Shown here: piece by piece, positions 1 to 64,000 of the stretch
How positions within the stretch are numbered: the stretch's first letter is position 1
How the letters are laid out: every line of letters begins with the position of its first letter
Origin: Nitrososphaeria archaeon
Lineage (GTDB): Archaea > Thermoproteota > Nitrososphaeria > JACIWG01
Reading direction: 5' to 3'
Assembly: GCA_050011875.1 (NCBI GenBank)
Contig: JBEKIG010000002.1
Coordinates: forward strand, 32,001-96,000
Length of the DNA stretch: 64,000 bases
Notes under the pieces: model-generated
Databases searched by the model: none
Told to the model about the DNA's origin: nothing
Seen by the model: the letters and a program-made list of their open reading frames with translations, nothing else
Made by a program: the position numbers and the translations under genes

Positions 1-527
1 TAATTGTTGATATGGCTACAAGTACTGTTGCTGCAGGAAAGATAGCTGTATTCGCCTCTAAAGGAGAAAAACTTCCTGAGGGATGGGCTCTTGATAAATA
101 CGGTAACCCTACGACAGATCCGAAGGTTTTTTTGGATAAAGGTATTCTCCTTCCATTCGGAGGATACAAAGGTTATGGGCTGTCTTTAAGTGTAGAAATT
201 TTTGCTGGACTGCTAACAGGATCACCTTTTAGTTCACATATACAAAGGGGCTGGGCGACACAAGGAGGTTTCGTTGTTCAAGTGATAAACATAGATTCTT
301 TCAGAGAGTATGCTGACTATAAAAAAGATATTTTGGAGCTGGTTCAGATGATTAAGTCAACCCCACCTGCAGAAGGATTCAAAGAAGTCCTATTACCTGG
401 GGAACCTGAACAAAGAGAATATGTAAGAAGGAAAATGGAAGGTGTGCCTGTCTACAAAGATTCCTGGGAAAACCTTGAGAAAGTTTCGAAGGAGATGCAG
501 ATCAACCTTCCAAACCTCATAAAATAG
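1..527 (+). CDS. Ldh_2 family (malate/L-lactate/ureidoglycolate-type) dehydrogenase, 5' end outside window
   Basis: DMATS, GxPTTDP, PFGGYKGYGL and VLLPGEPE motifs; frame open to window edge. Confidence 0.85.
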   Translation, partial: IVDMATSTVAAGKIAVFASKGEKLPEGWALDKYGNPTTDPKVFLDKGILLPFGGYKGYGLSLSVEIFAGLLTGSPFSSHIQRGWATQGGFVVQVINIDSFREYADYKKDILELVQMIKSTPPAEGFKEVLLPGEPEQREYVRRKMEGVPVYKDSWENLEKVSKEMQINLPNLIK

Positions 528-600
528 GCATCCTGTCTAGTTTCTTTCAATATCAAATCTAAACTTTAAATAAATATCGCATATTAGAAAAGCGATAGGT

Positions 601-1407
601 TTGAGGAAGAATAAACTAAGGGAGCTAATAAGAGAAGATAAGCCTACAATCGGCACCAGAATACTCAGCTCTTGGCCCGGAATAGTTGAAATAATAGGTC
701 AAACGGGAGTAATAGACTACTTCGAATTCATAGCCGAATATGCGCCTTGGACTCTGAACGACTTAGAAAACCTTGCTAGGGCAAGCGAATTATACGATAT
801 AAGTTCTATGATAAAACTTGACGCAATACCAAGAAGTTATATAGCTGCAAAAGCTTTACAATCAGGCATCCAGAATTTTCTCTTTTCAGATATTAGGACA
901 GTCAACGATGCAGAAGAGGCTGTAAAGTCTATAAGATTAGAACCTAAGGGAATCATGGGGATAGGCAACTTTAGGGTAGGTGGATATCTGTTCACAAACT
1001 GTACTGTCGCAGATTACAGAAAAGCGGCTGATGATTCAATAATCGCATTTATGGTAGAGAAAAAAAGTGCTGGAGACCGCTTAGAAGAAATCTTATCAGT
1101 TAAAGGATTAGATATGGTCCAATTTGGTCCGTGGGATTATGGCTTAAGCATGGGACTATCCGGCGCACCTGGCACACCGTGGGCTTTAAATGAACCAAAA
1201 GTCAAAGAAGCTGAACTAAGAACAATACGGACTGCATTAAAACTGGGCCTGCGTCCGAGAGTAGAAATAGGTGATGTGAAAGATATAGAAAAGTACCTAG
1301 AGCTTGGCGTAAAAGATTTTAGCCTGGGGACGGACATAAGAATATTGTTCGGTTTCTGGAAAGAGAATGGAGCTGAATTAAAGAAGATTTTAAACAAAAT
1401 GAAGTAA
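601..1407 (+). CDS. HpcH/HpaI family aldolase
   Basis: MRKNKLRE N-terminus, AEY, MVEK and QFGPWD motifs. Confidence 0.85.
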   Translation: MRKNKLRELIREDKPTIGTRILSSWPGIVEIIGQTGVIDYFEFIAEYAPWTLNDLENLARASELYDISSMIKLDAIPRSYIAAKALQSGIQNFLFSDIRTVNDAEEAVKSIRLEPKGIMGIGNFRVGGYLFTNCTVADYRKAADDSIIAFMVEKKSAGDRLEEILSVKGLDMVQFGPWDYGLSMGLSGAPGTPWALNEPKVKEAELRTIRTALKLGLRPRVEIGDVKDIEKYLELGVKDFSLGTDIRILFGFWKENGAELKKILNKMK

Positions 1408-1593
1408 TTAACTAAACTTTATTTCCATCTGATAGTTCTGCGTGACCCAGAGAAAGTTAAGGGCTTAGCAGGTTACTTAACAAAAGTCTGTAAACTGACG
1501 GCATAAATTGTTTTAAAGTGAACTACGGTTAGCTATATGATAGCTTTGTCAATTTATATGCTACTGGTGCTGATCGGTAAAACGTTTTTGAGA

Positions 1594-4005
1594 TTAACTC
1601 TCGCTTTTCTTCCCTCCTTCTAGGAGGAATTGTGGGAATTTCGATAGTTTCTTAGCCATCTCACTGAGGCGTTTATCCACTTTGTAGTTTACAGTTTCTT
1701 CCTCAAATGTTCCATCCTTTTCCCTTACGCCAGCTCTGACACCTGCAAGGATTTCTATTCCCTCGTCGATTGTTTTAACTGAATAGATGTGGAATTTTCC
1801 ATCTTTGACAGCGTCAACTATCTCCTCTTTCAGCATTAAGTTTTGAACGTTACTTTCAGGTATCATCACACCCTGTTTTCCTGTGAAACCTTTAGCTTTG
1901 CAGACTTCAAAGAATCCCTCGATTTTTTCGTTTACTCCTCCTATAGCCTGAACTTGACCTTTCTGGTTAACTGATCCGGTAACAGCAATGTCCTGCCTAA
2001 TTGGCAACTCGGAGAGGGCGGATAGTATTGCATATAGTTCAGTACTTGAAGCGCTGTCACCTTCTACTCCTTCATAATTCTGTTCAAAGACGAGTCGTGT
2101 AGACAAACTAAGCGGATTATCTATAGCATATTTTCCGTTTAGGTAACCAGCTAAAATAAGGACTCCTTTTGTATGGATTGGGCCTCCCATGTTGGCTTCC
2201 CTTTCAATGTCAACAACCCCTTCCCGACCTAAACCTACAGAAGCCGTTACTCTTGATGGAATGCCGAAGTCGAAATCGCCGAGACTTATCACGGAAAGAC
2301 CATTAACCTGTCCAACACTCTCTGCTTCTGTATCGATAAGTAGTATGTTCCTTTTGATCATTTCCTGTATCTTCTCCTGGACAAGTTTTGAACGGTAGAC
2401 CCTCTCTTCAATTGCCTTTCTAACGTGAATTCCGGTTATAAAATCCGAATTTTCCTGTGCCGCGTAAAAGTTTGATTCACGTATAACATCAGCAACTTCA
2501 GCAAACCTTGTGGAAAGTTTTTGCTGATCTTCAGCAAGTCTTGAACTATATTCAATCAATTTGGCTAGACCTGTGCCGTTAAGATGTTTTAAATTTTCTT
2601 TCTGACAGAGTGCGCAGACAAAAGCTGCATATTTTTGCACGTTTTCTTCTGTCCTATCCATGGTTGAGTCGAAATCAGCTTTAACTTTAAAGAGCTCATT
2701 AAAGTCCATATCCAAGATATATAATTGTTGATAGATGTATGGGTCACCGATTAGAATAACTTTAACACTTAGAGGGATCGGTTGAGGTTTTAGACTCTTG
2801 GTTGTGAAGAAACCATAACTCTCCTCCACCTCCTCTATAACGACCTGTCCGTTTTTGAGGGCTCTTTTCAACCCATCGTATGAGAATGGGTTTACGAGCA
2901 GCTCTTCAACTGGAATAATCAGATATCCACCATTAGCCTTATGCAGTGATCCAGATCGAACCATAGTGAAATCTGTAGTTAAATAACCGAATTGGGCTTC
3001 TCTCTCTATTCTTCCGAAAATGTGTGGGTGAGTCGGGTTGCTCTCAAGAATCACCGGTGCACCCTTAAGCCCACTGTTATCTACCATCACATTTACTTCG
3101 TACTTTGTTGAGGCTGGTTCTCTCATCCATGGAAATTGTTGTTGAGCAGTCGCGCTTGGCTCCTTAATAAAATCTTCTAGCTTCTCTAAGATGTCATTCT
3201 GAAGTTCTTCAAGATATGCCACGATATCACTATATTCTTTGTATTTTTCCTTAAGATCGGCAATCAGGTGGCCTATAGCGTAGAGTGCTACTTCCTTATT
3301 CAGCTTTTTTATCTCCTCTAAGACTTTACCTTCAAGGTCTCTAAGCTGTATGAAAGCATTCCTTAGATCCGAATTTAGTTTCTCTCTTTTTTTATTAATT
3401 TCATCTCTAACTTGTTGGCTTAGAGAAAGAAACTCTTTATCGGTTAAAGCTCGCCCTTTAATAGTAGGTATTATTAACAGACCTACAGAGCTGCTTTCGA
3501 GGACGAAGCCTTCTTCCTGGGCTTTTTTGTTGAGTTCAGAAAAAAGATCGTCTCTTTCCTTTTCGATCGCCTGTATTGTGTTATCTCTTTTTGTGATATA
3601 GTCTTCGCTTTTAAAAGCTTTAGGGAGAACTCTTTTAGTCTGACTAATAAAATCCAAAACATCTTTTTGGAAAAGTTTTCCTTTTCCTGGTTGAAGCTTT
3701 ATTGCTTTTGGTTCATATTGATTGGAAAAGTTGTTCACATAGCACCAATCGAAGGGAATCGGTTCAGTTTTAGCCATGTCATCAAGGAAATTCTTGACAG
3801 CTGTCGTCCTGCCCGTTCCATGAAGGCCAGAAACATAGACGTTAAACCCACGATCTTTAATTCCAAGCCCAAATTTGAGAGCTCTGACAGCCCTTTCTTG
3901 GCCAATAATTTCTCTGAGTGGCGTTAACCCCTCTGTACTCTCACAACTCATTATACTAGGGTCACAAATCCTTCTTAATTTTTCTGCTGATAACTCATTA
4001 TTCAT
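1594..4005 (-). CDS. Lon-like (LonC/YcbZ-type) ATP-dependent protease
   Basis: IIGQERA, HKANGGYL, catalytic GDSAS serine and GGVNEKIEGF lysine. Confidence 0.9.
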   Translation of the reverse strand: MNNELSAEKLRRICDPSIMSCESTEGLTPLREIIGQERAVRALKFGLGIKDRGFNVYVSGLHGTGRTTAVKNFLDDMAKTEPIPFDWCYVNNFSNQYEPKAIKLQPGKGKLFQKDVLDFISQTKRVLPKAFKSEDYITKRDNTIQAIEKERDDLFSELNKKAQEEGFVLESSSVGLLIIPTIKGRALTDKEFLSLSQQVRDEINKKREKLNSDLRNAFIQLRDLEGKVLEEIKKLNKEVALYAIGHLIADLKEKYKEYSDIVAYLEELQNDILEKLEDFIKEPSATAQQQFPWMREPASTKYEVNVMVDNSGLKGAPVILESNPTHPHIFGRIEREAQFGYLTTDFTMVRSGSLHKANGGYLIIPVEELLVNPFSYDGLKRALKNGQVVIEEVEESYGFFTTKSLKPQPIPLSVKVILIGDPYIYQQLYILDMDFNELFKVKADFDSTMDRTEENVQKYAAFVCALCQKENLKHLNGTGLAKLIEYSSRLAEDQQKLSTRFAEVADVIRESNFYAAQENSDFITGIHVRKAIEERVYRSKLVQEKIQEMIKRNILLIDTEAESVGQVNGLSVISLGDFDFGIPSRVTASVGLGREGVVDIEREANMGGPIHTKGVLILAGYLNGKYAIDNPLSLSTRLVFEQNYEGVEGDSASSTELYAILSALSELPIRQDIAVTGSVNQKGQVQAIGGVNEKIEGFFEVCKAKGFTGKQGVMIPESNVQNLMLKEEIVDAVKDGKFHIYSVKTIDEGIEILAGVRAGVREKDGTFEEETVNYKVDKRLSEMAKKLSKFPQFLLEGGKKSES

Positions 4006-4702
4006 TTAATAATTCACCTGTTTGCATGTGACATAGATTTTGTCGGAAATATATATCTTTAACTGAATGAATTTTTTTATTTACAGGCTAGCTGTTTTAT
4101 TATTTTTTATTTGTTTAAAGGTGATAAATAGAAAGAAATCATTTTTTTATCTTTTTCATAGTTTTAGCAAGTAAAATGACGTCTCAAATCGAACTTAACT
4201 TTCCTCTCATTTACTATTTTGTTTGCTTCATTAAGGGAGAATTTTTCAAGTGATAAACGTTACTTTTCTGTAGCAACTTTGATTTTAGCATTTCATATAT
4301 TTCCAGTCGATTGGCGAACCCCAGAATCGAAATCTGGTATAGGCAATAAGGAAAGTCGACGCACTTAACTAGAAAAGATAAGTGCCTGACGTTCTTATCA
4401 TTTTCAACCACTTTAATAAAATTATTACATTTCCAAGAAAAGAAATTAAGAAAATGTTCTGGTGTATAAAATGATGGATCCAAAATTTAATAATAGAACA
4501 ATAAATTCTAAAAAATCGGAAGTTTAAGAAGACACTTCGTTAAAAGATGAAGAAAAGAAAAAGAAAGCTAGGTTGAGAAGACGTGGACTTTATAGGAAAG
4601 CGCTTGCCGACTAGTATAGAAGTCAATAAAGCAGTCACTTTGAGAAAAAGTAAAAAAATTTAGAAAAATTCTTTCTCATATGAAATAAATGGGAAGAATA
4701 GT

Positions 4703-4733
4703 GTGTGAGAGGGTTCTGTTAACTTATTTGCAC
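4703..4733 (+). repeat. Left TSD (4703-4711) plus left TIR (4712-4733) of element 1
   Basis: Read directly; matches 9461-9491. Confidence 0.95.
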
Positions 4734-4838
4734 AGTGGCATTAAACTTCTTTAAAAGCCTTTCCGAAAAAATGCTTTCACATGGCATTCGGATAAACGTT
4801 ATATAAACGACAAGTGTGTGAGGATTCGAGGTGTATCT

Positions 4839-5051
4839 TTGGCTATAAAGATCACCTTCGCATTCCTATTGATTGGGAGTGTGGCAATAGCCACGTTCGG
4901 ATCAGTAGTAATGGCAGGGATAGCAAGTCTGTCGAAGCCAGTCAGCGAAGAAGTTTCAGCGACGGCTGGAGCTTACTCGTTTGATTTCATGGGGCTTGCT
5001 ATAATACTTGCCATAGCTATTGTGGCGGTTGCCTATCTTACCCACCGATAG
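4839..5051 (+). CDS. Small two-TM hydrophobic protein (70 aa), transposon cargo
   Basis: TATA-like TTATATAAA at 4799-4807; SD-like GAGGTG before TTG at 4839 (ORF track starts at 4818); two hydrophobic stretches; resembles micro-ORF 40910-41047. Confidence 0.7.
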   Translation: MAIKITFAFLLIGSVAIATFGSVVMAGIASLSKPVSEEVSATAGAYSFDFMGLAIILAIAIVAVAYLTHR

Positions 5052-5074
5052 CGATGTGAGGTGTAATAGACATG

Positions 5075-5154
5075 GCTCATACTGAGTGTGGGCAAATTGC
5101 AGGTAAGGGTGAGGCTATTCACCCTTACCCCCTCCCACTTTTTTTCAAGTGGGG
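5075..5154 (+). terminator. Conserved hairpin plus T-tract (terminator or structured RNA motif)
   Basis: Perfect 11-bp stem GGTAAGGGTGA/TCACCCTTACC at 5102-5129, T7 at 5139-5145, second stem CCCACTT/AAGTGGG. Confidence 0.6.
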
Positions 5155-5320
5155 ATAATACGTACGTATTTACGTAATTTGTAATGTTTAATAAACTTTT
5201 TTTAAAACTTGAGACGTTTTTGCCATAGGGTATACCCCTATATTTTATTTGCGGGGGCTTTGAACATATCCTAAGAATATCTTTAAAGATATATATAGTG
5301 GTATATCCTTATGGATATGC

Positions 5321-6226
5321 GTGGGAAATATGATATGCAAATACTGTCTATCTGAATCGGTCAAACCAGCTGGTTCAATGGATGGAAGGAAACTTGTAAG
5401 ATGCAATGTATGTAATCGCAGATTCTTTGAAAATGATAAACTTCCAAAGATGAGAAGTAAAAAATATGTTATAGTATCAGCTATTTCCATGTATTTTGAT
5501 GGTCTTTCAGTTAGGAAGACCTCGAGACAATTAGAAAGCATCTTTGGAGAGAAGGTAAGCCAAGTAACTATCTGGAAGTGGGTTCAAAAATACTCGAAGA
5601 TTGTAAGCGAATATGTTAGGACGTTAACCCCTAACCTTTCAGGTAAATGGCATCATGACGAAACAGTAATTAGTTGCGATGGAAGAAACCAGTGGTTCTG
5701 GGAGATGATAGACGAAGACACAAAGTTTTTAGTGGCGTCCCACATATCACAAGACAGAACAATCGAAGATACAGTTGAAGTATTCTCGAAAGCTATGGAG
5801 ATGGCAAAGCAGAGACCTAACGTCCTATTCGTTGACGGTTCACACGCCTACGATAGAGCCTTCAATAAAGTCTTCTACACAAGATACAAGGCAAACAAGG
5901 TTGAATTAGTTAAGAAAGTTGGGATAAGAGCAAGGGAGACAAATAACATAGTTGAAAGACTACATGAGACACTGAAGGAAAGAACAAAGATAATGCGTGG
6001 ATTCAAAAACCAAGATTCAGCAAAGCTAATACTGGAAGGATATGTAGTAAACTATAATTTCGCAAGACCACACCTAACCCTTAAAGGGAAAACACCAGCC
6101 GAAGCAAGCGGAATAGAAGTTAAAGGATGGAAACAGCTAATCGAAAACGCAATTCAATCCGAGAATATAGGGGCGCAACCTCAAACACAGAGAAAAGCAG
6201 TCGAAGTTATGCAGGTGGTTCGATGA
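5321..6226 (+). CDS. IS6-family-like DDE transposase with N-terminal zinc ribbon
   Basis: CKYC...CNVC, HTH (GLSVRK..VTIWKWV), WHHDET / FVDGS / NIVER triad, RPHxxLxGKTPA tail. Confidence 0.92.
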   Translation: MGNMICKYCLSESVKPAGSMDGRKLVRCNVCNRRFFENDKLPKMRSKKYVIVSAISMYFDGLSVRKTSRQLESIFGEKVSQVTIWKWVQKYSKIVSEYVRTLTPNLSGKWHHDETVISCDGRNQWFWEMIDEDTKFLVASHISQDRTIEDTVEVFSKAMEMAKQRPNVLFVDGSHAYDRAFNKVFYTRYKANKVELVKKVGIRARETNNIVERLHETLKERTKIMRGFKNQDSAKLILEGYVVNYNFARPHLTLKGKTPAEASGIEVKGWKQLIENAIQSENIGAQPQTQRKAVEVMQVVR

Positions 6227-6399
6227 AAAAAGCCCTTGTTGCGCTACCAGATCAAGTGTGGGACATTATAGACTCAAAGCTAAAAGGCAAACTTGGGGAG
6301 GGACACTCGGACATAATAAGAACAATCGTGATAGCCTACCTTTCAGAGCAAGGATATTTAAGCGAAGGTGGAAAAAATGCCGAAGAAAGAAAAGACTAA
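6223..6399 (+). CDS. Ribbon-helix-helix (CopG-like) regulator, 58 aa
   Basis: ATGA overlap with transposase stop; MKKALVALPDQVWDII...SDIIRTIVIAYL pattern. Confidence 0.7.
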   Translation: MKKALVALPDQVWDIIDSKLKGKLGEGHSDIIRTIVIAYLSEQGYLSEGGKNAEERKD

Positions 6400-6532
6400 A
6401 ACAAAGACCAAAGACGATGAAGTTGACATACTGGACACCATGATAACGTCATTAGCAGAGCTACTGGAAGAGAAAGGTGTCATAACTCAAGAAGAATGGG
6501 AAAAGAAAATCAAAAAGAATCTTAGAGGTTAG
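6377..6532 (+). CDS. Small hypothetical protein (51 aa), missed by ORF track
   Basis: SD-like AGGTGG then ATG; MPKKEKTK...LAELLEEKGVITQEEWEKKIKKNLRG. Confidence 0.65.
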   Translation: MPKKEKTKTKTKDDEVDILDTMITSLAELLEEKGVITQEEWEKKIKKNLRG

Positions 6533-6567
6533 AAAAGAATAAAAAGAGTCTCTATCCTAAAATATAT

Positions 6568-6683
6568 GGTTTGAGGGGTTAGCGGAACGAGCATGATTAC
6601 AGGTTTATACCCTCATGAGTGCTTGCACACTCATGTCGCCACGTTTCATGCAAGCCTAACCCGTTAACCTTTCCTCCCAAATC
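6568..6683. ncRNA. Candidate multi-stem structured RNA inside element 1
   Basis: Nested stems GGGTTAG/CTAACCC, GCATGA/TCATGC and CATGAGTG/CACTCATG, with a GCAA tetraloop on the minus strand. Confidence 0.4.
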
Positions 6684-8029
6684 TATTTTTTCTCCTCTTT
6701 GCTAGATTGCTGTTCTATAACAGGTTTCTCCCACGCCTCAAATCCTACTCCTTGCTTGGGTTTAGTCTCCTCTAAATTTAATACGTTATCCGTTTTCTTA
6801 GTGTTCCCGTTCCCTTCTTCTATTATGGTGGTTTCGTTATCAGTTCCTTGATTATAGATTCTTATAGGAATGTCCAGTAGCTGCAATTTCTCTCTGAACT
6901 CTGCAACCTTGACCTTAGGAAGTATGGTTTCTAGCTGTACACCGTTTGCCATAAGTAGGACTATAAACTGTTCTTCCTGCGTAAGACTTGAGACTTTGCT
7001 CTGTAACGTATACCATGTTTTCTTTAATAGAGATAAGAGTGGTTCGTAAAGCCATACTGCCATACCAAGTTTCCTATTCCGTGAAGACTTGAATAAGATC
7101 GTGTGTAACATTGAGTAAAGACGCCAGAGGAATAATTGGTTCTCATCCGCTGTTGCAACCCATAGAAATCGATCCTGTTGGAGAAAACTATTTCTCAGAG
7201 CTTCATTGCCAAGATGCTTCCGAATTTTAGCTAAGAAATCATCTCTTGCTTTCTGTTCATCTACTCCTAATTTCTCATAAAACCCTAGATAGCCAAATGC
7301 TCTTTGTGCTATTTCATCATCTGAAAGAGACTCACCAGCGTGCTCCACCAAAAAAGGAATATGGAAGAAAAAGTTGTCTTCAGGACTTACCGAATAAAGC
7401 TCTTGGAGTGGAAGTGTATCCTTTGCTTCTTCAACACCAACAAGAGTTGGAATCCATGTTTTGTTTGAATTTTTCTTAACTAAATTAAATGATTGGAGAA
7501 CTCTTAGCAAGTGCAAAGTTGTAGATGCTTTAAGCTTAATACCATTAGATATGTCGGTTAAACGTACAGGTTTTCCAATTTTCATTAAAAAGTTAAGTAC
7601 CAACTTCTGATTTGGTTTGAGATCAAAGGTCTTTTCAATTTTTAAATTTTCTTTTTCAAGGTCTTTTTCAATTTTTAAATTTTGACCCTTGTCTGGAATA
7701 TAGATGGTGATTCCTTCTTTGCTTTTCTTTATCTTCTCTTTCTGCTCGAATTTTTCATGCTCTTTCTTTTCCTCTCTGAGAGGTAGGGCTATACCATTGG
7801 CGATTGCCAATTTTGAGTTTATAATTTGGTTCCCTATATTACTTCTCTCAATATTCGTCTCAATGATTTGACCTCGGTCTTTAAGGTAACGCAAGATATT
7901 TGCTATTTTATGGGTGATGTCCTTTCTTCCTTTTCCTTCCATACCACCTGCGAAATGTTCATATAAGTTTGGTCGATTACAATCTGAGTGTTCTTTCAAA
8001 TATTGATAGACCTCAGCTTTATCAACCAA
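6683..8029 (-). CDS. Hypothetical protein with two predicted winged-helix domains, transposon cargo
   Basis: 448-aa ORF; LKPNQKLVLNFL...LTDISNGIKLKASTTLHLLRVLQSFNLV is wHTH-like; internal NLKIEK repeat. Confidence 0.7.
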   Translation of the reverse strand: MVDKAEVYQYLKEHSDCNRPNLYEHFAGGMEGKGRKDITHKIANILRYLKDRGQIIETNIERSNIGNQIINSKLAIANGIALPLREEKKEHEKFEQKEKIKKSKEGITIYIPDKGQNLKIEKDLEKENLKIEKTFDLKPNQKLVLNFLMKIGKPVRLTDISNGIKLKASTTLHLLRVLQSFNLVKKNSNKTWIPTLVGVEEAKDTLPLQELYSVSPEDNFFFHIPFLVEHAGESLSDDEIAQRAFGYLGFYEKLGVDEQKARDDFLAKIRKHLGNEALRNSFLQQDRFLWVATADENQLFLWRLYSMLHTILFKSSRNRKLGMAVWLYEPLLSLLKKTWYTLQSKVSSLTQEEQFIVLLMANGVQLETILPKVKVAEFREKLQLLDIPIRIYNQGTDNETTIIEEGNGNTKKTDNVLNLEETKPKQGVGFEAWEKPVIEQQSSKEEKK

Positions 8030-8031
8030 TG

Positions 8032-9300
8032 CTATTCAACCTCCCTAGTGACCATTCGTGAAACAACATGCCCTACTGGATTAACTACATCACATAGTCC
8101 TGCAACTCTATTGAGTATTGTACGGGTTCGGCTATCGGTAGGTTGATAGATGCCATCTTGACTTCGTGACACAAGACCAACTCTCATCCAAAGCGGTCCC
8201 ATCATTCTTTTACCAAATTCGTCTAGGTCAACATCCTTTACTCCATTCTTTAAGATTAAATCAATCAGTTGCGAGACCTTCGTACCATCGCCAAAGTCCT
8301 TACCAAGCTTTGACTGGAGTTCACCAAGCGTTGCAAGTGCACTTTCATTCTTTGGCAGGTACTTGCTTAACTTTGTACCCAAAAGTTTCTCGAGGTCTTC
8401 TATATACTTAGCTTGCCTATTGAAATAAAAAATATTATCGCCATGTCGCATTGTGATCAGAGAGGGATTCAGTCCACTAACCAAGTCCTCTAAAGTTCCA
8501 TATTCGACCAATTCATATGCAAGTTCTTTACTAACTAATGCAGGTACACTAGCGAGAGAACTCGGATTGCCCGTGGCTGGAAAAGTTGGTAAGATAAACA
8601 ATTTGTCGTCATATTCGCTGTAAAACGGCACTTTATTGTGTTGATGAAATGGTTCAATATTCATAACGCTAAAGATATTGACAGGTTTGATAACTTCTAG
8701 TAGATGATGGCTATTGAGATTATCCTGTACGGTAGAGGCTAAATCACGTCTAGACATCTTACGAGGGTTTGCATCGACTAACGCCATCGAGCCTATGGTC
8801 TGAGCCATAGCCTTCACATATGGACTTCTAAGCATCGATTCAGGGTTCATAAGCATAGCAAAGGTAGTTGAACTCACTTCAGGAAAAATTTTCACAAATT
8901 TTTGATTCTCTTCTGTATATATATAAATCTGCCCAAGTTCAATGGAACGTTGGAGTTTCAAAGTGACGAGTCCTTTAACTTCGGATCGTCTATCTTGGCG
9001 TTCTAAAATTGGAATACCTGTAATTCTCATATATGCCGTGGTGGTTTTTTCCAAGAAGTCATCCAAAGGAAGTACTCCGCCAAAACTTTCAAAGACTTCA
9101 GCAACAGCAATACCTAATTTTAAATTCAGGGCTCTGCGATAATTCACTTTAGTTTTCTCCAAGGCGTCTTTAGTCCCGATGTATGAAGTTGAAAGAACAG
9201 TTGTTCGCATGGCTCTTTGGCTGAAGTCTTCCTTATCCATGTCAAGTGCATTAGCTATCTTTTCAACTTCTTTCATGATCATTTGAAGTTTGTTATCCAT
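8032..9300 (-). CDS. Hypothetical protein (422 aa), transposon cargo
   Basis: Long ORF, SD-like AGGT and TATA upstream, 2 bp from next gene; no recognised motif. Confidence 0.75.
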   Translation of the reverse strand: MDNKLQMIMKEVEKIANALDMDKEDFSQRAMRTTVLSTSYIGTKDALEKTKVNYRRALNLKLGIAVAEVFESFGGVLPLDDFLEKTTTAYMRITGIPILERQDRRSEVKGLVTLKLQRSIELGQIYIYTEENQKFVKIFPEVSSTTFAMLMNPESMLRSPYVKAMAQTIGSMALVDANPRKMSRRDLASTVQDNLNSHHLLEVIKPVNIFSVMNIEPFHQHNKVPFYSEYDDKLFILPTFPATGNPSSLASVPALVSKELAYELVEYGTLEDLVSGLNPSLITMRHGDNIFYFNRQAKYIEDLEKLLGTKLSKYLPKNESALATLGELQSKLGKDFGDGTKVSQLIDLILKNGVKDVDLDEFGKRMMGPLWMRVGLVSRSQDGIYQPTDSRTRTILNRVAGLCDVVNPVGHVVSRMVTREVE

Positions 9301-9460
9301 CGTTATCTTTACCTTTAACCAACTATGGTTAGACTTGGCTAAATATAAACATATTTAGTATTGTTTAGCCTTGTTCAACATCTAACCTCAAAATTGTGTA
9401 TACTCTAATTTTGAACCACCATATAATACTAAACCGTTAAAACCTTATAACACTCAAGTC

Positions 9461-9491
9461 GTGCAAATAAGTTAACAGAACCGTGTGAGAG
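9461..9491 (+). repeat. Right TIR (9461-9482) plus TSD (9483-9491) of element 1
   Basis: GTGCAAATAAGTTAACAGAACC then GTGTGAGAG. Confidence 0.95.
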
Positions 9492-9526
9492 TAAAACTTA
9501 TCAATAAGTCACTATAAGATAATATT

Positions 9527-9787
9527 ATGTCAGAGGTTAAGAAGACAGTAGTGGGCGAAATCGAACACTTCTATCCCAAGATAAATGTAGTTATTGTGAC
9601 TGTCAAAACCCCTTTGAAGGTTGGAGACAAAATAATAATAGAAGGTAAAACTACACATTTTGAGCAGATTGTAGATTCAATGCAGATCGAACATTCTAAC
9701 ATTAAGGAAGCGGAGCTGGGACAATCCATAGGCCTTAAAGTTGTTAATAAAGTAAAAGAAGGCGACACTGTCTTCAAATTAGATTAA
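9527..9787 (+). CDS. Small translation-factor-like beta-barrel protein
   Basis: VGEIEHFYPKINV, LKVGDKI, VDSMQIEH, GQSIGLKV. Confidence 0.75.
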   Translation: MSEVKKTVVGEIEHFYPKINVVIVTVKTPLKVGDKIIIEGKTTHFEQIVDSMQIEHSNIKEAELGQSIGLKVVNKVKEGDTVFKLD

Positions 9788-9929
9788 TAAAAAGATCTAG
9801 GTTCACAAAGGTTCATTGCTATATATTTTAGATAATAAAAAATAGTTCAAAAATAAATACTCTTTTAAAGTGATAACAATTATTTAATAAATAATGGAAT
9901 ATCGTATATCGGAAATGGTGCTTTAATAC

Positions 9930-10550
9930 ATGTTTGACTTATCTGTGCTCCTGAAAATTATAATCGTTAGCGCTTCAGGAGCACTTGTACCAGGTCCTTT
10001 AACGGCATCGGCTACTACACTTGGCGTAAAAAATGGGTGGAAGGCTGGTTTAAGAATTGCATTTGGTCATACACTTGTTGAATTTCCTCTAGTTATTTCG
10101 ATAGCCTATGGACTTGAAACTATCTTTCAGATTCCATCAATCAAATTTTTCTTAGGATTAGTTGGTGGGTCATTTCTGTTATTTTTTGGTTGTCTAACAG
10201 TAAAAGATGCACTTTACGTTAGAAGCAGTGATTTTCAGAACACAAAATCCAAGCATAATTCTTCCCTATTCGTGGGCGTTATCTTAACATTATTTAATCC
10301 ATATTTTATCGCTTGGTGGCTAGGTGTAGGATCAACTCTTATGATGCAAGTGTTAACTTCAATAAGTCTATTTGTGGTCATTGTTTTTTATTTGGCTCAC
10401 GTGTGGTTGGATTACGTCTGGCTTATGTTTATTTCCACGGTTGGTTCAGCATCAAAAATAAATCTCAAACTCTATAAGATAATTTTGATAGTATTATCAA
10501 TTATAATATTCTATTTCGGAATAAATCTGATTACATCAACAATATTTTAA
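9930..10550 (+). CDS. LysE family transporter
   Basis: SGALVPGP, GHTLVE, NPYFIAWW; multiple TM segments. Confidence 0.85.
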   Translation: MFDLSVLLKIIIVSASGALVPGPLTASATTLGVKNGWKAGLRIAFGHTLVEFPLVISIAYGLETIFQIPSIKFFLGLVGGSFLLFFGCLTVKDALYVRSSDFQNTKSKHNSSLFVGVILTLFNPYFIAWWLGVGSTLMMQVLTSISLFVVIVFYLAHVWLDYVWLMFISTVGSASKINLKLYKIILIVLSIIIFYFGINLITSTIF

Positions 10551-10743
10551 ACAAAATTTGTATAACTGTTCTGTTTTATTGTTGTAATCCTTTTAATAAG
10601 CTCATTTTTAAAATTTATTAACGCTAGTAATATCTTCTAGCTTTTTACATTGACCACACGTCAATATAAAAATATGTCTTAAACTTGACACATGCCTTCT
10701 TGGAAGAATAAGCATATTAGGTTAAAAAGTCTGATGCTAGCTT

Positions 10744-11448
10744 ATGAAGGTAGCTGCACTTGGAGACATACATGCTCCAAAGTACTTTGACCTTTTTAAG
10801 AAAAGCTTAGAAGAATTCCTCAAAAGAAAAGAAGGTGTATCGGCTTTTTTGCTTGCAGGAGACTTAATAGATGGTGGACGTTATGACCAACTTGATATAA
10901 TAAGAGAATTGATAAGAAAAGTGGATTTACCGACTTACAGTTGTTTCGGCAATAATGAATATCAAGAGTATTCAGATATTGTTATGAAAAAACTTCCAGA
11001 AGTAGTTTTTTTAGACGACAATTGTATGAAACTTAAAAGAATAGAAGATGACGTCGCTATAGTCGGATCAAGAGGTGTTCTCGACAAACCAACTTACTGG
11101 CAGAAGAAAAACTGGAATGATGCTGACGAAATCTATGAAAAAAGGAGAAACAAGCTCAATGAATTAGCTGATATGTGCCAAGCCGACATGAAGATTTTAC
11201 TAATCCATTATCCACCAACATTGAAGATTGTTAAGGGGGAAAATCCTAGATTTACAGAACAAATGGGGTCCAATAAGCTCGACCCGGTCATCAAGAAGTT
11301 TAACCTCGTCATAACTGCTCATGCTCATAAGGGAAAAAAGTTAGTGGAAATAGACGGTATTCCAGTTTATAATGTTTCCTTACCACTAAATGGTGGAATA
11401 CGTATTTTGGAAGTAAAGCAAAAGCATGGTCTAGAAAAGTATATGTGA
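10744..11448 (+). CDS. Metallophosphoesterase
   Basis: GDIH, AGDL, FGNNE, HYPP, HAH. Confidence 0.85.
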   Translation: MKVAALGDIHAPKYFDLFKKSLEEFLKRKEGVSAFLLAGDLIDGGRYDQLDIIRELIRKVDLPTYSCFGNNEYQEYSDIVMKKLPEVVFLDDNCMKLKRIEDDVAIVGSRGVLDKPTYWQKKNWNDADEIYEKRRNKLNELADMCQADMKILLIHYPPTLKIVKGENPRFTEQMGSNKLDPVIKKFNLVITAHAHKGKKLVEIDGIPVYNVSLPLNGGIRILEVKQKHGLEKYM

Positions 11449-11611
11449 CTATATTTCAATTAAATCATAAAAGGAGGCCTAACCTATTTTCACATCTTTT
11501 ATTTATCTTAAAAATTCTAGTAGCCAAGTTAATAATCATATAAGTACACAGTTAAAAGATAAGGCTTTACGATAAACATTTATAATATAAAAATGACAAT
11601 ATTAGAATCAG

Positions 11612-13288
11612 GTGTTTCAATTGAGGATAGCATTAGCCCAGATAAATTCTACTGTTGGTGACATTGAAGGAAATATTAAGAAAATTAGTGGTTTCATTTC
11701 AGAAGCAAAAAAAGCTGAGGTTGATTTAATAGTTTTTCCCGAGCTCTGCGTTACCGGATATCCCCCACAAGATCTCCTTTATGAAAAAGAGTTTGTTAGA
11801 AAGAACAAGGAAATGTTGCTCGATCTTATAAGTAAAAATTTAGAAATAGTTGCCGTTGTTGGTTTTGTAGACTATAAAGATGAAGGGTTATACAACTCTG
11901 CTGCTGTCTTTAAGAGCACTTTACTTTTAGGTACCGTGTATAAGACACTTTTACCTACTTACGATGTCTTTGATGAGGCTAGATATTTTATTCCTCAGGC
12001 TAGGCGACAGATTAAACCTGTGGCTGTAAAAATAAAAAATACTATTATCAAATTGGGTGTTGAAATCTGCGAAGATTTATGGGATGAGCGTTATGAAACA
12101 AAGGTAACAGATTTGTTGACACAAAAAGGTGCAGATTTGATAATTAACATTTCTGCATCTCCATTTTACATTGGTAAGAGATTTGAACGAGAGATTCTTT
12201 TGACTGAAAAAGCTCAAAAAAACAGGGTTCCTATATTCTACGTCAACTTAGTCGGTGGACAAGATGAACTTGTCTTCGATGGACAAAGTCTTGCAGTGGA
12301 TGCCTTTGGAAAATTTATATGTTTTGGTAAACAGTTTGAAGAAGACCTAATCGTTATCGAAATTGAAACAAAACAGAAGGTTGCAGAGAATGTCATCCCT
12401 CCCAACTATGATAGGGAGGAGGAAATGTTTAATGCATTGGTTCTTGGTGTCCGAGACTACTTCAAAAAGACTGGATTTAAAAGAGCAATTGTAGGGATGA
12501 GCGGCGGTATCGATTCTTCGGTAACTACCTGCATTGCAGCTAGCGCCCTTGGCAAGGATAGCGTTATAGGCGTGTCAATGCCATCTAAATTCTCGAGCAT
12601 GCACAGTAGAACTGATGCCGAAACATTAGCAAATAATCTGGGCATCTACTTTATCCAATTCTCCATTCAAGATATTGTTGGGAGCTTCCATAATACTTTG
12701 GAAGAACCATTGTGTCTGGTAAGAAATCATTTTGGTATAGATAAAAGTCAAGATGACAGTGTTGCTGATGAAAACATCCAACCACGAGTAAGGGGGAATT
12801 CTTTAATGGACATCTCGAATCGTCTCAGGGATTTAAGAATATTAGTCTTGAACACAGGAAATAAAACAGAGGTTGCTCTTGGTTACAATACCCTTTACGG
12901 TGATATGACCGGTGGACTAGGTGTTTTAGGGGATGTTAGTAAACTCGATGTTTACAAGCTGGCTGATTTTATTAATCGGAAATCTGGAAGGGAAATTATT
13001 CCCAAAGACGTGTTGGAAAAGAAACCGTCTCCAGAACTTAAAGAGAATCAGTTTGACCCTTTTGACTTTAACATTGTGAGCCCTCTGGTTGACGAGATAA
13101 TCGGCAACAGGAGAAGCAAAAAAGAGCTAATTAGTATGGGATATCCCCCAGGTATCGTCAATGATGTATACAAGAGAATCAGAAATGCTGAGTACAAAAG
13201 ATGGCAGGCACCTCCCGCCATCAAAATCACGAAGAAAGCTTTTGGAATAGGATGGAAGATGCCTATAGTAAACAAATATGAAGGTTAA
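11612..13288 (+). CDS. nadE: Glutamine-dependent NAD+ synthetase
   Basis: Nitrilase domain (FPEL, ICEDLW) plus SGGIDS, ENIQPRVRG, GYNTLYGD. Confidence 0.95.
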   Translation: MFQLRIALAQINSTVGDIEGNIKKISGFISEAKKAEVDLIVFPELCVTGYPPQDLLYEKEFVRKNKEMLLDLISKNLEIVAVVGFVDYKDEGLYNSAAVFKSTLLLGTVYKTLLPTYDVFDEARYFIPQARRQIKPVAVKIKNTIIKLGVEICEDLWDERYETKVTDLLTQKGADLIINISASPFYIGKRFEREILLTEKAQKNRVPIFYVNLVGGQDELVFDGQSLAVDAFGKFICFGKQFEEDLIVIEIETKQKVAENVIPPNYDREEEMFNALVLGVRDYFKKTGFKRAIVGMSGGIDSSVTTCIAASALGKDSVIGVSMPSKFSSMHSRTDAETLANNLGIYFIQFSIQDIVGSFHNTLEEPLCLVRNHFGIDKSQDDSVADENIQPRVRGNSLMDISNRLRDLRILVLNTGNKTEVALGYNTLYGDMTGGLGVLGDVSKLDVYKLADFINRKSGREIIPKDVLEKKPSPELKENQFDPFDFNIVSPLVDEIIGNRRSKKELISMGYPPGIVNDVYKRIRNAEYKRWQAPPAIKITKKAFGIGWKMPIVNKYEG

Positions 13289-13677
13289 ACGAACATCAAC
13301 CTCGAATTAGGTGTCGTATCAACTTTAATTTAAGAAAATAACATTCTTCCGGCTGTAATTCTCAAATATTATTACTCCTTCTATTAAAAAATATCATTGC
13401 AAGAACAATATCAAAACAAATTGGGCTTCCATTTTAAGATTAATAGTATAGAGATTTCATAATCTGTGTCCGAGGACAGACAGGCTAATATTGAACAAAT
13501 AAGTTCTGACCTAAATCACTGGGAAAACGGGCAATTAGTTTATATCTACTCAACAGTTGTTGAAATTCATATTCTGGTTCCAATTAATTAAAAATCTTCC
13601 TTATATCAAAATTATTTTTTGGATAGACTATTAGAAAAGAATAAATTAAGCAGGTTATTTACATCATTGACTATTAC

Positions 13678-14268
13678 ATGAGAACATTTTGTGTTGTAGG
13701 CGAGTCAAACTCTGGAAAAACTGTGCTCGTAGAAAAATTGGTTAAAACGTTAACGTCTAAGGGGTATACAGTGTGCACTTTAAAACATACGAATCTCAAT
13801 TCATTCGATACGGAAGGTAAGGATACATCAAAACATCTTCATGCGGGAGCAAGAATAGCATTCGGTCTCTCAAGGAAGGAATCTATAGCATTCCTCGAAA
13901 GGAAAACTATCGAAGATCTATCGCAATTGCTTCCACCATCCGATTTTTTTATAATTGAAGGTGGAAAGAAAACAGTTTGTCCCAAGATACTTGTAGGAAA
14001 AAAGAAAGTTAATGGAAAATATATAGCTAACTGGCAAATGGGACAGCCGATTGAAAATGTTATTCAATCTATAATTGCTCTACCTTCCGATTCAACACAA
14101 CTATATGTAGACAGTAAAAGGATTAACCTGAATCCTTTTATCCAAAAAGCTATAATATCTATGCTCTTAGGTTTTATCGTAAATCTTAAGGGTGTTGAAA
14201 GCGCAGAACGTGAACTAACGATAAAAGTAAACCTTAAGGAATTTAAGAATAAGTTAAAGGAGACATGA
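13678..14268 (+). CDS. mobB: Molybdopterin-guanine dinucleotide biosynthesis protein B
   Basis: GESNSGKT, LKH, DTEGKDT, IIEG. Confidence 0.85.
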   Translation: MRTFCVVGESNSGKTVLVEKLVKTLTSKGYTVCTLKHTNLNSFDTEGKDTSKHLHAGARIAFGLSRKESIAFLERKTIEDLSQLLPPSDFFIIEGGKKTVCPKILVGKKKVNGKYIANWQMGQPIENVIQSIIALPSDSTQLYVDSKRINLNPFIQKAIISMLLGFIVNLKGVESAERELTIKVNLKEFKNKLKET

Positions 14269-14399
14269 TTATCTTAGACATTTTTTAAGATATTTCCATG
14301 TCGCAATCAATACAAAAGGAAATCTAAAATGAAAAGAATAAACAAAGAGCATGTAAAGTTTCTTCCAAATAATACTGTAAATTAAGTCATAAAAACTGT

Positions 14400-14963
14400 T
14401 TATTTTTTTATCTCAGGAGAAGGCTTGAGGAAGAAAGAGGCTCCTGCAATCATAAGCCATGCCACTAATAATATTATAAAGCCGATCAAAAATATGATGA
14501 GCACCGAACCTATAAGGAGAAGAAGGCCCCCCGTACGGAACGACTTCACTCCCGTCCTTGATGCCAACGCATTAAATGTTCTTTTAAAGAATATGTTTTC
14601 GAAAAAGAAGAGTAAGAACATTATCAAAATTATACCTATCAGAACAAAAAAAATTGATGACGCAAATTCCTTTGTCAATTCGGTTGGATTACTTAAAAGT
14701 TCACTGATTATTGAAAAAAGTAATGCAGGAATGTGCGCCAAGGTTATAAGTGTAAAAAAAAATGAGGAAAGAATACCAAAAATAAAGCCGTAAAACGTAT
14801 TTCTAAGCATATCGATGTCCTGATAATAATATGACAATTCTCTTAGACCGATGAGAAGGACCACTATTCCAATGATGCCTACTACGGGAATCAATAATCC
14901 CATTGCAATCAAAATTGCTCCTACTCCCGAGTAAATTTTATTCCTATTAAAATTAATAGGCAT
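14400..14963 (-). CDS. DUF996-like membrane protein
   Basis: GVGAIL, LSYYYQD, TGVKSFRTGGLLLLIG pattern. Confidence 0.7.
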   Translation of the reverse strand: MPINFNRNKIYSGVGAILIAMGLLIPVVGIIGIVVLLIGLRELSYYYQDIDMLRNTFYGFIFGILSSFFFTLITLAHIPALLFSIISELLSNPTELTKEFASSIFFVLIGIILIMFLLFFFENIFFKRTFNALASRTGVKSFRTGGLLLLIGSVLIIFLIGFIILLVAWLMIAGASFFLKPSPEIKK

Positions 14964-15066
14964 AATAAGAAAACTTTTATTCTGTTTTTAAACTTTTTAA
15001 TTAAAATTTAGCGTCGTAGGATAACTTAAAAATATTACCGTAAAATATAGTAACTGGCGGATTCGA

Positions 15067-16212
15067 TTGAAATATAGACAATTTGGGAAACTTGATTGGA
15101 AAGTTTCTGCACTCGGTTTTGGAGCGATGAGGCTGCCAATTATAGGCTCAGATAAAAGTAAGATAGACGAGGGGGAAGCAATCAAAATGATACGTTATGC
15201 TATAGATCATGGTGTGAACTATTTAGATTCTGCGTATACCTACCATGAAGGTAATAGCGAGACACTTGTTGGGAAGGCTCTGAAAGATGGATACAGGCAA
15301 AAAGTTAGGGTAGCTACAAAGATGCCTACCTGGTTGATCAATTCTCAATCTGATATGACAAAATTCTTGAACGAGCAGTTAACGAGATTACAATTAGATC
15401 ATGTTGACTTCTATTTGCTCCATGGTCTCAAAAAGGATCGTTGGTTGAAGATGAAAGAATTAAATGTTTTTGATTGGGCTAAAAAAGCGATCGAAGAAGG
15501 TAAGATAATGCATATAGGTTTCAGCTTCCATGACGATTACGAGACATTTAAGGAAATTATAGATGGCTATGATAAATGGGATCTTTGCCAGATACAATAC
15601 AATTACTTAGATCAAGACGTTCAAGCCGGTACTCGTGGCTTGAGGTATGCTGCATCAAAAAAGTTAGCTGTTGTTGTTATGGAGCCTATCGCCGGTGGAA
15701 TTCTCGCTTTCAAACCGTCAAAAGAAATCCAGGATATTTGGAATAGAAGGAAGACTAAAAGAACCCCTGCTGGATGGGCTCTACAATGGGTTTGGGATCA
15801 CCCTGAAGTGTCCTTGGCCTTAAGTGGGATGAGCACTATGAAACAGGTTATAGAAAACATAAAAAGTGCAGGTAGGTCTAAATCGAATAAATTAACAGAA
15901 AAAGAGTTAGATACGATAACTGATGTAAAGAAGAGATATATTCAATACGGACTCATAGGCTGTAAAGATTGTGGGTACTGTATGCCATGCCCTCAAGGTG
16001 TGGAAATACCCAAGATTCTAGTATTCTATAACGAACATGGTAAAAGACGTGGAAACGGTGAAGCAATAAAAGAACTAGCTGAAAGATATAATGAGACAAT
16101 ACCTGCTGAAAATCGTGCTACGAAATGTGTTAAATGTGGACAATGTGAGGAAAGATGCCCCCAGCAGCTGCCTATCCGTGACTTACTTGCAAAAGCTGTT
16201 ACAACATTCTAG
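15067..16212 (+). CDS. Aldo/keto reductase with C-terminal 4Fe-4S domain
   Basis: LGFGAMRLP, DSAYTYH, CKDCGYCMPCP, CVKCGQCEERCP. Confidence 0.9.
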   Translation: MKYRQFGKLDWKVSALGFGAMRLPIIGSDKSKIDEGEAIKMIRYAIDHGVNYLDSAYTYHEGNSETLVGKALKDGYRQKVRVATKMPTWLINSQSDMTKFLNEQLTRLQLDHVDFYLLHGLKKDRWLKMKELNVFDWAKKAIEEGKIMHIGFSFHDDYETFKEIIDGYDKWDLCQIQYNYLDQDVQAGTRGLRYAASKKLAVVVMEPIAGGILAFKPSKEIQDIWNRRKTKRTPAGWALQWVWDHPEVSLALSGMSTMKQVIENIKSAGRSKSNKLTEKELDTITDVKKRYIQYGLIGCKDCGYCMPCPQGVEIPKILVFYNEHGKRRGNGEAIKELAERYNETIPAENRATKCVKCGQCEERCPQQLPIRDLLAKAVTTF

Positions 16213-16284
16213 GCGACATTAAATATTCATAGAAAACCTTCGAATATATTATCTGGCGCAAGATTCATACACGATCGATCAATA

Positions 16285-17253
16285 TCATTCTTTAAAGGGC
16301 AACATTGCCATAATAAGTGGAAATATGATTGTTGCGTCACCGCTTACAAAACATTGTTCTGCATTCGGTTTTATCTTTCCCCATGTTATTGCTTCCTTGG
16401 GTTTTGCACCACTTAGACTTCCATCAAATTCCTGTGCAGTAGATATGTAGACGACGTAGTCTAGACCGTCTTTGAATTGGTTCCACCAAATTGTGTGATG
16501 TTTGCTTATCCCCCCGCCTATCACGATTGCTCCACTGCTTTTGGCTTTAAATACAATGTCAGCAAGTTCGTTCTGATCTTTAAAGGGATTCAACGTAAAC
16601 TTATGTAGCCCAGAATAGCTGAACATTGCTGTGCCAAATGCGCCATCCAAAAAACCCGGTACAAAGATGGGGACGTTCTTTTTATAAGCGCTATACATAA
16701 AGGAATCATCATTTCCGATGTCCCTTGCGATTGATTCAATTACTTCTCTAACGCCGTAGGTGTTGCTTGAATCTAGCCTTGATAATGTATTGTAAACTAT
16801 GCGCTCGACAACTGGACCGTAATTTTCCATCGGGATGAAAACATTTCCAAGTCTATGGATATTCATTTGTTCAAGATATTTATCATCTATTTCAAAAGTC
16901 CCCCTAAAATAGCCATCTCCACATGTTCTAGCGATATCATGGTCTATAGCGCCGCAGGTTGTAATAATAACATCGACGAATCCATTATTTATCGCATCCT
17001 TTATCAAACCACGGAAGCCTGTTGAGACAAGATTGCCTGTAAAGGACAGAAACTTGATACATTTTCTATCTTTAATCATCCTACTAGCTATCTTCGTTGC
17101 GTTAGCGATATCCGCTGCAGAAAAACCCCAGATATTTTCATATAGTTCAACCAGAGATTTGATATCCTTCAGATCTTTAATTGAAGGATCTTTAATTAAC
17201 GGACCCAAAACCTTTTTTCTCTCCTTCAACATCATACTTCTCGACATTATCAT
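16285..17253 (-). CDS. dys: Deoxyhypusine synthase
   Basis: FTGNLVSTG, GGGISKH, DGSLSGAKPKEAITWGK. Confidence 0.95.
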   Translation of the reverse strand: MIMSRSMMLKERKKVLGPLIKDPSIKDLKDIKSLVELYENIWGFSAADIANATKIASRMIKDRKCIKFLSFTGNLVSTGFRGLIKDAINNGFVDVIITTCGAIDHDIARTCGDGYFRGTFEIDDKYLEQMNIHRLGNVFIPMENYGPVVERIVYNTLSRLDSSNTYGVREVIESIARDIGNDDSFMYSAYKKNVPIFVPGFLDGAFGTAMFSYSGLHKFTLNPFKDQNELADIVFKAKSSGAIVIGGGISKHHTIWWNQFKDGLDYVVYISTAQEFDGSLSGAKPKEAITWGKIKPNAEQCFVSGDATIIFPLIMAMLPFKE

Positions 17254-17304
17254 TATCTTAATATTTTATAAACAATTATTTTTTCGTTAAGAAAAATCTT
17301 TTTG

Positions 17305-18357
17305 TCAAAAAACTACTGACAGGTATCTTTTTGCATTGCTAGCTATCTTTGACATCAAAAAATTCTTCGGCCAAGAATATCCTTTTGATTCCGAGAACAT
17401 GTCCTCAACAGAATTTAAATCTCTATTTCTTACATGTTTAAGTGAAGTTGACAGCAATTTTATTGTATCGTTGCTTGAATATTTGGAAGAACCGACTTTC
17501 AAGAACTCGTTAAGAGCCTGCCATTTAGAAACAAGTTTTGCTTTAGTTATCGCATCTTCCCCACTTTCTGATAAAGTAAGCAAATCGACATGCTTTTTTA
17601 GGTTTATACTACATACCTGTAAATATTTATTTACATTACTCGAGGCAATGTTTTCAGAGACTGTTTTAACAAGTTGGTCAAAAAAGGTTTCAGGTTTTTC
17701 AGTAGAAATTGTTGTAAAACTTTTTTCCTTCATGACAATTTTTTCTGGCCCAGAATTTATTGATGCCACTGTATCCATGCAATTACATAGTCCTTGCAAA
17801 CCATCCATTACTGTATATCCAAATTCACATGAGGTTTTAGACAGCCACGTTAAATTGATAACGTTCTGCAAGATGGTTTTCCCGCTCACTTCTGTAAGCG
17901 CTTGCTTAGTAATGAACTTCCCGCGTGCAAAAGCCATAATATACTCTCCTTTTTCGTTTTCAATTCTGTAGAACCCAAGCTCAGGCGATGATTTAGATGC
18001 AAAGATAGATTGTTCATCTAGTAGGTTCCTCATCAATTTTTCATCAAATAAATTTATGATTAAATTCTCAACTCTCGGAGGATAATATATGAACATCAAC
18101 TTTGCTGGATCAGATATACATGGTGTGATACTTTCGAAGCCAGTCTTGTATTCGACTAAATCATTATTTATTCCTTCATCCACAAGTTTATATATATCAT
18201 CTAAATTTTCTTTATTTTCATTGACAAGGAAGTGACATTCACTTGGATCCATTCTTCCCTTAAAAATGGCCATTGTTGCTAACCTGCATGTCATGTTGCC
18301 GCATAAACCGCAATTTTCTGCCGGCATCTTAACATTCAAGTCATGTATAAAATGCAT
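17305..18357 (-). CDS. Fe-S cluster-binding protein
   Basis: N-terminal NCGLCGxxxC...C motif; PCISDP. Confidence 0.65.
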   Translation of the reverse strand: MHFIHDLNVKMPAENCGLCGNMTCRLATMAIFKGRMDPSECHFLVNENKENLDDIYKLVDEGINNDLVEYKTGFESITPCISDPAKLMFIYYPPRVENLIINLFDEKLMRNLLDEQSIFASKSSPELGFYRIENEKGEYIMAFARGKFITKQALTEVSGKTILQNVINLTWLSKTSCEFGYTVMDGLQGLCNCMDTVASINSGPEKIVMKEKSFTTISTEKPETFFDQLVKTVSENIASSNVNKYLQVCSINLKKHVDLLTLSESGEDAITKAKLVSKWQALNEFLKVGSSKYSSNDTIKLLSTSLKHVRNRDLNSVEDMFSESKGYSWPKNFLMSKIASNAKRYLSVVF

Positions 18358-18777
18358 TTAAGACACCATGGTATCTACTATATCTTTTACCACCTTTGCG
18401 AATATCGTTATGTCTCTTTCCGTATTATAAAAATAGGTTGATACTTTAACAACCCCTTTTGCCTCTCCTAGAACTTTGTTCGTATTAACTTGAGCACACC
18501 GATGACCGCTCCTAACTTTAATATTGTTTGTAGAATCCAAGATCATAACTATTTCAGCAGAATCCATATTTTCGATATTAAAGGCAAAGATATTTGTATG
18601 ACACTCAATAGAAGGACCATAGATCTTTATTACATTAACATTCCCTAAAAGTTGATTAACTAACCTCATTAGGTTTCGATCATGTTGAAGAATATCGTTT
18701 AAACCGACTTTCTTAACGTATTCGAAAGCATCAGCCATCGCCATCACTTCGCAATGAGCAACAGTTCCAGCCTCAAA
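18358..18777 (-). pseudogene. C-terminal fragment of a SufS/CsdA-type cysteine desulfurase
   Basis: FEAGT upstream of the ORF-track start, VRSGHRCAQ catalytic loop, YFYNT; PLP-lysine region absent. Confidence 0.75.
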
Positions 18778-18842
18778 TTATTAAATTTTGTGTTTATCAT
18801 AGTTAAAATACTTATATCTGGGTTTTTGATAATGCATGCGAA

Positions 18843-19271
18843 GTGATAAATTTGGTATCAGAAGAATTAAAGAATATGCTCAACAATGCCATTGCCAGAG
18901 AACTTCAAGTTGCTATTCAGTACATGTGGCAACACGTTACATGGCGAGGTGTCAAGGCATATACATATAACGATAAATTGCAAAAGATAGCAATAGAAGA
19001 GATGAAGCATGCTGAGAAGATCGCTGAAAGGCTCTTTTATTTGGGCGGCACGCCGACTACAAAACCGGAGCCAATTAACGTTGGAGTGGTGATCAAGGAA
19101 CAAATAAAGCAAGATATTAAAGACGAAGAGAATGCCATATCAATGTACAAGGGCATAATTGAAAAAGCCAATTCAGAGAAAGATGTGACGACGGCTTTCA
19201 TATTTAAGGAAATATTAGAACAAGAAGAAGAACACCACGATTTCTTTACGACAGCTATTGAGGACCTCTAG
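18843..19271 (+). CDS. Ferritin-like/bacterioferritin protein
   Basis: REL..QYMWQH, EEMKHAE, EEEHH. Confidence 0.9.
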   Translation: MINLVSEELKNMLNNAIARELQVAIQYMWQHVTWRGVKAYTYNDKLQKIAIEEMKHAEKIAERLFYLGGTPTTKPEPINVGVVIKEQIKQDIKDEENAISMYKGIIEKANSEKDVTTAFIFKEILEQEEEHHDFFTTAIEDL

Positions 19272-19357
19272 CCTCCTCCCCTTTTTTATTGCCATCACAA
19301 TTTTTAAAATGTTTAGGTTAACTAACGTTTTTATGCATAGAAGGTATAACAATTAAT

Positions 19358-20878
19358 ATGCCTTTAAAGGTAAAAATACTTGATATTCTTTCTGGGAAAA
19401 GGGCTATCATTCTAAACAAGTCGGACGCTGATCATATTGGAGTAGAGCTGCTTGATCGAGTTAAAGTAGTTCATGAAAATAAAACCATTACTGCAATCGC
19501 GGAGATAAGCGAGGACCTAAAGCTTGTCCCTCGAGGGCAAATAGGGTTCTATAAAGAGATTGCCTCAGAGATAGGCGCATTAAATGGTGAACAAGCCGAT
19601 GTTTCTTTAGCGAAGACGCCTATGTCTGTAACTTACATTAGGAAGAAGGTTAAGGGAAAGACTCTTCTCCCCGAAGAAATAGAAAGTATCTTACAGGACA
19701 CAGTTGCATTGAACCTGAGTGAATTAGAGATAGCCGCCTTCCTGCTTGCCCAAGAATTTTATGGAATGAATATGGATGAGGTAGAAGCTTTGACTAAGGG
19801 TATGATAAAAACTGGCAACGTTCTTGAACTGCCAGGTAAGGTCGTCGACAAACATTCTATTGGAGGAGTACCTGGAAACAAGGTGTCTTTACTTATCGTA
19901 CCTATAATAGCTTCGACAGGATTATATATACCTAAAACGTCTTCAAGAGCAATAACAAGCCCTTCGGGAACAACTGATACAATGAGTGTTTTAGCTAACG
20001 TTGAATTTTCAATTGAAGAACTAAGAAAGATTGTCATGAAAGTTGGAGGATCAATTGTTTGGGGTGGTGCGTTAAATTTAGCGCCGACAGACGATATTTT
20101 CATTAGAGTTGAGCATCCGCTTAGCATAGATCCCAAATCACAAATGCTGGCGAGTATCATTTCAAAAAAGGCTGCGGAAGGTATTTCCTGCCTCGTTCTA
20201 GACCTGCCGACTGGAAAGGGAGCTAAAGTTGAAACAGCCGCACAGGCTAACTCTCTAGCGGCTGATTTTGTAGAGTTAGGTAAACGACTAGGCATAACGG
20301 TCAGGTGTGGAATAACATATGGCGGTCAACCTATAGGACGGGCTATAGGACCCGCGCTGGAAGCAAGTGAAGCACTTAACGCGCTGATAAACCCAGAAGA
20401 AGCATCAAAAAGTCTTGTAGGTAAATCAACAGCATTAGCTGGAATACTGCTAGAGCTTACGGGATTAGCTGAAAAGGGTCAGGGTGAAGGGATGGCAATG
20501 GAGATACTTAGAAACGGTAAAGCGTACAATAAATTTAAAGAAATAATTGAAGCACAGGGAGGAAATCCGAACATAAAGCCTGATATGATACCTATAGGAA
20601 AAAACTCATATCAGATAATTTCAGAAACCGATGGTTACGTTACTTATGTCGATAACCAAGTAATAAACGATGTCGCGCGTGCCGTCGGCGCTCCTATGGA
20701 AAAAGGTTCGGGAATTATACTTCACGCAAAACAAGGATACAAAGTTGAGAAAGGACAGGTTTTAATGGAAATCTTTGCCGAGAGAGCGACAAAGTTACAG
20801 GAGGCTCTTTCTATATGCAACTATGAAAAACCCATTTTAGTCGAAAGTATGTTGCTGTCAACTTATCCTGTTTACTAG
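19358..20878 (+). CDS. deoA: AMP phosphorylase
   Basis: DKHSIGGVPGNK, PKTSSRAITSPSGT, QPIGRAIGPALEA plus N-terminal extension. Confidence 0.92.
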   Translation: MPLKVKILDILSGKRAIILNKSDADHIGVELLDRVKVVHENKTITAIAEISEDLKLVPRGQIGFYKEIASEIGALNGEQADVSLAKTPMSVTYIRKKVKGKTLLPEEIESILQDTVALNLSELEIAAFLLAQEFYGMNMDEVEALTKGMIKTGNVLELPGKVVDKHSIGGVPGNKVSLLIVPIIASTGLYIPKTSSRAITSPSGTTDTMSVLANVEFSIEELRKIVMKVGGSIVWGGALNLAPTDDIFIRVEHPLSIDPKSQMLASIISKKAAEGISCLVLDLPTGKGAKVETAAQANSLAADFVELGKRLGITVRCGITYGGQPIGRAIGPALEASEALNALINPEEASKSLVGKSTALAGILLELTGLAEKGQGEGMAMEILRNGKAYNKFKEIIEAQGGNPNIKPDMIPIGKNSYQIISETDGYVTYVDNQVINDVARAVGAPMEKGSGIILHAKQGYKVEKGQVLMEIFAERATKLQEALSICNYEKPILVESMLLSTYPVY

Positions 20879-20938
20879 GAATTAACTAATACTTTAAAAG
20901 TTATAAGGTTGACAGAGAGAGCGTCGAGGTTGATCTAA

Positions 20939-21445
20939 ATGTCATCGATGGAAAGCTTTCTCGAAGCTATATACAACAAGTATAACAAGAATCCTCAAGG
21001 TTGGAATGTCATAGTCAGCAAAGACGAGAAAGGTTACCCCACAGTTCTATTTTTCTCAGAAGACGAAGTTTGGGAGCTAAAGATGGATAGCATGTACAAA
21101 CCTAATCCAATATGGGTGGGAAAAAGTTTTAAAAATGAAGAAAAAAACAGAAAGCTAGAAAACCCAAGCTATGGATTCAGGGGCTTAGAGAACGATCAAG
21201 CCAGTCGCTTGCTTAAAGCTATGGCTAGAGAGGATGCAGCAAAGGAAATAATAAGGAGCGTCCTAGAAAATGAACCAAAACCTTTAGAAGAAATAAAAGA
21301 TAGAAAAATGGTATTGCATGGGCCAATTATCAATTCACCAAAAATACCCGTCATTTCGCAACAGCAAGTAGATCTTGATATAAAGTTGAGAATTGAACTG
21401 CAAAAGCTTCTGTTAAATAGAGGAATTGGTTCCATGTACGGCTAA
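20939..21445 (+). CDS. Hypothetical protein
   Basis: 168-aa ORF with SD-like GAGGT. Confidence 0.7.
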   Translation: MSSMESFLEAIYNKYNKNPQGWNVIVSKDEKGYPTVLFFSEDEVWELKMDSMYKPNPIWVGKSFKNEEKNRKLENPSYGFRGLENDQASRLLKAMAREDAAKEIIRSVLENEPKPLEEIKDRKMVLHGPIINSPKIPVISQQQVDLDIKLRIELQKLLLNRGIGSMYG

Positions 21446-21450
21446 TTATT

Positions 21451-22071
21451 GTGTTCTACATGGAAACTACTCACAGGAAGCCAATTTGGACATATATCAT
21501 TATTGCTACATGCGTTGCCATATTCATTATCCAACAAATAACACCTTACAGCTCATGGGCAACATTAGAATTTTGGCCTGCTTATGCATATGTTTTCCCC
21601 TGGTCTTTTATTACAGCCATTTTTCTTCACGCGAGCATAGAACAGTTAGTTTTTAACATGATAGCAGTATTGTTTTTTGGTTACACACTAGAAAATATGC
21701 TTGGAGGGAAAATATTTTTAATAATATTCTTTCTTTCAGGAATAATTGGAAATGTCGGGTACCTACTTACTTCTATTACAGGATTAACTAATTTGTACAC
21801 ACCAGCTATCGGAGCATCAGGGGCAATATATGGCATAATTGGCACTCTTGTCGTCCTTATTCCTTTAAGAAGCGTTTACTTATACGGCCTTTTTACGATA
21901 CCGTTTGTATTCGTTGTAGCATTTTGGTTGCTGTTGGACATAATCGGACTCTTTGCACCTTCAGGAATAGCTGAAGGGGCGCACTTAGGTGGAATTGTTT
22001 TTGGAGCCATCTGTGGCTTCTATATAAGAAAAAGAATGCCCACTACTAGATATTCATACACTATAGTGTAG
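21451..22071 (+). CDS. Rhomboid intramembrane serine protease
   Basis: ITAIFLH, IGASGAIYG, AHLGG; start probably ATG 21460. Confidence 0.9.
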   Translation: MFYMETTHRKPIWTYIIIATCVAIFIIQQITPYSSWATLEFWPAYAYVFPWSFITAIFLHASIEQLVFNMIAVLFFGYTLENMLGGKIFLIIFFLSGIIGNVGYLLTSITGLTNLYTPAIGASGAIYGIIGTLVVLIPLRSVYLYGLFTIPFVFVVAFWLLLDIIGLFAPSGIAEGAHLGGIVFGAICGFYIRKRMPTTRYSYTIV

Positions 22072-22680
22072 AGCTTCCCAACTCGCCTGAAGAGATTTTT
22101 TCAATAAGCCTTCTATCGGTGGAATACCTATTGCAATAACCTTATTTTGCATACTTCCATTTCGAATCATTATCGAACCACTCGCATTGGGAACGACCAC
22201 TCCCCAAGAATTAATTTCATCTTCTAAACCCAGTTGCTTTGAAAGTATGACCCTTATAGGGTCGTAGTGTGAAACCATAACGATGATTTCTCTACACCTC
22301 TCTTGTAGAAAATCGTTAGTACGCCTGCTAATTTCATCCCATGATTCAACTCCTTCATACACGCCTTCCACGAGTAATGTTTTCCAATTAATTGAGTCAA
22401 CCTTTTTGTTGTTTAAGCGACCAAATGATCTCTCTCTGATTCTGTCATCAATCACTACATTGCATTCTAGTTTTGAAGCTATGATGTCAGCCGTTTCCCT
22501 AGCTCTAAGGATAGGGCTCGAATAAATCTCCCCTAATCTTAGACCCACCAGTTCTTCACCTATCACTGAGGCTTGAGCTCTGCCTTTCTCTGTTAGTGGA
22601 TAAGACCCATGGTCGTGACTTATTATACGCTGGACATTGGATGTACTTTCACCATGTCTTATCATTACCAAAACAGACAT
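22054..22680 (-). CDS. Histidine phosphatase / cofactor-dependent phosphoglycerate mutase family
   Basis: RHGES, SSPILRA, ERSFG, VSH. Confidence 0.88.
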   Translation of the reverse strand: MSVLVMIRHGESTSNVQRIISHDHGSYPLTEKGRAQASVIGEELVGLRLGEIYSSPILRARETADIIASKLECNVVIDDRIRERSFGRLNNKKVDSINWKTLLVEGVYEGVESWDEISRRTNDFLQERCREIIVMVSHYDPIRVILSKQLGLEDEINSWGVVVPNASGSIMIRNGSMQNKVIAIGIPPIEGLLKKSLQASWEALHYSV

Positions 22681-22701
22681 TAAGCTATCACTTCTTTTAA
22701 C

Positions 22702-23277
22702 TCACACTAAGAAGAATCCGACCAGAACCGTAGCAAATGGGACGGAAATGTTATCGTCCAACCAGGGCTGGTACTCGGCTAAAGTCGCAACTGTTGCAAG
22801 TAGTATTCCCTTTAAACCTAAAAATAGGTATCCTATTAGGGTACATGTTAAAACCATCGCCAGTGTTCCAGTCCAATGCTTACCCCTTTTCTTAAGAAAC
22901 CTTGATCGTACTATGCCGGTTATGGAGTCGCCTACTGCCATAAAAAGCATTGCTGTACCAGCCAAAATTCTGGTGGTTGGTGGCCAAAGGAGTAAGCCTA
23001 ACACCGCGAAGCTAAAACAAAAAAAGACCTCGCCGAAATTGTTCTTCTCTTGGAACCATTTAAGCTCCATTGATCTAAAGTGTGGAACCGTCAAGAAAAG
23101 GGCAAAAAGTGTGCCAAACAAAGAAAAGACGTATGGTTCCTTAAATAGATACATGTAAGACAATACAGCAGGTGTTACTGAAAGGTGTATTAACTTTCTG
23201 TTCACCCAAATGTTTTTGAACCTTCTCGTCAAAATGACGGTTGATAGAATCAGGATAAAAAGTAGAACAGCCATCAA
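22702..23277 (-). CDS. Dolichol/phytol kinase-like membrane protein
   Basis: RKLIH, AVGDSITG, KHWTG, DDNISVP. Confidence 0.8.
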   Translation of the reverse strand: MMAVLLFILILSTVILTRRFKNIWVNRKLIHLSVTPAVLSYMYLFKEPYVFSLFGTLFALFLTVPHFRSMELKWFQEKNNFGEVFFCFSFAVLGLLLWPPTTRILAGTAMLFMAVGDSITGIVRSRFLKKRGKHWTGTLAMVLTCTLIGYLFLGLKGILLATVATLAEYQPWLDDNISVPFATVLVGFFLV

Positions 23278-23447
23278 GGAGTCTGTAAAGAACTACATAA
23301 AAATTTCATTCATACTTGGTAATCTAAAAATTTTCTTTATAATGTTTGCTAAAAAAAGTCATAGGGAAAGATTTACATATAATGCGTAGATAAAAGGTGC
23401 TCTTTATAAGAAGACTTAATAACCCTTAAATCCAAGTTGCGAATTAT

Positions 23448-24023
23448 ATGAATAGTGATTCGATAGAAAAAATTGTTTATTTTGAGAGTGCTGGGGAATG
23501 GACAGGAAAAGTTTTTGAGGTTTCAAAGGAGTATGCCGAAAAATCGGGCATAAAGGATGTTGTTGTCGCTTCAACCAAAGGAGAAACGGGAGCAAAGGCA
23601 TCTGCTTTTTTCAAGGGGTACAACCTAGTAGTGGTAACTCATGCAAACGGTCATAAAGAGCTCGGTAAAAATGAACTCACCGAAAAAAATAGGAAAATTA
23701 TTGAAAGAAATGGCGGTAAGATCCTGACAGCAACTCATGCATTAAGTGGTACGGAAAAGGCTTTTAAAAAGAAACTTGGCACAGTTGGCACTCTAGAGAT
23801 TATGGCGAGTACTCTTAGGACCTTTGGACAAGGTGTCAAGGTTTGTCTAGAAATAGCAGTGATGGCAGCAGACGCAGGACTTATCCCTGTTGACAGAGAC
23901 GTAATATGTATTGGCGGCACAGGGAAAGCGGCTGACACAGCTTTATTGATTAAGGCCGCGAATTCAGGTGATTTCTTTGATCTAAAGGTAAGGAAGGTTC
24001 TTTGCAAGCCTTCGGACTTTTAA
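23448..24023 (+). CDS. Pyruvate kinase C-terminal-like domain protein (MTH1675-like)
   Basis: VVASTKGETG, VVVTH, GQGVKVCLEIAVMAADAG. Confidence 0.85.
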   Translation: MNSDSIEKIVYFESAGEWTGKVFEVSKEYAEKSGIKDVVVASTKGETGAKASAFFKGYNLVVVTHANGHKELGKNELTEKNRKIIERNGGKILTATHALSGTEKAFKKKLGTVGTLEIMASTLRTFGQGVKVCLEIAVMAADAGLIPVDRDVICIGGTGKAADTALLIKAANSGDFFDLKVRKVLCKPSDF

Positions 24024-24070
24024 AAAAGACTTATTTTTGATAGATATTTACCTACGACGATGAATAGAAG

Positions 24071-24868
24071 ATGTTTAAAGGGGTCCATGGCGTATTTTTG
24101 GATCTAGATGGATGCATGTATAGAGGTAAAACGCTTGTTCCGAACGCTGACAAGACGGTTGCATTATTAAAAGAACGAGGGTATAAGATACTTTATGTGA
24201 CAAATAACGCTTCTAGGACGCAAAGGGAATATGTAGATCACTTCAGGAGAATGGGTTTACCTACGGAAGAAAAAGAGTTTTACACATCAGCTATGGCTAC
24301 ATCTTCCTATCTGACAAAGATGTACGGATCAGGACGGCGTGTATTTGTTGTAGGCACAGAGTCTTTGAAGAGTGAATTAAGAGAGAAAAATTTTGTTATA
24401 GTGAACGAAGATGATGCTAAAAAAGCCGAATTTGTTGTTCTTTGCCTAGACTTGGATACAACTTACAAACGATTAACAGCAGCCTGTTATGCGTTACAGA
24501 ATGGAGCGAAGTTCATTGCGACAAATCTAGATATGGTTCTGCCGGTTGAAGACGGATATTGGCCAGGTGCTGGAGCGATTTCAGCAGCAATCACTGCGGC
24601 TACAAAAGTTAAACCTTTCTTGATAGGAAAACCTTCAAAAATACTAATCCAAATGGCACTAAAATACTGTGGATTAAACAAAAACGAAGTCCTTATCGTT
24701 GGTGACAAGTTTGAGACAGATATCAGGGTCGCGAACAGGCTCAAAATGAAGTCAGTACTTGTTCTAACAGGTGTGACTAAAATGGAGCAGCTTGAAAGGA
24801 TACCGAAGAGGCTTCACCCAAGTGTAATCTTAGATAGTGTTAACGATCTTCCTAAGGTTCTTCCTTGA
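24071..24868 (+). CDS. HAD-IIA (NagD-like) phosphatase
   Basis: DLDGC, TNNAS, GKPS, VGDKFETD. Confidence 0.9.
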   Translation: MFKGVHGVFLDLDGCMYRGKTLVPNADKTVALLKERGYKILYVTNNASRTQREYVDHFRRMGLPTEEKEFYTSAMATSSYLTKMYGSGRRVFVVGTESLKSELREKNFVIVNEDDAKKAEFVVLCLDLDTTYKRLTAACYALQNGAKFIATNLDMVLPVEDGYWPGAGAISAAITAATKVKPFLIGKPSKILIQMALKYCGLNKNEVLIVGDKFETDIRVANRLKMKSVLVLTGVTKMEQLERIPKRLHPSVILDSVNDLPKVLP

Positions 24869-24954
24869 CTAAAGATTTATCGATTGGGCGAGACATATGT
24901 CTCCTACGGTAACTCCTGATAAAATAAATAAATTAGAAAAGCGCTAGACCCGAT

Positions 24955-25449
24955 TTACAAGCTTATTCTAACCTTATTTTCTAGGTCACTGTTGAATATA
25001 TCTTTTTTTGCAGTATTTTTTCTAGAAATAATCAAGAAAGTAGCTTGTTCTGTTAATGGAATAGGAGGCACATGCCATGTTCCTTTATGCATCATTATAG
25101 CTTTTGTTCCGTCAAATATGAATGCCTCCAACTTGTTCATTTCTGGTTTTGCTTTTGGATCTCCTAACCTATTTGGTGGCGCAAAAGGAAAGATGCTATA
25201 CCCTTCAAGTGGAATAAATATTTCTGACGTCTTTACATGCCGCTCCATGCTGGTGAACTCAAAAGGCTTCCTCTTACATAGAAGAAAACTTGCCGCTCTT
25301 TCTTCAATTGGAAGATGAACGACTTCATCCCAGTAATCTAGTGCAGGTGTTGATGCACTCGGTTTTATTTTTGGTAAGCTGATAATTGTCCCAAATGGGC
25401 TGAATCCTTTATCTGTTAATAATTTTGCTTTAACTTCCACGTATTCCAT
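24955..25449 (-). CDS. Ureidoglycolate lyase (AllA-like) cupin
   Basis: FSPFG, MERHVKTSEIFIPL, GTWH. Confidence 0.8.
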   Translation of the reverse strand: MEYVEVKAKLLTDKGFSPFGTIISLPKIKPSASTPALDYWDEVVHLPIEERAASFLLCKRKPFEFTSMERHVKTSEIFIPLEGYSIFPFAPPNRLGDPKAKPEMNKLEAFIFDGTKAIMMHKGTWHVPPIPLTEQATFLIISRKNTAKKDIFNSDLENKVRISL

Positions 25450-25565
25450 ACCATCGTTATAATATTCACTACAATGATTAATAATGATTTTTCTTAAACG
25501 AGGACTTTTTTTTCATAATGTCTTCTAATATTTTTAATATCTATTTTCATTGAATATTGTTTTAA

Positions 25566-26273
25566 CTAATAGCCTTGAAAGCTTTCTTTTTTAATTTTCG
25601 TGGAATCTACGTTCAATTTTAAAAGCAGATCTTCCATTGCATTCACCATTATAGATGGGCCACATATGTAAAATACCCTATTTAGGTAATCTGGGACTTC
25701 TTTATTAACCATTTCACCAGTTATTACACCTTTATAACCGACCCATTTTTCTTTAGGTTCATCTAGAGTTAAGATAACCTTCAAATTCGGGTTCTTCTGT
25801 TGCATTTCTCCTAGTTCTTCTCTGAAAGCTATATCAGCTTCTGTATGGTTACCGTAGATAAGCGTGATTTTGGTTGCAAGTTTAAGATCTGAGCAGTATC
25901 TACATATGCTTCTCAGAGGTGTAATTCCAATCCCCCCTGACAGTAAAACTATGCCATCATACTGACCTTCGAAAATGAAATTTCCGTATGGCGCATCTAT
26001 TTTAACCCTGTCGCCAACCTCAAGAGATTCTAAAGCGTTCGAGAATTCGTGCCCCGTTAATTTCTTCGTGAACTCTATAAATTCCTTTTCAGTTGGACTA
26101 CTTGAGATCGAAAAAGGCTTTTTAGCTTCTTCCCCTTTAATGTTTAATGTTAAAAACATAAACTGACCAGCCTTATAATTAAAAGACTGAGACCTGTTAA
26201 ACCTAAAACTTTTAACATTATATGTTCTTTTAATGATTTGTTTAACTTCTGTTTCAAACATCATTATATTCAT
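25566..26273 (-). CDS. FAD/NAD(P)-binding oxidoreductase (FNR family)
   Basis: AGQF, PFSISS, GGIGITP, YICGP, ESF. Confidence 0.9.
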   Translation of the reverse strand: MNIMMFETEVKQIIKRTYNVKSFRFNRSQSFNYKAGQFMFLTLNIKGEEAKKPFSISSSPTEKEFIEFTKKLTGHEFSNALESLEVGDRVKIDAPYGNFIFEGQYDGIVLLSGGIGITPLRSICRYCSDLKLATKITLIYGNHTEADIAFREELGEMQQKNPNLKVILTLDEPKEKWVGYKGVITGEMVNKEVPDYLNRVFYICGPSIMVNAMEDLLLKLNVDSTKIKKESFQGY

Positions 26274-26371
26274 GCCCCTTATTTTACTATTTTAATATAG
26301 TTTCTGGTAGTCTGTAAACAATTTTTTGAATTATGAAGAATTTATAAGTCTCTATCTAGTAGTATTATAAC

Positions 26372-26737
26372 ATGGTTGTTTTGCAACCTAAACGTTTAAG
26401 GTACGGCGAATACGCTTTCTTTTTGATTATAGCAGTTCTAGGCCTGTCTGGAGTCCTTTATTTCGGAGGCGTAACAAAGTATGGTATCAAACTCTATGTG
26501 AGCTTATTACTAGCATCTTTAGGCGTCTATACCCTCGCCTTTGTTTTCTATTATTTGAAATTTATTCGTAGTTACGTAAGAAACTATATGTTCCTTTGGG
26601 GTTATATATTAGCTTCAATAGGGTTCGCGCTGTTCTTAGATTTACTGAATCATAATCTATTTCTAAACATTAGCATAACTGTATTAATAGGCGCCCTACT
26701 TGGATTTGCCAGTGTAAGATATGCTGGAAGGCAATGA
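26372..26737 (+). CDS. Hypothetical membrane protein
   Basis: About four hydrophobic segments; TATA-like TTTATAAG upstream. Confidence 0.65.
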   Translation: MVVLQPKRLRYGEYAFFLIIAVLGLSGVLYFGGVTKYGIKLYVSLLLASLGVYTLAFVFYYLKFIRSYVRNYMFLWGYILASIGFALFLDLLNHNLFLNISITVLIGALLGFASVRYAGRQ

Positions 26738-26863
26738 CTAATCAAATAATAATTAGATAATAGGCAATGTTGGTCGAACTACTGCTACGTTATTGGAATA
26801 TTTTCTATTTTATTAATATTTTCTTTATAAGTATGCTATTTATATTTCTAAGTTAGGATAAAA

Positions 26864-27376
26864 ATGTCAGACGCCTATGAAAGAATCAAAGGGGAACAGG
26901 GATTTCTGGAAAAGATAATGTCATACATACCTGGGTACCATGGGTACAAGGAGAAAGAGCTCAGGAGAGAAACAGATAAATTAGTCAGAGAATTTTCTGT
27001 TCAGAAGTTAAAAGAAGCAAAGATCGCTCTCAATGAAGCAATCAGAGAAGTTTCAGATTCAGGAAATGCCGGTGCGTTCCAATATTCCAACCGCGCAATG
27101 GCTGTACTAGATAGAGTGACAAACAAAATCGAGCACGCTGATTACGGTTATTCCGGCTTCTTCGACGCTATTAAGGTAAGAGAGAATAAGTTGGATAAAC
27201 TGATCGAATTCGACTATACTCTAATTGACCTTTGCAAGTCAATGCAGGAAACAGCAGCTACTGTAGCAGGTCAACCTGACGTGGGCAAAGCGTTCAACGA
27301 TTTTAGAAAAAAGCTGCTTGACGTAGAATCTAAACTTAATAATAGGGAAAGCGTTATTTTCGATATGGGTAAGTAA
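26864..27376 (+). CDS. Conserved hypothetical helical protein
   Basis: IPGYHGYKEKELRRETD, ADYGYSGFFD. Confidence 0.75.
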   Translation: MSDAYERIKGEQGFLEKIMSYIPGYHGYKEKELRRETDKLVREFSVQKLKEAKIALNEAIREVSDSGNAGAFQYSNRAMAVLDRVTNKIEHADYGYSGFFDAIKVRENKLDKLIEFDYTLIDLCKSMQETAATVAGQPDVGKAFNDFRKKLLDVESKLNNRESVIFDMGK

Positions 27377-27738
27377 TGCAGGAAGTTATTGAATGGCCAA
27401 CACAAGGTGAAAACGATATTTCTGTATAGATATCCAAAAAATATAATTACTTGGGGAAGCTAATTGGTAGTTAGAGAGTAGAAGGAAGCCATATTCTTTA
27501 GAGATGGTAAAGCGTACGATGTATCCTAAGCTGGAAGGCACACGATAACTACGCTCAACCTGCCTTTGCTAACGGGAATACTTAGCAGAATAGTGTGTTT
27601 ATTATAGACCACCTTTTACTACCCGTTGCTGCTAAAACCTCTACAAATTCCAAACTTAATTTCTACACAAATTGTGGACTCCATCTAAAAAGCCTCACTT
27701 CGACACCAAAATTCTGTCCTAACCGTGGAACAAAGTAA
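27376..27738 (+). pseudogene. Decayed SPFH-domain/zinc-ribbon protein
   Basis: MQEVIEW.., after frameshift ITWGS*LVVRE*KEAIFFRDGKAYDV..GRHTITTLNLPLL; remnants NCG and KFCPNRG; several stops and an internal deletion. Confidence 0.75.
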
Positions 27739-27840
27739 TTATAAAGCCACATCGCTTATTCACGTTCATATATATGAACAATTATGCAATGTTTCTATTA
27801 AAAGGGATTAATGTGCAGCACGAATTTATTATTAACAGCT

Positions 27841-27870
27841 TTGTTATCAAACTTGATATCAATATTGATA
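27841..27870. repeat. Nested palindrome copy A
   Basis: TTGTTATCAAACTTGATATCAATATTGATA. Confidence 0.7.
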
Positions 27871-28258
27871 TAGAACCTAGACCATGCATTTTATTAATTA
27901 AAGTGGTTTTATATGTCTGACATTAAGAAAATTGGTGTTGTTTAGAAATAAGGATTTTTTTGTAGGCAGAGACTTTAAAGGCCTTAAAGTTAGTTTCGAT
28001 ATGTAAAAAGAAAAGCGAACAAGAGCCACAATTATACACAAGTATTGATTGATACTATATTCCCAAGTGAAAATCTGTGAACAGGTTTGCCGTAGAGCAG
28101 GCTATAAAATTGTTTGAAGATGGGAGTATTGTTCAGTCAAAGGTAAATTAGATAAGGAAATAATCATATGAACTAAGTGAATAACCGTATAGATCGAGAC
28201 ACATTCACTTCCTCCCAAGTTAAAAGATATATATGTGACGATTTTAAACATTCAGTAA

Positions 28259-29434
28259 GTGTCATATTTGAAAATATCAGAGGTTAAAGCTCTAATTTCA
28301 AAACCTCCACGTTCTTTTGTTTTTGCTAGAGTAATGACAAGCGATGGAATCGTAGGTTACGGTGAAGCAGCATCGGATGGTGCGCCAGAAGTACATGCGG
28401 AGAGCATAAACACTCTAGGAAAAACTATAATTGGCATGGATCCTTTCAACACCGAACTAGCCTATTATACAATGGACAATGCCTTCTTTGGCTGGAATCC
28501 GGAAGCAACCATGCGCGCAACAGGCGCAATAGACGAAGCCTTATTTGATATTAAAGGTAAAGCGTTGAAGACACCAGTCTATAACCTGCTCGGTGGAAAA
28601 TTTCGGGATAAAGTGAAGTTATACTGCCATATCGTGCTAAGGCCAGGAGAGAAAGCTACTCCTGAAACTGTTGCAGAAGGCGCTGTACGCCAAGTTAAAC
28701 TTGGTTTTAGAGCAGTCAAGTTCGACCCTTTCACAACAGTCATGCGAAGTGATATGAATGAGAAGGAGATAGGTTTCGTCTCAATACCTCAGGGAATGAA
28801 TTTTTCCCATGAGCTGACGTTTAAAGCTCTTGAAATGGTGAAGTCGGTAAGAGAAGCCATCGGACCTAAAGTCGATCTGATGCTAGATATTCATGGTAGA
28901 TTCGATGTCGAATCAGCGATAAGAATAGGGAAAAAACTTGAACCATTCGACCTTCTCTTCTACGAAGAGCCTATTCCACCCACTAATGATGAACTTCTCG
29001 CCTACGTACGTAAAAAAGTAGATGTACCGATCTGTGTAGGTGAAAGAAGATATACGTTGGAAAGTTTTAGAAGATTATTTGCACTTAATGCAGCGGATAT
29101 AATTATGCCAGACCACTCTAGGAATGGTGGCATAACGTGGGTGAAGAAGATAGCGGACATGGCTCAAACTTATTTTGTTCCGGTCGCACCTCATGTTGTC
29201 TTCTCCAGCCCTCTAAACGCTGTAATCAGTGCTCAGAACATGGTTTCTATCCCAAACTTCCTAATTCACGAATCCATGGGTCCTCAAAGACTTAAACTCT
29301 ACAAAGATGTTTTAAAGCCAAACGTATTACCTGAAGATGGTTACATTAAAATTTCAGACAGACCCGGTCTAGGCGTTGAACTGAATGAAGAGAGCCTTGA
29401 AATTGAATATGATGAGAGCCTGATTGGATTATAA
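28259..29434 (+). CDS. Mandelate racemase/galactonate dehydratase-like enolase superfamily enzyme
   Basis: AVKFDPF, LDIHGR, YEEP, VGER, APH, PGLGVE. Confidence 0.9.
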   Translation: MSYLKISEVKALISKPPRSFVFARVMTSDGIVGYGEAASDGAPEVHAESINTLGKTIIGMDPFNTELAYYTMDNAFFGWNPEATMRATGAIDEALFDIKGKALKTPVYNLLGGKFRDKVKLYCHIVLRPGEKATPETVAEGAVRQVKLGFRAVKFDPFTTVMRSDMNEKEIGFVSIPQGMNFSHELTFKALEMVKSVREAIGPKVDLMLDIHGRFDVESAIRIGKKLEPFDLLFYEEPIPPTNDELLAYVRKKVDVPICVGERRYTLESFRRLFALNAADIIMPDHSRNGGITWVKKIADMAQTYFVPVAPHVVFSSPLNAVISAQNMVSIPNFLIHESMGPQRLKLYKDVLKPNVLPEDGYIKISDRPGLGVELNEESLEIEYDESLIGL

Positions 29435-29956
29435 TCTCATCCTCTGATTTTGTCCCCCTTTAGAAGCCCTATTGTAACGTTTCAATCCACTTATTCTGAG
29501 AACTGAATATAATTTTTTAAGATCGACATTAGTTTTTGCAGTAATATCTTTTATTAACGCGCCTTCCTTATACAACTCGATTGCCTTGTTTAACGCTTTA
29601 ATACTGTCTTCTCTGCTCCTTTTAACAAATTTTAACTTCCAATTAAGAAAACAATTTTTAAATTTTTCAAAGTCCTTAGACTTTGCCAGTGGAGGATTAA
29701 TGGAGAAGAAATCGATAATCGGCTTTAACTCATCATATTTTGTCACAGAATAGACGTAAATTGCATTATGTGTGACTCTTTTTGGTTTAAGGACGGAAAT
29801 CTTTCCAACCCCGAAAAAAGCCTGAATCCTTCTGATTATAATATTGTTCTTGCTTGTCACAAAAAATTTAGGATAGTAATGATTATGCGACAATATTATA
29901 GAAAAACTTCCTTGACCATCGACAAATCCGACAACATAGTCTGGAGAGATGTCCAT
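29429..29956 (-). CDS. Single-motif LAGLIDADG protein with C-terminal HTH, probably nuclease-dead
   Basis: YVVGFVDGQGSF, FFGVGKI, IIDFF..NP; C-terminal AIELYKEG..IKDI..KKLYSVL. Confidence 0.8.
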   Translation of the reverse strand: MDISPDYVVGFVDGQGSFSIILSHNHYYPKFFVTSKNNIIIRRIQAFFGVGKISVLKPKRVTHNAIYVYSVTKYDELKPIIDFFSINPPLAKSKDFEKFKNCFLNWKLKFVKRSREDSIKALNKAIELYKEGALIKDITAKTNVDLKKLYSVLRISGLKRYNRASKGGQNQRMRL

Positions 29957-30030
29957 TATACGGTTCTCAACAATTCCTAAATAATTAAATCTTTCTAGGA
30001 TATAAAAGAAGACTCTGTGTATTAAAATTT

Positions 30031-30348
30031 CTATTGACCTTGCCTTCTTTTTATTTCAGATATCGCTTTTGTAAGTGTTAGCTTGGCAATAGAACGTGGA
30101 GATATGTTAAACTGGTTATAGAGCCGATTTATCATCGACGGCAATATGAATGATACACCGTAGCCGAAGATGTTAGCGAGAAAAACCTCGAAGTCCTCTA
30201 TATGATCCGCCAACTCTTCTTCTTCTCTTAAGTTGTTGCTGCTCATGAACTTGTATATGATCGCATTCTTTGCATTTTCCCCTAAGAATGATAAGCTATA
30301 GTTTATTACCTATACAACCTTAACTTTAGTTTGGGAGTCAAGTATCAT
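30031..30348 (-). pseudogene. Small archaeal helical-domain protein interrupted by an in-frame TAG
   Basis: MILDSQTKVKVV*VINYSLSFLGENAKNAIIYKFMSSNNL...: ORF-track pieces 30310-30519 and 30031-30246 are in one frame. Confidence 0.5.
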
Positions 30349-30897
30349 CCTTATTGCACACCAAATCAATTTGTTATCATAAAGACAAATTTTATATAAC
30401 AAAGCAAAATTTTGATAACCAGCAGTAAAGAAAAAATTAATCAAGAAATTGTCCAGCAGATAATATAAGTTATTCCTCCAAAATTCCCTGAATGGGCCAT
30501 TTGATGATGTAGACACCATGGTATAAACATAAAAAACTAGGCAATCATAGAAATTGGCAAATCCTACTTAAATCCGCCAAGCAAAAATGAACAGGTGCAT
30601 TTCAGCAGCAAATTATTATAAAAACCTTCTACCTCTAAAATAGTTGGATTTTTATTGACAAATAATAATGATGTTTTCCTGTCACCAAAACTAAAAAATC
30701 AATTAGACCCATATGACATGAACCTATCACTAAGTGCCAATAGCGTCAAAGCACCCCCATGTCATGACAGGAGCCTTATCGTGGACGATAAATCGATAGA
30801 AACTTATCATAAATTATAAAATTAAGCTCTGATAATAATGTGCTCTATTAATTTGTTTAATTTGTACCTTAAAACTCACTTTTTCATAACCAATAAT

Positions 30898-30930
30898 TTG
30901 TTATCAAGTTTGATATCAAGCTTGAATAAT
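30898..30930. repeat. Nested palindrome copy B
   Basis: TTGTTATCAAGTTTGATATCAAGCTTGAATAAT. Confidence 0.75.
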
Positions 30931-31112
30931 TAAGACAATTGCCAGAATAAAAAATAAGATAATTTTGCACTAATGTCTTCTTCCTTTTCGACTCTTAAGC
31001 CATTTGTCCAATACTTGATATCATCTTATTTGCAAATTCCCACATCTTTTGGCACTGCATCAAATGATTGTTCGTCGTTTATTTGAACTACATTTTTTCT
31101 ATAAAATAGAGG

Positions 31113-32132
31113 TTAGGTTCTAAAGACGATGTGTACTTTGTTTCCTGTTGGGTCGGTTTTCTTTAGGTATGCTAACTTGAAGCCTGGCGCGATTATTGGC
31201 TGTTTAAGTTCGATGTCTTTTTCTTTTAGGTAGTTGTATGCGGCTTCAAAATTTGACACGTTTATTGCTATGTGTGTTCGTGTTTCCTTTTCATACACTT
31301 TCATGACTTCTATTTTTCCAATACTTGTCCCTGTTAGCATTATCGACGATGGCCCTTCTTCTTTTGCGAAGCCAAAGGTTTTAGTGTACCAGTCAGCTAT
31401 TTGCGTAGCATTTGCGGTTTCTGTTGGATATATTGCTATATGTTCAACGCCTAAAAATATGGATGTGCCTTTTGCTTCTCGTATCCATTGCAAGCATTCT
31501 TTAGTCTTCTCTTTTATTGTTTGGAAGTCTACTGGTTTAACTAAGTTTTTGACTATCAGGTTTGAGCCCAAGTTTATTGCTGCCGCGCCCGCTCTTATCC
31601 AACTTGAAATGCCTTCCTTTGTGGCTTCTACGCCTCCTGAGGGCATAAGTTTTAGCCATGGAAATGGGCCGAGCAAGTCTTTTATAAATTGCGGGCCTAG
31701 TACGTCTGCTGGAAATATTTTGATTATGTCAGCGCCCATCTCTTCTGCCATGGATATTTCTGATGGAGTACTGCATCCTGGAATATATAATGTATTGTAT
31801 CTATTACATGTCTTTGCCACATCTGCGTTGAATATAGGTCCCACGATAAAGTTTGCTCCACAATTGATGTAGAGTGAGGCTGCTGATGGCTCGACTATTG
31901 TGCCAGCTCCTAGGATGAAGTCTGGAAACTCTCTATCCTTCCATTTTACTAGTTCGCTAAAGACTTGATATGCTAATGCGCCGCGGTTTGTGAACTCAAC
32001 CACTTTAGCTCCGCCTTCAGTGCATGCCTTAACAATTTTTTTGGCGGTCTCCAAGTCTTCGTCATAAAATGTTGGAATTAGCTCGATCTCTAGAACGCTT
32101 GAAACAACCTCATGTCTCATCGACCTCGACAT
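31113..32132 (-). CDS. KDPG/KHG aldolase fused to a C-terminal VOC domain
   Basis: VEFTNR, GAGT, IKIFPA, MPSGGV; then EHIAI...WY...FGF, THIAINV, DPTGN. Confidence 0.85.
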   Translation of the reverse strand: MSRSMRHEVVSSVLEIELIPTFYDEDLETAKKIVKACTEGGAKVVEFTNRGALAYQVFSELVKWKDREFPDFILGAGTIVEPSAASLYINCGANFIVGPIFNADVAKTCNRYNTLYIPGCSTPSEISMAEEMGADIIKIFPADVLGPQFIKDLLGPFPWLKLMPSGGVEATKEGISSWIRAGAAAINLGSNLIVKNLVKPVDFQTIKEKTKECLQWIREAKGTSIFLGVEHIAIYPTETANATQIADWYTKTFGFAKEEGPSSIMLTGTSIGKIEVMKVYEKETRTHIAINVSNFEAAYNYLKEKDIELKQPIIAPGFKLAYLKKTDPTGNKVHIVFRT

Positions 32133-32563
32133 ATTCTCTTACTCCATAAAAGCTTGAGAAACTCGTCTTCTTAAATTTTTATCCGATGTACGTTTCACTG
32201 TTAATAGAAAGATGATAAATAACTGATCAAGCCGACCATCTAGAGATCTTCCTAGAAGGTCTAAAGGGGTCGACAGCACATGAACACCTAGTTAAATAAC
32301 GAGCGAGACTTTCACATTCCATTGAAAATATGATAAGTCTCCTAGAATATTCATTGTCAAGAACAGAATAAAAAGTTAATGTAATTCTACTAAACCGAGA
32401 CAAACACTAGACTATCAAGACGATTGATTCACCATATATTTTTTGGTACATGTTTTCTGTTTCACGATGCTAAATAAATCTCCAGTTCCAACATGCCATG
32501 TCTTGTTATGTAACTATTATTTAGTTAATGAATAAAGTTATAAACCTTTGAATATTAAAATGA

Positions 32564-34183
32564 ATGGATGCAGAAAAAGATAGCACTTCTTTCGTTGGGG
32601 GCATGCGGATGAAGAGTGGCTACAAGATCGTCCTTACAGCCGATAGAACACTCATGAGCGAGTACGGCGACAGCATATTCCTCGGATTCAGCGCCTGCAT
32701 GCCCGTAGGAGTGATCCCGGACAAGCTCTACTTTTCCATGTTCTGTCCTTCCGTCAAGGCCAATAAGGACGGTTCAGCAGAGGTGGCGCTGTGTGGGACG
32801 AGGAAGGTGGAGGCTTCCTTGCTGAAATATGGCTTTCGAAGGGACGAGATCATAGTTGCACATCCAGATCACATCGGCGAGGTTGTGGGGCAAAAAACGA
32901 AGGTGGTCGGGGTCACGGAGAACGACCCTCTTGGAATTGGTCCTGCCACATCCACCTTCACGCAGTTGTTCAACGGAGAGGCTTACATGGCGGTGAAGTT
33001 CAGAGAACTCCTGAACCATCCGGCCGTTAAAGAGTTTCATCCGAAGATAATTGTTGGTGGGTCCGGAGCGTGGCAGCTTGAAGACCCCAGGATCCGGGGA
33101 GAACTGGGGATCGACTGTGTGGTGAATGGGGAAGGAGAAGAAATGGTCGGCCCCCTCTTTGAAAAAGCTGTCAGAGGCGAGCCATTACCGGCGCTAGTCC
33201 ATGGAAAAGTGGTTCCAGAGGAAGATATTCCTACGATAGTTGATCCCACTATCTCTGGCATCGTAGAGATCGCTAGGGGCTGTGGGAGGGGCTGCGACTT
33301 CTGCGTGCCTACAATGCTCAACTACCGTTGTCTTTCCTTAGATCACATCCTGAAGGAGGTGGACGTTAACCTGAAGGCCAATAGACAGCCACTCCTGCAC
33401 GCGGAAGACGTCTTGAGGTACAAGGCCAAGGGGTTAGAGGTCAACGGCGACGCCGTGACGGGCCTCTTCAAAGCCGTGAAGAATCATCCCGGCGTCAGAA
33501 CTGTTGAGATAAGCCACTTTGCTCTCTCATCAGTTCTGAGCGCACCTGAAGTTGTTGAGGAAATATCGGATATACTTGGTTTAAATGGTGATGTTTTGCT
33601 GGGGGGTCAGACAGGCATCGAAACAGGTAGTCCTAGGCTGATCAAGGAACACATGCTAGGGAAATGTAAGCCCTTCCGTCCAGAAGATTGGCCAGATGTT
33701 GTTCTCAATTCCTTTGAGGTTCTCTCTAGGAACCATTGGGCTCCATGCGCCACACTCATCCTAGGTCTTCCAGGTGAACAGGAAGAGGATATCAACCTCA
33801 CGATAGAACTCGTCGAGAAGTTAAAGAACTTCGAGAGCCTGATTGTGCCCCTTTTTCTAGTCTCCATGGGTGGATTGAAGGACAAGGCTGACTCCTTCAC
33901 GCTCCAGAGGCTTACGCCTAGGCATTCTGAACTCTTTCTGAAATGTTGGGAGCACAACTTCCGCTGGACCCCAAAATTCTTGGATGACTTTACAACGGGC
34001 AGACGCGGAATGAGAATCCTACTATCCTATGGCATTAGATACACCGAGAATCTGATTAAGGAATGTCAAAATCACTATAATTACGACATGCTTCGAATGA
34101 TAATGGATATTAGAAGTGGTAGGAAAACGATAGATCCTCTATCAAACCGTATTTTGAACCGATTGTTAAATTTTGTGAAGTGA
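32564..34183 (+). CDS. Radical SAM protein (B12-binding-like N-terminus)
   Basis: EIARGCGRGCDFC, GIETGS. Confidence 0.88.
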   Translation: MDAEKDSTSFVGGMRMKSGYKIVLTADRTLMSEYGDSIFLGFSACMPVGVIPDKLYFSMFCPSVKANKDGSAEVALCGTRKVEASLLKYGFRRDEIIVAHPDHIGEVVGQKTKVVGVTENDPLGIGPATSTFTQLFNGEAYMAVKFRELLNHPAVKEFHPKIIVGGSGAWQLEDPRIRGELGIDCVVNGEGEEMVGPLFEKAVRGEPLPALVHGKVVPEEDIPTIVDPTISGIVEIARGCGRGCDFCVPTMLNYRCLSLDHILKEVDVNLKANRQPLLHAEDVLRYKAKGLEVNGDAVTGLFKAVKNHPGVRTVEISHFALSSVLSAPEVVEEISDILGLNGDVLLGGQTGIETGSPRLIKEHMLGKCKPFRPEDWPDVVLNSFEVLSRNHWAPCATLILGLPGEQEEDINLTIELVEKLKNFESLIVPLFLVSMGGLKDKADSFTLQRLTPRHSELFLKCWEHNFRWTPKFLDDFTTGRRGMRILLSYGIRYTENLIKECQNHYNYDMLRMIMDIRSGRKTIDPLSNRILNRLLNFVK

Positions 34184-34490
34184 GTTGAATGATATTCAAA
34201 AGGATTTTAATGGTAAGGTCATACAAAAGAAGAAAGTTGAACTCCGCATTAGTTGCTGTGTTCGCTATTGGGCTAGTGGTTTATGAGAGACTAACGAAGA
34301 TTGGAGAGCGTCCTGAAGCTTGTATAAGATAAGTGCCCTAATACCTTTATATATAGAGAATCCAACTCCCCTGAACGCTTGCTGCGCTTGAGAGCATATA
34401 GCCAGTCTATTTTGTGCAATCCCACCTGTGAATCTGATAAAGGTCAATATAGCTTGTCCTAAGCCTCCTAAGAGATTCACTCACCTGCCA

Positions 34491-34796
34491 TTATATATGC
34501 TTCCTTGAAAGCCCACTTTGATTCGGCTTCTGCCCCATAACATTGTAAACCTTAGAAGCTATCACAACATCTCCCCTCACATCTTTAAGCAATTCGCCTA
34601 CAATCTCCTCAGACCTACCACGCGAATAAACATTCGCAGTACCAAAAAAGTTAACGCCCAAATCCAACGCCCTATCGACAACCTTCTTAGCAACATCCCT
34701 CTCAATCATCCATTTCTCTGCGTTCCCAAACGACATACATCCAACCACAATAGGAGAAACCTTCAAACCAGAAGGCCCCAAACTAACATATTTCAT
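34491..34796 (-). pseudogene. Truncated aldo/keto reductase (N-terminal third)
   Basis: LGPSGLKVS, GCMSFG, F(G)TANVYS with the usual Asp replaced, GLSRKHI then stop. Confidence 0.8.
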
Positions 34797-35106
34797 ACTA
34801 AAACACTGATCTTTCTACCTACTTCAATCTTATAAATGTTCTTTATGCACTCAAAATTCAAGGTCTCTAATATTAATATCCAGTGTACATTGCACCCTAT
34901 GTTTTGAGATACATGAGGTAGTATTTGGATAATATATAATGAAATCAGTTCGCTCTTTTTTTCTCATAATCAATATGTTCAGGCTTAAATCTAAAAATAC
35001 CTTCCATTAGTTTAGATTTCATATAGGCACGCTTATCATGTTCTGATTCCTTTACCCTAATTGTTTCCATTTGAAAGAAGGAGCTCCTTTTCCAAATCGA
35101 GCCTCC

Positions 35107-36159
35107 TCACATTATTGGTTCAATCTGGACTTTGAGAGCTTTAGCGCTATTTACCAGGTCAAATCCTTCTTTCAGTCGATCAAGTGGAAAAGTATTGGAA
35201 ACGAGTTTCTCAACATTTATCTGCTTCTTTGAGAGAACTTTCAAAGCCCTCTCAACATGAGCTGTAACATGATCGTAACTTCCTGTGACCTTGAGTTCAC
35301 CATAATGGATAATGTTGGGGTCTAATTCAATATTCGTTTGAGGGTAGGTTCCACCGAAAAACACAATCGTGGCCGACGAAGCTACCGCTTTAAAAGCGCT
35401 TTCTATGGCAGTCCTGTTTCCTGTCGCTACAATTACAGAATCAGCACCGTATCCTCCTGTGAAATCTTTAACAGCTTTGGACATATCTTCCCTCAATGGG
35501 TTCACTATTGAGTCGGCACCTAGCTCGGTTGCTATTTTGAGTCTACTTTCAATAACTTCACTTAATATAACACTTGCTCCTGAAAGCTTAGTAATCTGTA
35601 GGTTAAGCAGACCCATTGGTCCTCCGCCTATGATCAAAACTGTCTCACCTAGTCTTGGTGATATTATCTCATTCGCATGTAAACACACTGCAATCGGTTC
35701 TGTAAACGCAGCTTCCAAAAAACTTACACTTTCTGGGATTCTGAACAAAGATTTGGCAGGCGTCTTAGCATATTCAGCAAATCCTCTAACGATGTTACTT
35801 TTATTCTTGCACAAATTCGTTAAACCTTTTTCACAATACTTACAAATTCCGCATGAGACAATTATTTCAGGTACAACTCTATCTCCTATAGAGAAGTCCT
35901 TAACCGAACCGCCAACTTCAACAACGTCACCACACCATTCATGCCCAGAAAGACCATAGCTTTCTTTACCATATGGAAACATCTGTCTCTTATAAACTCC
36001 TTGATAACTTCTTACATCGCTAGGGCAGATACCGATTCTTTGAACTCTTATCAATATTTCGTCTTCCCTAGGAGTTGGAATGTCGACATCTTCTATGCGG
36101 ATGTCCATTGGGCTATAAAGTAATGCAGCCTTCATCGTTTTTCTATTAAAATTAGACAT
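35107..36159 (-). CDS. Zinc-dependent alcohol/sugar-alcohol dehydrogenase (MDR)
   Basis: GICPSD, GHE, CGICKYC...C, GGGPMG; start trimmed from ORF track. Confidence 0.9.
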   Translation of the reverse strand: MSNFNRKTMKAALLYSPMDIRIEDVDIPTPREDEILIRVQRIGICPSDVRSYQGVYKRQMFPYGKESYGLSGHEWCGDVVEVGGSVKDFSIGDRVVPEIIVSCGICKYCEKGLTNLCKNKSNIVRGFAEYAKTPAKSLFRIPESVSFLEAAFTEPIAVCLHANEIISPRLGETVLIIGGGPMGLLNLQITKLSGASVILSEVIESRLKIATELGADSIVNPLREDMSKAVKDFTGGYGADSVIVATGNRTAIESAFKAVASSATIVFFGGTYPQTNIELDPNIIHYGELKVTGSYDHVTAHVERALKVLSKKQINVEKLVSNTFPLDRLKEGFDLVNSAKALKVQIEPIM

Positions 36160-36430
36160 GCACTTCGCGATGAAAAAAAGTGAAAATAAGTTTTTAAACT
36201 TTTCCATTAATTGATGTAGCATCTAAAGAAGCTGAAAAGAGGGCTTAGCAATAATGGAAACATAATTAAAACTGATAAAAAATAAAGTCTAACTGACATA
36301 AAAATAAAAATAACGATTTTAACAAAAATAATTAAACTAAATTTTTAATTAAAAACAAATTGTTGAGCGTTAAATTAATAGAAAAATGCATACAGGCATT
36401 AAAAAAAGATAAGACCAGTTATATTCAATT

Positions 36431-37174
36431 TTAGATTTTAAGTATTTTTGATATATTACCGCCCAAAATAAGTTCTCTTTTCTTCCGATCAGGGATTGCT
36501 ACATTGATTTTCATGATTTCAACTTGCATAGATGGTCCGGGTGTATCTGTCCCAAAAACCAATTTCTCTGCTCCCGCCTTGTCCACAGCTTTCCTTAAGG
36601 ACTCCACATTGTTGTTCATTGTTGTATCCAAGTAGAGGTTATCATATTTCATAGCTTTAGAAATGGCGTCTTCTGTGTTCTGCCAAAACCCCATATGCGC
36701 CATAATTAGAGGAACATCCGGGAAAGTTTCCGCCATGTCCCCAAACTGTGCCGGAGTGCAGTGAGGACAATCGCCTTGGCCGTGACTTATTATCGGGATC
36801 TTGAGCTTTGAGCATTCTTCGAATATTGCATCCGTCAGTGAATGTGCGTTAAGGGAAAAATGGTGTATGGCTGGGTGAAGTTTTAAACCCTTGAATCCTA
36901 GTTTGTTTACACACCTTTCCAGTTCCTTCACTGCTTTTTCTCTAGACCATGGGTTCACAAGTGAGAAGCCAATTAACCTACCGGGATATTTTTTTATTGA
37001 TTCAAATATATAGTCATTGTTTTCGACAATATTAAATGAGTATTCAGGGAAACCGAATATGATCGCTTTGTCAACGCCTGCAATATCCATTTCGCTAATA
37101 AGCCTTTCAGGAGTTTGATACACTTCAAGCCCCGGTTCAGGTTTTCCTATGTGGTTGTGAACGTCTATTATCAC
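36431..37174 (-). CDS. Amidohydrolase_2 family protein
   Basis: IIDVHNH, GLKLHP, AHMG, FGTD; likely GTG start at 37174. Confidence 0.88.
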   Translation of the reverse strand: MIIDVHNHIGKPEPGLEVYQTPERLISEMDIAGVDKAIIFGFPEYSFNIVENNDYIFESIKKYPGRLIGFSLVNPWSREKAVKELERCVNKLGFKGLKLHPAIHHFSLNAHSLTDAIFEECSKLKIPIISHGQGDCPHCTPAQFGDMAETFPDVPLIMAHMGFWQNTEDAISKAMKYDNLYLDTTMNNNVESLRKAVDKAGAEKLVFGTDTPGPSMQVEIMKINVAIPDRKKRELILGGNISKILKI

Positions 37175-37306
37175 ATTTTCAGGAATAGGCTTTTGTATAT
37201 TTAAGTATTGAGATTTTATAAAAAATTTTTCTACAAAAGTTTCACATTTATAATTCTTGGTTGACGCTAAAATATTTAAGCAGGTAAATTTACACATAAT
37301 GAAATT

Positions 37307-37711
37307 ATGAAAGTGTACAAGGAGTCTATTGATTTTAAAACGTCTAAAGGGATCAGTTTTATGGATATAACGGAGAAAATATCTGATGTAGTAAGTAATT
37401 CAAAGGTCACGAACGGTATAGTTTTTCTTTTTGCGCCACATGCAACAGGAGCCATAATAATCAACGAGTATGAGAGTCGGCTCTTGATAGATATCAGGAA
37501 ATTCTTGGAGAAGCTTATTCCTATAAATGAACCCTATGAACATCCAGAGAATGCGCCATCGCACATTCTCTCTTCTTTCTTCAGACCGTCATTGGCTGTT
37601 CCTCTTACACAAGGCAGAATACAGCTTGGAACTTGGCAGAGTATAATTTGGGTCGAAGTCGAACCTTGGTCACGCAATAGGAATGTCTATATTACAATAA
37701 TTGGCGAATAA
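37307..37711 (+). CDS. yjbQ: YjbQ/UPF0047 family protein
   Basis: HATGAIIINE, NAPSH, LGTWQ. Confidence 0.88.
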   Translation: MKVYKESIDFKTSKGISFMDITEKISDVVSNSKVTNGIVFLFAPHATGAIIINEYESRLLIDIRKFLEKLIPINEPYEHPENAPSHILSSFFRPSLAVPLTQGRIQLGTWQSIIWVEVEPWSRNRNVYITIIGE

Positions 37712-37758
37712 TTTTAAATCTTAGCACTTAAAAATATATGTAATCGGCGTAGAATACC

Positions 37759-38472
37759 GTGAACATCGCCGCTGTTTCCTTTGACGTGTGGGACACTCTT
37801 CTAAGGCTCAAGCCTTTCTATTTTAGGATTGCTAATGAAATCGGCTTAGAGAACAATAATAGCCCAACTAAGGTCTACGAAGATATGTTGAAGAATTATG
37901 CGGTGTTAAAAGAATATAGAAGTAAGGGAATGCTAAGGTATGACGATATCGTTAACCATTGTTTGGAATTGTCATCGGAGAATTTAGGTATCGATATAGA
38001 ACTTCTAAAAAGGTCAATAACGAGAACCATCCTTAATGTTGAGCCAAATGAAATTCTTGTTAAAGAAGCGCCTCAGGTATTAAGTGAACTTAAATTTCAA
38101 GGGAAACGGATTGTAACGCTTGGGAATCTTATCTTCTGGCCTGGTTATTATAATAGGATTCTTTTAGAAAGAACTGGTTTGACTAAGTACTTTGACTTTC
38201 AGCTATATGCGGATGAAATAAAATTCTCAAAGCCTAGTAAAGAAATTTTTTTGAGGTTGTGTCATGTGTTAAGTCTTGAACCTCAGAGAATTGTTCACAT
38301 AGGAGATAATAAGATAGAAGATTATGAAGGAGCATTAAATGCAGGTTTCTACGGAATCTGGCTAAATCCCTTGTATAATAATGGTGTTGAGATCGTGAAT
38401 AAAAGTGCGATAGTGAATTCAATATCTCACATACCTAAGGTTGTTAAAGTATTTGATGGGGATCTAAACTAA
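37759..38472 (+). CDS. HAD superfamily hydrolase
   Basis: FDVWDTL, SKP, HIGD..EDYEGA. Confidence 0.85.
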   Translation: MNIAAVSFDVWDTLLRLKPFYFRIANEIGLENNNSPTKVYEDMLKNYAVLKEYRSKGMLRYDDIVNHCLELSSENLGIDIELLKRSITRTILNVEPNEILVKEAPQVLSELKFQGKRIVTLGNLIFWPGYYNRILLERTGLTKYFDFQLYADEIKFSKPSKEIFLRLCHVLSLEPQRIVHIGDNKIEDYEGALNAGFYGIWLNPLYNNGVEIVNKSAIVNSISHIPKVVKVFDGDLN

Positions 38473-38513
38473 AGTACCAACCATACAATAATTTCATTTA
38501 TTCATGATGTATG

Positions 38514-38969
38514 TTAATCAATTGATATACAGGATATTGTGGCTTCATTTAATGCTATGACATCTTCTGTCCTTAATTCAAGAAGTTTTTCCCTTGTACC
38601 GCCCCCACAGAATATGGTGTTATAATTCACTAGAGATTTGTCGATGATTGTTTTCATCTTTATTTTATGGCCGACCGAAGGAGTGGCGCCTGGAAGGAAA
38701 CCGCTGATCTGTTCCGCTTGATCAAAGGGTACGAGCCGGACTTTCTTTACGCCTAGCAAAGAAGCAACGCGATCCAGATTAACTTTCTTATCACCGGGTA
38801 CAATCAACAGTATGTATTCTCCTGTATCCGTTTTAGAAACCAGGTTCTTCGTGAGTCTATTTAATTCGAGCCCGGCAACCTTAGCCGCATCCGCTGTATG
38901 AATCGTTTCAGGTTTTTCTATAAATCGATGCCATATTTTCTTCTCTTTAAGAAATTCTTCAAGACTCAT
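38514..38969 (-). CDS. YbaK/ProX aminoacyl-tRNA deacylase
   Basis: TKNLV, GFLPGATPSVG, FCGGG. Confidence 0.88.
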   Translation of the reverse strand: MSLEEFLKEKKIWHRFIEKPETIHTADAAKVAGLELNRLTKNLVSKTDTGEYILLIVPGDKKVNLDRVASLLGVKKVRLVPFDQAEQISGFLPGATPSVGHKIKMKTIIDKSLVNYNTIFCGGGTREKLLELRTEDVIALNEATISCISID

Positions 38970-39091
38970 TGTCTTTCACCCATTATGCTCTAGTTTAAAC
39001 GAGTTATGGTCGGCCTGATGGGCACTAAAAGATAGCGTCATGTTGCTTATTCGATATTTTCACAAAAATCAAACTAAATTCGTTTAACATA

Positions 39092-39125
39092 TTGTATATC
39101 GAGCTTGATATCAAGCTTGAATAAT
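39092..39125. repeat. Nested palindrome copy C
   Basis: TTGTATATCGAGCTTGATATCAAGCTTGAATAAT. Confidence 0.75.
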
Positions 39126-39267
39126 ATAAATAGGAGGAAATAAAGGTGAACAGTTTAACCAATTCTATGTTTTTATGCTGATTCCTATAATAATTCCTAA
39201 ATTTTTCATCGCCTTTTAAAAAAAGCTTATATGAGGCAAAAAGTTAGCGGTTAAACGTGATATATAC

Positions 39268-40149
39268 ATGTTAGAAAGCACAAAAGAAATGTTAGAGAAG
39301 GCGAAAGAGGAGAAATATGGTATCGGACTATTTGTTATTTTCAATCTGTCTTTTATTAAACCAGTAATTGAAGCCGCCGAAGAAGCACATTCTCCAGTAA
39401 TGATTGGAGCAACATATGGGCTCGCAGAGGCAAGTGGAGGCGAGAGCTTCCTAGCGCATATGAGGGTCGCCGCTGAAGAGGCTAAGATTCCTGTAACAGT
39501 TCACCTGGACCATGGAAAAACCTTCGAGCAGGTGATGGCATGTTTAAAGTACGGATGGACTTCTATGATGTTTGATGCCGCGAATAAGCCTCTCAAAGAA
39601 AATATCCAATTAACACGTGAAGTGGCAAGAGCATGTCATGCTGCGGGAGTACCGATCGAAGCCGAACTTGGTGAAATGCCTGTAGTGAAAGATCAAAACA
39701 AAGCGGAATTTCCAAAGGAAATGATGACGAAACCGGAAGAAGCAGAGATTTTTGTCAAAGAAACAGGAATCGACATATTAGCTATTTCTATAGGACAGAT
39801 TCACCATTTCCCTCAGATAGAGAACGGTATGCACCCAGTGAAAAGAGTCGCAAAATTAGATTTTGAGAGACTTAAAAAAATTAGAGATGTTACAGGAAAC
39901 ACCTATTTGTGTATGCACGCAGGTTCACATGTGCCTTTCGAAGCTTTGGAGAAAGCTATTTCCATGGGGATTGTTAAATTAAACATTGGCACAGCTTTGT
40001 CATCGGTTTGGACAGACACCTTAAGAAAAACAATAATAGAAAACCCAAATGAAGTGATGGCGCAGAAAATAGTGGATCCTGCTGAAAAAGCGGTAAAAAA
40101 AGAAGTTTCAGAGTATCTAAAAGTTCTGGGATCAGCGGGTAAAGTATAA
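39268..40149 (+). CDS. Class II fructose/tagatose-bisphosphate aldolase family
   Basis: VHLDHG, SMMFD, EAELG, GQIH, MHAGS, KLNIGT. Confidence 0.88.
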   Translation: MLESTKEMLEKAKEEKYGIGLFVIFNLSFIKPVIEAAEEAHSPVMIGATYGLAEASGGESFLAHMRVAAEEAKIPVTVHLDHGKTFEQVMACLKYGWTSMMFDAANKPLKENIQLTREVARACHAAGVPIEAELGEMPVVKDQNKAEFPKEMMTKPEEAEIFVKETGIDILAISIGQIHHFPQIENGMHPVKRVAKLDFERLKKIRDVTGNTYLCMHAGSHVPFEALEKAISMGIVKLNIGTALSSVWTDTLRKTIIENPNEVMAQKIVDPAEKAVKKEVSEYLKVLGSAGKV

Positions 40150-40185
40150 GAAGTGCGCCTAGCACTCATTTATTAAATAAAATTT

Positions 40186-40225
40186 GAAGGAGAATCTTTC
40201 TCCTTCTAGGCCTCCTACTTTTTTT
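40186..40225 (+). terminator. Hairpin plus T-tract after aldolase gene
   Basis: GAAGGAGA/TCTCCTTC stem then T7. Confidence 0.45.
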
Positions 40226-40393
40226 GTTTCTTATACATATTTATCTGAATTTATTAAGAGTTTATGAAAGAACTTGTCAGATGATACTTTTCAATCAAAA
40301 ACAGCTTTTTTGCTCAGGAAATCGTTTGATGTACTTTAGAACACCAAAGCTTAATAGTTAAGAAAATAACAGTTAACAATATGTTTAATTTAT

Positions 40394-40627
40394 TTATCCT
40401 TCCATGACGATCATGGTCAACGTTGAAATGACATTATCAAGTCGTCTAGTCCTCCAAGTTATTATCTCCTTCAACTTGTCCATTGTTTCTGCTTCGACTT
40501 TTGCTATTACGTCGTATGTGCCGTACACAACATAAGCTTCTTTTACTTCCTTTATGCTTTTTAGTTCTTTCAATATTTCTTTTTCTGTTCCTGCTTCTGA
40601 ATTGATCAACACAAATGCTATTTGCAT
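40394..40627 (-). CDS. Stand-alone Lrp/AsnC ligand-binding domain protein
   Basis: AFVLIN, VYGTYDVIAKV, TLTMIV. Confidence 0.9.
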   Translation of the reverse strand: MQIAFVLINSEAGTEKEILKELKSIKEVKEAYVVYGTYDVIAKVEAETMDKLKEIITWRTRRLDNVISTLTMIVMEG

Positions 40628-40834
40628 CTTAATCCTTAGCTTATTAATACAAAAGAATATTAAACTTTTCTTTTTCAGGCTCTGTCAAGTCTCCGTTTGG
40701 TTTTATAGGCTGTAAAAAATCGTTTGGTAGATTCTAATATTCTTGGTGTTAATTAGACTAACATGGCTTTAGTTAGATAGCTTTAAATAATGACTTTTGG
40801 TAACAAAGTTACCATAAAAAGCTTTTTATGCCAT

Positions 40835-40914
40835 CCTTTAAAAAAGGGTGCAGGCGGTGGGGTAAGAGGTGCTTACCCCATCACCTTCTTTCTGCCATTT
40901 GGACAGTATTCAGC
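40835..40914 (-). terminator. Conserved hairpin plus T-tract (terminator or structured RNA motif)
   Basis: About 15-bp stem at 40852-40886 containing GGGGTAAG/CTTACCCC, followed on the minus strand by T6. Confidence 0.6.
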
Positions 40915-41047
40915 TATACCTTCCACGTCCCCATTTTAGTAGAAATGGCACGACAGATGCTAATATTGCAACTAACGAGTAGTCAATTGCAAATGTCACC
41001 ACCATTCCTATCATGAGGGACAGTGTGAAGGCTACTTTGAGGTGCAA
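40910..41047 (-). CDS. Hydrophobic micro-protein (45 aa), missed by ORF track
   Basis: TTG start, MHLKVAFTLSLMIGMVVTFAIDYSLVAILASVVPFLLKWGRGRYS; TTTATAA upstream; resembles 4839-5051. Confidence 0.55.
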   Translation of the reverse strand: MHLKVAFTLSLMIGMVVTFAIDYSLVAILASVVPFLLKWGRGRYS

Positions 41048-41116
41048 AGTAAACCGTCGCTTTGAATTAATATACACTCAGTTATAAAGTGTTATCTTAG
41101 TATGTTGAAAGAATGG

Positions 41117-42229
41117 TCAAATATCTTTGCTTGCGTTTTGAATTAGTGTTATCCACTTGTTATCTCCTTTTACTTCAATTCCACATCGATCTGCGGGTGT
41201 CTTCCCTTCTAATGCTTCATGTGGTCTTATGTAGTTATGATATATCTGATAGCCTTTAAGAATAGGTGTATCTGTTTTCTTTAATCCTCTCATAACCTTC
41301 TCTCTATCTCTTATCTCTCCGTTCATCCTCTCCATCTTATTGTTGTGAACTTCCCCACTTAACCGAATTTCTCTTATGTGCTTTGTTCTTGGGTTATGTT
41401 TAGTGTAGAACTCTTTCGTGCATGCGTCTTGGTATGCTCGCAGTCCATCTGTTATTATGGTAAGAGGTTTTTTTCCAGATATTTCTTTTCCCATTTTGAA
41501 AAGGTTTCTTGCGTCATGAGTATATTTTGTGTCCGCTACCTCTTGAGCAATCCAATATCTCGTTTCATCATCCATAAGAGCGAAGAGGTATTTCATATTC
41601 CCTTTAACCTTAACCCATAATTCGTCAGCTCTCCACGTATCGCTAACATTTGGTTTCAGTTTCTCTACATAGTTTTCCATGAGTGAGATGTATTTCTTTA
41701 TCCAATTATAGACGGTCTGATGTGAGACCTCGACACCTAAGAGTCTTAAAGATTCCATCGTGTTTCTCAAAGATTCTCCGTTAAAGTATAGTTGCATAGC
41801 TGAGGTTATTGCTTGAGGGTTATGTTTCATCTTCTCAAAACCTATGTTAATAGTAAAATATTTACCACATTCTTTACAGTAGAACTTTTGAATATCGCCA
41901 AACTTATTGTGTCTTATACCCCACTTCATCAAGTTCTGAGAGCCACAGAATATGCAACTTGAAATATTTGTGATAGGCTCAATTTTCCTAACCTCAACTT
42001 CCTTTCTTATTGAAAGGGAAAATTCAACCGCAAAAATATGCTTACATTTCACACCTCTAAAAGTATAGTCTGGGCAAGAACATTTCCAGCCTAACTCTGT
42101 GCTGAAAACATCATAAACACCATTACCACTTTGAGAATTAACTTTGTAAGAGTGTTCATCTATTCTCTTTACCTCTGTCCTCTTTTCACATATCATTTTC
42201 CCAAGTTGTTCACGAAGGTTCGTTTCCAT
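41117..42229 (-). CDS. IS6-family-like DDE transposase with SWIM and zinc-ribbon domains
   Basis: CSCPD...CKH (SWIM), CIFC...CKEC, HTH, WRADEL / ITDGL / NKMER, RPHEALEGKTPA. Confidence 0.92.
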   Translation of the reverse strand: METNLREQLGKMICEKRTEVKRIDEHSYKVNSQSGNGVYDVFSTELGWKCSCPDYTFRGVKCKHIFAVEFSLSIRKEVEVRKIEPITNISSCIFCGSQNLMKWGIRHNKFGDIQKFYCKECGKYFTINIGFEKMKHNPQAITSAMQLYFNGESLRNTMESLRLLGVEVSHQTVYNWIKKYISLMENYVEKLKPNVSDTWRADELWVKVKGNMKYLFALMDDETRYWIAQEVADTKYTHDARNLFKMGKEISGKKPLTIITDGLRAYQDACTKEFYTKHNPRTKHIREIRLSGEVHNNKMERMNGEIRDREKVMRGLKKTDTPILKGYQIYHNYIRPHEALEGKTPADRCGIEVKGDNKWITLIQNASKDI

Positions 42230-42241
42230 TTATGCATCGCT

Positions 42242-42263
42242 ATATACCTATACACAGGTATAT
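42242..42263. promoter_or_regulatory. Candidate operator in divergent tnp/AbrB promoter
   Basis: ATATACCT-N6-AGGTATAT inverted repeat next to TTATATAA. Confidence 0.45.
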
Positions 42264-42324
42264 TATATAAACTTATGCCTATTAGAGTGAACATTTATAT
42301 ACCTAAGACAAGCATAGGATTACC

Positions 42325-42504
42325 ATGAGCCTATTAAGCACAGCGACTTTTGCAAGTCCAAAGACGAAATCGCTTCGAGCCACTATTCCAGAGGGTATAG
42401 TGGCATACTTAGACCTCAAAGCGGGAGATAAGTTAGAGTGGAGAATGGAAATAGAGGATGGGAAAAAAGTTGTAAAGTTGCGGAAGGAAAAGAGAAGCGA
42501 ATGA
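42325..42504 (+). CDS. AbrB/MazE/SpoVT-family DNA-binding protein (59 aa), missed by ORF track
   Basis: SLRATIPEGIVAYLDLKAGDKLEW. Confidence 0.8.
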   Translation: MSLLSTATFASPKTKSLRATIPEGIVAYLDLKAGDKLEWRMEIEDGKKVVKLRKEKRSE

Positions 42505-42505
42505 A

Positions 42506-42985
42506 ATGGCTTATTGGAAACCAGAACTTTCAGAAGTGGACAAAAATGTGATAAGACAAGCTGACAAAATACTTTCATCCCTTGAAGGTGAATATATACT
42601 GGATTTGGAAATGGCTGAAAAAAAGGAGAAACATGGTGGTCATTTCGAAGTTACTTGGTTTAAACAAAGTTGGTTCAAACCAAAGGCGGATTATGCAACT
42701 TTATGGTCACAAACAAAAAGCGTATACCAAGAATTTAGACCTCTTAATAATTTTAAAACTGTCATATGGGCAGATAGGTTAATCAAGATATTCAACTTGT
42801 TTGAAGCAAGTGGAATATTCAAGAAAAGCGATACATTTGTCAAGTTAAAAAAATCAGAGGAGGAAATTAAAACTTTGAAGGATAAAATTGAGAAGTTAGA
42901 AAATCAAATGGCGTCTATGTTCACTGAATGCCCAAAATGTGGATATACAAAACCAGATAATGTCCTTCACAGTAGCGTAGAGTGA
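42506..42985 (+). CDS. Hypothetical protein with coiled coil and CPKC knuckle, transposon cargo
   Basis: 159-aa ORF 1 bp after AbrB gene. Confidence 0.65.
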   Translation: MAYWKPELSEVDKNVIRQADKILSSLEGEYILDLEMAEKKEKHGGHFEVTWFKQSWFKPKADYATLWSQTKSVYQEFRPLNNFKTVIWADRLIKIFNLFEASGIFKKSDTFVKLKKSEEEIKTLKDKIEKLENQMASMFTECPKCGYTKPDNVLHSSVE

Positions 42986-43299
42986 TTCTAATGCCTAATC
43001 TTGTGAAATGCTCAAGATGCGATAAAGTCTTTATCTGGGAGGAATTTGAGAAACATAGCTGCACCCCTTGGGTTAAAGGGTTTAAGGAAATTAGAACCCC
43101 TTTTTGGTACGAACATGAAACACAAGACGGGCGTAAAACCATCAACTTTGATGGACTCGATGACGGAATATCCTATAAGATAATCTTAGAAAAAGAACGG
43201 GAAGCAATCGAATACTTACCAACCATCACCAAACGAAAATTTACAGATGAAAAACCAAACAAAGACTTGACAAAGCCCTTTTTCAACTTAAAAATATAA
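42982..43299 (+). CDS. Small zinc-finger-like protein running through the right TIR
   Basis: CSRC...HSC; GTGA overlap with upstream gene; stop lies outside the element. Confidence 0.6.
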   Translation: MILMPNLVKCSRCDKVFIWEEFEKHSCTPWVKGFKEIRTPFWYEHETQDGRKTINFDGLDDGISYKIILEKEREAIEYLPTITKRKFTDEKPNKDLTKPFFNLKI

Positions 43300-43467
43300 G
43301 ATATAGTATTAAACTGAACAATAGGCTTAGTTTTACTTTCGCATACAATTTTTTCATATTTTTTAACTTTTGGAGAGAACACAAATTGAAAAATCTTCGT
43401 CAACAGGTCACAGATCGGTTCCATGAAGCACTCTAACGCCTATTAAAATACCTTATGCAACAAATTT

Positions 43468-44181
43468 CTAGGATGTACCCTGTTTTTGTTTATCCATATA
43501 GTTCTTGATGTCTTGCCGAATCTGTTCTATTGTTTTACCCTCTATAGGTAAACCTAAGCCTTTTGCAGCCGCAAGTGTTGCTTTCATCTGGGCAGACTTC
43601 TGCTCTTCATGAATCCTCCTAGGCCGCAAAACATCAGTCTGAATCCTGAACAGGACTATAATGAAGCCGACTATGATTAGAAGAGGACCTAGAATCAAGG
43701 CATATGTTGAAGGGCCATGTTCTTCTTCAACTAGGTCAAGAGACAATAACATTATTGTGGCCTGACCTGTTCCAGATTTTCTAAATACGAAATGATAAGT
43801 ATCGTTTTTATCAAACGTGTAAGAGAAAGTGCCATTTGAAGACATTTCCTTCGTATAAAAAAGAGCCACACCACTGCCATTTAGAGACCAACTCTTAAAC
43901 TCATTACTATTGAAGCCTAGCACGATGATGGTGCTTCCAGTTACAACAGTAAAGTTTCCGACAACACTAAATCCTTTCTGGATATTAAATGTAAGATTAA
44001 GGCTGGAAGGGGGGTCGGGAATTGTATACAGTTTTCCGGGAGGTACTAACGCAGTAGAATTGTATGTAGTTTGAGAGAGACCTACTACGTCAGCAAATTG
44101 ATTGAAATATTGCGAGGGCATTAAAACAAGAATGCCTCCGATAAGTAGTAATATTAAACCAAATATAAGGAACCTTCTCAT
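43468..44181 (-). CDS. Membrane-anchored hypothetical protein
   Basis: N-terminal and internal TM segments flanking a beta-rich domain. Confidence 0.7.
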   Translation of the reverse strand: MRRFLIFGLILLLIGGILVLMPSQYFNQFADVVGLSQTTYNSTALVPPGKLYTIPDPPSSLNLTFNIQKGFSVVGNFTVVTGSTIIVLGFNSNEFKSWSLNGSGVALFYTKEMSSNGTFSYTFDKNDTYHFVFRKSGTGQATIMLLSLDLVEEEHGPSTYALILGPLLIIVGFIIVLFRIQTDVLRPRRIHEEQKSAQMKATLAAAKGLGLPIEGKTIEQIRQDIKNYMDKQKQGTS

Positions 44182-44257
44182 ACTTTTGCGATAACCGAGG
44201 ACAGTTATTAAGTATTATGGTGAAAAAGTAATCTTAGGCCGTATTTTTTTAATTCAC

Positions 44258-45115
44258 TTATTTTGAAGTATCTTGCTGATCGTTGGTAGTCTTCTTACCA
44301 TCTACGTTGAAGCTTTCAATATCCTTCCAAGCATCTTCGGAAATCAGTTTGTTCAGACGTTCCTCTTCAACAGGTGCACCAAATTCTTTCTCTAACCGCG
44401 CCTTTAAATCGGGTGACTGTGCCATTTGAACAAGGAATATGTACATCTCCATGTTATATGCGAATACACTTTCGAAATAGAGTCCAAGAACGGCTTTAGC
44501 CAGTTCTTTATCCTCAAAATTATTTGACGCCTTTTCAATCACTTTTTCGACATTCTTTTTCTGCTCACCGATGAACTCTTCGAACATTTCTTCGATTTCG
44601 ACACTAAATTTGTTTTTTTCTCTAATAAAAGAGATAAGGTTCTTTATTTCTTCCTGGTATTGATCAAGATAAAAAAGAATCAAGTAATCTGAATATTCAG
44701 GGTTTTCAATAATATAGTTTAATGTGAATAAAAAATCGTGCCTGAGAGAGTTAAATTTATTATCAAGAATTTCCTTTGAGGTGCTTTTCTCAATCAATCT
44801 AAATAAACTAGCAGATTGATTTTTCTTTTCCAAAAATTTCTGGAAGACAGAAAAAAGGTAGCCGTGAGGAAAATTAGTTATATCTGTGTTAGGATTCAAT
44901 TCGTAATATGTCGAAGGTGGACGCGTTCCAGGGTCAACCTTTCTCTTAACTATACCTTTATCCGTAAGATCTCGGAGCCTATCACTAAGTGTTCTAGAGC
45001 TGATATCCGCCAACTTCTTCAATTCCTGCCACCGTAAACTGCCCCTCCCCAGAAGTAGATTCAGAATTTTAGTTGTCGTTATAACCTTCTGAACATCTTG
45101 CATCTTTTCGTTCAT
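44258..45115 (-). CDS. HxlR-like winged-helix regulator with C-terminal extension
   Basis: LRWQELKK..ISSRTLSDRLRDL..GIVKR..PPSTYYEL. Confidence 0.8.
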   Translation of the reverse strand: MNEKMQDVQKVITTTKILNLLLGRGSLRWQELKKLADISSRTLSDRLRDLTDKGIVKRKVDPGTRPPSTYYELNPNTDITNFPHGYLFSVFQKFLEKKNQSASLFRLIEKSTSKEILDNKFNSLRHDFLFTLNYIIENPEYSDYLILFYLDQYQEEIKNLISFIREKNKFSVEIEEMFEEFIGEQKKNVEKVIEKASNNFEDKELAKAVLGLYFESVFAYNMEMYIFLVQMAQSPDLKARLEKEFGAPVEEERLNKLISEDAWKDIESFNVDGKKTTNDQQDTSK

Positions 45116-45309
45116 GTCACTCCAACATTAAGTTTAGGGGACATTGATAATAAACTTTCTGTTTATCGATTGTTATTGCAATACTGTCACTTTAAAAAAT
45201 ACAGCTAAAAAAATGGCACATTACATTAAAAATAGCAGAGATATAAAAGTTAATATTATATTTGTCAATAAAATTTGTAAGTCATAAAGAAAAAAAGATG
45301 ATTTTATCA

Positions 45310-46653
45310 TCATGATGCTAGAACGACGAAAGATAATGAGTACGTATTTGTGCCATCGCTTAGTTCCAAGCCTAAAGTATATGTAACGTTAGGAACAAAT
45401 GCCCCGTTTGCACATGTGAACCAAAGTGTCTTAGTTTCTCCAGGGTTGATAATGGTGCTTTGTGCAGGTGGATTTGATCCCCCTGGTGAAGGTGCAATCG
45501 AAGTTATCTTTTCCTGGGTTATCTTTGAGAAACCATTGTTCTTTATGTTCAGGATCAAGTTGTTTCCAGTAGTGTATCCACCGTCGATTTCTGCTCTGAA
45601 CTGACTGCCACTTCCAGTCACTTTACACGAAAGGTCATATGCCTGTTGAGTTTGAGCCCAACCTACAGATAATTTAATATTGTAAGTTTCGTAAGGGTCA
45701 AATGTAATTGATTTACCGTATATATCCTTAAGATCGTAGGAGAATTTGACTGCCGCACCTGGATTGATACCACCAAGTAGTTGTATCTGTCCACTTGGTA
45801 AATTTGTACCCTTTGGTCTCGGTTCAATATCCACTAACTCAATCCAATTTATTGGTAGAGAACCCGTGTTTCTTACATCAGTGTAAAGTCTGTCACCGAT
45901 AACATACGCATTCTCCACTCGACATTTAAGTAGAATCGAAATAATGCCCTCATGTTCCTTCCTTATTTCACTATAGTCTTTAGAAAGTTTCAAGTAATTC
46001 TCCTTTATTGAATCAATATTGGTTGTCAGTTTGTTGTATTTTTCCCGAGATGCTTTTACCTCAGAGTTTATTCCTGTAAAATATGTTGTAAGCTGACTAC
46101 TCTTCAAGACACGGTCTTCAAGAAAATAAGCTATAAAGAAAATTATTCCTACGAGAATTACGACAAAAACTCCATAGCCTATCATGACAATAGCAAATAC
46201 GCCTTTTTCGATAAGAGGTTGTAGCGAACCACTTTGACTTCCGGCTTCAGAGACAAGTTCCGATCTTACCGAATCAACGCCGAGTATCCACAGAAGACCT
46301 GTCATAATGCTGAAGACGCCTGCGAATAATGATATTTTTCTGTAAGCTATAGATAGAGTACCCAATATTATTGAAGCAAAGTAAAGAAGAGTTGCGGCTA
46401 TCATCGTTCTCATCATCAATAAAATCTGAATCAAAGTATTGAGGAAGATGCCCATGTTAGTCGTTGGAAATGAGTAAGAGGTGTTAATGATTATTTTGAA
46501 TATATCAGCCAGCATCAGGTTATATTGATCATTAGTTGTAGTACTGGGCAAGCTCGTACTCGTGCTAAACAAGCTAATGCTGAGCCAAGGCATGGGGGAA
46601 GCAAGGATCAGAACTAATAACCCTAATCCAGCTACAATACTAAAAGTTTTCAT
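45310..46653 (-). CDS. Membrane protein with coiled coil and two Ig-like surface domains
   Basis: Four TM segments, heptad region, VRNTG..INPG and IKNNG..INPG repeats. Confidence 0.65.
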   Translation of the reverse strand: MKTFSIVAGLGLLVLILASPMPWLSISLFSTSTSLPSTTTNDQYNLMLADIFKIIINTSYSFPTTNMGIFLNTLIQILLMMRTMIAATLLYFASIILGTLSIAYRKISLFAGVFSIMTGLLWILGVDSVRSELVSEAGSQSGSLQPLIEKGVFAIVMIGYGVFVVILVGIIFFIAYFLEDRVLKSSQLTTYFTGINSEVKASREKYNKLTTNIDSIKENYLKLSKDYSEIRKEHEGIISILLKCRVENAYVIGDRLYTDVRNTGSLPINWIELVDIEPRPKGTNLPSGQIQLLGGINPGAAVKFSYDLKDIYGKSITFDPYETYNIKLSVGWAQTQQAYDLSCKVTGSGSQFRAEIDGGYTTGNNLILNIKNNGFSKITQEKITSIAPSPGGSNPPAQSTIINPGETKTLWFTCANGAFVPNVTYTLGLELSDGTNTYSLSFVVLAS

Positions 46654-46852
46654 TGTTACTATTTTTTAAGATTCCATTATTTAACGATTACGGAGCAAAT
46701 ATTTTTTATAAAGATTGACAGATAAATACTTCGAAGATTTAATTTTATGGTAAACAGAGTTTACCATACATTAAAGACTCAAATTTGAAAAGTGTTGGGT
46801 AAATAAAGTGTGCTATATTCTTTTTATTATTGTTTATAGTAACATAGGCCTA

Positions 46853-47545
46853 TTATTTTATTTTTAAGACATTAAGTCCTTCAATGATTCTTTGTACCGT
46901 TTCCTCAGGAGGACTGTTCATCCAAACATCAACAAAGGGGATCTTACCTTCCTTCTTATCCATATAGTATTCAATAATAGGTTTACTCTGTTTTTCATAG
47001 ACCTTTAATCGTTCTTTGATCACCTTTGGATTATCATCGTTTCTCTGAATAAGAGGTGAACCGCATTTGTCACATATCATATCTTTGTGAGGCAGCAGGG
47101 GTGGTAAAACATAATTTACGCCGTTAATAGTTTTTTTAATGTCTGCGATATTATAATTGCCATCACATTTTGGATTAGAGCATATTCTTCTCGCCGAAAT
47201 CTTCTCGACGAGGATTTCGCTTGGGGCGTTAATCCTTATTATAGCATCAATCTTTGCAATTTTGTCTAGCGCTACAGCTTGTCTTAAAGTTCTAGGAAAA
47301 CCATCTAAAATAAAATTGTCCAAGTTACGAAGTTTCTTTTGAATTACTTCTATCACTATTTCGTCTGGAACAAGCTTTCCCTCCCTTAGGAGATCCTCAA
47401 TTTTCTTACCCAATGCTGAACCCTTCCTTATTTCTTCCCTAAAGATGTCGCCAGTGGAAATCTTTTCTAAACTAAATTTCTCCTTAAGTCTAATGGAGTA
47501 CGTGCCTTTACCTGAACCAGGTGGTCCTAAAATTATCAACTTCAT
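46853..47545 (-). CDS. adk: Adenylate kinase (bacterial type, zinc lid)
   Basis: GPPGSGKGT, STGDIFR, LDGFPR, CDKCG..QRNDD. Confidence 0.92.
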   Translation of the reverse strand: MKLIILGPPGSGKGTYSIRLKEKFSLEKISTGDIFREEIRKGSALGKKIEDLLREGKLVPDEIVIEVIQKKLRNLDNFILDGFPRTLRQAVALDKIAKIDAIIRINAPSEILVEKISARRICSNPKCDGNYNIADIKKTINGVNYVLPPLLPHKDMICDKCGSPLIQRNDDNPKVIKERLKVYEKQSKPIIEYYMDKKEGKIPFVDVWMNSPPEETVQRIIEGLNVLKIK

Positions 47546-47633
47546 ATTATTCGCTCACATACTCTTACATTAAATATTTTAAACTTTTTCTACAGCAAAA
47601 ATGGCTTTAAAAATATTTAACTAAGGATATGGC

Positions 47634-49142
47634 TTGCTATTAACAATGCATCAAGAACAAACGGTAGATGAGCAGATAAATATTTTCTTTGATCCAAAGT
47701 CAGTGGCTGTAGTAGGCGCTTCACGGAAAGTAAACAAAGCAGGTTATGTGATATTTAAGAACTTTGCTGAGAATAAGAGAACCGGTTTATTCAAAGGAGA
47801 GCTCTATCCGATTAACCCTAACGAAGATACTATTCTAGGGTACAAATGTTACCCGACGTTAACAAAAGTTCCCATTGATGAAATAGAACTTGTCGTAGTA
47901 ATTGTTCCAGCAGCTGTCGTCCCTGAGGTTATGGAGGATGCTTCGCAAAAGAAATCAAAAGCGGCTATAATAATAACAAGCGGTTTTGGTGAAACAGGAA
48001 ATCACGAACTCGAGAACCGCATCAGAGAGATCTGCCTAAAATCTGGGATACGAGTCTTGGGACCTAACTGCCTTGGCGTTTACGATCCTTTAACAGGTAT
48101 AGATACTCTCTTCTTGCCGGAGACAAAGGTTCTTATTTCTGGAGAAGAAGTAATTGCGACACCTCGTCCGATCCCCGGTGAGATCGCTGTAATAACGCAA
48201 AGCGGCGCATTTGGTGCAGCCACCCTAGATTATCTTGCGGGTAGACAGTTGGGGATTAGCAAGTTTGTTAGCTTTGGCAACAGACTAGATTTAGATGAAT
48301 CAGATTTGCTACAGTACTTTTTTAAAGATGAAGCAACAAAAGGCATACTGGTCTATCTTGAGGGAATTAAAGATGGAAAAAAGTTCATGGAAATCTCACA
48401 AAAGGTAACCGAGATTAAACCTGTAGTCGTGCTTAAGACTGGGAGGACCAATGCAGGAGCTAAAGCAGCAATGTCGCACACAGGATCAATGGCCGGAGCA
48501 GACGACATATATAATACTGTTTTTTTGCAAACGGGTATAATTAGAGCAAGCGATATGAATGAATTTTTTGATAATTGCAAGGCCTTGGTGTTCCAGCCCC
48601 CTGCATCTGGCAACAATATAGCTATAATTACAGATGCTGGCGGACCTGGCATAATGGCTGCGGATGAATGCGAGTTTAAGGGACTAAAAATTGGAGAACT
48701 TTCCGGAGAAAGTGTAAAGGCGTTGGAGGAAATGCGCCAAAGAAAAGAAATTCCTGAATACGCAAGCATTTCAAATCCAGTCGACCTAACCGGCTCTGTT
48801 ACAACAGACATGTTCGTTAATGTGACAAAAATAATATTAGAGGACTCTACTCTTAATGGAATCATAATACTCGGACTACATCACGTCCCTGGTCTGCAAG
48901 AAGATTTTATCGATAGAATCGCCAATCTAACAAAATATTACACCAAACCTGTAGTATTTTGCGATATTGGCGAAACCGAAATGGCACTTTATGTTCGCTC
49001 AAAATTTGAAAAATTTGGCATACCAGCTTACGCATCCCCTGAGGATGCGGCTCGAGCTATGGCTTCACTTTATAATTACGGCCTATACCTTTTAAAACAG
49101 AACAAACTTAATGATTTTCTGAATAAATTCATGAAAAAATGA
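47634..49142 (+). CDS. acdA: Acetate-CoA ligase (ADP-forming) alpha subunit
   Basis: VAVVGAS, GPNCLG, QSGAFG, SHTGSMAG, NPVDLTG. Confidence 0.88.
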   Translation: MLLTMHQEQTVDEQINIFFDPKSVAVVGASRKVNKAGYVIFKNFAENKRTGLFKGELYPINPNEDTILGYKCYPTLTKVPIDEIELVVVIVPAAVVPEVMEDASQKKSKAAIIITSGFGETGNHELENRIREICLKSGIRVLGPNCLGVYDPLTGIDTLFLPETKVLISGEEVIATPRPIPGEIAVITQSGAFGAATLDYLAGRQLGISKFVSFGNRLDLDESDLLQYFFKDEATKGILVYLEGIKDGKKFMEISQKVTEIKPVVVLKTGRTNAGAKAAMSHTGSMAGADDIYNTVFLQTGIIRASDMNEFFDNCKALVFQPPASGNNIAIITDAGGPGIMAADECEFKGLKIGELSGESVKALEEMRQRKEIPEYASISNPVDLTGSVTTDMFVNVTKIILEDSTLNGIIILGLHHVPGLQEDFIDRIANLTKYYTKPVVFCDIGETEMALYVRSKFEKFGIPAYASPEDAARAMASLYNYGLYLLKQNKLNDFLNKFMKK

Positions 49143-49499
49143 AGAGTTTTAGATCCCAATAACTAGCATTGACCGAACCAAATGATAACACATATAGCTA
49201 TTTTTGCTACAATTGAATCATAATTACAAAATAGCCAAATATATTAAAGGTAACTGATTTTTTTTCTTATTAGTTAGAAGTTCGGTGTAAATGTGGTGCA
49301 ATTAATTGTTGTTATTAATTACTTTAAAACATTTATTGTACAAGTTTTTGTAATACGTGTATAAGAGTTATTTCAAACTAAGATTATGCTTTTGGATTTT
49401 GCAGTAGTTTTTAATGCGAATAACGCATATTTGAGGGTAAAAAATGGTCAATTTTTTATTCAGAAACGTTTAAAAAACTTGATGATGCAATAAGAAACT

Positions 49500-50243
49500 A
49501 TGACAGAGAAGAAAGAAAAGAAAAAAGACGTAGGTCAAATGACTAATGTTGAAATAATGCAGGAACTTAGAAATTTTGATACTGCCACCATATGTAACGT
49601 TGTTGCTACATATCCGGGAAGTGACATTTGCCTAAAACTATATGACGCATGGTATGGAGAATATTACACTGATCTGAATCTCCATTGCATGTACCCAGAC
49701 CTTGGTCCATTGTGTGGTTATGCTGCGACAGCCTGGTATTCCCAAGAATCAGCTGATTATACTAAACTAGATGAGTGGTTGTTGTATGATCATCTGGACT
49801 TGAGTAATAAACCGATAATTCTAGTTACCAAGCAAACATATCCTCCTGAACTAGTTGATTCGTCAGGCCTTTTCGGGGGAAATATGACTTCCCAGTTTAA
49901 AGCAATGAAAGTAATCGGTATTGTCACAGACGGCCCCATGAGAGATTATGAAGAAATAAAAGAGATGAAAGTACAGTATCTTGCTAAAGGACTTACTTCT
50001 GGACATGGCCCGCTAATGCTGAGAGGAGCCAACATACCGATTAGGGTCGCTGGAATGTCTGTTTCACCAGGCGATATAATTCATATGGATATCTGTGGAG
50101 CAGCAAAGTTCCCTGAAAAATATCTTCAAAAAGTATTAGAGTATGCTATTGAACTCAGAAATAGAGAGGTCAAGCACCAAAGCATGTTCCAAGACCCTAA
50201 CTTTAGTTATAAAAAATGGAAGGAGAGCTCCAAGAAATACTGA
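49500..50243 (+). CDS. RraA family protein (HMG aldolase-like)
   Basis: DTATICN, GIVTDGPMRD, VSPGDIIHMD. Confidence 0.82.
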   Translation: MTEKKEKKKDVGQMTNVEIMQELRNFDTATICNVVATYPGSDICLKLYDAWYGEYYTDLNLHCMYPDLGPLCGYAATAWYSQESADYTKLDEWLLYDHLDLSNKPIILVTKQTYPPELVDSSGLFGGNMTSQFKAMKVIGIVTDGPMRDYEEIKEMKVQYLAKGLTSGHGPLMLRGANIPIRVAGMSVSPGDIIHMDICGAAKFPEKYLQKVLEYAIELRNREVKHQSMFQDPNFSYKKWKESSKKY

Positions 50244-50286
50244 GTATATCTCCCTCTATTTGAAGAAATGATCTTGATACACTGGG

Positions 50287-51255
50287 TTACCGTTCAATTG
50301 AACAGTACATCTTTTCTCCTTTCTTTTTTACTTTAATAAGTGTCTTAACTTGTATACCGAACTTATCTAGAACCTGTTGTTTCCCCTTATAAATTTCCTT
50401 CTCCATTATACATGCGACATCAATTATTTTGACACCCTGTTTTTGGAAAGTATCGATCAAAGAAATTAATGTACCTCCGGTTGATATCGTGTCATCGATT
50501 ATTAGTATTCGGTCGCCTGCTTTAACACTATATATGTAGTATCTTCCTTTCTCATAACCGGAAGAATATTTTACTTTATCTAAGAGGTAGTCGGTTGTGC
50601 CAAAAGGTCTCTTCCTTATGATCGCCATAGGTTTTCCTTTACTTTGAGCTACGAGCGTAGCTATTGGTAAACCTAATACTTCAGGCACCACCACCTTATC
50701 AATTTCGTCTGAAGTTCTATCATTTATTTCGCTTGCTATCCAGGACAGTGTTCTAGGACTTGGGGGAGGCACGTGTTTTGTAATCCTATTTAATATGAAC
50801 TCGTATACCTTCCTCGAACCGTCTTTCACCCAACGCCTTCTAATTATTTTTGCATTTTCATAATACGAGGTTATTTCAGAGACTATTTCTTCATCATATT
50901 TCTTTTTCAGCGTTTGCGATTGTCTTATTTCTCTGAAGAAACATGTAACATTTCCTGTGTGACAGGTCGGTCCATATGGGTCGACCATATAAAGTATGGT
51001 ATCATTGTCGCAGTCTACTCTGATCTGTACAACTTTAAGAAGATTTCCGGATGTTTCACCTTTCATCCATAACTTTTTCCTTGATCTACTCCAGAAATAG
51101 CCGAATCCCGTCTCTAAAGTTCTGTTTACAGCCTCTTTGTTGGCATAGGCGATCATAAGGACCTTGTTTGTTATAAAATCTTGCACGACAACAGGAACGA
51201 GACCGTTTTCCCCAAATTCTATGTCCTCTTTTTCAACTGCTCCGTATGTTTTCAT
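50287..51255 (-). CDS. hisI: Phosphoribosyl-AMP cyclohydrolase fused to a type I phosphoribosyltransferase domain
   Basis: WSRSR..LWMKGETSG, DCDND, CHTGNVTCF; then IRKR, IIDDTISTGGT; ATG overlaps hisF stop. Confidence 0.88.
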   Translation of the reverse strand: MKTYGAVEKEDIEFGENGLVPVVVQDFITNKVLMIAYANKEAVNRTLETGFGYFWSRSRKKLWMKGETSGNLLKVVQIRVDCDNDTILYMVDPYGPTCHTGNVTCFFREIRQSQTLKKKYDEEIVSEITSYYENAKIIRRRWVKDGSRKVYEFILNRITKHVPPPSPRTLSWIASEINDRTSDEIDKVVVPEVLGLPIATLVAQSKGKPMAIIRKRPFGTTDYLLDKVKYSSGYEKGRYYIYSVKAGDRILIIDDTISTGGTLISLIDTFQKQGVKIIDVACIMEKEIYKGKQQVLDKFGIQVKTLIKVKKKGEKMYCSIER

Positions 51256-52022
51256 GTAATCCTTACACACACTCCTCTGTCGGCAAGATATTTTTTCACA
51301 GCTTGCACGGGATACTCGTTAAAATGGAATATTGACGCGGCCAGCACAGCGTCAGCCTTCCCTATAGTAACCGCTTCATATAGATGCTGTGGGTTTCCTC
51401 CACCTCCACTCGCTATGACCGGGATGTTAACGTTTGAAGATACAAGTGAAGTTAATTCAAGGTCGTATCCGATCTTTGAGCCATCCCTATCTATCGATGT
51501 TAGAAGGATCTCCCCTGCCCCAAGCTTTTCCACATTCACAGCCCAATCCCTCACATCAATTCCCCTCGCTTTGCGGGCACCGTGAGTATAAACCTCAAAG
51601 CCCGAATGCACGCTTTTCGAGCGTTTCCCATCTATAGCTACAACCACACACTGGCTGCCATATTTGTTAGCGAGCTCGGTTATTATGGTGGGTTTTTCGA
51701 CAGCCATAGTATTTATTGACACTTTATCGGCTCCATTCCTCAAAATTGAATATGCATCATCCATGCTTCTTATCCCACCTCCGACAGTAAACGGAATATC
51801 TAGAACTTCTGCAACGCTCTTGACAACGCTTAGTAAAGTTTTTCTTGTTTCGATTGTTGCTGTTATATCTAAAAAGACTATCTCATCAGCGTTGTCATTT
51901 CTGTACTTAAGTGCCATTTCAACAGGGTCGCCCGCTACTTTCAAGTCGACAAAGCTTTTTCCTTTCATTACCTTACCGTTGTCGACATCTAGGCACGGAA
52001 TTATCCTTTTAGCTACACTCGT
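51252..52022 (-). CDS. hisF: Imidazole glycerol phosphate synthase cyclase subunit (apparent ACG start)
   Basis: AKRIIPCLDV upstream of ORF-track Met, FLDITA, VGGGI, SIDRDG, AASIFH. Confidence 0.93.
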   Translation of the reverse strand, partial: TSVAKRIIPCLDVDNGKVMKGKSFVDLKVAGDPVEMALKYRNDNADEIVFLDITATIETRKTLLSVVKSVAEVLDIPFTVGGGIRSMDDAYSILRNGADKVSINTMAVEKPTIITELANKYGSQCVVVAIDGKRSKSVHSGFEVYTHGARKARGIDVRDWAVNVEKLGAGEILLTSIDRDGSKIGYDLELTSLVSSNVNIPVIASGGGGNPQHLYEAVTIGKADAVLAASIFHFNEYPVQAVKKYLADRGVCVRIT

Positions 52023-52728
52023 TTCTGGTCACCTTTAAAGCGTCAGAGATGTCAATTAATCTATCGTATATTACTCGGCCGAGGATTACCCCCCTGATTT
52101 TATAATTTTTCAAGACTCTGATATCGTTTAATGAAGAGATTCCGCCTGCAACATAAATTTGTTCAGAGAAATCATGTAACAGGTCCAAGTATGAAGTATC
52201 AAGGCCTGTTAGTGTACCATCCCTTTGAACGTTTGTTGAAAGAAATAACCTGAAACCTTGATTCCAAAGACCTTGGATTGTGGGTTGAAGCTCAAGGGCT
52301 AATTTTTTTTTCCAGCCATTTATGACAATCTTTCCCTGTGAATGATCTATGGCAACAATTATTTTTTCTGCACCAAATTTTAACAACTCTGCGTGATCAA
52401 TTTGACCTGTAAATATCCCAGTTCCGATAATAGCTCTGCAAGATCCTATTTCAAATATCTTTTCTACGTCCCGTATGCTATGTAGTCCGCCTCCCACCTG
52501 AATTTTTATATTAGATTTCTGAATAATTTTCCTAATTACTTCAGAGTTACTTCCTATTCCTAAAGCTGCATCAAGGTCTATAATGTGTAGGCCGTCGACC
52601 TTCATTTTCTCCCAATTTTCAGCGGTTTTAACTGGGTTATCGCTGTAAACTATCATTTTCTCTTGTTCACCTTTTACTAACCTTACAACCTTTCCTTTCA
52701 TTAGGTCAACTGATGGCCATACTTCCAA
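52009..52728 (-). CDS. hisA: ProFAR isomerase
   Basis: PSVDLMKGKVVRL, IDLDAA, VGGG, RDGTL. Confidence 0.92.
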   Translation of the reverse strand: MEVWPSVDLMKGKVVRLVKGEQEKMIVYSDNPVKTAENWEKMKVDGLHIIDLDAALGIGSNSEVIRKIIQKSNIKIQVGGGLHSIRDVEKIFEIGSCRAIIGTGIFTGQIDHAELLKFGAEKIIVAIDHSQGKIVINGWKKKLALELQPTIQGLWNQGFRLFLSTNVQRDGTLTGLDTSYLDLLHDFSEQIYVAGGISSLNDIRVLKNYKIRGVILGRVIYDRLIDISDALKVTRNECS

Positions 52729-52732
52729 TTTC

Positions 52733-53335
52733 TCATCTCTTTACGTACTTAATAAAATTCTCCAATATTTTTTTTCCTACATCTCCCGACTTTTCAGGAT
52801 GAAATTGTGTTCCAAACAAGTTTTTCTTTTCGACAACTGAAGTGAATTTTGAGCCATAGAATGTCATACCTGTCTTAATAGAATCGTCTTTTGGTTCAGG
52901 ATAATACGAGTGAGCAAAGTAAACCCACCTCGGTTCATATATATGATTGAGTAAAATGCTGTCCTTATTTAATTTAACTGAGTTCCATCCCATATGCGGT
53001 ATTTTTACACCATTGCTAAATCTAATTACTTCACCTTCGAATATGCCTAACCCATCACCCGGTCCCTCTTCACTTCGTTCAAACATGAGCTGAAGCCCAA
53101 GACATATTCCAAGCAGGGGGACACCTTCTTCGATCGCTTCTATGATCTTGTTTTTGACTTTCTCCATGGTTTCGCAGGCTGATGAAAAACTTCCGACACC
53201 TGGAAGAATGATCGCGGAATATTTCCTTAAGTCATAATTTTTTGGAATGACATCAACATCGACGTTGAGTCTTCTAAGTGAAGATAGAAGACTAAACATG
53301 TTGCTTGCTCCATAATCTATTACAGCAAATTTCAT
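52733..53335 (-). CDS. hisH: IGP synthase glutaminase subunit
   Basis: LPGVG, GICLG, PHMGWN, QFHPEKS. Confidence 0.95.
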   Translation of the reverse strand: MKFAVIDYGASNMFSLLSSLRRLNVDVDVIPKNYDLRKYSAIILPGVGSFSSACETMEKVKNKIIEAIEEGVPLLGICLGLQLMFERSEEGPGDGLGIFEGEVIRFSNGVKIPHMGWNSVKLNKDSILLNHIYEPRWVYFAHSYYPEPKDDSIKTGMTFYGSKFTSVVEKKNLFGTQFHPEKSGDVGKKILENFIKYVKR

Positions 53336-53911
53336 CTACATCTTGCCTTTGGAGCTAGGAATACCTTTCCGTTTCCGATCTACTTCCCATGCTTCGCTTA
53401 AAGATAGGGCAAGACCTTTGAATACCGCCTCGACCTTGTGATGATTGTTTGTGCCTCTCAGAACATTTACGTGCAATGTAAATTTTAGCGAATTCGCTAG
53501 AGTCTCAATAAAATGCGGTATGTCTTCTGAAGCCATATCTTCTATTTGTCCGCTCCATAAATCAAGTTCTATATCTGAGAATTGGCGCGTGACTAAATCG
53601 ATGCTCACGAGTGCCAAAGCATCGTCCATTGGAACTATTGAATACCCAAACCTCTTAATACCATTCCTGTCGCCAAGCGCTTGTCTTAACGCTTCCCCTA
53701 ACGTTATCGCGACATCCTCAACTATGTGATGACTTAGATCACCTTTTGCTTTAATTTCGAGGTCAATATAGCTGTGAACAGCAAGCTCACAAAGAAGGTG
53801 GTCTAAAAATCTTATACTGGTGTCTATGTTGGTTTTACCATCCCCATCTATGTTCAACTTTATCTTGATTTCAGTTTCTTTGGTTTTTCTCTCAACAGTT
53901 GAAGTTCTCAT
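53336..53911 (-). CDS. hisB: Imidazoleglycerol-phosphate dehydratase
   Basis: RKTKET, HHIVED, PMDD, NNHHKVEA. Confidence 0.95.
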   Translation of the reverse strand: MRTSTVERKTKETEIKIKLNIDGDGKTNIDTSIRFLDHLLCELAVHSYIDLEIKAKGDLSHHIVEDVAITLGEALRQALGDRNGIKRFGYSIVPMDDALALVSIDLVTRQFSDIELDLWSGQIEDMASEDIPHFIETLANSLKFTLHVNVLRGTNNHHKVEAVFKGLALSLSEAWEVDRKRKGIPSSKGKM

Positions 53912-53912
53912 G

Positions 53913-55010
53913 TTATGTCACCGTAAATCCCCTTGTATATAACGTTGCGAGGTCATCGACTGACTTCACAATCAAATCTGCGCCTTGCTCTATAAAGAAT
54001 TTTTCGACAGCCAAAGGATCTTCCTTGAGTCCTGTTATACCTGCAAACATAATTTGAGTTAAACTTTTTTTTGCGTTATTAGCCATTAGAACATCCTCAG
54101 ATGAGTCACCGACATATAATGTAACAGAATTTCCAGCTAAATTTAGAAGCGGTAAAGGAGAAGGTTTTTTCATCGGAATTGCCTTTTTGTTGTCTCGTCT
54201 GACAACATCCTCTATAAAGATTGAAGAATCAAGGTCAAAATATTCTATGAGAGATCCTAAAACATGTTCTACGCCAATTCTTGAACGCCCTGTAAGCATA
54301 AAAAAAGGTAAACCGATATCTGTTCCAAGCTTTTTAAATGATTTTTCGTTTACCGCCGCTCTCTCATTTCCAATTAGTCCTTCCCTAGTCAATATAGGTC
54401 TTGAGCCATAGATCTTCTTATAAATTTTGTTACCATAGTATATCGAATCGAAAAGTTTAACGAGTGAACTCTTTGAAGGATTTAATGGTACACCGAGTTC
54501 TTCTATTAATTGCTGGAATTCATCCAAAGTTCCTTTTTTATTACATGTCGATATTGCGTATTTGTCTACATCAGAGATCGGATCAGTTTTAAGAGAGCTG
54601 AGGAAAGTCTTAAATTGTAACTGCAATGACTTCTCGTTTATTTCTTCGCTCGCCTGATTAAACCCGCCACATTTCAACCAAAATAGGATTGCTTTTGCCG
54701 ATTCCCTTGACAGCTGTGAAAAAATGAAGACTGTCAAGGCGTATACAGCATCCCACTCGTTGTTATAGAGCCCGCTTTCCCTCAATTTTTCAATCTGCGT
54801 TCGATCTATAGGTGATTTTTTCCTCAGGGGCCTAAAAATGTAGTTGAGAACTTCAATTATCGTGGAGTCATACGAATTTCTTGAATCAACGAGAACGCCA
54901 TCGCAATCAAATACTAGGTGATTAGCTGAATTTAGTTTACCCAAGCTCCTGTTAAGCAACAATGCTCTCCCCTTGCTCAGTCTGATTTCTAAATAGTTAT
55001 TGACTGACAA
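53913..55010 (-). CDS. HAD hydrolase, candidate histidinol-phosphate phosphatase
   Basis: FDCDGVL, TGR, KPSP, VGDSSED; lies between hisC and hisB. Confidence 0.75.
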   Translation of the reverse strand: MSVNNYLEIRLSKGRALLLNRSLGKLNSANHLVFDCDGVLVDSRNSYDSTIIEVLNYIFRPLRKKSPIDRTQIEKLRESGLYNNEWDAVYALTVFIFSQLSRESAKAILFWLKCGGFNQASEEINEKSLQLQFKTFLSSLKTDPISDVDKYAISTCNKKGTLDEFQQLIEELGVPLNPSKSSLVKLFDSIYYGNKIYKKIYGSRPILTREGLIGNERAAVNEKSFKKLGTDIGLPFFMLTGRSRIGVEHVLGSLIEYFDLDSSIFIEDVVRRDNKKAIPMKKPSPLPLLNLAGNSVTLYVGDSSEDVLMANNAKKSLTQIMFAGITGLKEDPLAVEKFFIEQGADLIVKSVDDLATLYTRGFTVT

Positions 55011-56064
55011 TCTTCTTCACTAGTTTGAAAAAAGTTTGGTTCATTTCACCTGTTCCGACTGTAACTCTAAAATAGTGTTCGCCGAATATCTTCCCAATGT
55101 TCCTAATCATTACGCCCTTATCGTACAATTGATTATAGAATTTGTCAGGGTCAATAGGAGAGCGGAAAAGTATAAAGTTCGCCTCTGATTTGTAGGCTTC
55201 AACCCCCACCGATTTAAGGTCGTTATAGAGTTTTTCCCTTTCAACCTTAAGTCTATCGACCGCATCTTCTATGATCTTTCTGTTTTGAAGAAGCTTGATG
55301 GCGATTCTAGCAGAGAAGTTTACGATGGGGTATGTTAACTGAGCAACAGTTGAGATCGGCTTCGATATTTTGGGGTTAGCTATCATGTAACCTATTCTCA
55401 ATCCAGCTAAGCCATACGACTTCGAGAAAGTTCTCAATACAATAAGATTTTTATATTCATTAATCAAAGAATAAACGGAGTATTTTGCGAAATCAACGTA
55501 TGCTTCATCGACGACTACGAGACCGTCAAGTCTGTTAACCACTTCTCTTACAATCTCTATGGGAAACTGATTGCCTGTTGGATTATTTGGTGAACAAAGT
55601 ATGACTAATGTGGCCCCCTGTCCTTCTTGAACAAATTTATCGAGGTCCAAAGAGAAATCTGGTTTAAGTGGCACAGCTACATATTCACCTCCATTAAAAA
55701 TTGTCCTATAGCGATAAACTGGAAAGGTGGGGAAGATTGAGACAATTTTTTGTTCCGGGGCAAAAATGTTAAGCAGTATGTCGATGAGCTGATCTTCTCC
55801 AGAACCCACAGTAATACTGTCTTCACCCAAATTTAGAAACCTTGAGAGAACCTTAATTAATTCAACGTTTTCTATATTTGGGTAGAGCCTTAAATCAACT
55901 TCATTAAGCACTTCTTCAGCTAATCTTCTTAGAAGATCTCTGTCCATAAGAAAATTCTCGTTAGCATTAAGCCTTAGAATTACATTTTCCACGTCTTCCA
56001 TGGGATAGAATTCGTACTTGTTCAAGTTTTCGAGCCTATCAGCTACTACCCTGTTAAGCATCAT
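54997..56064 (-). CDS. hisC: Histidinol-phosphate aminotransferase
   Basis: NANEN, PNNPTG, DEAY, RTFSKSYGLAGLR. Confidence 0.95.
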   Translation of the reverse strand: MMLNRVVADRLENLNKYEFYPMEDVENVILRLNANENFLMDRDLLRRLAEEVLNEVDLRLYPNIENVELIKVLSRFLNLGEDSITVGSGEDQLIDILLNIFAPEQKIVSIFPTFPVYRYRTIFNGGEYVAVPLKPDFSLDLDKFVQEGQGATLVILCSPNNPTGNQFPIEIVREVVNRLDGLVVVDEAYVDFAKYSVYSLINEYKNLIVLRTFSKSYGLAGLRIGYMIANPKISKPISTVAQLTYPIVNFSARIAIKLLQNRKIIEDAVDRLKVEREKLYNDLKSVGVEAYKSEANFILFRSPIDPDKFYNQLYDKGVMIRNIGKIFGEHYFRVTVGTGEMNQTFFKLVKKIVSQ

Positions 56065-57338
56065 TTTCTTCCCACTAAATATTCTATTGACTTCAAATGG
56101 TTAGTTAGTCCTTCTGAGGAAGCTAACGTCTTGATCGTTGGTAACGATTTAACGATCCCAGACTTCGACGCTATGACCACTCTAACCAACTTAATATAGT
56201 CTAACACGTTTAATCCGCCTCGATTTAACGCGTAACAGTCAGTTGGAAGAACATGATTTACTCCTACGAAATAGTCCGTCACAACACTCGACGAATTAAC
56301 TATGATCACTCCGGCATTTCCAATTTTGTCTACGATTCGATTAAAATCTTTTGAAATTACTTCAAAGTGTTCAGGGGCAAAACCGTTAACGAAATCAACT
56401 ACGGTATCTACGCCATCAGCAACGATAACAAATCCCTTGCCTTCGAGAGCTGCTGTGACTATTTCTTTACGGTCCACGGTCCCAATTATCTTTGATACCT
56501 CACTCACTACTTTTTCAGCCAGCTCTTGGGAACAGGTTATGAGCCCGCAAACAGAGTCTGTTCCATGTTCCGCTTGAGATATTAAATCTAGAGCGATAGA
56601 CTTAGCATCGGCTCCACTATCTGCATAGATTATTATTTCTGTAGGCCCAGCTGGCATGTCTACTTGAACGTCTCTTGTAACTATTGTTTTAGCTTTTGTA
56701 ACATAAGCATTACCGGGACCAACTATCTTATCAACTGGCGCTATTGTCTCTGTGCCGTATGCAAGGGCTGCGATAGCCTGCGCACCTCCGATCCGGTAAA
56801 CTTCTGAAGCACCCGCGATATCGGAGGCAACAAGCATCAATGGAGTGAGTTTATTTGGCGGTGTTGCAACAACTGTTCTTTCTACACCGGCTACTTTGGC
56901 CGGAACCACGGTCATCAATAGTGTACTTGGATACGATGCCTTCCCACCGGGGATATAGCATCCCACACTACGGATAGGTCTTGTTGTCTGACGAATAATG
57001 AAACCATTAGCTTTAAGTGTTATGTTCAGTCTATCCTTTGTTTTTTTTTCTAATTTCTGAATGTTCTTTTTTAAGGTATATAGCGCTCGAACCTCTTTTT
57101 CATTTACCTTTCTATAAGCCTGTTGTATTTCTTCCTGAGTAATTCGAAGCAAATTTTGCCTTAAAGATATGCCATCAAATTGCCTTGTGTATTCTATCAG
57201 AGCATTATCACCCCTTTTTCTAACATCGTCCACTATTTCCACAACCTTTTTGTCAAGTTCAATATCCAAATCAGATTTCTTTCTTACTTCATTTAGTACA
57301 TGATCTATATCGTTCTTAGCTAGTTTGAAGAATTTCAT
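56061..57338 (-). CDS. hisD: Histidinol dehydrogenase
   Basis: YIPGG, GGAQAIAA, AGPTE, QAEH, APEH, NHVLPT; start trimmed to the ATG after hisG stop. Confidence 0.95.
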   Translation of the reverse strand: MKFFKLAKNDIDHVLNEVRKKSDLDIELDKKVVEIVDDVRKRGDNALIEYTRQFDGISLRQNLLRITQEEIQQAYRKVNEKEVRALYTLKKNIQKLEKKTKDRLNITLKANGFIIRQTTRPIRSVGCYIPGGKASYPSTLLMTVVPAKVAGVERTVVATPPNKLTPLMLVASDIAGASEVYRIGGAQAIAALAYGTETIAPVDKIVGPGNAYVTKAKTIVTRDVQVDMPAGPTEIIIYADSGADAKSIALDLISQAEHGTDSVCGLITCSQELAEKVVSEVSKIIGTVDRKEIVTAALEGKGFVIVADGVDTVVDFVNGFAPEHFEVISKDFNRIVDKIGNAGVIIVNSSSVVTDYFVGVNHVLPTDCYALNRGGLNVLDYIKLVRVVIASKSGIVKSLPTIKTLASSEGLTNHLKSIEYLVGRK

Positions 57339-57339
57339 G

Positions 57340-58323
57340 TCATTTTCCACCGTTTTCTTCTTTGGCGATATCCTCAAGCGGCATTATCAGTTGGGGCTCG
57401 TGTACTACAAGACCTTGAGCCACTTTTCGAAGTTTAGGTAGCAATCTTATGTAATCAGACCTGTTAATGATGGTGTTGACAGCATACCAACCGGGCTTAG
57501 AAAGGGGGCTTATCGTTGGACCTTTAAGCCCAGGAAGCAGACTGATAAGCTCCTGTAGTTTACCCTCTTCAACATTGACAAATATGTGCAGCTTCTTGCT
57601 GCTTTCAATTACACCCCTAAAGAGCGCAACCACATCGTAGATCTTTTCTCTTTTATTTGGATCATTTAAAGAAGCTTTGTTAGCGATTAGAACCGCTTTA
57701 GACCTAACTATTACATCTATGGGTTTTAATCCGTTTTGTTCTAAAGTCGTACCAGTTTCTGACACATCAGCTATTGCATCAGCTTCTTCTGGAGGTTTAG
57801 CTTCTGTGGCACCGAAAGAAAGGTAGACTTGAACGTGCTTGTTATCACCGGTCTTCCACCATGGTGTTACAATAATTGGTTTCTCTCTGCCGTAGAGTTT
57901 TTTATATTCTCTGAGATCAGATATATACCGAGACACGGATGATGGGTACTCCGTCGATATTCTAATGATCTTATCGGAAGCATGATATGATTCAAGAAGT
58001 TTCTCGAATGAATCTACGTTAATTGTTTTTGGAACCGCTATCATAAGATTTACAGCACCATACTCCAAATTTAAAAGAACTTTTACACGCGCTTTAGTTT
58101 CTTGAACCCAGTCAAGGCCTGTTATTCCGATGTCATAAAGACCGTCGGAAACGTAGATAGGTATTTCCTGAGGTCTTAGAATCTTAAACTTTATCTCAGA
58201 GTCATCGGATGTGGGGCGATAGCTTCGTTCTTTTCCGTATATTCTAATAAACGCTTTCTCAAGAAAGTCGTAGGTTGACTTTTCAAGTGATCCTTTTGGT
58301 ATAGCAAAAAGTATTCTAGACAA
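57340..58323 (-). CDS. hisG: ATP phosphoribosyltransferase (long form)
   Basis: AIPKGSL, DIGITGLD, GATE, ETGTTL, GPTISPL. Confidence 0.95.
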   Translation of the reverse strand: MSRILFAIPKGSLEKSTYDFLEKAFIRIYGKERSYRPTSDDSEIKFKILRPQEIPIYVSDGLYDIGITGLDWVQETKARVKVLLNLEYGAVNLMIAVPKTINVDSFEKLLESYHASDKIIRISTEYPSSVSRYISDLREYKKLYGREKPIIVTPWWKTGDNKHVQVYLSFGATEAKPPEEADAIADVSETGTTLEQNGLKPIDVIVRSKAVLIANKASLNDPNKREKIYDVVALFRGVIESSKKLHIFVNVEEGKLQELISLLPGLKGPTISPLSKPGWYAVNTIINRSDYIRLLPKLRKVAQGLVVHEPQLIMPLEDIAKEENGGK

Positions 58324-58568
58324 AAAATAACACCTTCCAGACCGCTAAATTATTTGATTCCTTTTTATCCTTATCTTCAATAAAATTTCTTAGTGTTACA
58401 CAAAGTTCATAGGCTATTATGAACTAAACCACCCATCAGCTAACCACGCCAACATCTCATAAATAAAGTGTATATAAATATAGTGTAGAAATTTTCTATG
58501 AAATATATTATAACTAAACAGGATTTTCGATTATATCAATTTTTTAGTTAATACAACCTGTATTATAG

Positions 58569-59813
58569 ATGGTAAAACATTTATTTCAGCGTTCTCTGCC
58601 ACATCAGACGATGGGTTCAGAAAAAAAGAGTACAAATAAAAACAATAAGAAGTACAAGGGTTTTTCAACGGAAAGCGTGCACGGTCACGACTTTTATGAA
58701 GTCGAAAAAGGCCTTTTCAAGGTTCCTATATATATGACTGCAATATGGGAACAGTTCGACAGAGTTACTGGAAAGGAAAGAAAAACTGAAAGGAACGTTG
58801 ATCTTAAATATTCTAGAGAAGAAAATTTGACTGTTAACGCTTTTGAGAAGGCACTTTGTAAACTTGAACAAGGGGAAGATGCTTTAGCCTTTAACAGTGG
58901 CATGGCGGCGATATTAACTGTTTATCTTAGCTATCTATCTTCAGATGACACAATTTTGATAACAAAGGAGAGCTACGGTTTAACGCAGCAACTAGCGAGA
59001 GACATGGGTAAATACGGTATTAAAACAATTTTAGCTGGTCCCGAAACCGATGATTTAGTTAATTCAATTGATAAGCACGTCAAAATGGTTGTTATTGAGA
59101 CAATTACGAACCCTCTGCTAAAGGTTGTGGACGTTGATGAAATCGCCAAAAGATGTCTAGAGGTAGGTGCAAAACTTTTAGTTGACAACACCTTCGCTAC
59201 ACCTTTACTTTTAAAACCGCTTAAACACAACGCATGGATCTCGATGAACAGCTTAACAAAGTACATAGGTGGACACAATGACCTAATCGGAGGATCTATC
59301 GCATCAGATTCGAAGAGCATCTTAGAGCTTTTTGACTGGCGTAAGAAAATAGGCAATATAATGAACCCCTTTGAAGCCTTCCTTATGATAAGAAGCCTGC
59401 CAACTTTAAAGATCAGGTTCATGCAGGAATCGAAGACGGCGAAGGAGCTAGCTGAATATTTGCTTAATCATAGGGGAGTTGAAGAAGTTTATTATCCAGG
59501 ATTAAAGAACAGCCCTTACCTCGATGTCGCGAACAGGTTGTTCGAAGAGAAGGCGTATGGCGGTGTTTTAAGCTTTAAGATTAAGGGAGCAAAGGACGAG
59601 GTTTTAAGATTTCTTATGCGCCTACAGATCGTTAAAGCATCTCCGAGCCTCGGTGGCGTAGAATCACTGGCCACATACCCCGTTCTAAGCGCTTCGCGTG
59701 GCATGGAACCTGAGGTAAGAGAGGAGCTGGGCATAACTGAGAATCTTATAAGATTGTCTGTAGGTCTCGAAGATGTTGAGGATTTGAAGGAAGACATCGA
59801 CAACGCACTATAG
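58569..59813 (+). CDS. Cystathionine gamma-synthase/lyase family PLP enzyme
   Basis: YSRE, NSGMAA, DNTFATP, SLTKYIGGHND, LIRLSVGLE. Confidence 0.9.
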   Translation: MVKHLFQRSLPHQTMGSEKKSTNKNNKKYKGFSTESVHGHDFYEVEKGLFKVPIYMTAIWEQFDRVTGKERKTERNVDLKYSREENLTVNAFEKALCKLEQGEDALAFNSGMAAILTVYLSYLSSDDTILITKESYGLTQQLARDMGKYGIKTILAGPETDDLVNSIDKHVKMVVIETITNPLLKVVDVDEIAKRCLEVGAKLLVDNTFATPLLLKPLKHNAWISMNSLTKYIGGHNDLIGGSIASDSKSILELFDWRKKIGNIMNPFEAFLMIRSLPTLKIRFMQESKTAKELAEYLLNHRGVEEVYYPGLKNSPYLDVANRLFEEKAYGGVLSFKIKGAKDEVLRFLMRLQIVKASPSLGGVESLATYPVLSASRGMEPEVREELGITENLIRLSVGLEDVEDLKEDIDNAL

Positions 59814-59899
59814 AACACCTAATTTACACAAATTCTATCGGAACTCTCTTTCCCACTAAGTACGGTGTATGTTATTGATAAATTTCAAGCCAAAGATTT

Positions 59900-60379
59900 T
59901 TACCCGCCAGGTCCACCGTGTAACACCGCATCTTTCCAGACCATATCCCATACAACATCTTCTGTAAGTGCTTCTTTTGACATTATCGCGTTTTTCAGCT
60001 CCTGAAATATCCTGTGATGTTTACCTTCATCTTCTAGTATTATATTAAGTATCATCTTTAACCTATAATCGTCAACAGATTGTATTATCTTTTTAACTCC
60101 GTCGTAAAGATGTGCCTCATTTTTGATGTGAAAGTCGATTTCTTCCTGGATTTTTTCAATGTCACTTTCAGGCACCATCTTCCTTTCTTTGTCTAGAAGA
60201 TCTATTGCAGATAGATAGAGGTTAGAATGCTTCTCGGAATCTAAAGCTGTTACTTGGATAAGAGACTTAATCACGTTGCTATCTATTTGGTCGGCAAGTT
60301 TATGAAGCTTCTTAGATAGGTCATATTCTTCACCGACCATTTCGTTAAGAACGTTTCTGACATCAATTTTAATACTCAT
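59900..60379 (-). CDS. Ferritin-like domain protein
   Basis: DSEKH, EDEGKHH, HGGPGG C-terminus. Confidence 0.75.
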   Translation of the reverse strand: MSIKIDVRNVLNEMVGEEYDLSKKLHKLADQIDSNVIKSLIQVTALDSEKHSNLYLSAIDLLDKERKMVPESDIEKIQEEIDFHIKNEAHLYDGVKKIIQSVDDYRLKMILNIILEDEGKHHRIFQELKNAIMSKEALTEDVVWDMVWKDAVLHGGPGG

Positions 60380-61144
60380 GTTTTAAAAGTGTTCTTTAAA
60401 ATATATATAAATCTTTACATATTTATCGACATTGAGATAACCAAATAACTTACAAAAAGTTTTATTGAAGTTCAATTTAGCGTTTACGCTGCTGCCGACT
60501 AAATCCCAGACTAATGATTCTGTGAAAGGTTTAAAGAAAAAAGGTTTATTCTTGTAGAAGGTATAATATTTGATTTCTGTCAAAACCTTACAAGCTTTCT
60601 CTTTTACTCACAGAAATGTTTTCAGAAAATAGGGTGAAAAATTCAAGTTGGCAGCCGTGACTCTGGTTTACACCTATTTTCGTCCAAGCCGCGATAGCTT
60701 TACCTTCAGGTTTTGAACATTATGATTAGGTTATATAGCTTATCTGATCAATAATATTTCAGTTAACCTAATCGACTGCACTTTTTTTAAACATGATAGA
60801 AGCTATTGAAAAAATTAGACTTTGAAATAAAGCTCAAATTCGCTATCGTGAAGAGTCTAGCTCTGTTTAAAATCATGAAACACCTTGGACTCAATGGTAT
60901 TAGGTTACTAGTTAAACCTCTTGAGTTTACAACCGACTTAATATTCCGAATTTTCAAGTAGTTGTAATTTAATTCTTGAATTTATTTCTACACTTAGTTT
61001 ATCCAACACTGTTTAAGAAAAAGTCAATCAGATGGGAGTGTTGGGTAAACTTTGTTTTGGGTTTATAATTAAATGTTAAGATTTCATGTGTAAAACAAGT
61101 GCAAAGGTGCTCCTTGTAAAATGTTGCCCCCTATAGGGATTCAG

Positions 61145-61666
61145 TCAATGCAGTCCTTTGTCCCAAGGGAACACTTTATACTTCCGATAATAGTCAGCGA
61201 TTCCTCCTTCAGTAATTATTTCTAGCATGAATTGAGGATAAGGTTTTATTTGATCGATTAAATTAATTTTTTCATCAGTTATTCTACCTTCAGCTAAGTC
61301 AATTGAAAGCACATCTCCATCCTTCACATTTTCGATAAACTTGGATGACGCAACAACCGTTGGTAGACCAACGTTCACTGAATTTCTAAAAAATATCCTT
61401 GCGAAGGATTCTGCTATTACGGCTTTCACACCAGCTGCTTTAAGCACTCTAGGAGCCTGCTCCCTGCTAGACCCGCAACCGAAGTTTTTGCCCGCAACTA
61501 TAACACTGCCGACAGCCATTCTATCCCTGAGCTTAGGGTCAAGGTCTTCGAAAACAAACTTCGTAAGCTCACTTATGACCTGCGTCCTATATTTGTATTT
61601 CCCAGATATTATCAAATCAGTGTTTATATGGTCACCTAATTTAACGCATGTCGCTGTTATTTTCAT
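61145..61666 (-). CDS. leuD: Isopropylmalate dehydratase/homoaconitase small subunit
   Basis: NTDLII, NFGCGSSREQA, FARIFFRN; could be hacB. Confidence 0.88.
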   Translation of the reverse strand: MKITATCVKLGDHINTDLIISGKYKYRTQVISELTKFVFEDLDPKLRDRMAVGSVIVAGKNFGCGSSREQAPRVLKAAGVKAVIAESFARIFFRNSVNVGLPTVVASSKFIENVKDGDVLSIDLAEGRITDEKINLIDQIKPYPQFMLEIITEGGIADYYRKYKVFPWDKGLH

Positions 61667-62925
61667 GTAACATCACCATATTTCCTTGGATCAGTTATCT
61701 TGCCCTCTAAGGCTGTTGCAGCTGCCGTTGCCGGACTAGCTAGGAATATCTTTGATGTACTTGCCCCCATCCTTCCTGTAAAGTTTCTATTACTAGTGGA
61801 CACGGCGATTTCTTCTTCGCCTAGAAGCCCCATATGAGCTCCAATACATGGACCACAAGTCGGCGGACCAACAGTGCACCCTGCACTTACAAGTTTCTGA
61901 AGATAGCCATCTTTCAGAGCTTCCAAATAAAGCCTCCTTGAGGCAGGAATTACGATACACCTTACTTTAACATGTTTTCCTTCAAGGATTTTTGTAGCAA
62001 CCTTAATGTCTTCAATTCGTCCATTTGTGCAACTGCCTATGAACACTTGGTCAACTTCCAAACCCTCGACCTCAGTTACGTTTTTAACGTTATCAACATT
62101 CGAGGGTGCTGCCACCATCGGTTCAAGCTTTCCAGCATCGAAGTATAGCTCTCTAACATATTTGGCTTCCTTATCAGATTTAATAGCTTCAAAGCTGACT
62201 ATTCTGTTCTTAAGCCAAGATTCTGTTTTTTCATTAAGTTCCATAGGGCATGCTTTTGCGCCCATCTCGACTGCCATATTAGCGATTGTCATCCTGCCAT
62301 CAACGGAAAGTCCATCTATGCAAGAGCCGTGATATTCGACAGCTTCATAGGTTAGTCCATCTGCTTTAACCGCACCCAGAACCTGAAGAACGATGTCCTT
62401 TGACATAACCATGTTCCGAAGCTTTCCATCAACAGTGATCTTGACGGTCTCTGGCACCTTAAACCAGAGCTTCCCCGTTGCCATCGCTAAAGCTGCATCA
62501 GTGCTGCCGACGCCTGTCGCAAAGGCGTTGAAAGCGCCGTGTGTTACACTATGGGAGTCCGCCCCTATAACGACATTTCCCGGTTTAACATACCCTTCTT
62601 CAGGTAAAACTTGGTGACAGATACCTGAACCGATATCAAAAAGTTTCAAACCTTGCTGTTTTGCGAACTTCCTTAAAGAAACGTGAATATTCGAAATCTG
62701 TGGAGATGGACTAGGTGCTGCATGGTCTATGAAGAAGACGACTTTAGTTGGGTCAAAAACCTTCTTGATTCCCAGCTCTTCCATTGATTCGATGGCGAGC
62801 AACGCTGTGCCGTCGTGCGCGAATACGACATCAATATTTGATGTAACAAAGTCTCCTGAGGAGACTTCTTTCTTTCCCGACGATTTTGCCAGGATTTTCT
62901 CAACAATCGTTGACATAACTTTCAC
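61663..62925 (-). CDS. leuC: Isopropylmalate dehydratase/homoaconitase large subunit
   Basis: GICHQ, DSH, IGSCTNGR, CGPC, NRNF; could be hacA. Confidence 0.9.
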   Translation of the reverse strand: MKVMSTIVEKILAKSSGKKEVSSGDFVTSNIDVVFAHDGTALLAIESMEELGIKKVFDPTKVVFFIDHAAPSPSPQISNIHVSLRKFAKQQGLKLFDIGSGICHQVLPEEGYVKPGNVVIGADSHSVTHGAFNAFATGVGSTDAALAMATGKLWFKVPETVKITVDGKLRNMVMSKDIVLQVLGAVKADGLTYEAVEYHGSCIDGLSVDGRMTIANMAVEMGAKACPMELNEKTESWLKNRIVSFEAIKSDKEAKYVRELYFDAGKLEPMVAAPSNVDNVKNVTEVEGLEVDQVFIGSCTNGRIEDIKVATKILEGKHVKVRCIVIPASRRLYLEALKDGYLQKLVSAGCTVGPPTCGPCIGAHMGLLGEEEIAVSTSNRNFTGRMGASTSKIFLASPATAAATALEGKITDPRKYGDVT

Positions 62926-63046
62926 GGTTCTACAGGAGTTAACTGATTTTCCCCTTGAACTATCATTCTATTTAACTCCTTAAATCCAAAACTATTCCTA
63001 ATATAAACTTTTAAATTTTAGAGAAAAAAATTGTCTTAATAGAAAA

Positions 63047-63397
63047 TTAGCTGAAGATTTTTTTGATGCCGTTAAATAACTTGCCTAGAGCTGACACTTT
63101 GGGTTCAATTTCTTTTGGCACGTAATTTGTTTGTGGTGCTGGAACTCCGCTTACAATGTCATGGAATGTTTTATATATCAAAACGCCTTTGTTCGTAGTT
63201 TTGTATAAGACACCTTCCCTAATAACAAGGCCGTTCCCAAGCATTTTAACTAACGTTACATAAAGCGATGATTTTGGTAGGTTTGTTTTATCCAAAATAT
63301 CTGGGAAAGATTTCATTGAACCATCTAATGAACCTAAAATGATATACGCATTTTCATCTAATACACCCAAAACCATCCTATGAGGTTGCTTAGGCAC
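63047..63397 (-). CDS. Winged-helix DNA-binding protein
   Basis: LPKSSLYVTL..GLV....YKTTNKG. Confidence 0.7.
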   Translation of the reverse strand: MPKQPHRMVLGVLDENAYIILGSLDGSMKSFPDILDKTNLPKSSLYVTLVKMLGNGLVIREGVLYKTTNKGVLIYKTFHDIVSGVPAPQTNYVPKEIEPKVSALGKLFNGIKKIFS

Positions 63398-63438
63398 ATA
63401 AGCAACATCTAAGTTTATATATATAAATATGAAGGAAA

Positions 63439-63852
63439 CTATTTCTGCTCTCCATTATCAGATTGTCCTTTTTTAGGTTGTTGAATCTGAGCCATTGGAG
63501 GTAGAGGTGGAGGTGGTATTTGGACGGTTTGAATCATCTGGGACTTTTTTACCTCTTCTATAACAGTATTGGAAATTACCTTTACAACCGAGGCAAAAGT
63601 GGCTACGCCGACAAAAAAGCCAACAAAAATAAAGATCAATAAGATAGGACCGGCATATTGTTGAATAATAGGTTGCACTTGCGTAACAATTTGAGTGCTG
63701 TTAAGGTTGCCTAGATTTCCGATTCTGGATACTAAACTTGCTAAAATAGAGACGCTAAGAAATATAAAAATCAGGGCACCAATTATCGCCCATAGAGCGA
63801 CCCAAAGAAATATTATGAATCCATTCCAAAAAGCTTTACCCCAACCGATCAT
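63439..63852 (-). CDS. Two-TM hypothetical protein with Pro-rich tail
   Basis: Two hydrophobic segments, PPPPLPP. Confidence 0.65.
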   Translation of the reverse strand: MIGWGKAFWNGFIIFLWVALWAIIGALIFIFLSVSILASLVSRIGNLGNLNSTQIVTQVQPIIQQYAGPILLIFIFVGFFVGVATFASVVKVISNTVIEEVKKSQMIQTVQIPPPPLPPMAQIQQPKKGQSDNGEQK

Positions 63853-64000
63853 CTACATCAAATTTTGCAAACACGTCTGTGATATAAATTTATCTTCAAC
63901 AATTTTCACGATGAGAGTTTAATACTTATATAAATAAGATGTGAAGCCTTTTTGAGTGGAATGGAAATCGTTTTATACGTTGAACAAAAAAATAATGAAA

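Follow-up and report, generated by a model that had tools for sequence, protein, structure and literature searches.

Two transposons of the IS6 type, both situated in the analysed window (a stretch of 64,000 nucleotides of archaeal DNA), share a short cassette composed of five features that follow one another in identical order: a TATA-type promoter, a hydrophobic open reading frame (ORF) beginning with TTG, the motif ATACTG..CAAATNGCAG, a GGTAAG/CTTACCCC hairpin, and a T-tract. Within the data reached, the cassette is confined to a single genome. Modelling of its RNA suggests, with a probability that we would place a little short of even, a self-contained mobile passenger gene that codes for a translationally locked small membrane peptide and has the build of a type I toxin gene; a toxin-like function, argued by analogy, has to be regarded as doubtful. 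Of the interpretation offered in a preliminary description of this DNA, the shared mobile passenger unit and its type I toxin-like look have stood, while the idea of a module conserved in a transposon family has been given up.

The genome was assembled from peat metagenomes, and its SSU fragment scores 777.5 bits with the archaeal model vs 574.7 with the bacterial one. The three DNA runs that contain the locus yielded identical contigs, with no variant and no empty-site contig among them; two of the runs (X1 and X2) are its probable sources, and the third (X3) contributes low-depth fragments. No tRNA was found in the window.

The host transposons and the distribution of the cassette

Element 1 (positions 4712-9482, 4771 bp) is bordered by 22-nt terminal inverted repeats starting with GG, the left at 4712-4733 on the plus strand and the right at 9461-9482 on the minus strand, which form a perfect pair (100% complementarity), and by an 8-bp target-site duplication, TGTGAGAG, present at 4704-4711 and again at 9484-9491. 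Its transposase of 301 aa, with an IS240-type DDE domain (PF13610, E 1.5e-19), is encoded on the plus strand at 5321-6226. Element 2 (40678-43277, 2600 bp) has 27-nt terminal inverted repeats, also starting with GG (40678-40704 on the plus strand, matching in 24 of 27 positions the reverse complement of 43251-43277, the repeat on the minus strand), and the target-site duplication CTTTTTCA at 40670-40677 and 43278-43285. Its transposase (41117-42229, minus strand) is 370 aa long and comprises a SWIM zinc finger (PF04434, E 1.9e-5) and an IS240-type DDE domain (PF13610, E 1.5e-15). The insertion sites were found by comparing the window with a congeneric genome (G001), in which the flanks are 91-96% identical; there the site of element 1 is unoccupied, with synteny resuming at 9486, and the site of element 2 is empty, a single copy of the duplication being present with one mismatch. 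The inverted repeats, 8-bp target duplications, empty sites and DDE_Tnp_IS240 domains thus bear out the earlier assignment of both loci to IS6-type transposons. Two other candidates for the ends were rejected: the repeat pair 5227-5242/6598-6613 in element 1 lacks a target duplication, while the perfect 22-nt pair 4712/9482 fits the empty site, and a 31-nt motif that element 2 has in common with the third element described below is subterminal.

The two elements have similar terminal repeats, both with GG at the start, their transposases are 34% identical, and each element is present in a single copy in the genome. With five to six ORFs each, they are passenger-carrying variants; their other cargo ORFs gave nothing above the cut-offs in Pfam or PADLOC. 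A third element of the same genome (G000:C8:76798-85994, 9.2 kb), bordered by the duplication CAGAAAAG, encodes a transposase 73% identical to that of element 2 and has a different, 119-aa membrane ORF at the cassette position. The IS240/IS6-type DDE transposases, the short repeats starting with GG, the 8-bp duplications, and the zinc-finger N-terminus known from the longer clades are all shared with the IS6 family. According to the excerpted text of a review of this family, most members are 700-890 bp in size and a single one with a passenger gene, ISDsp3, is named (Varani et al. 2021, PMC7986276). The elements described here differ in being 2.6, 4.8 and 9.2 kb in size and in carrying passenger genes, vs the compact 0.7-0.9-kb members with one ORF.

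In both elements the cassette lies on the strand of the transposase gene, upstream of it in element 1, where the cassette begins 12 nt inward of the left repeat, and downstream of it in element 2, between the transposase stop codon and the terminal repeat, an arrangement correctly recorded in the preliminary description. The same place is occupied differently in related elements. Relatives of the element 2 transposase were found in 157 of the 401 class genomes (E <= 1e-40), and the 29 best foreign loci of this type, like the third element, vary in the ORFs that follow the transposase; profiles of the 5' and 3' cassette sequences recovered no cassette from these loci (best E 1.4 and 2.4). Three of the 29 belong to unpublished genomes, and no conclusion depends on them. 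The transposase of element 1 has relatives in 10 of the 401 class genomes (E <= 1e-70), and the cassette is absent from all ten loci. The closest of them (in genome G332, transposase 77% identical) has a repeat of the same type about 335 nt upstream of the transposase and, between the two, a different, hairpin-rich stretch of 250 nt free of ORFs. The cassette is also absent from the third element of its own genome and from four loci with element 2-like transposases in G001.

Scans with the sequence motifs gave 24 matches in 185,579 species genomes, all in unrelated bacteria or in coding sequence, 17 in the JGI metagenomes, none of them in the context of a hairpin or T-tract, and none in IMG/VR; with 20-22 bases fixed in the patterns, these scans would overlook diverged copies. 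A covariance model (R1) was built from element 2 alone; under it, element 1 scores no more than 9 bits (E 3.4) and is not recovered with default filters, and the negative result of the model on 32 loci is accordingly weak. In Rfam no family reached its gathering score in the window, with sub-threshold noise at both cassettes. The notion of a conserved module is not borne out by 39 related transposase loci, 400 class genomes, the same-genus genome and three collection-wide motif scans, none of which revealed a cassette. Since it is missing from every other related element examined, the transposons evidently do not need it.

Organisation of the cassettes and the encoded peptides

In cassette 1, on the plus strand, the TATA box at 4800-4807 is followed by AGTGT and ATTC, and the ORF of peptide 1 (4839-5051), which starts with TTG and codes for 70 aa with two hydrophobic helices, precedes the motif ATACTG..CAAATTGCAG (5079-5102), a predicted 12-bp hairpin (5102-5129) and a T7 tract (5139-5145) placed within a small hairpin. 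The last three constitute a conserved 3' domain (5079-5158), delimited by the alignment to element 2 and by predicted folds. In cassette 2, on the minus strand, a promoter-like region (41052-41095) contains a TATA sequence at 41087-41081, again followed by AGTGT and ATTC; next come the TTG-started ORF of peptide 2 (41047-40910, 45 aa), the motif ATACTG..CAAATGGCAG (40909-40892), a predicted hairpin (40886-40852) and a T6 tract (40845-40840), the 3' domain delimited in the same way comprising positions 40826-40909. All sequence strings quoted in the preliminary description were located at both loci, in the identical order stated there.

The promoter of cassette 1 (4745-4808) appears to be of host origin. 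Positions 4745-4806 are 85% identical over 62 nt to a sequence upstream of the genome's own thioredoxin ORF (G000:C4:121556-121617), and the corresponding thioredoxin-upstream region of the same-genus genome resembles them as well. The likeness stops just past the TATA box, which suggests that a copy of the host promoter has been fused to the transcribed part of cassette 1 and drives it.

Smith-Waterman alignments compared with dinucleotide shuffles gave z 6.2 for the whole cassettes and z 8.9 for their 3' segments, in both cases with none of the 500 shuffles scoring as high, while the likeness of the promoter and 5' segments is weak (z 3.5, 4/500). With patterns drawn up after both loci had been seen, ATACTG.{2,12}CAAAT.GCAG has two matches in the 2.64-Mb genome, and the GGTAAG...CTTACCCC hairpin likewise occurs at two places, which are in each case the two cassettes. 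In 100 related genomes the former pattern was found at eight places in seven genomes, vs two for the reversed control; the eight are unrelated to the cassettes, lie mostly in coding sequence, and have neither the hairpin nor the T-tract. The alignment of the 3' domain is ambiguous, as MAFFT and local alignment disagree on it, and the shared hexamer is located at the base of the stem in one cassette and at its top in the other. A second ORF over the 3' domain of element 1 (27 aa behind GAGGTG) was considered and dismissed, having no counterpart in element 2.

The two peptides themselves do not support the similarity assumed for them in the preliminary description. BLASTP produced no alignment, and the Smith-Waterman score with BLOSUM62 (z 1.8) was reached by 129 of 2000 shuffles, so that the peptides are no more alike than shuffled sequences can be. 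As they show no significant likeness, the robust similarity of the cassettes is that of the untranslated ends and not of the protein. It is puzzling that, from one copy to the other, the 3' untranslated 85 nt retain more likeness than the peptide does. Peptide 1 has two hydrophobic segments and a GRAVY of 1.39; peptide 2 (GRAVY 1.16) has one long hydrophobic stretch and a basic tail. Neither matched any Pfam or PADLOC family.

Judging from its homologues, peptide 1 is a real protein and a member of a rare family of two-helix proteins of 70-74 aa with two further metagenomic members. A phmmer search against 1.84 billion representative proteins returned three proteins at E <= 0.001, peptide 1 itself included: P0002, of 70 aa, is 46% identical to it (E 1e-5), and a protein of 2230 aa, matched in seven stretches, was set aside as a low-complexity match. 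A profile search added P0005, of 74 aa (E 4.4e-12). The members (P0001, P0002/P0004 and P0005/P0006) have no family name. Their marks are an N-terminal M-x-I-K-[IV]-x-F-A-F, a central G-S-V-x-M, a loop K..S....S..A and a second hydrophobic helix, and the N-terminus, G-S-V-x-M and the loop between the hydrophobic helices are shared by peptide 1, P0002 and P0005. One of the family copies is recorded with L as the first residue, corresponding to a non-ATG start, and another has ATG. One family member is situated on a contig of 680 kb and is therefore probably chromosomal, and the metagenomic homologues of peptide 1 may be off mobile elements altogether.

Searches of other collections were negative: the word-based peptide search found only peptide 1 itself and no candidate for peptide 2; in 400 class genomes the best foreign match of peptide 1 (E 0.003) is interrupted by stops and none is credible; the family profile (A9) had no match in IMG/VR, in 10 genomes of the order or in 400 phylum genomes, nor did the profile and P0002 match plasmids and phages; and scores in the ESM Atlas (0.75-0.81) were such as shuffled proteins also give.

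Peptide 1 has a codon-usage score of 0.270 vs 0.016 +/- 0.113 for spurious open stretches, a value that true frames also take and that exceeds those of 99.3% of the spurious stretches, although 10% of the hydrophobic ones among these reach 0.270. Peptide 2 scores 0.166. The first 31 residues of peptide 2 align with the family profile at 5.4 bits, a weak match, attained by 29 of 2000 shuffles (p about 0.015). A frameshifted peptide 1-like gene in element 2 was rejected, there being no frameshifted remainder.

Predicted RNA folding and the competing explanations

For folding, the transcript ends were assumed from the positions of the TATA box and the T-tract (4826-5152 and 41062-40836). The predicted minimum free energy (MFE) is -141.2 kcal/mol for element 1 (z -7.5 vs shuffles) and -82.0 kcal/mol for element 2 (z -5.3); compared with random genome windows, the GC-adjusted z values are -5.8 (0/300) and -4.2 (0/400), respectively. 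The sense strands fold more stably than the antisense strands (-141.2 vs -105.2 in element 1, -82.0 vs -72.5 in element 2) and with more G-U pairs (18 vs 4 and 8 vs 4), which indicates that the structure belongs to the sense RNA. When synonymous codons were permuted, with the peptide and codon usage kept, much of the fold was lost (-116.5 +/- 4.4 in element 1, z -5.6, and -68.9 +/- 3.0 in element 2, z -4.4; in both cases none of 150 permutations equalled the native value), so that the folding seems to be written into the codon choice. Among 27 loci with element 2-like transposases, the downstream fold of element 2 stands alone (z -5.96); the next strongest, at locus L124 (z -4.46), was rejected as a further case, being more stable on the opposite strand and lacking a hydrophobic ORF.

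Both predicted folds follow a common plan: a 7-bp hairpin containing the UUG start codon, a long rod formed by pairing of the two ends of the ORF, followed by a small hairpin, a large GC-rich hairpin, and the U-tract within a last small hairpin. The predicted start-codon hairpins (AUCUUUG/UAAAGAU at 4835-4852, plus strand, for peptide 1 and UACUUUG/CAAAGUA at 41033-41051, minus strand, for peptide 2) differ by a compensatory exchange of the two outer pairs on both sides and by the replacement of one G-U with a G-C pair. The AAAG arm of this hairpin falls in one codon register in cassette 1 and in another in cassette 2. The probability of the start codon being unpaired is 0.007-0.095 in element 1 and 0.011-0.021 in element 2; 80 control gene starts average 0.45, with 11% of them at or below 0.05.

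At the other end of the cassettes, the sense hairpins escaped a scan for terminators of the bacterial type, since 6-9 nt intervene between stem and T-tract; in element 2 a terminator-like site was noted on the opposite strand, which is only a consensus match. No conserved antisense promoter was identified at the cassettes. The comparison with type I toxins made in the preliminary description has gained in silico, as the small hydrophobic ORF is accompanied by a very structured sense mRNA and, according to the prediction, a sequestered start codon.

The mode of action that can be proposed from these folds is as follows. The TATA-type promoter of each cassette would drive the synthesis of an RNA of about 230-330 nt, which would encode a small hydrophobic membrane peptide and end at the GC-rich hairpin and the U-tract. 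With a leader of ca. 10 nt, the UUG start locked in the 7-bp hairpin, and the rod joining the start and the end of the ORF, this RNA should be poorly translated and the output of the peptide normally very low; it would rise once the fold opens, whether by processing, under stress, or upon the loss of a partner RNA, and the released peptide would insert into the membrane. On the simplest account, selection would have favoured an RNA that is compact and conceals its start codon, and the gene would have entered two unrelated IS6-type transposons of a single lineage. The peptide may be toxic and may benefit the transposon. Because the design is that of bacterial type I toxin genes, the cassette can be read as a putative toxin-like or retention module travelling with transposons.

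The main rival to this reading is a harmless membrane protein with a very stable mRNA. The cassette would then be an ordinary cargo gene, coding for example for a subunit or a modulator of a membrane complex, with the folding serving RNA stability and the 3' hairpin and U-tract acting as a terminator. Such a gene is possible, if unlikely on balance, and it agrees well with the place of peptide 1 in a conserved two-helix family with one probably chromosomal member, with the many different passenger ORFs held at the same position by related transposons, and with a promoter borrowed from a housekeeping gene; moreover, no antitoxin was found. It accounts poorly for the UUG start buried behind a leader of ca. 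10 nt, which would be odd in a gene meant for expression, and for an amount of structure that exceeds coding need and is extreme among genome windows. Nor would a simple terminator need a 3' untranslated sequence more conserved than the protein. That conservation, in turn, is what a structured non-coding RNA of the transposon, serving as a regulator of the transposase or an insulator against read-through, would lead one to expect, the ORFs, at least that of element 2, being incidental. The best-conserved parts, the 5' and 3' ends, are indeed untranslated, the two peptides are not significantly alike, the folds are strand-specific and rich in G-U pairs, the AAAG arm is kept in a differing codon register, the related element in G332 has another hairpin-rich, ORF-free 250 nt at the same place, and the codon score of peptide 2 (0.166) gives no clear coding signal. 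The explanation is nonetheless improbable: the homologues of peptide 1, 33-47% identical and of the same length, speak for selection on the protein, its codon score exceeds that of 99.3% of spurious open stretches, Rfam returned no match, and the cassette overlaps neither transposase gene, while related elements transpose without it. The conserved family of peptide 1 makes an exclusively non-coding RNA improbable in the case of element 1, and less improbable in that of element 2.

An explanation by chance and composition, in which unrelated hydrophobic ORFs lie beside unrelated GC-rich terminator hairpins that share short words, is already disfavoured and can be given very little weight. It could draw on the ambiguous alignment of the 3' domain, in which MAFFT and local alignment part, on the placing of the shared hexamer, basal in one stem and apical in the other, and on the 9 bits (E 3.4) that element 1 obtains from the covariance model of element 2. 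It has to contend with the 3' alignment score, which none of 500 shuffles attained, with two motif pairs that in 2.64 Mb are unique to the two loci, and with the identical order of five features, both times within IS6-type elements and on the transposase strand; in 100 related genomes, the same pattern matches unrelated coding sequence alone. The translationally locked peptide gene with the build of a type I toxin is retained as the best explanation.

Significance and relation to known systems

To our knowledge, RNA-controlled small toxins come almost solely from bacteria, and a candidate on archaeal transposons would offer a concrete entry point in the form of two short ORFs and defined RNAs. 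If the candidate holds up, the IS6-type elements of this archaeal class would be more than bare insertion sequences, namely vehicles by which small expression units are exchanged and host promoters captured. A more far-reaching proposal, which is unlikely, is that the cassettes are the first type I-like toxin modules in archaea, each coding for a membrane-active peptide whose mRNA is silenced by its rod-like fold and locked UUG start, and each neutralised by a putative antisense RNA converging on the conserved 3' domain; they would travel as a unit between IS6-type transposons and make these hard to lose. Even with a harmless peptide, the cassettes would be an unusual case in which RNA folding shapes synonymous sites and the untranslated ends are more conserved than the protein.

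Type I toxin-antitoxin systems of bacteria are exemplified by hok/sok, fst/RNAII, txpA/ratA and tisB/istR, and their toxin peptides are usually shorter than about 60 aa. Like them, the cassettes have a small hydrophobic ORF and are carried on mobile DNA, and their mRNA, as predicted here, is highly structured, hides the start of translation and pairs its 5' with its 3' part. They differ in that peptide 1, with its two helices and 70 aa, is longer than typical, while the size of peptide 2 fits, in having no sequence relation to any toxin family known to Pfam or PADLOC, and in the archaeal host, with its TATA promoters and near-leaderless mRNA. Furthermore, the bacterial loci are defined by an antisense or trans RNA antitoxin that pairs with the toxin mRNA and by the toxicity of the peptide, both of which are putative for the cassettes; the cassette may work like a type I toxin gene, and it is not filed as a member of that class. 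In the accessible part of the report by Fozo et al. (2010, PMC2887945), type I toxins are described as encoded by highly structured RNAs, strong structure being used as a predictor, and the loci are said to be apparently absent outside two bacterial groups, archaea included.

Two further systems invite comparison. The toxin-antitoxin pairs of Tn3-family transposons are bacterial and consist of two proteins (type II). As outlined in the excerpt of a preprint devoted to them (bioRxiv 10.1101/848275), they represent an addiction-type module beside transposition genes, in which they resemble the candidate described here; the difference is that the latter comprises a single small peptide gene and a structured RNA, located in an archaeal IS6-type element. 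The small-protein RNAs of Methanosarcina mazei, as presented in the available portion of the respective preprint (bioRxiv 10.1101/2025.10.28.685009), are chromosomal, have antisense RNAs detected experimentally, and are protective under salt stress. Like the cassettes, they link short archaeal RNAs to small membrane proteins, with control proposed at the RNA level, and they are set apart by their chromosomal location vs that of the cassettes on transposons, a sequence relation between the two not being expected.

Promoter of cassette 1 and the cassette position in related loci

The promoter of cassette 1, the small hydrophobic peptide ORF with structured RNA motifs inside element 1, lies at window 4745-4806 and copies, at 85% identity, the promoter of the host thioredoxin gene (G000:C4:121556-121617 in the archaeon's own genome; also 767-828 of the comparison locus L050). 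The likeness stops at the TATA box, and therefore the cassette 1 promoter looks like one captured by a transposon passenger.

In the locus of the closest relative of element 1 (L128 in genome G332, its transposase 77% identical), the position of the cassette is occupied by a 250-nt ORF-free stretch, which begins some 335 nt before the transposase and ends some 90 nt before it, and in which four short GC-rich hairpins are discernible by eye. At L124 (G246:C9), a locus with a transposase resembling that of element 2, the region 1-230 downstream of the transposase folds strongly (z -4.5), with the opposite strand being the more stable one (-79.3 vs -65.5 kcal/mol), and no hydrophobic ORF was found in it.

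Other cargo and the passenger slot

Element 2 (window 40678-43277) carries three further ORFs on the plus strand within window 42325-43299. The first resembles an AbrB/MazE-type antitoxin (PF04014, E 1.7e-5) and is followed, one base past its stop codon, by the start of a 159-aa ORF, which is in turn overlapped by a 105-aa ORF, the last of the three, extending 22 nt beyond the terminal repeat; neither of the latter two was assigned to a family. Together they may constitute an operon resembling protein toxin-antitoxin systems. In element 1 (window 4712-9482), the transposase is followed by two small plus-strand ORFs (window 6225-6532), one of them resembling by eye a ribbon-helix-helix regulator, and two large ORFs of 448 and 422 aa lie on the minus strand (window 6683-9300). 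The sole family hint among this other element 1 cargo is a sub-threshold match to an IclR-type HTH.

The transposase of element 2 combines a SWIM zinc finger with an IS240-type DDE domain, and relatives of it are found in 157 of the 401 class genomes. Directly downstream of the transposase, most of the best 29 loci in these genomes (L099-L127) have a differing ORF; some encode membrane proteins of ~120 aa, and at the other extreme are soluble products of ~260 aa. Having a passenger slot with variable content seems to be a trait of this SWIM-plus-DDE family.

Flanks of the insertion sites

The element 2 insertion site is adjoined by a stand-alone gene for a 77-aa Lrp/AsnC ligand-binding domain (window 40394-40627, minus strand), which has several paralogues in G001, a same-genus genome with empty insertion sites, and in other genomes of the family. 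Upstream of element 1, synteny with G001 stops at 4213; the ~490 bp up to the insertion site (window 4214-4703) correspond to ~2.4 kb of other genes in G001. The difference is a second rearrangement, beside the element 1 transposon.

Element ends and passenger-carrying IS6 members

Element 1, element 2 and a third IS6-type element on contig C8 of the same genome all have inverted repeats starting with GG and an 8-bp duplication, and the C8 element has an additional repeat further in, at a distance of 75 nt from its end. The terminal repeat and subterminal sequence of element 2 (first ~55 nt, window 40669-40732) occur again at two other places in G001, of which one is close to a fragment of a transposase. 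The three elements, of 4.8 kb, 2.6 kb and, for the C8 element (G000:C8:76798-85994), 9.2 kb, carry several passenger ORFs each; a single IS6 member with passengers is named in the part of the IS6 review drawn upon here (PMC7986276).
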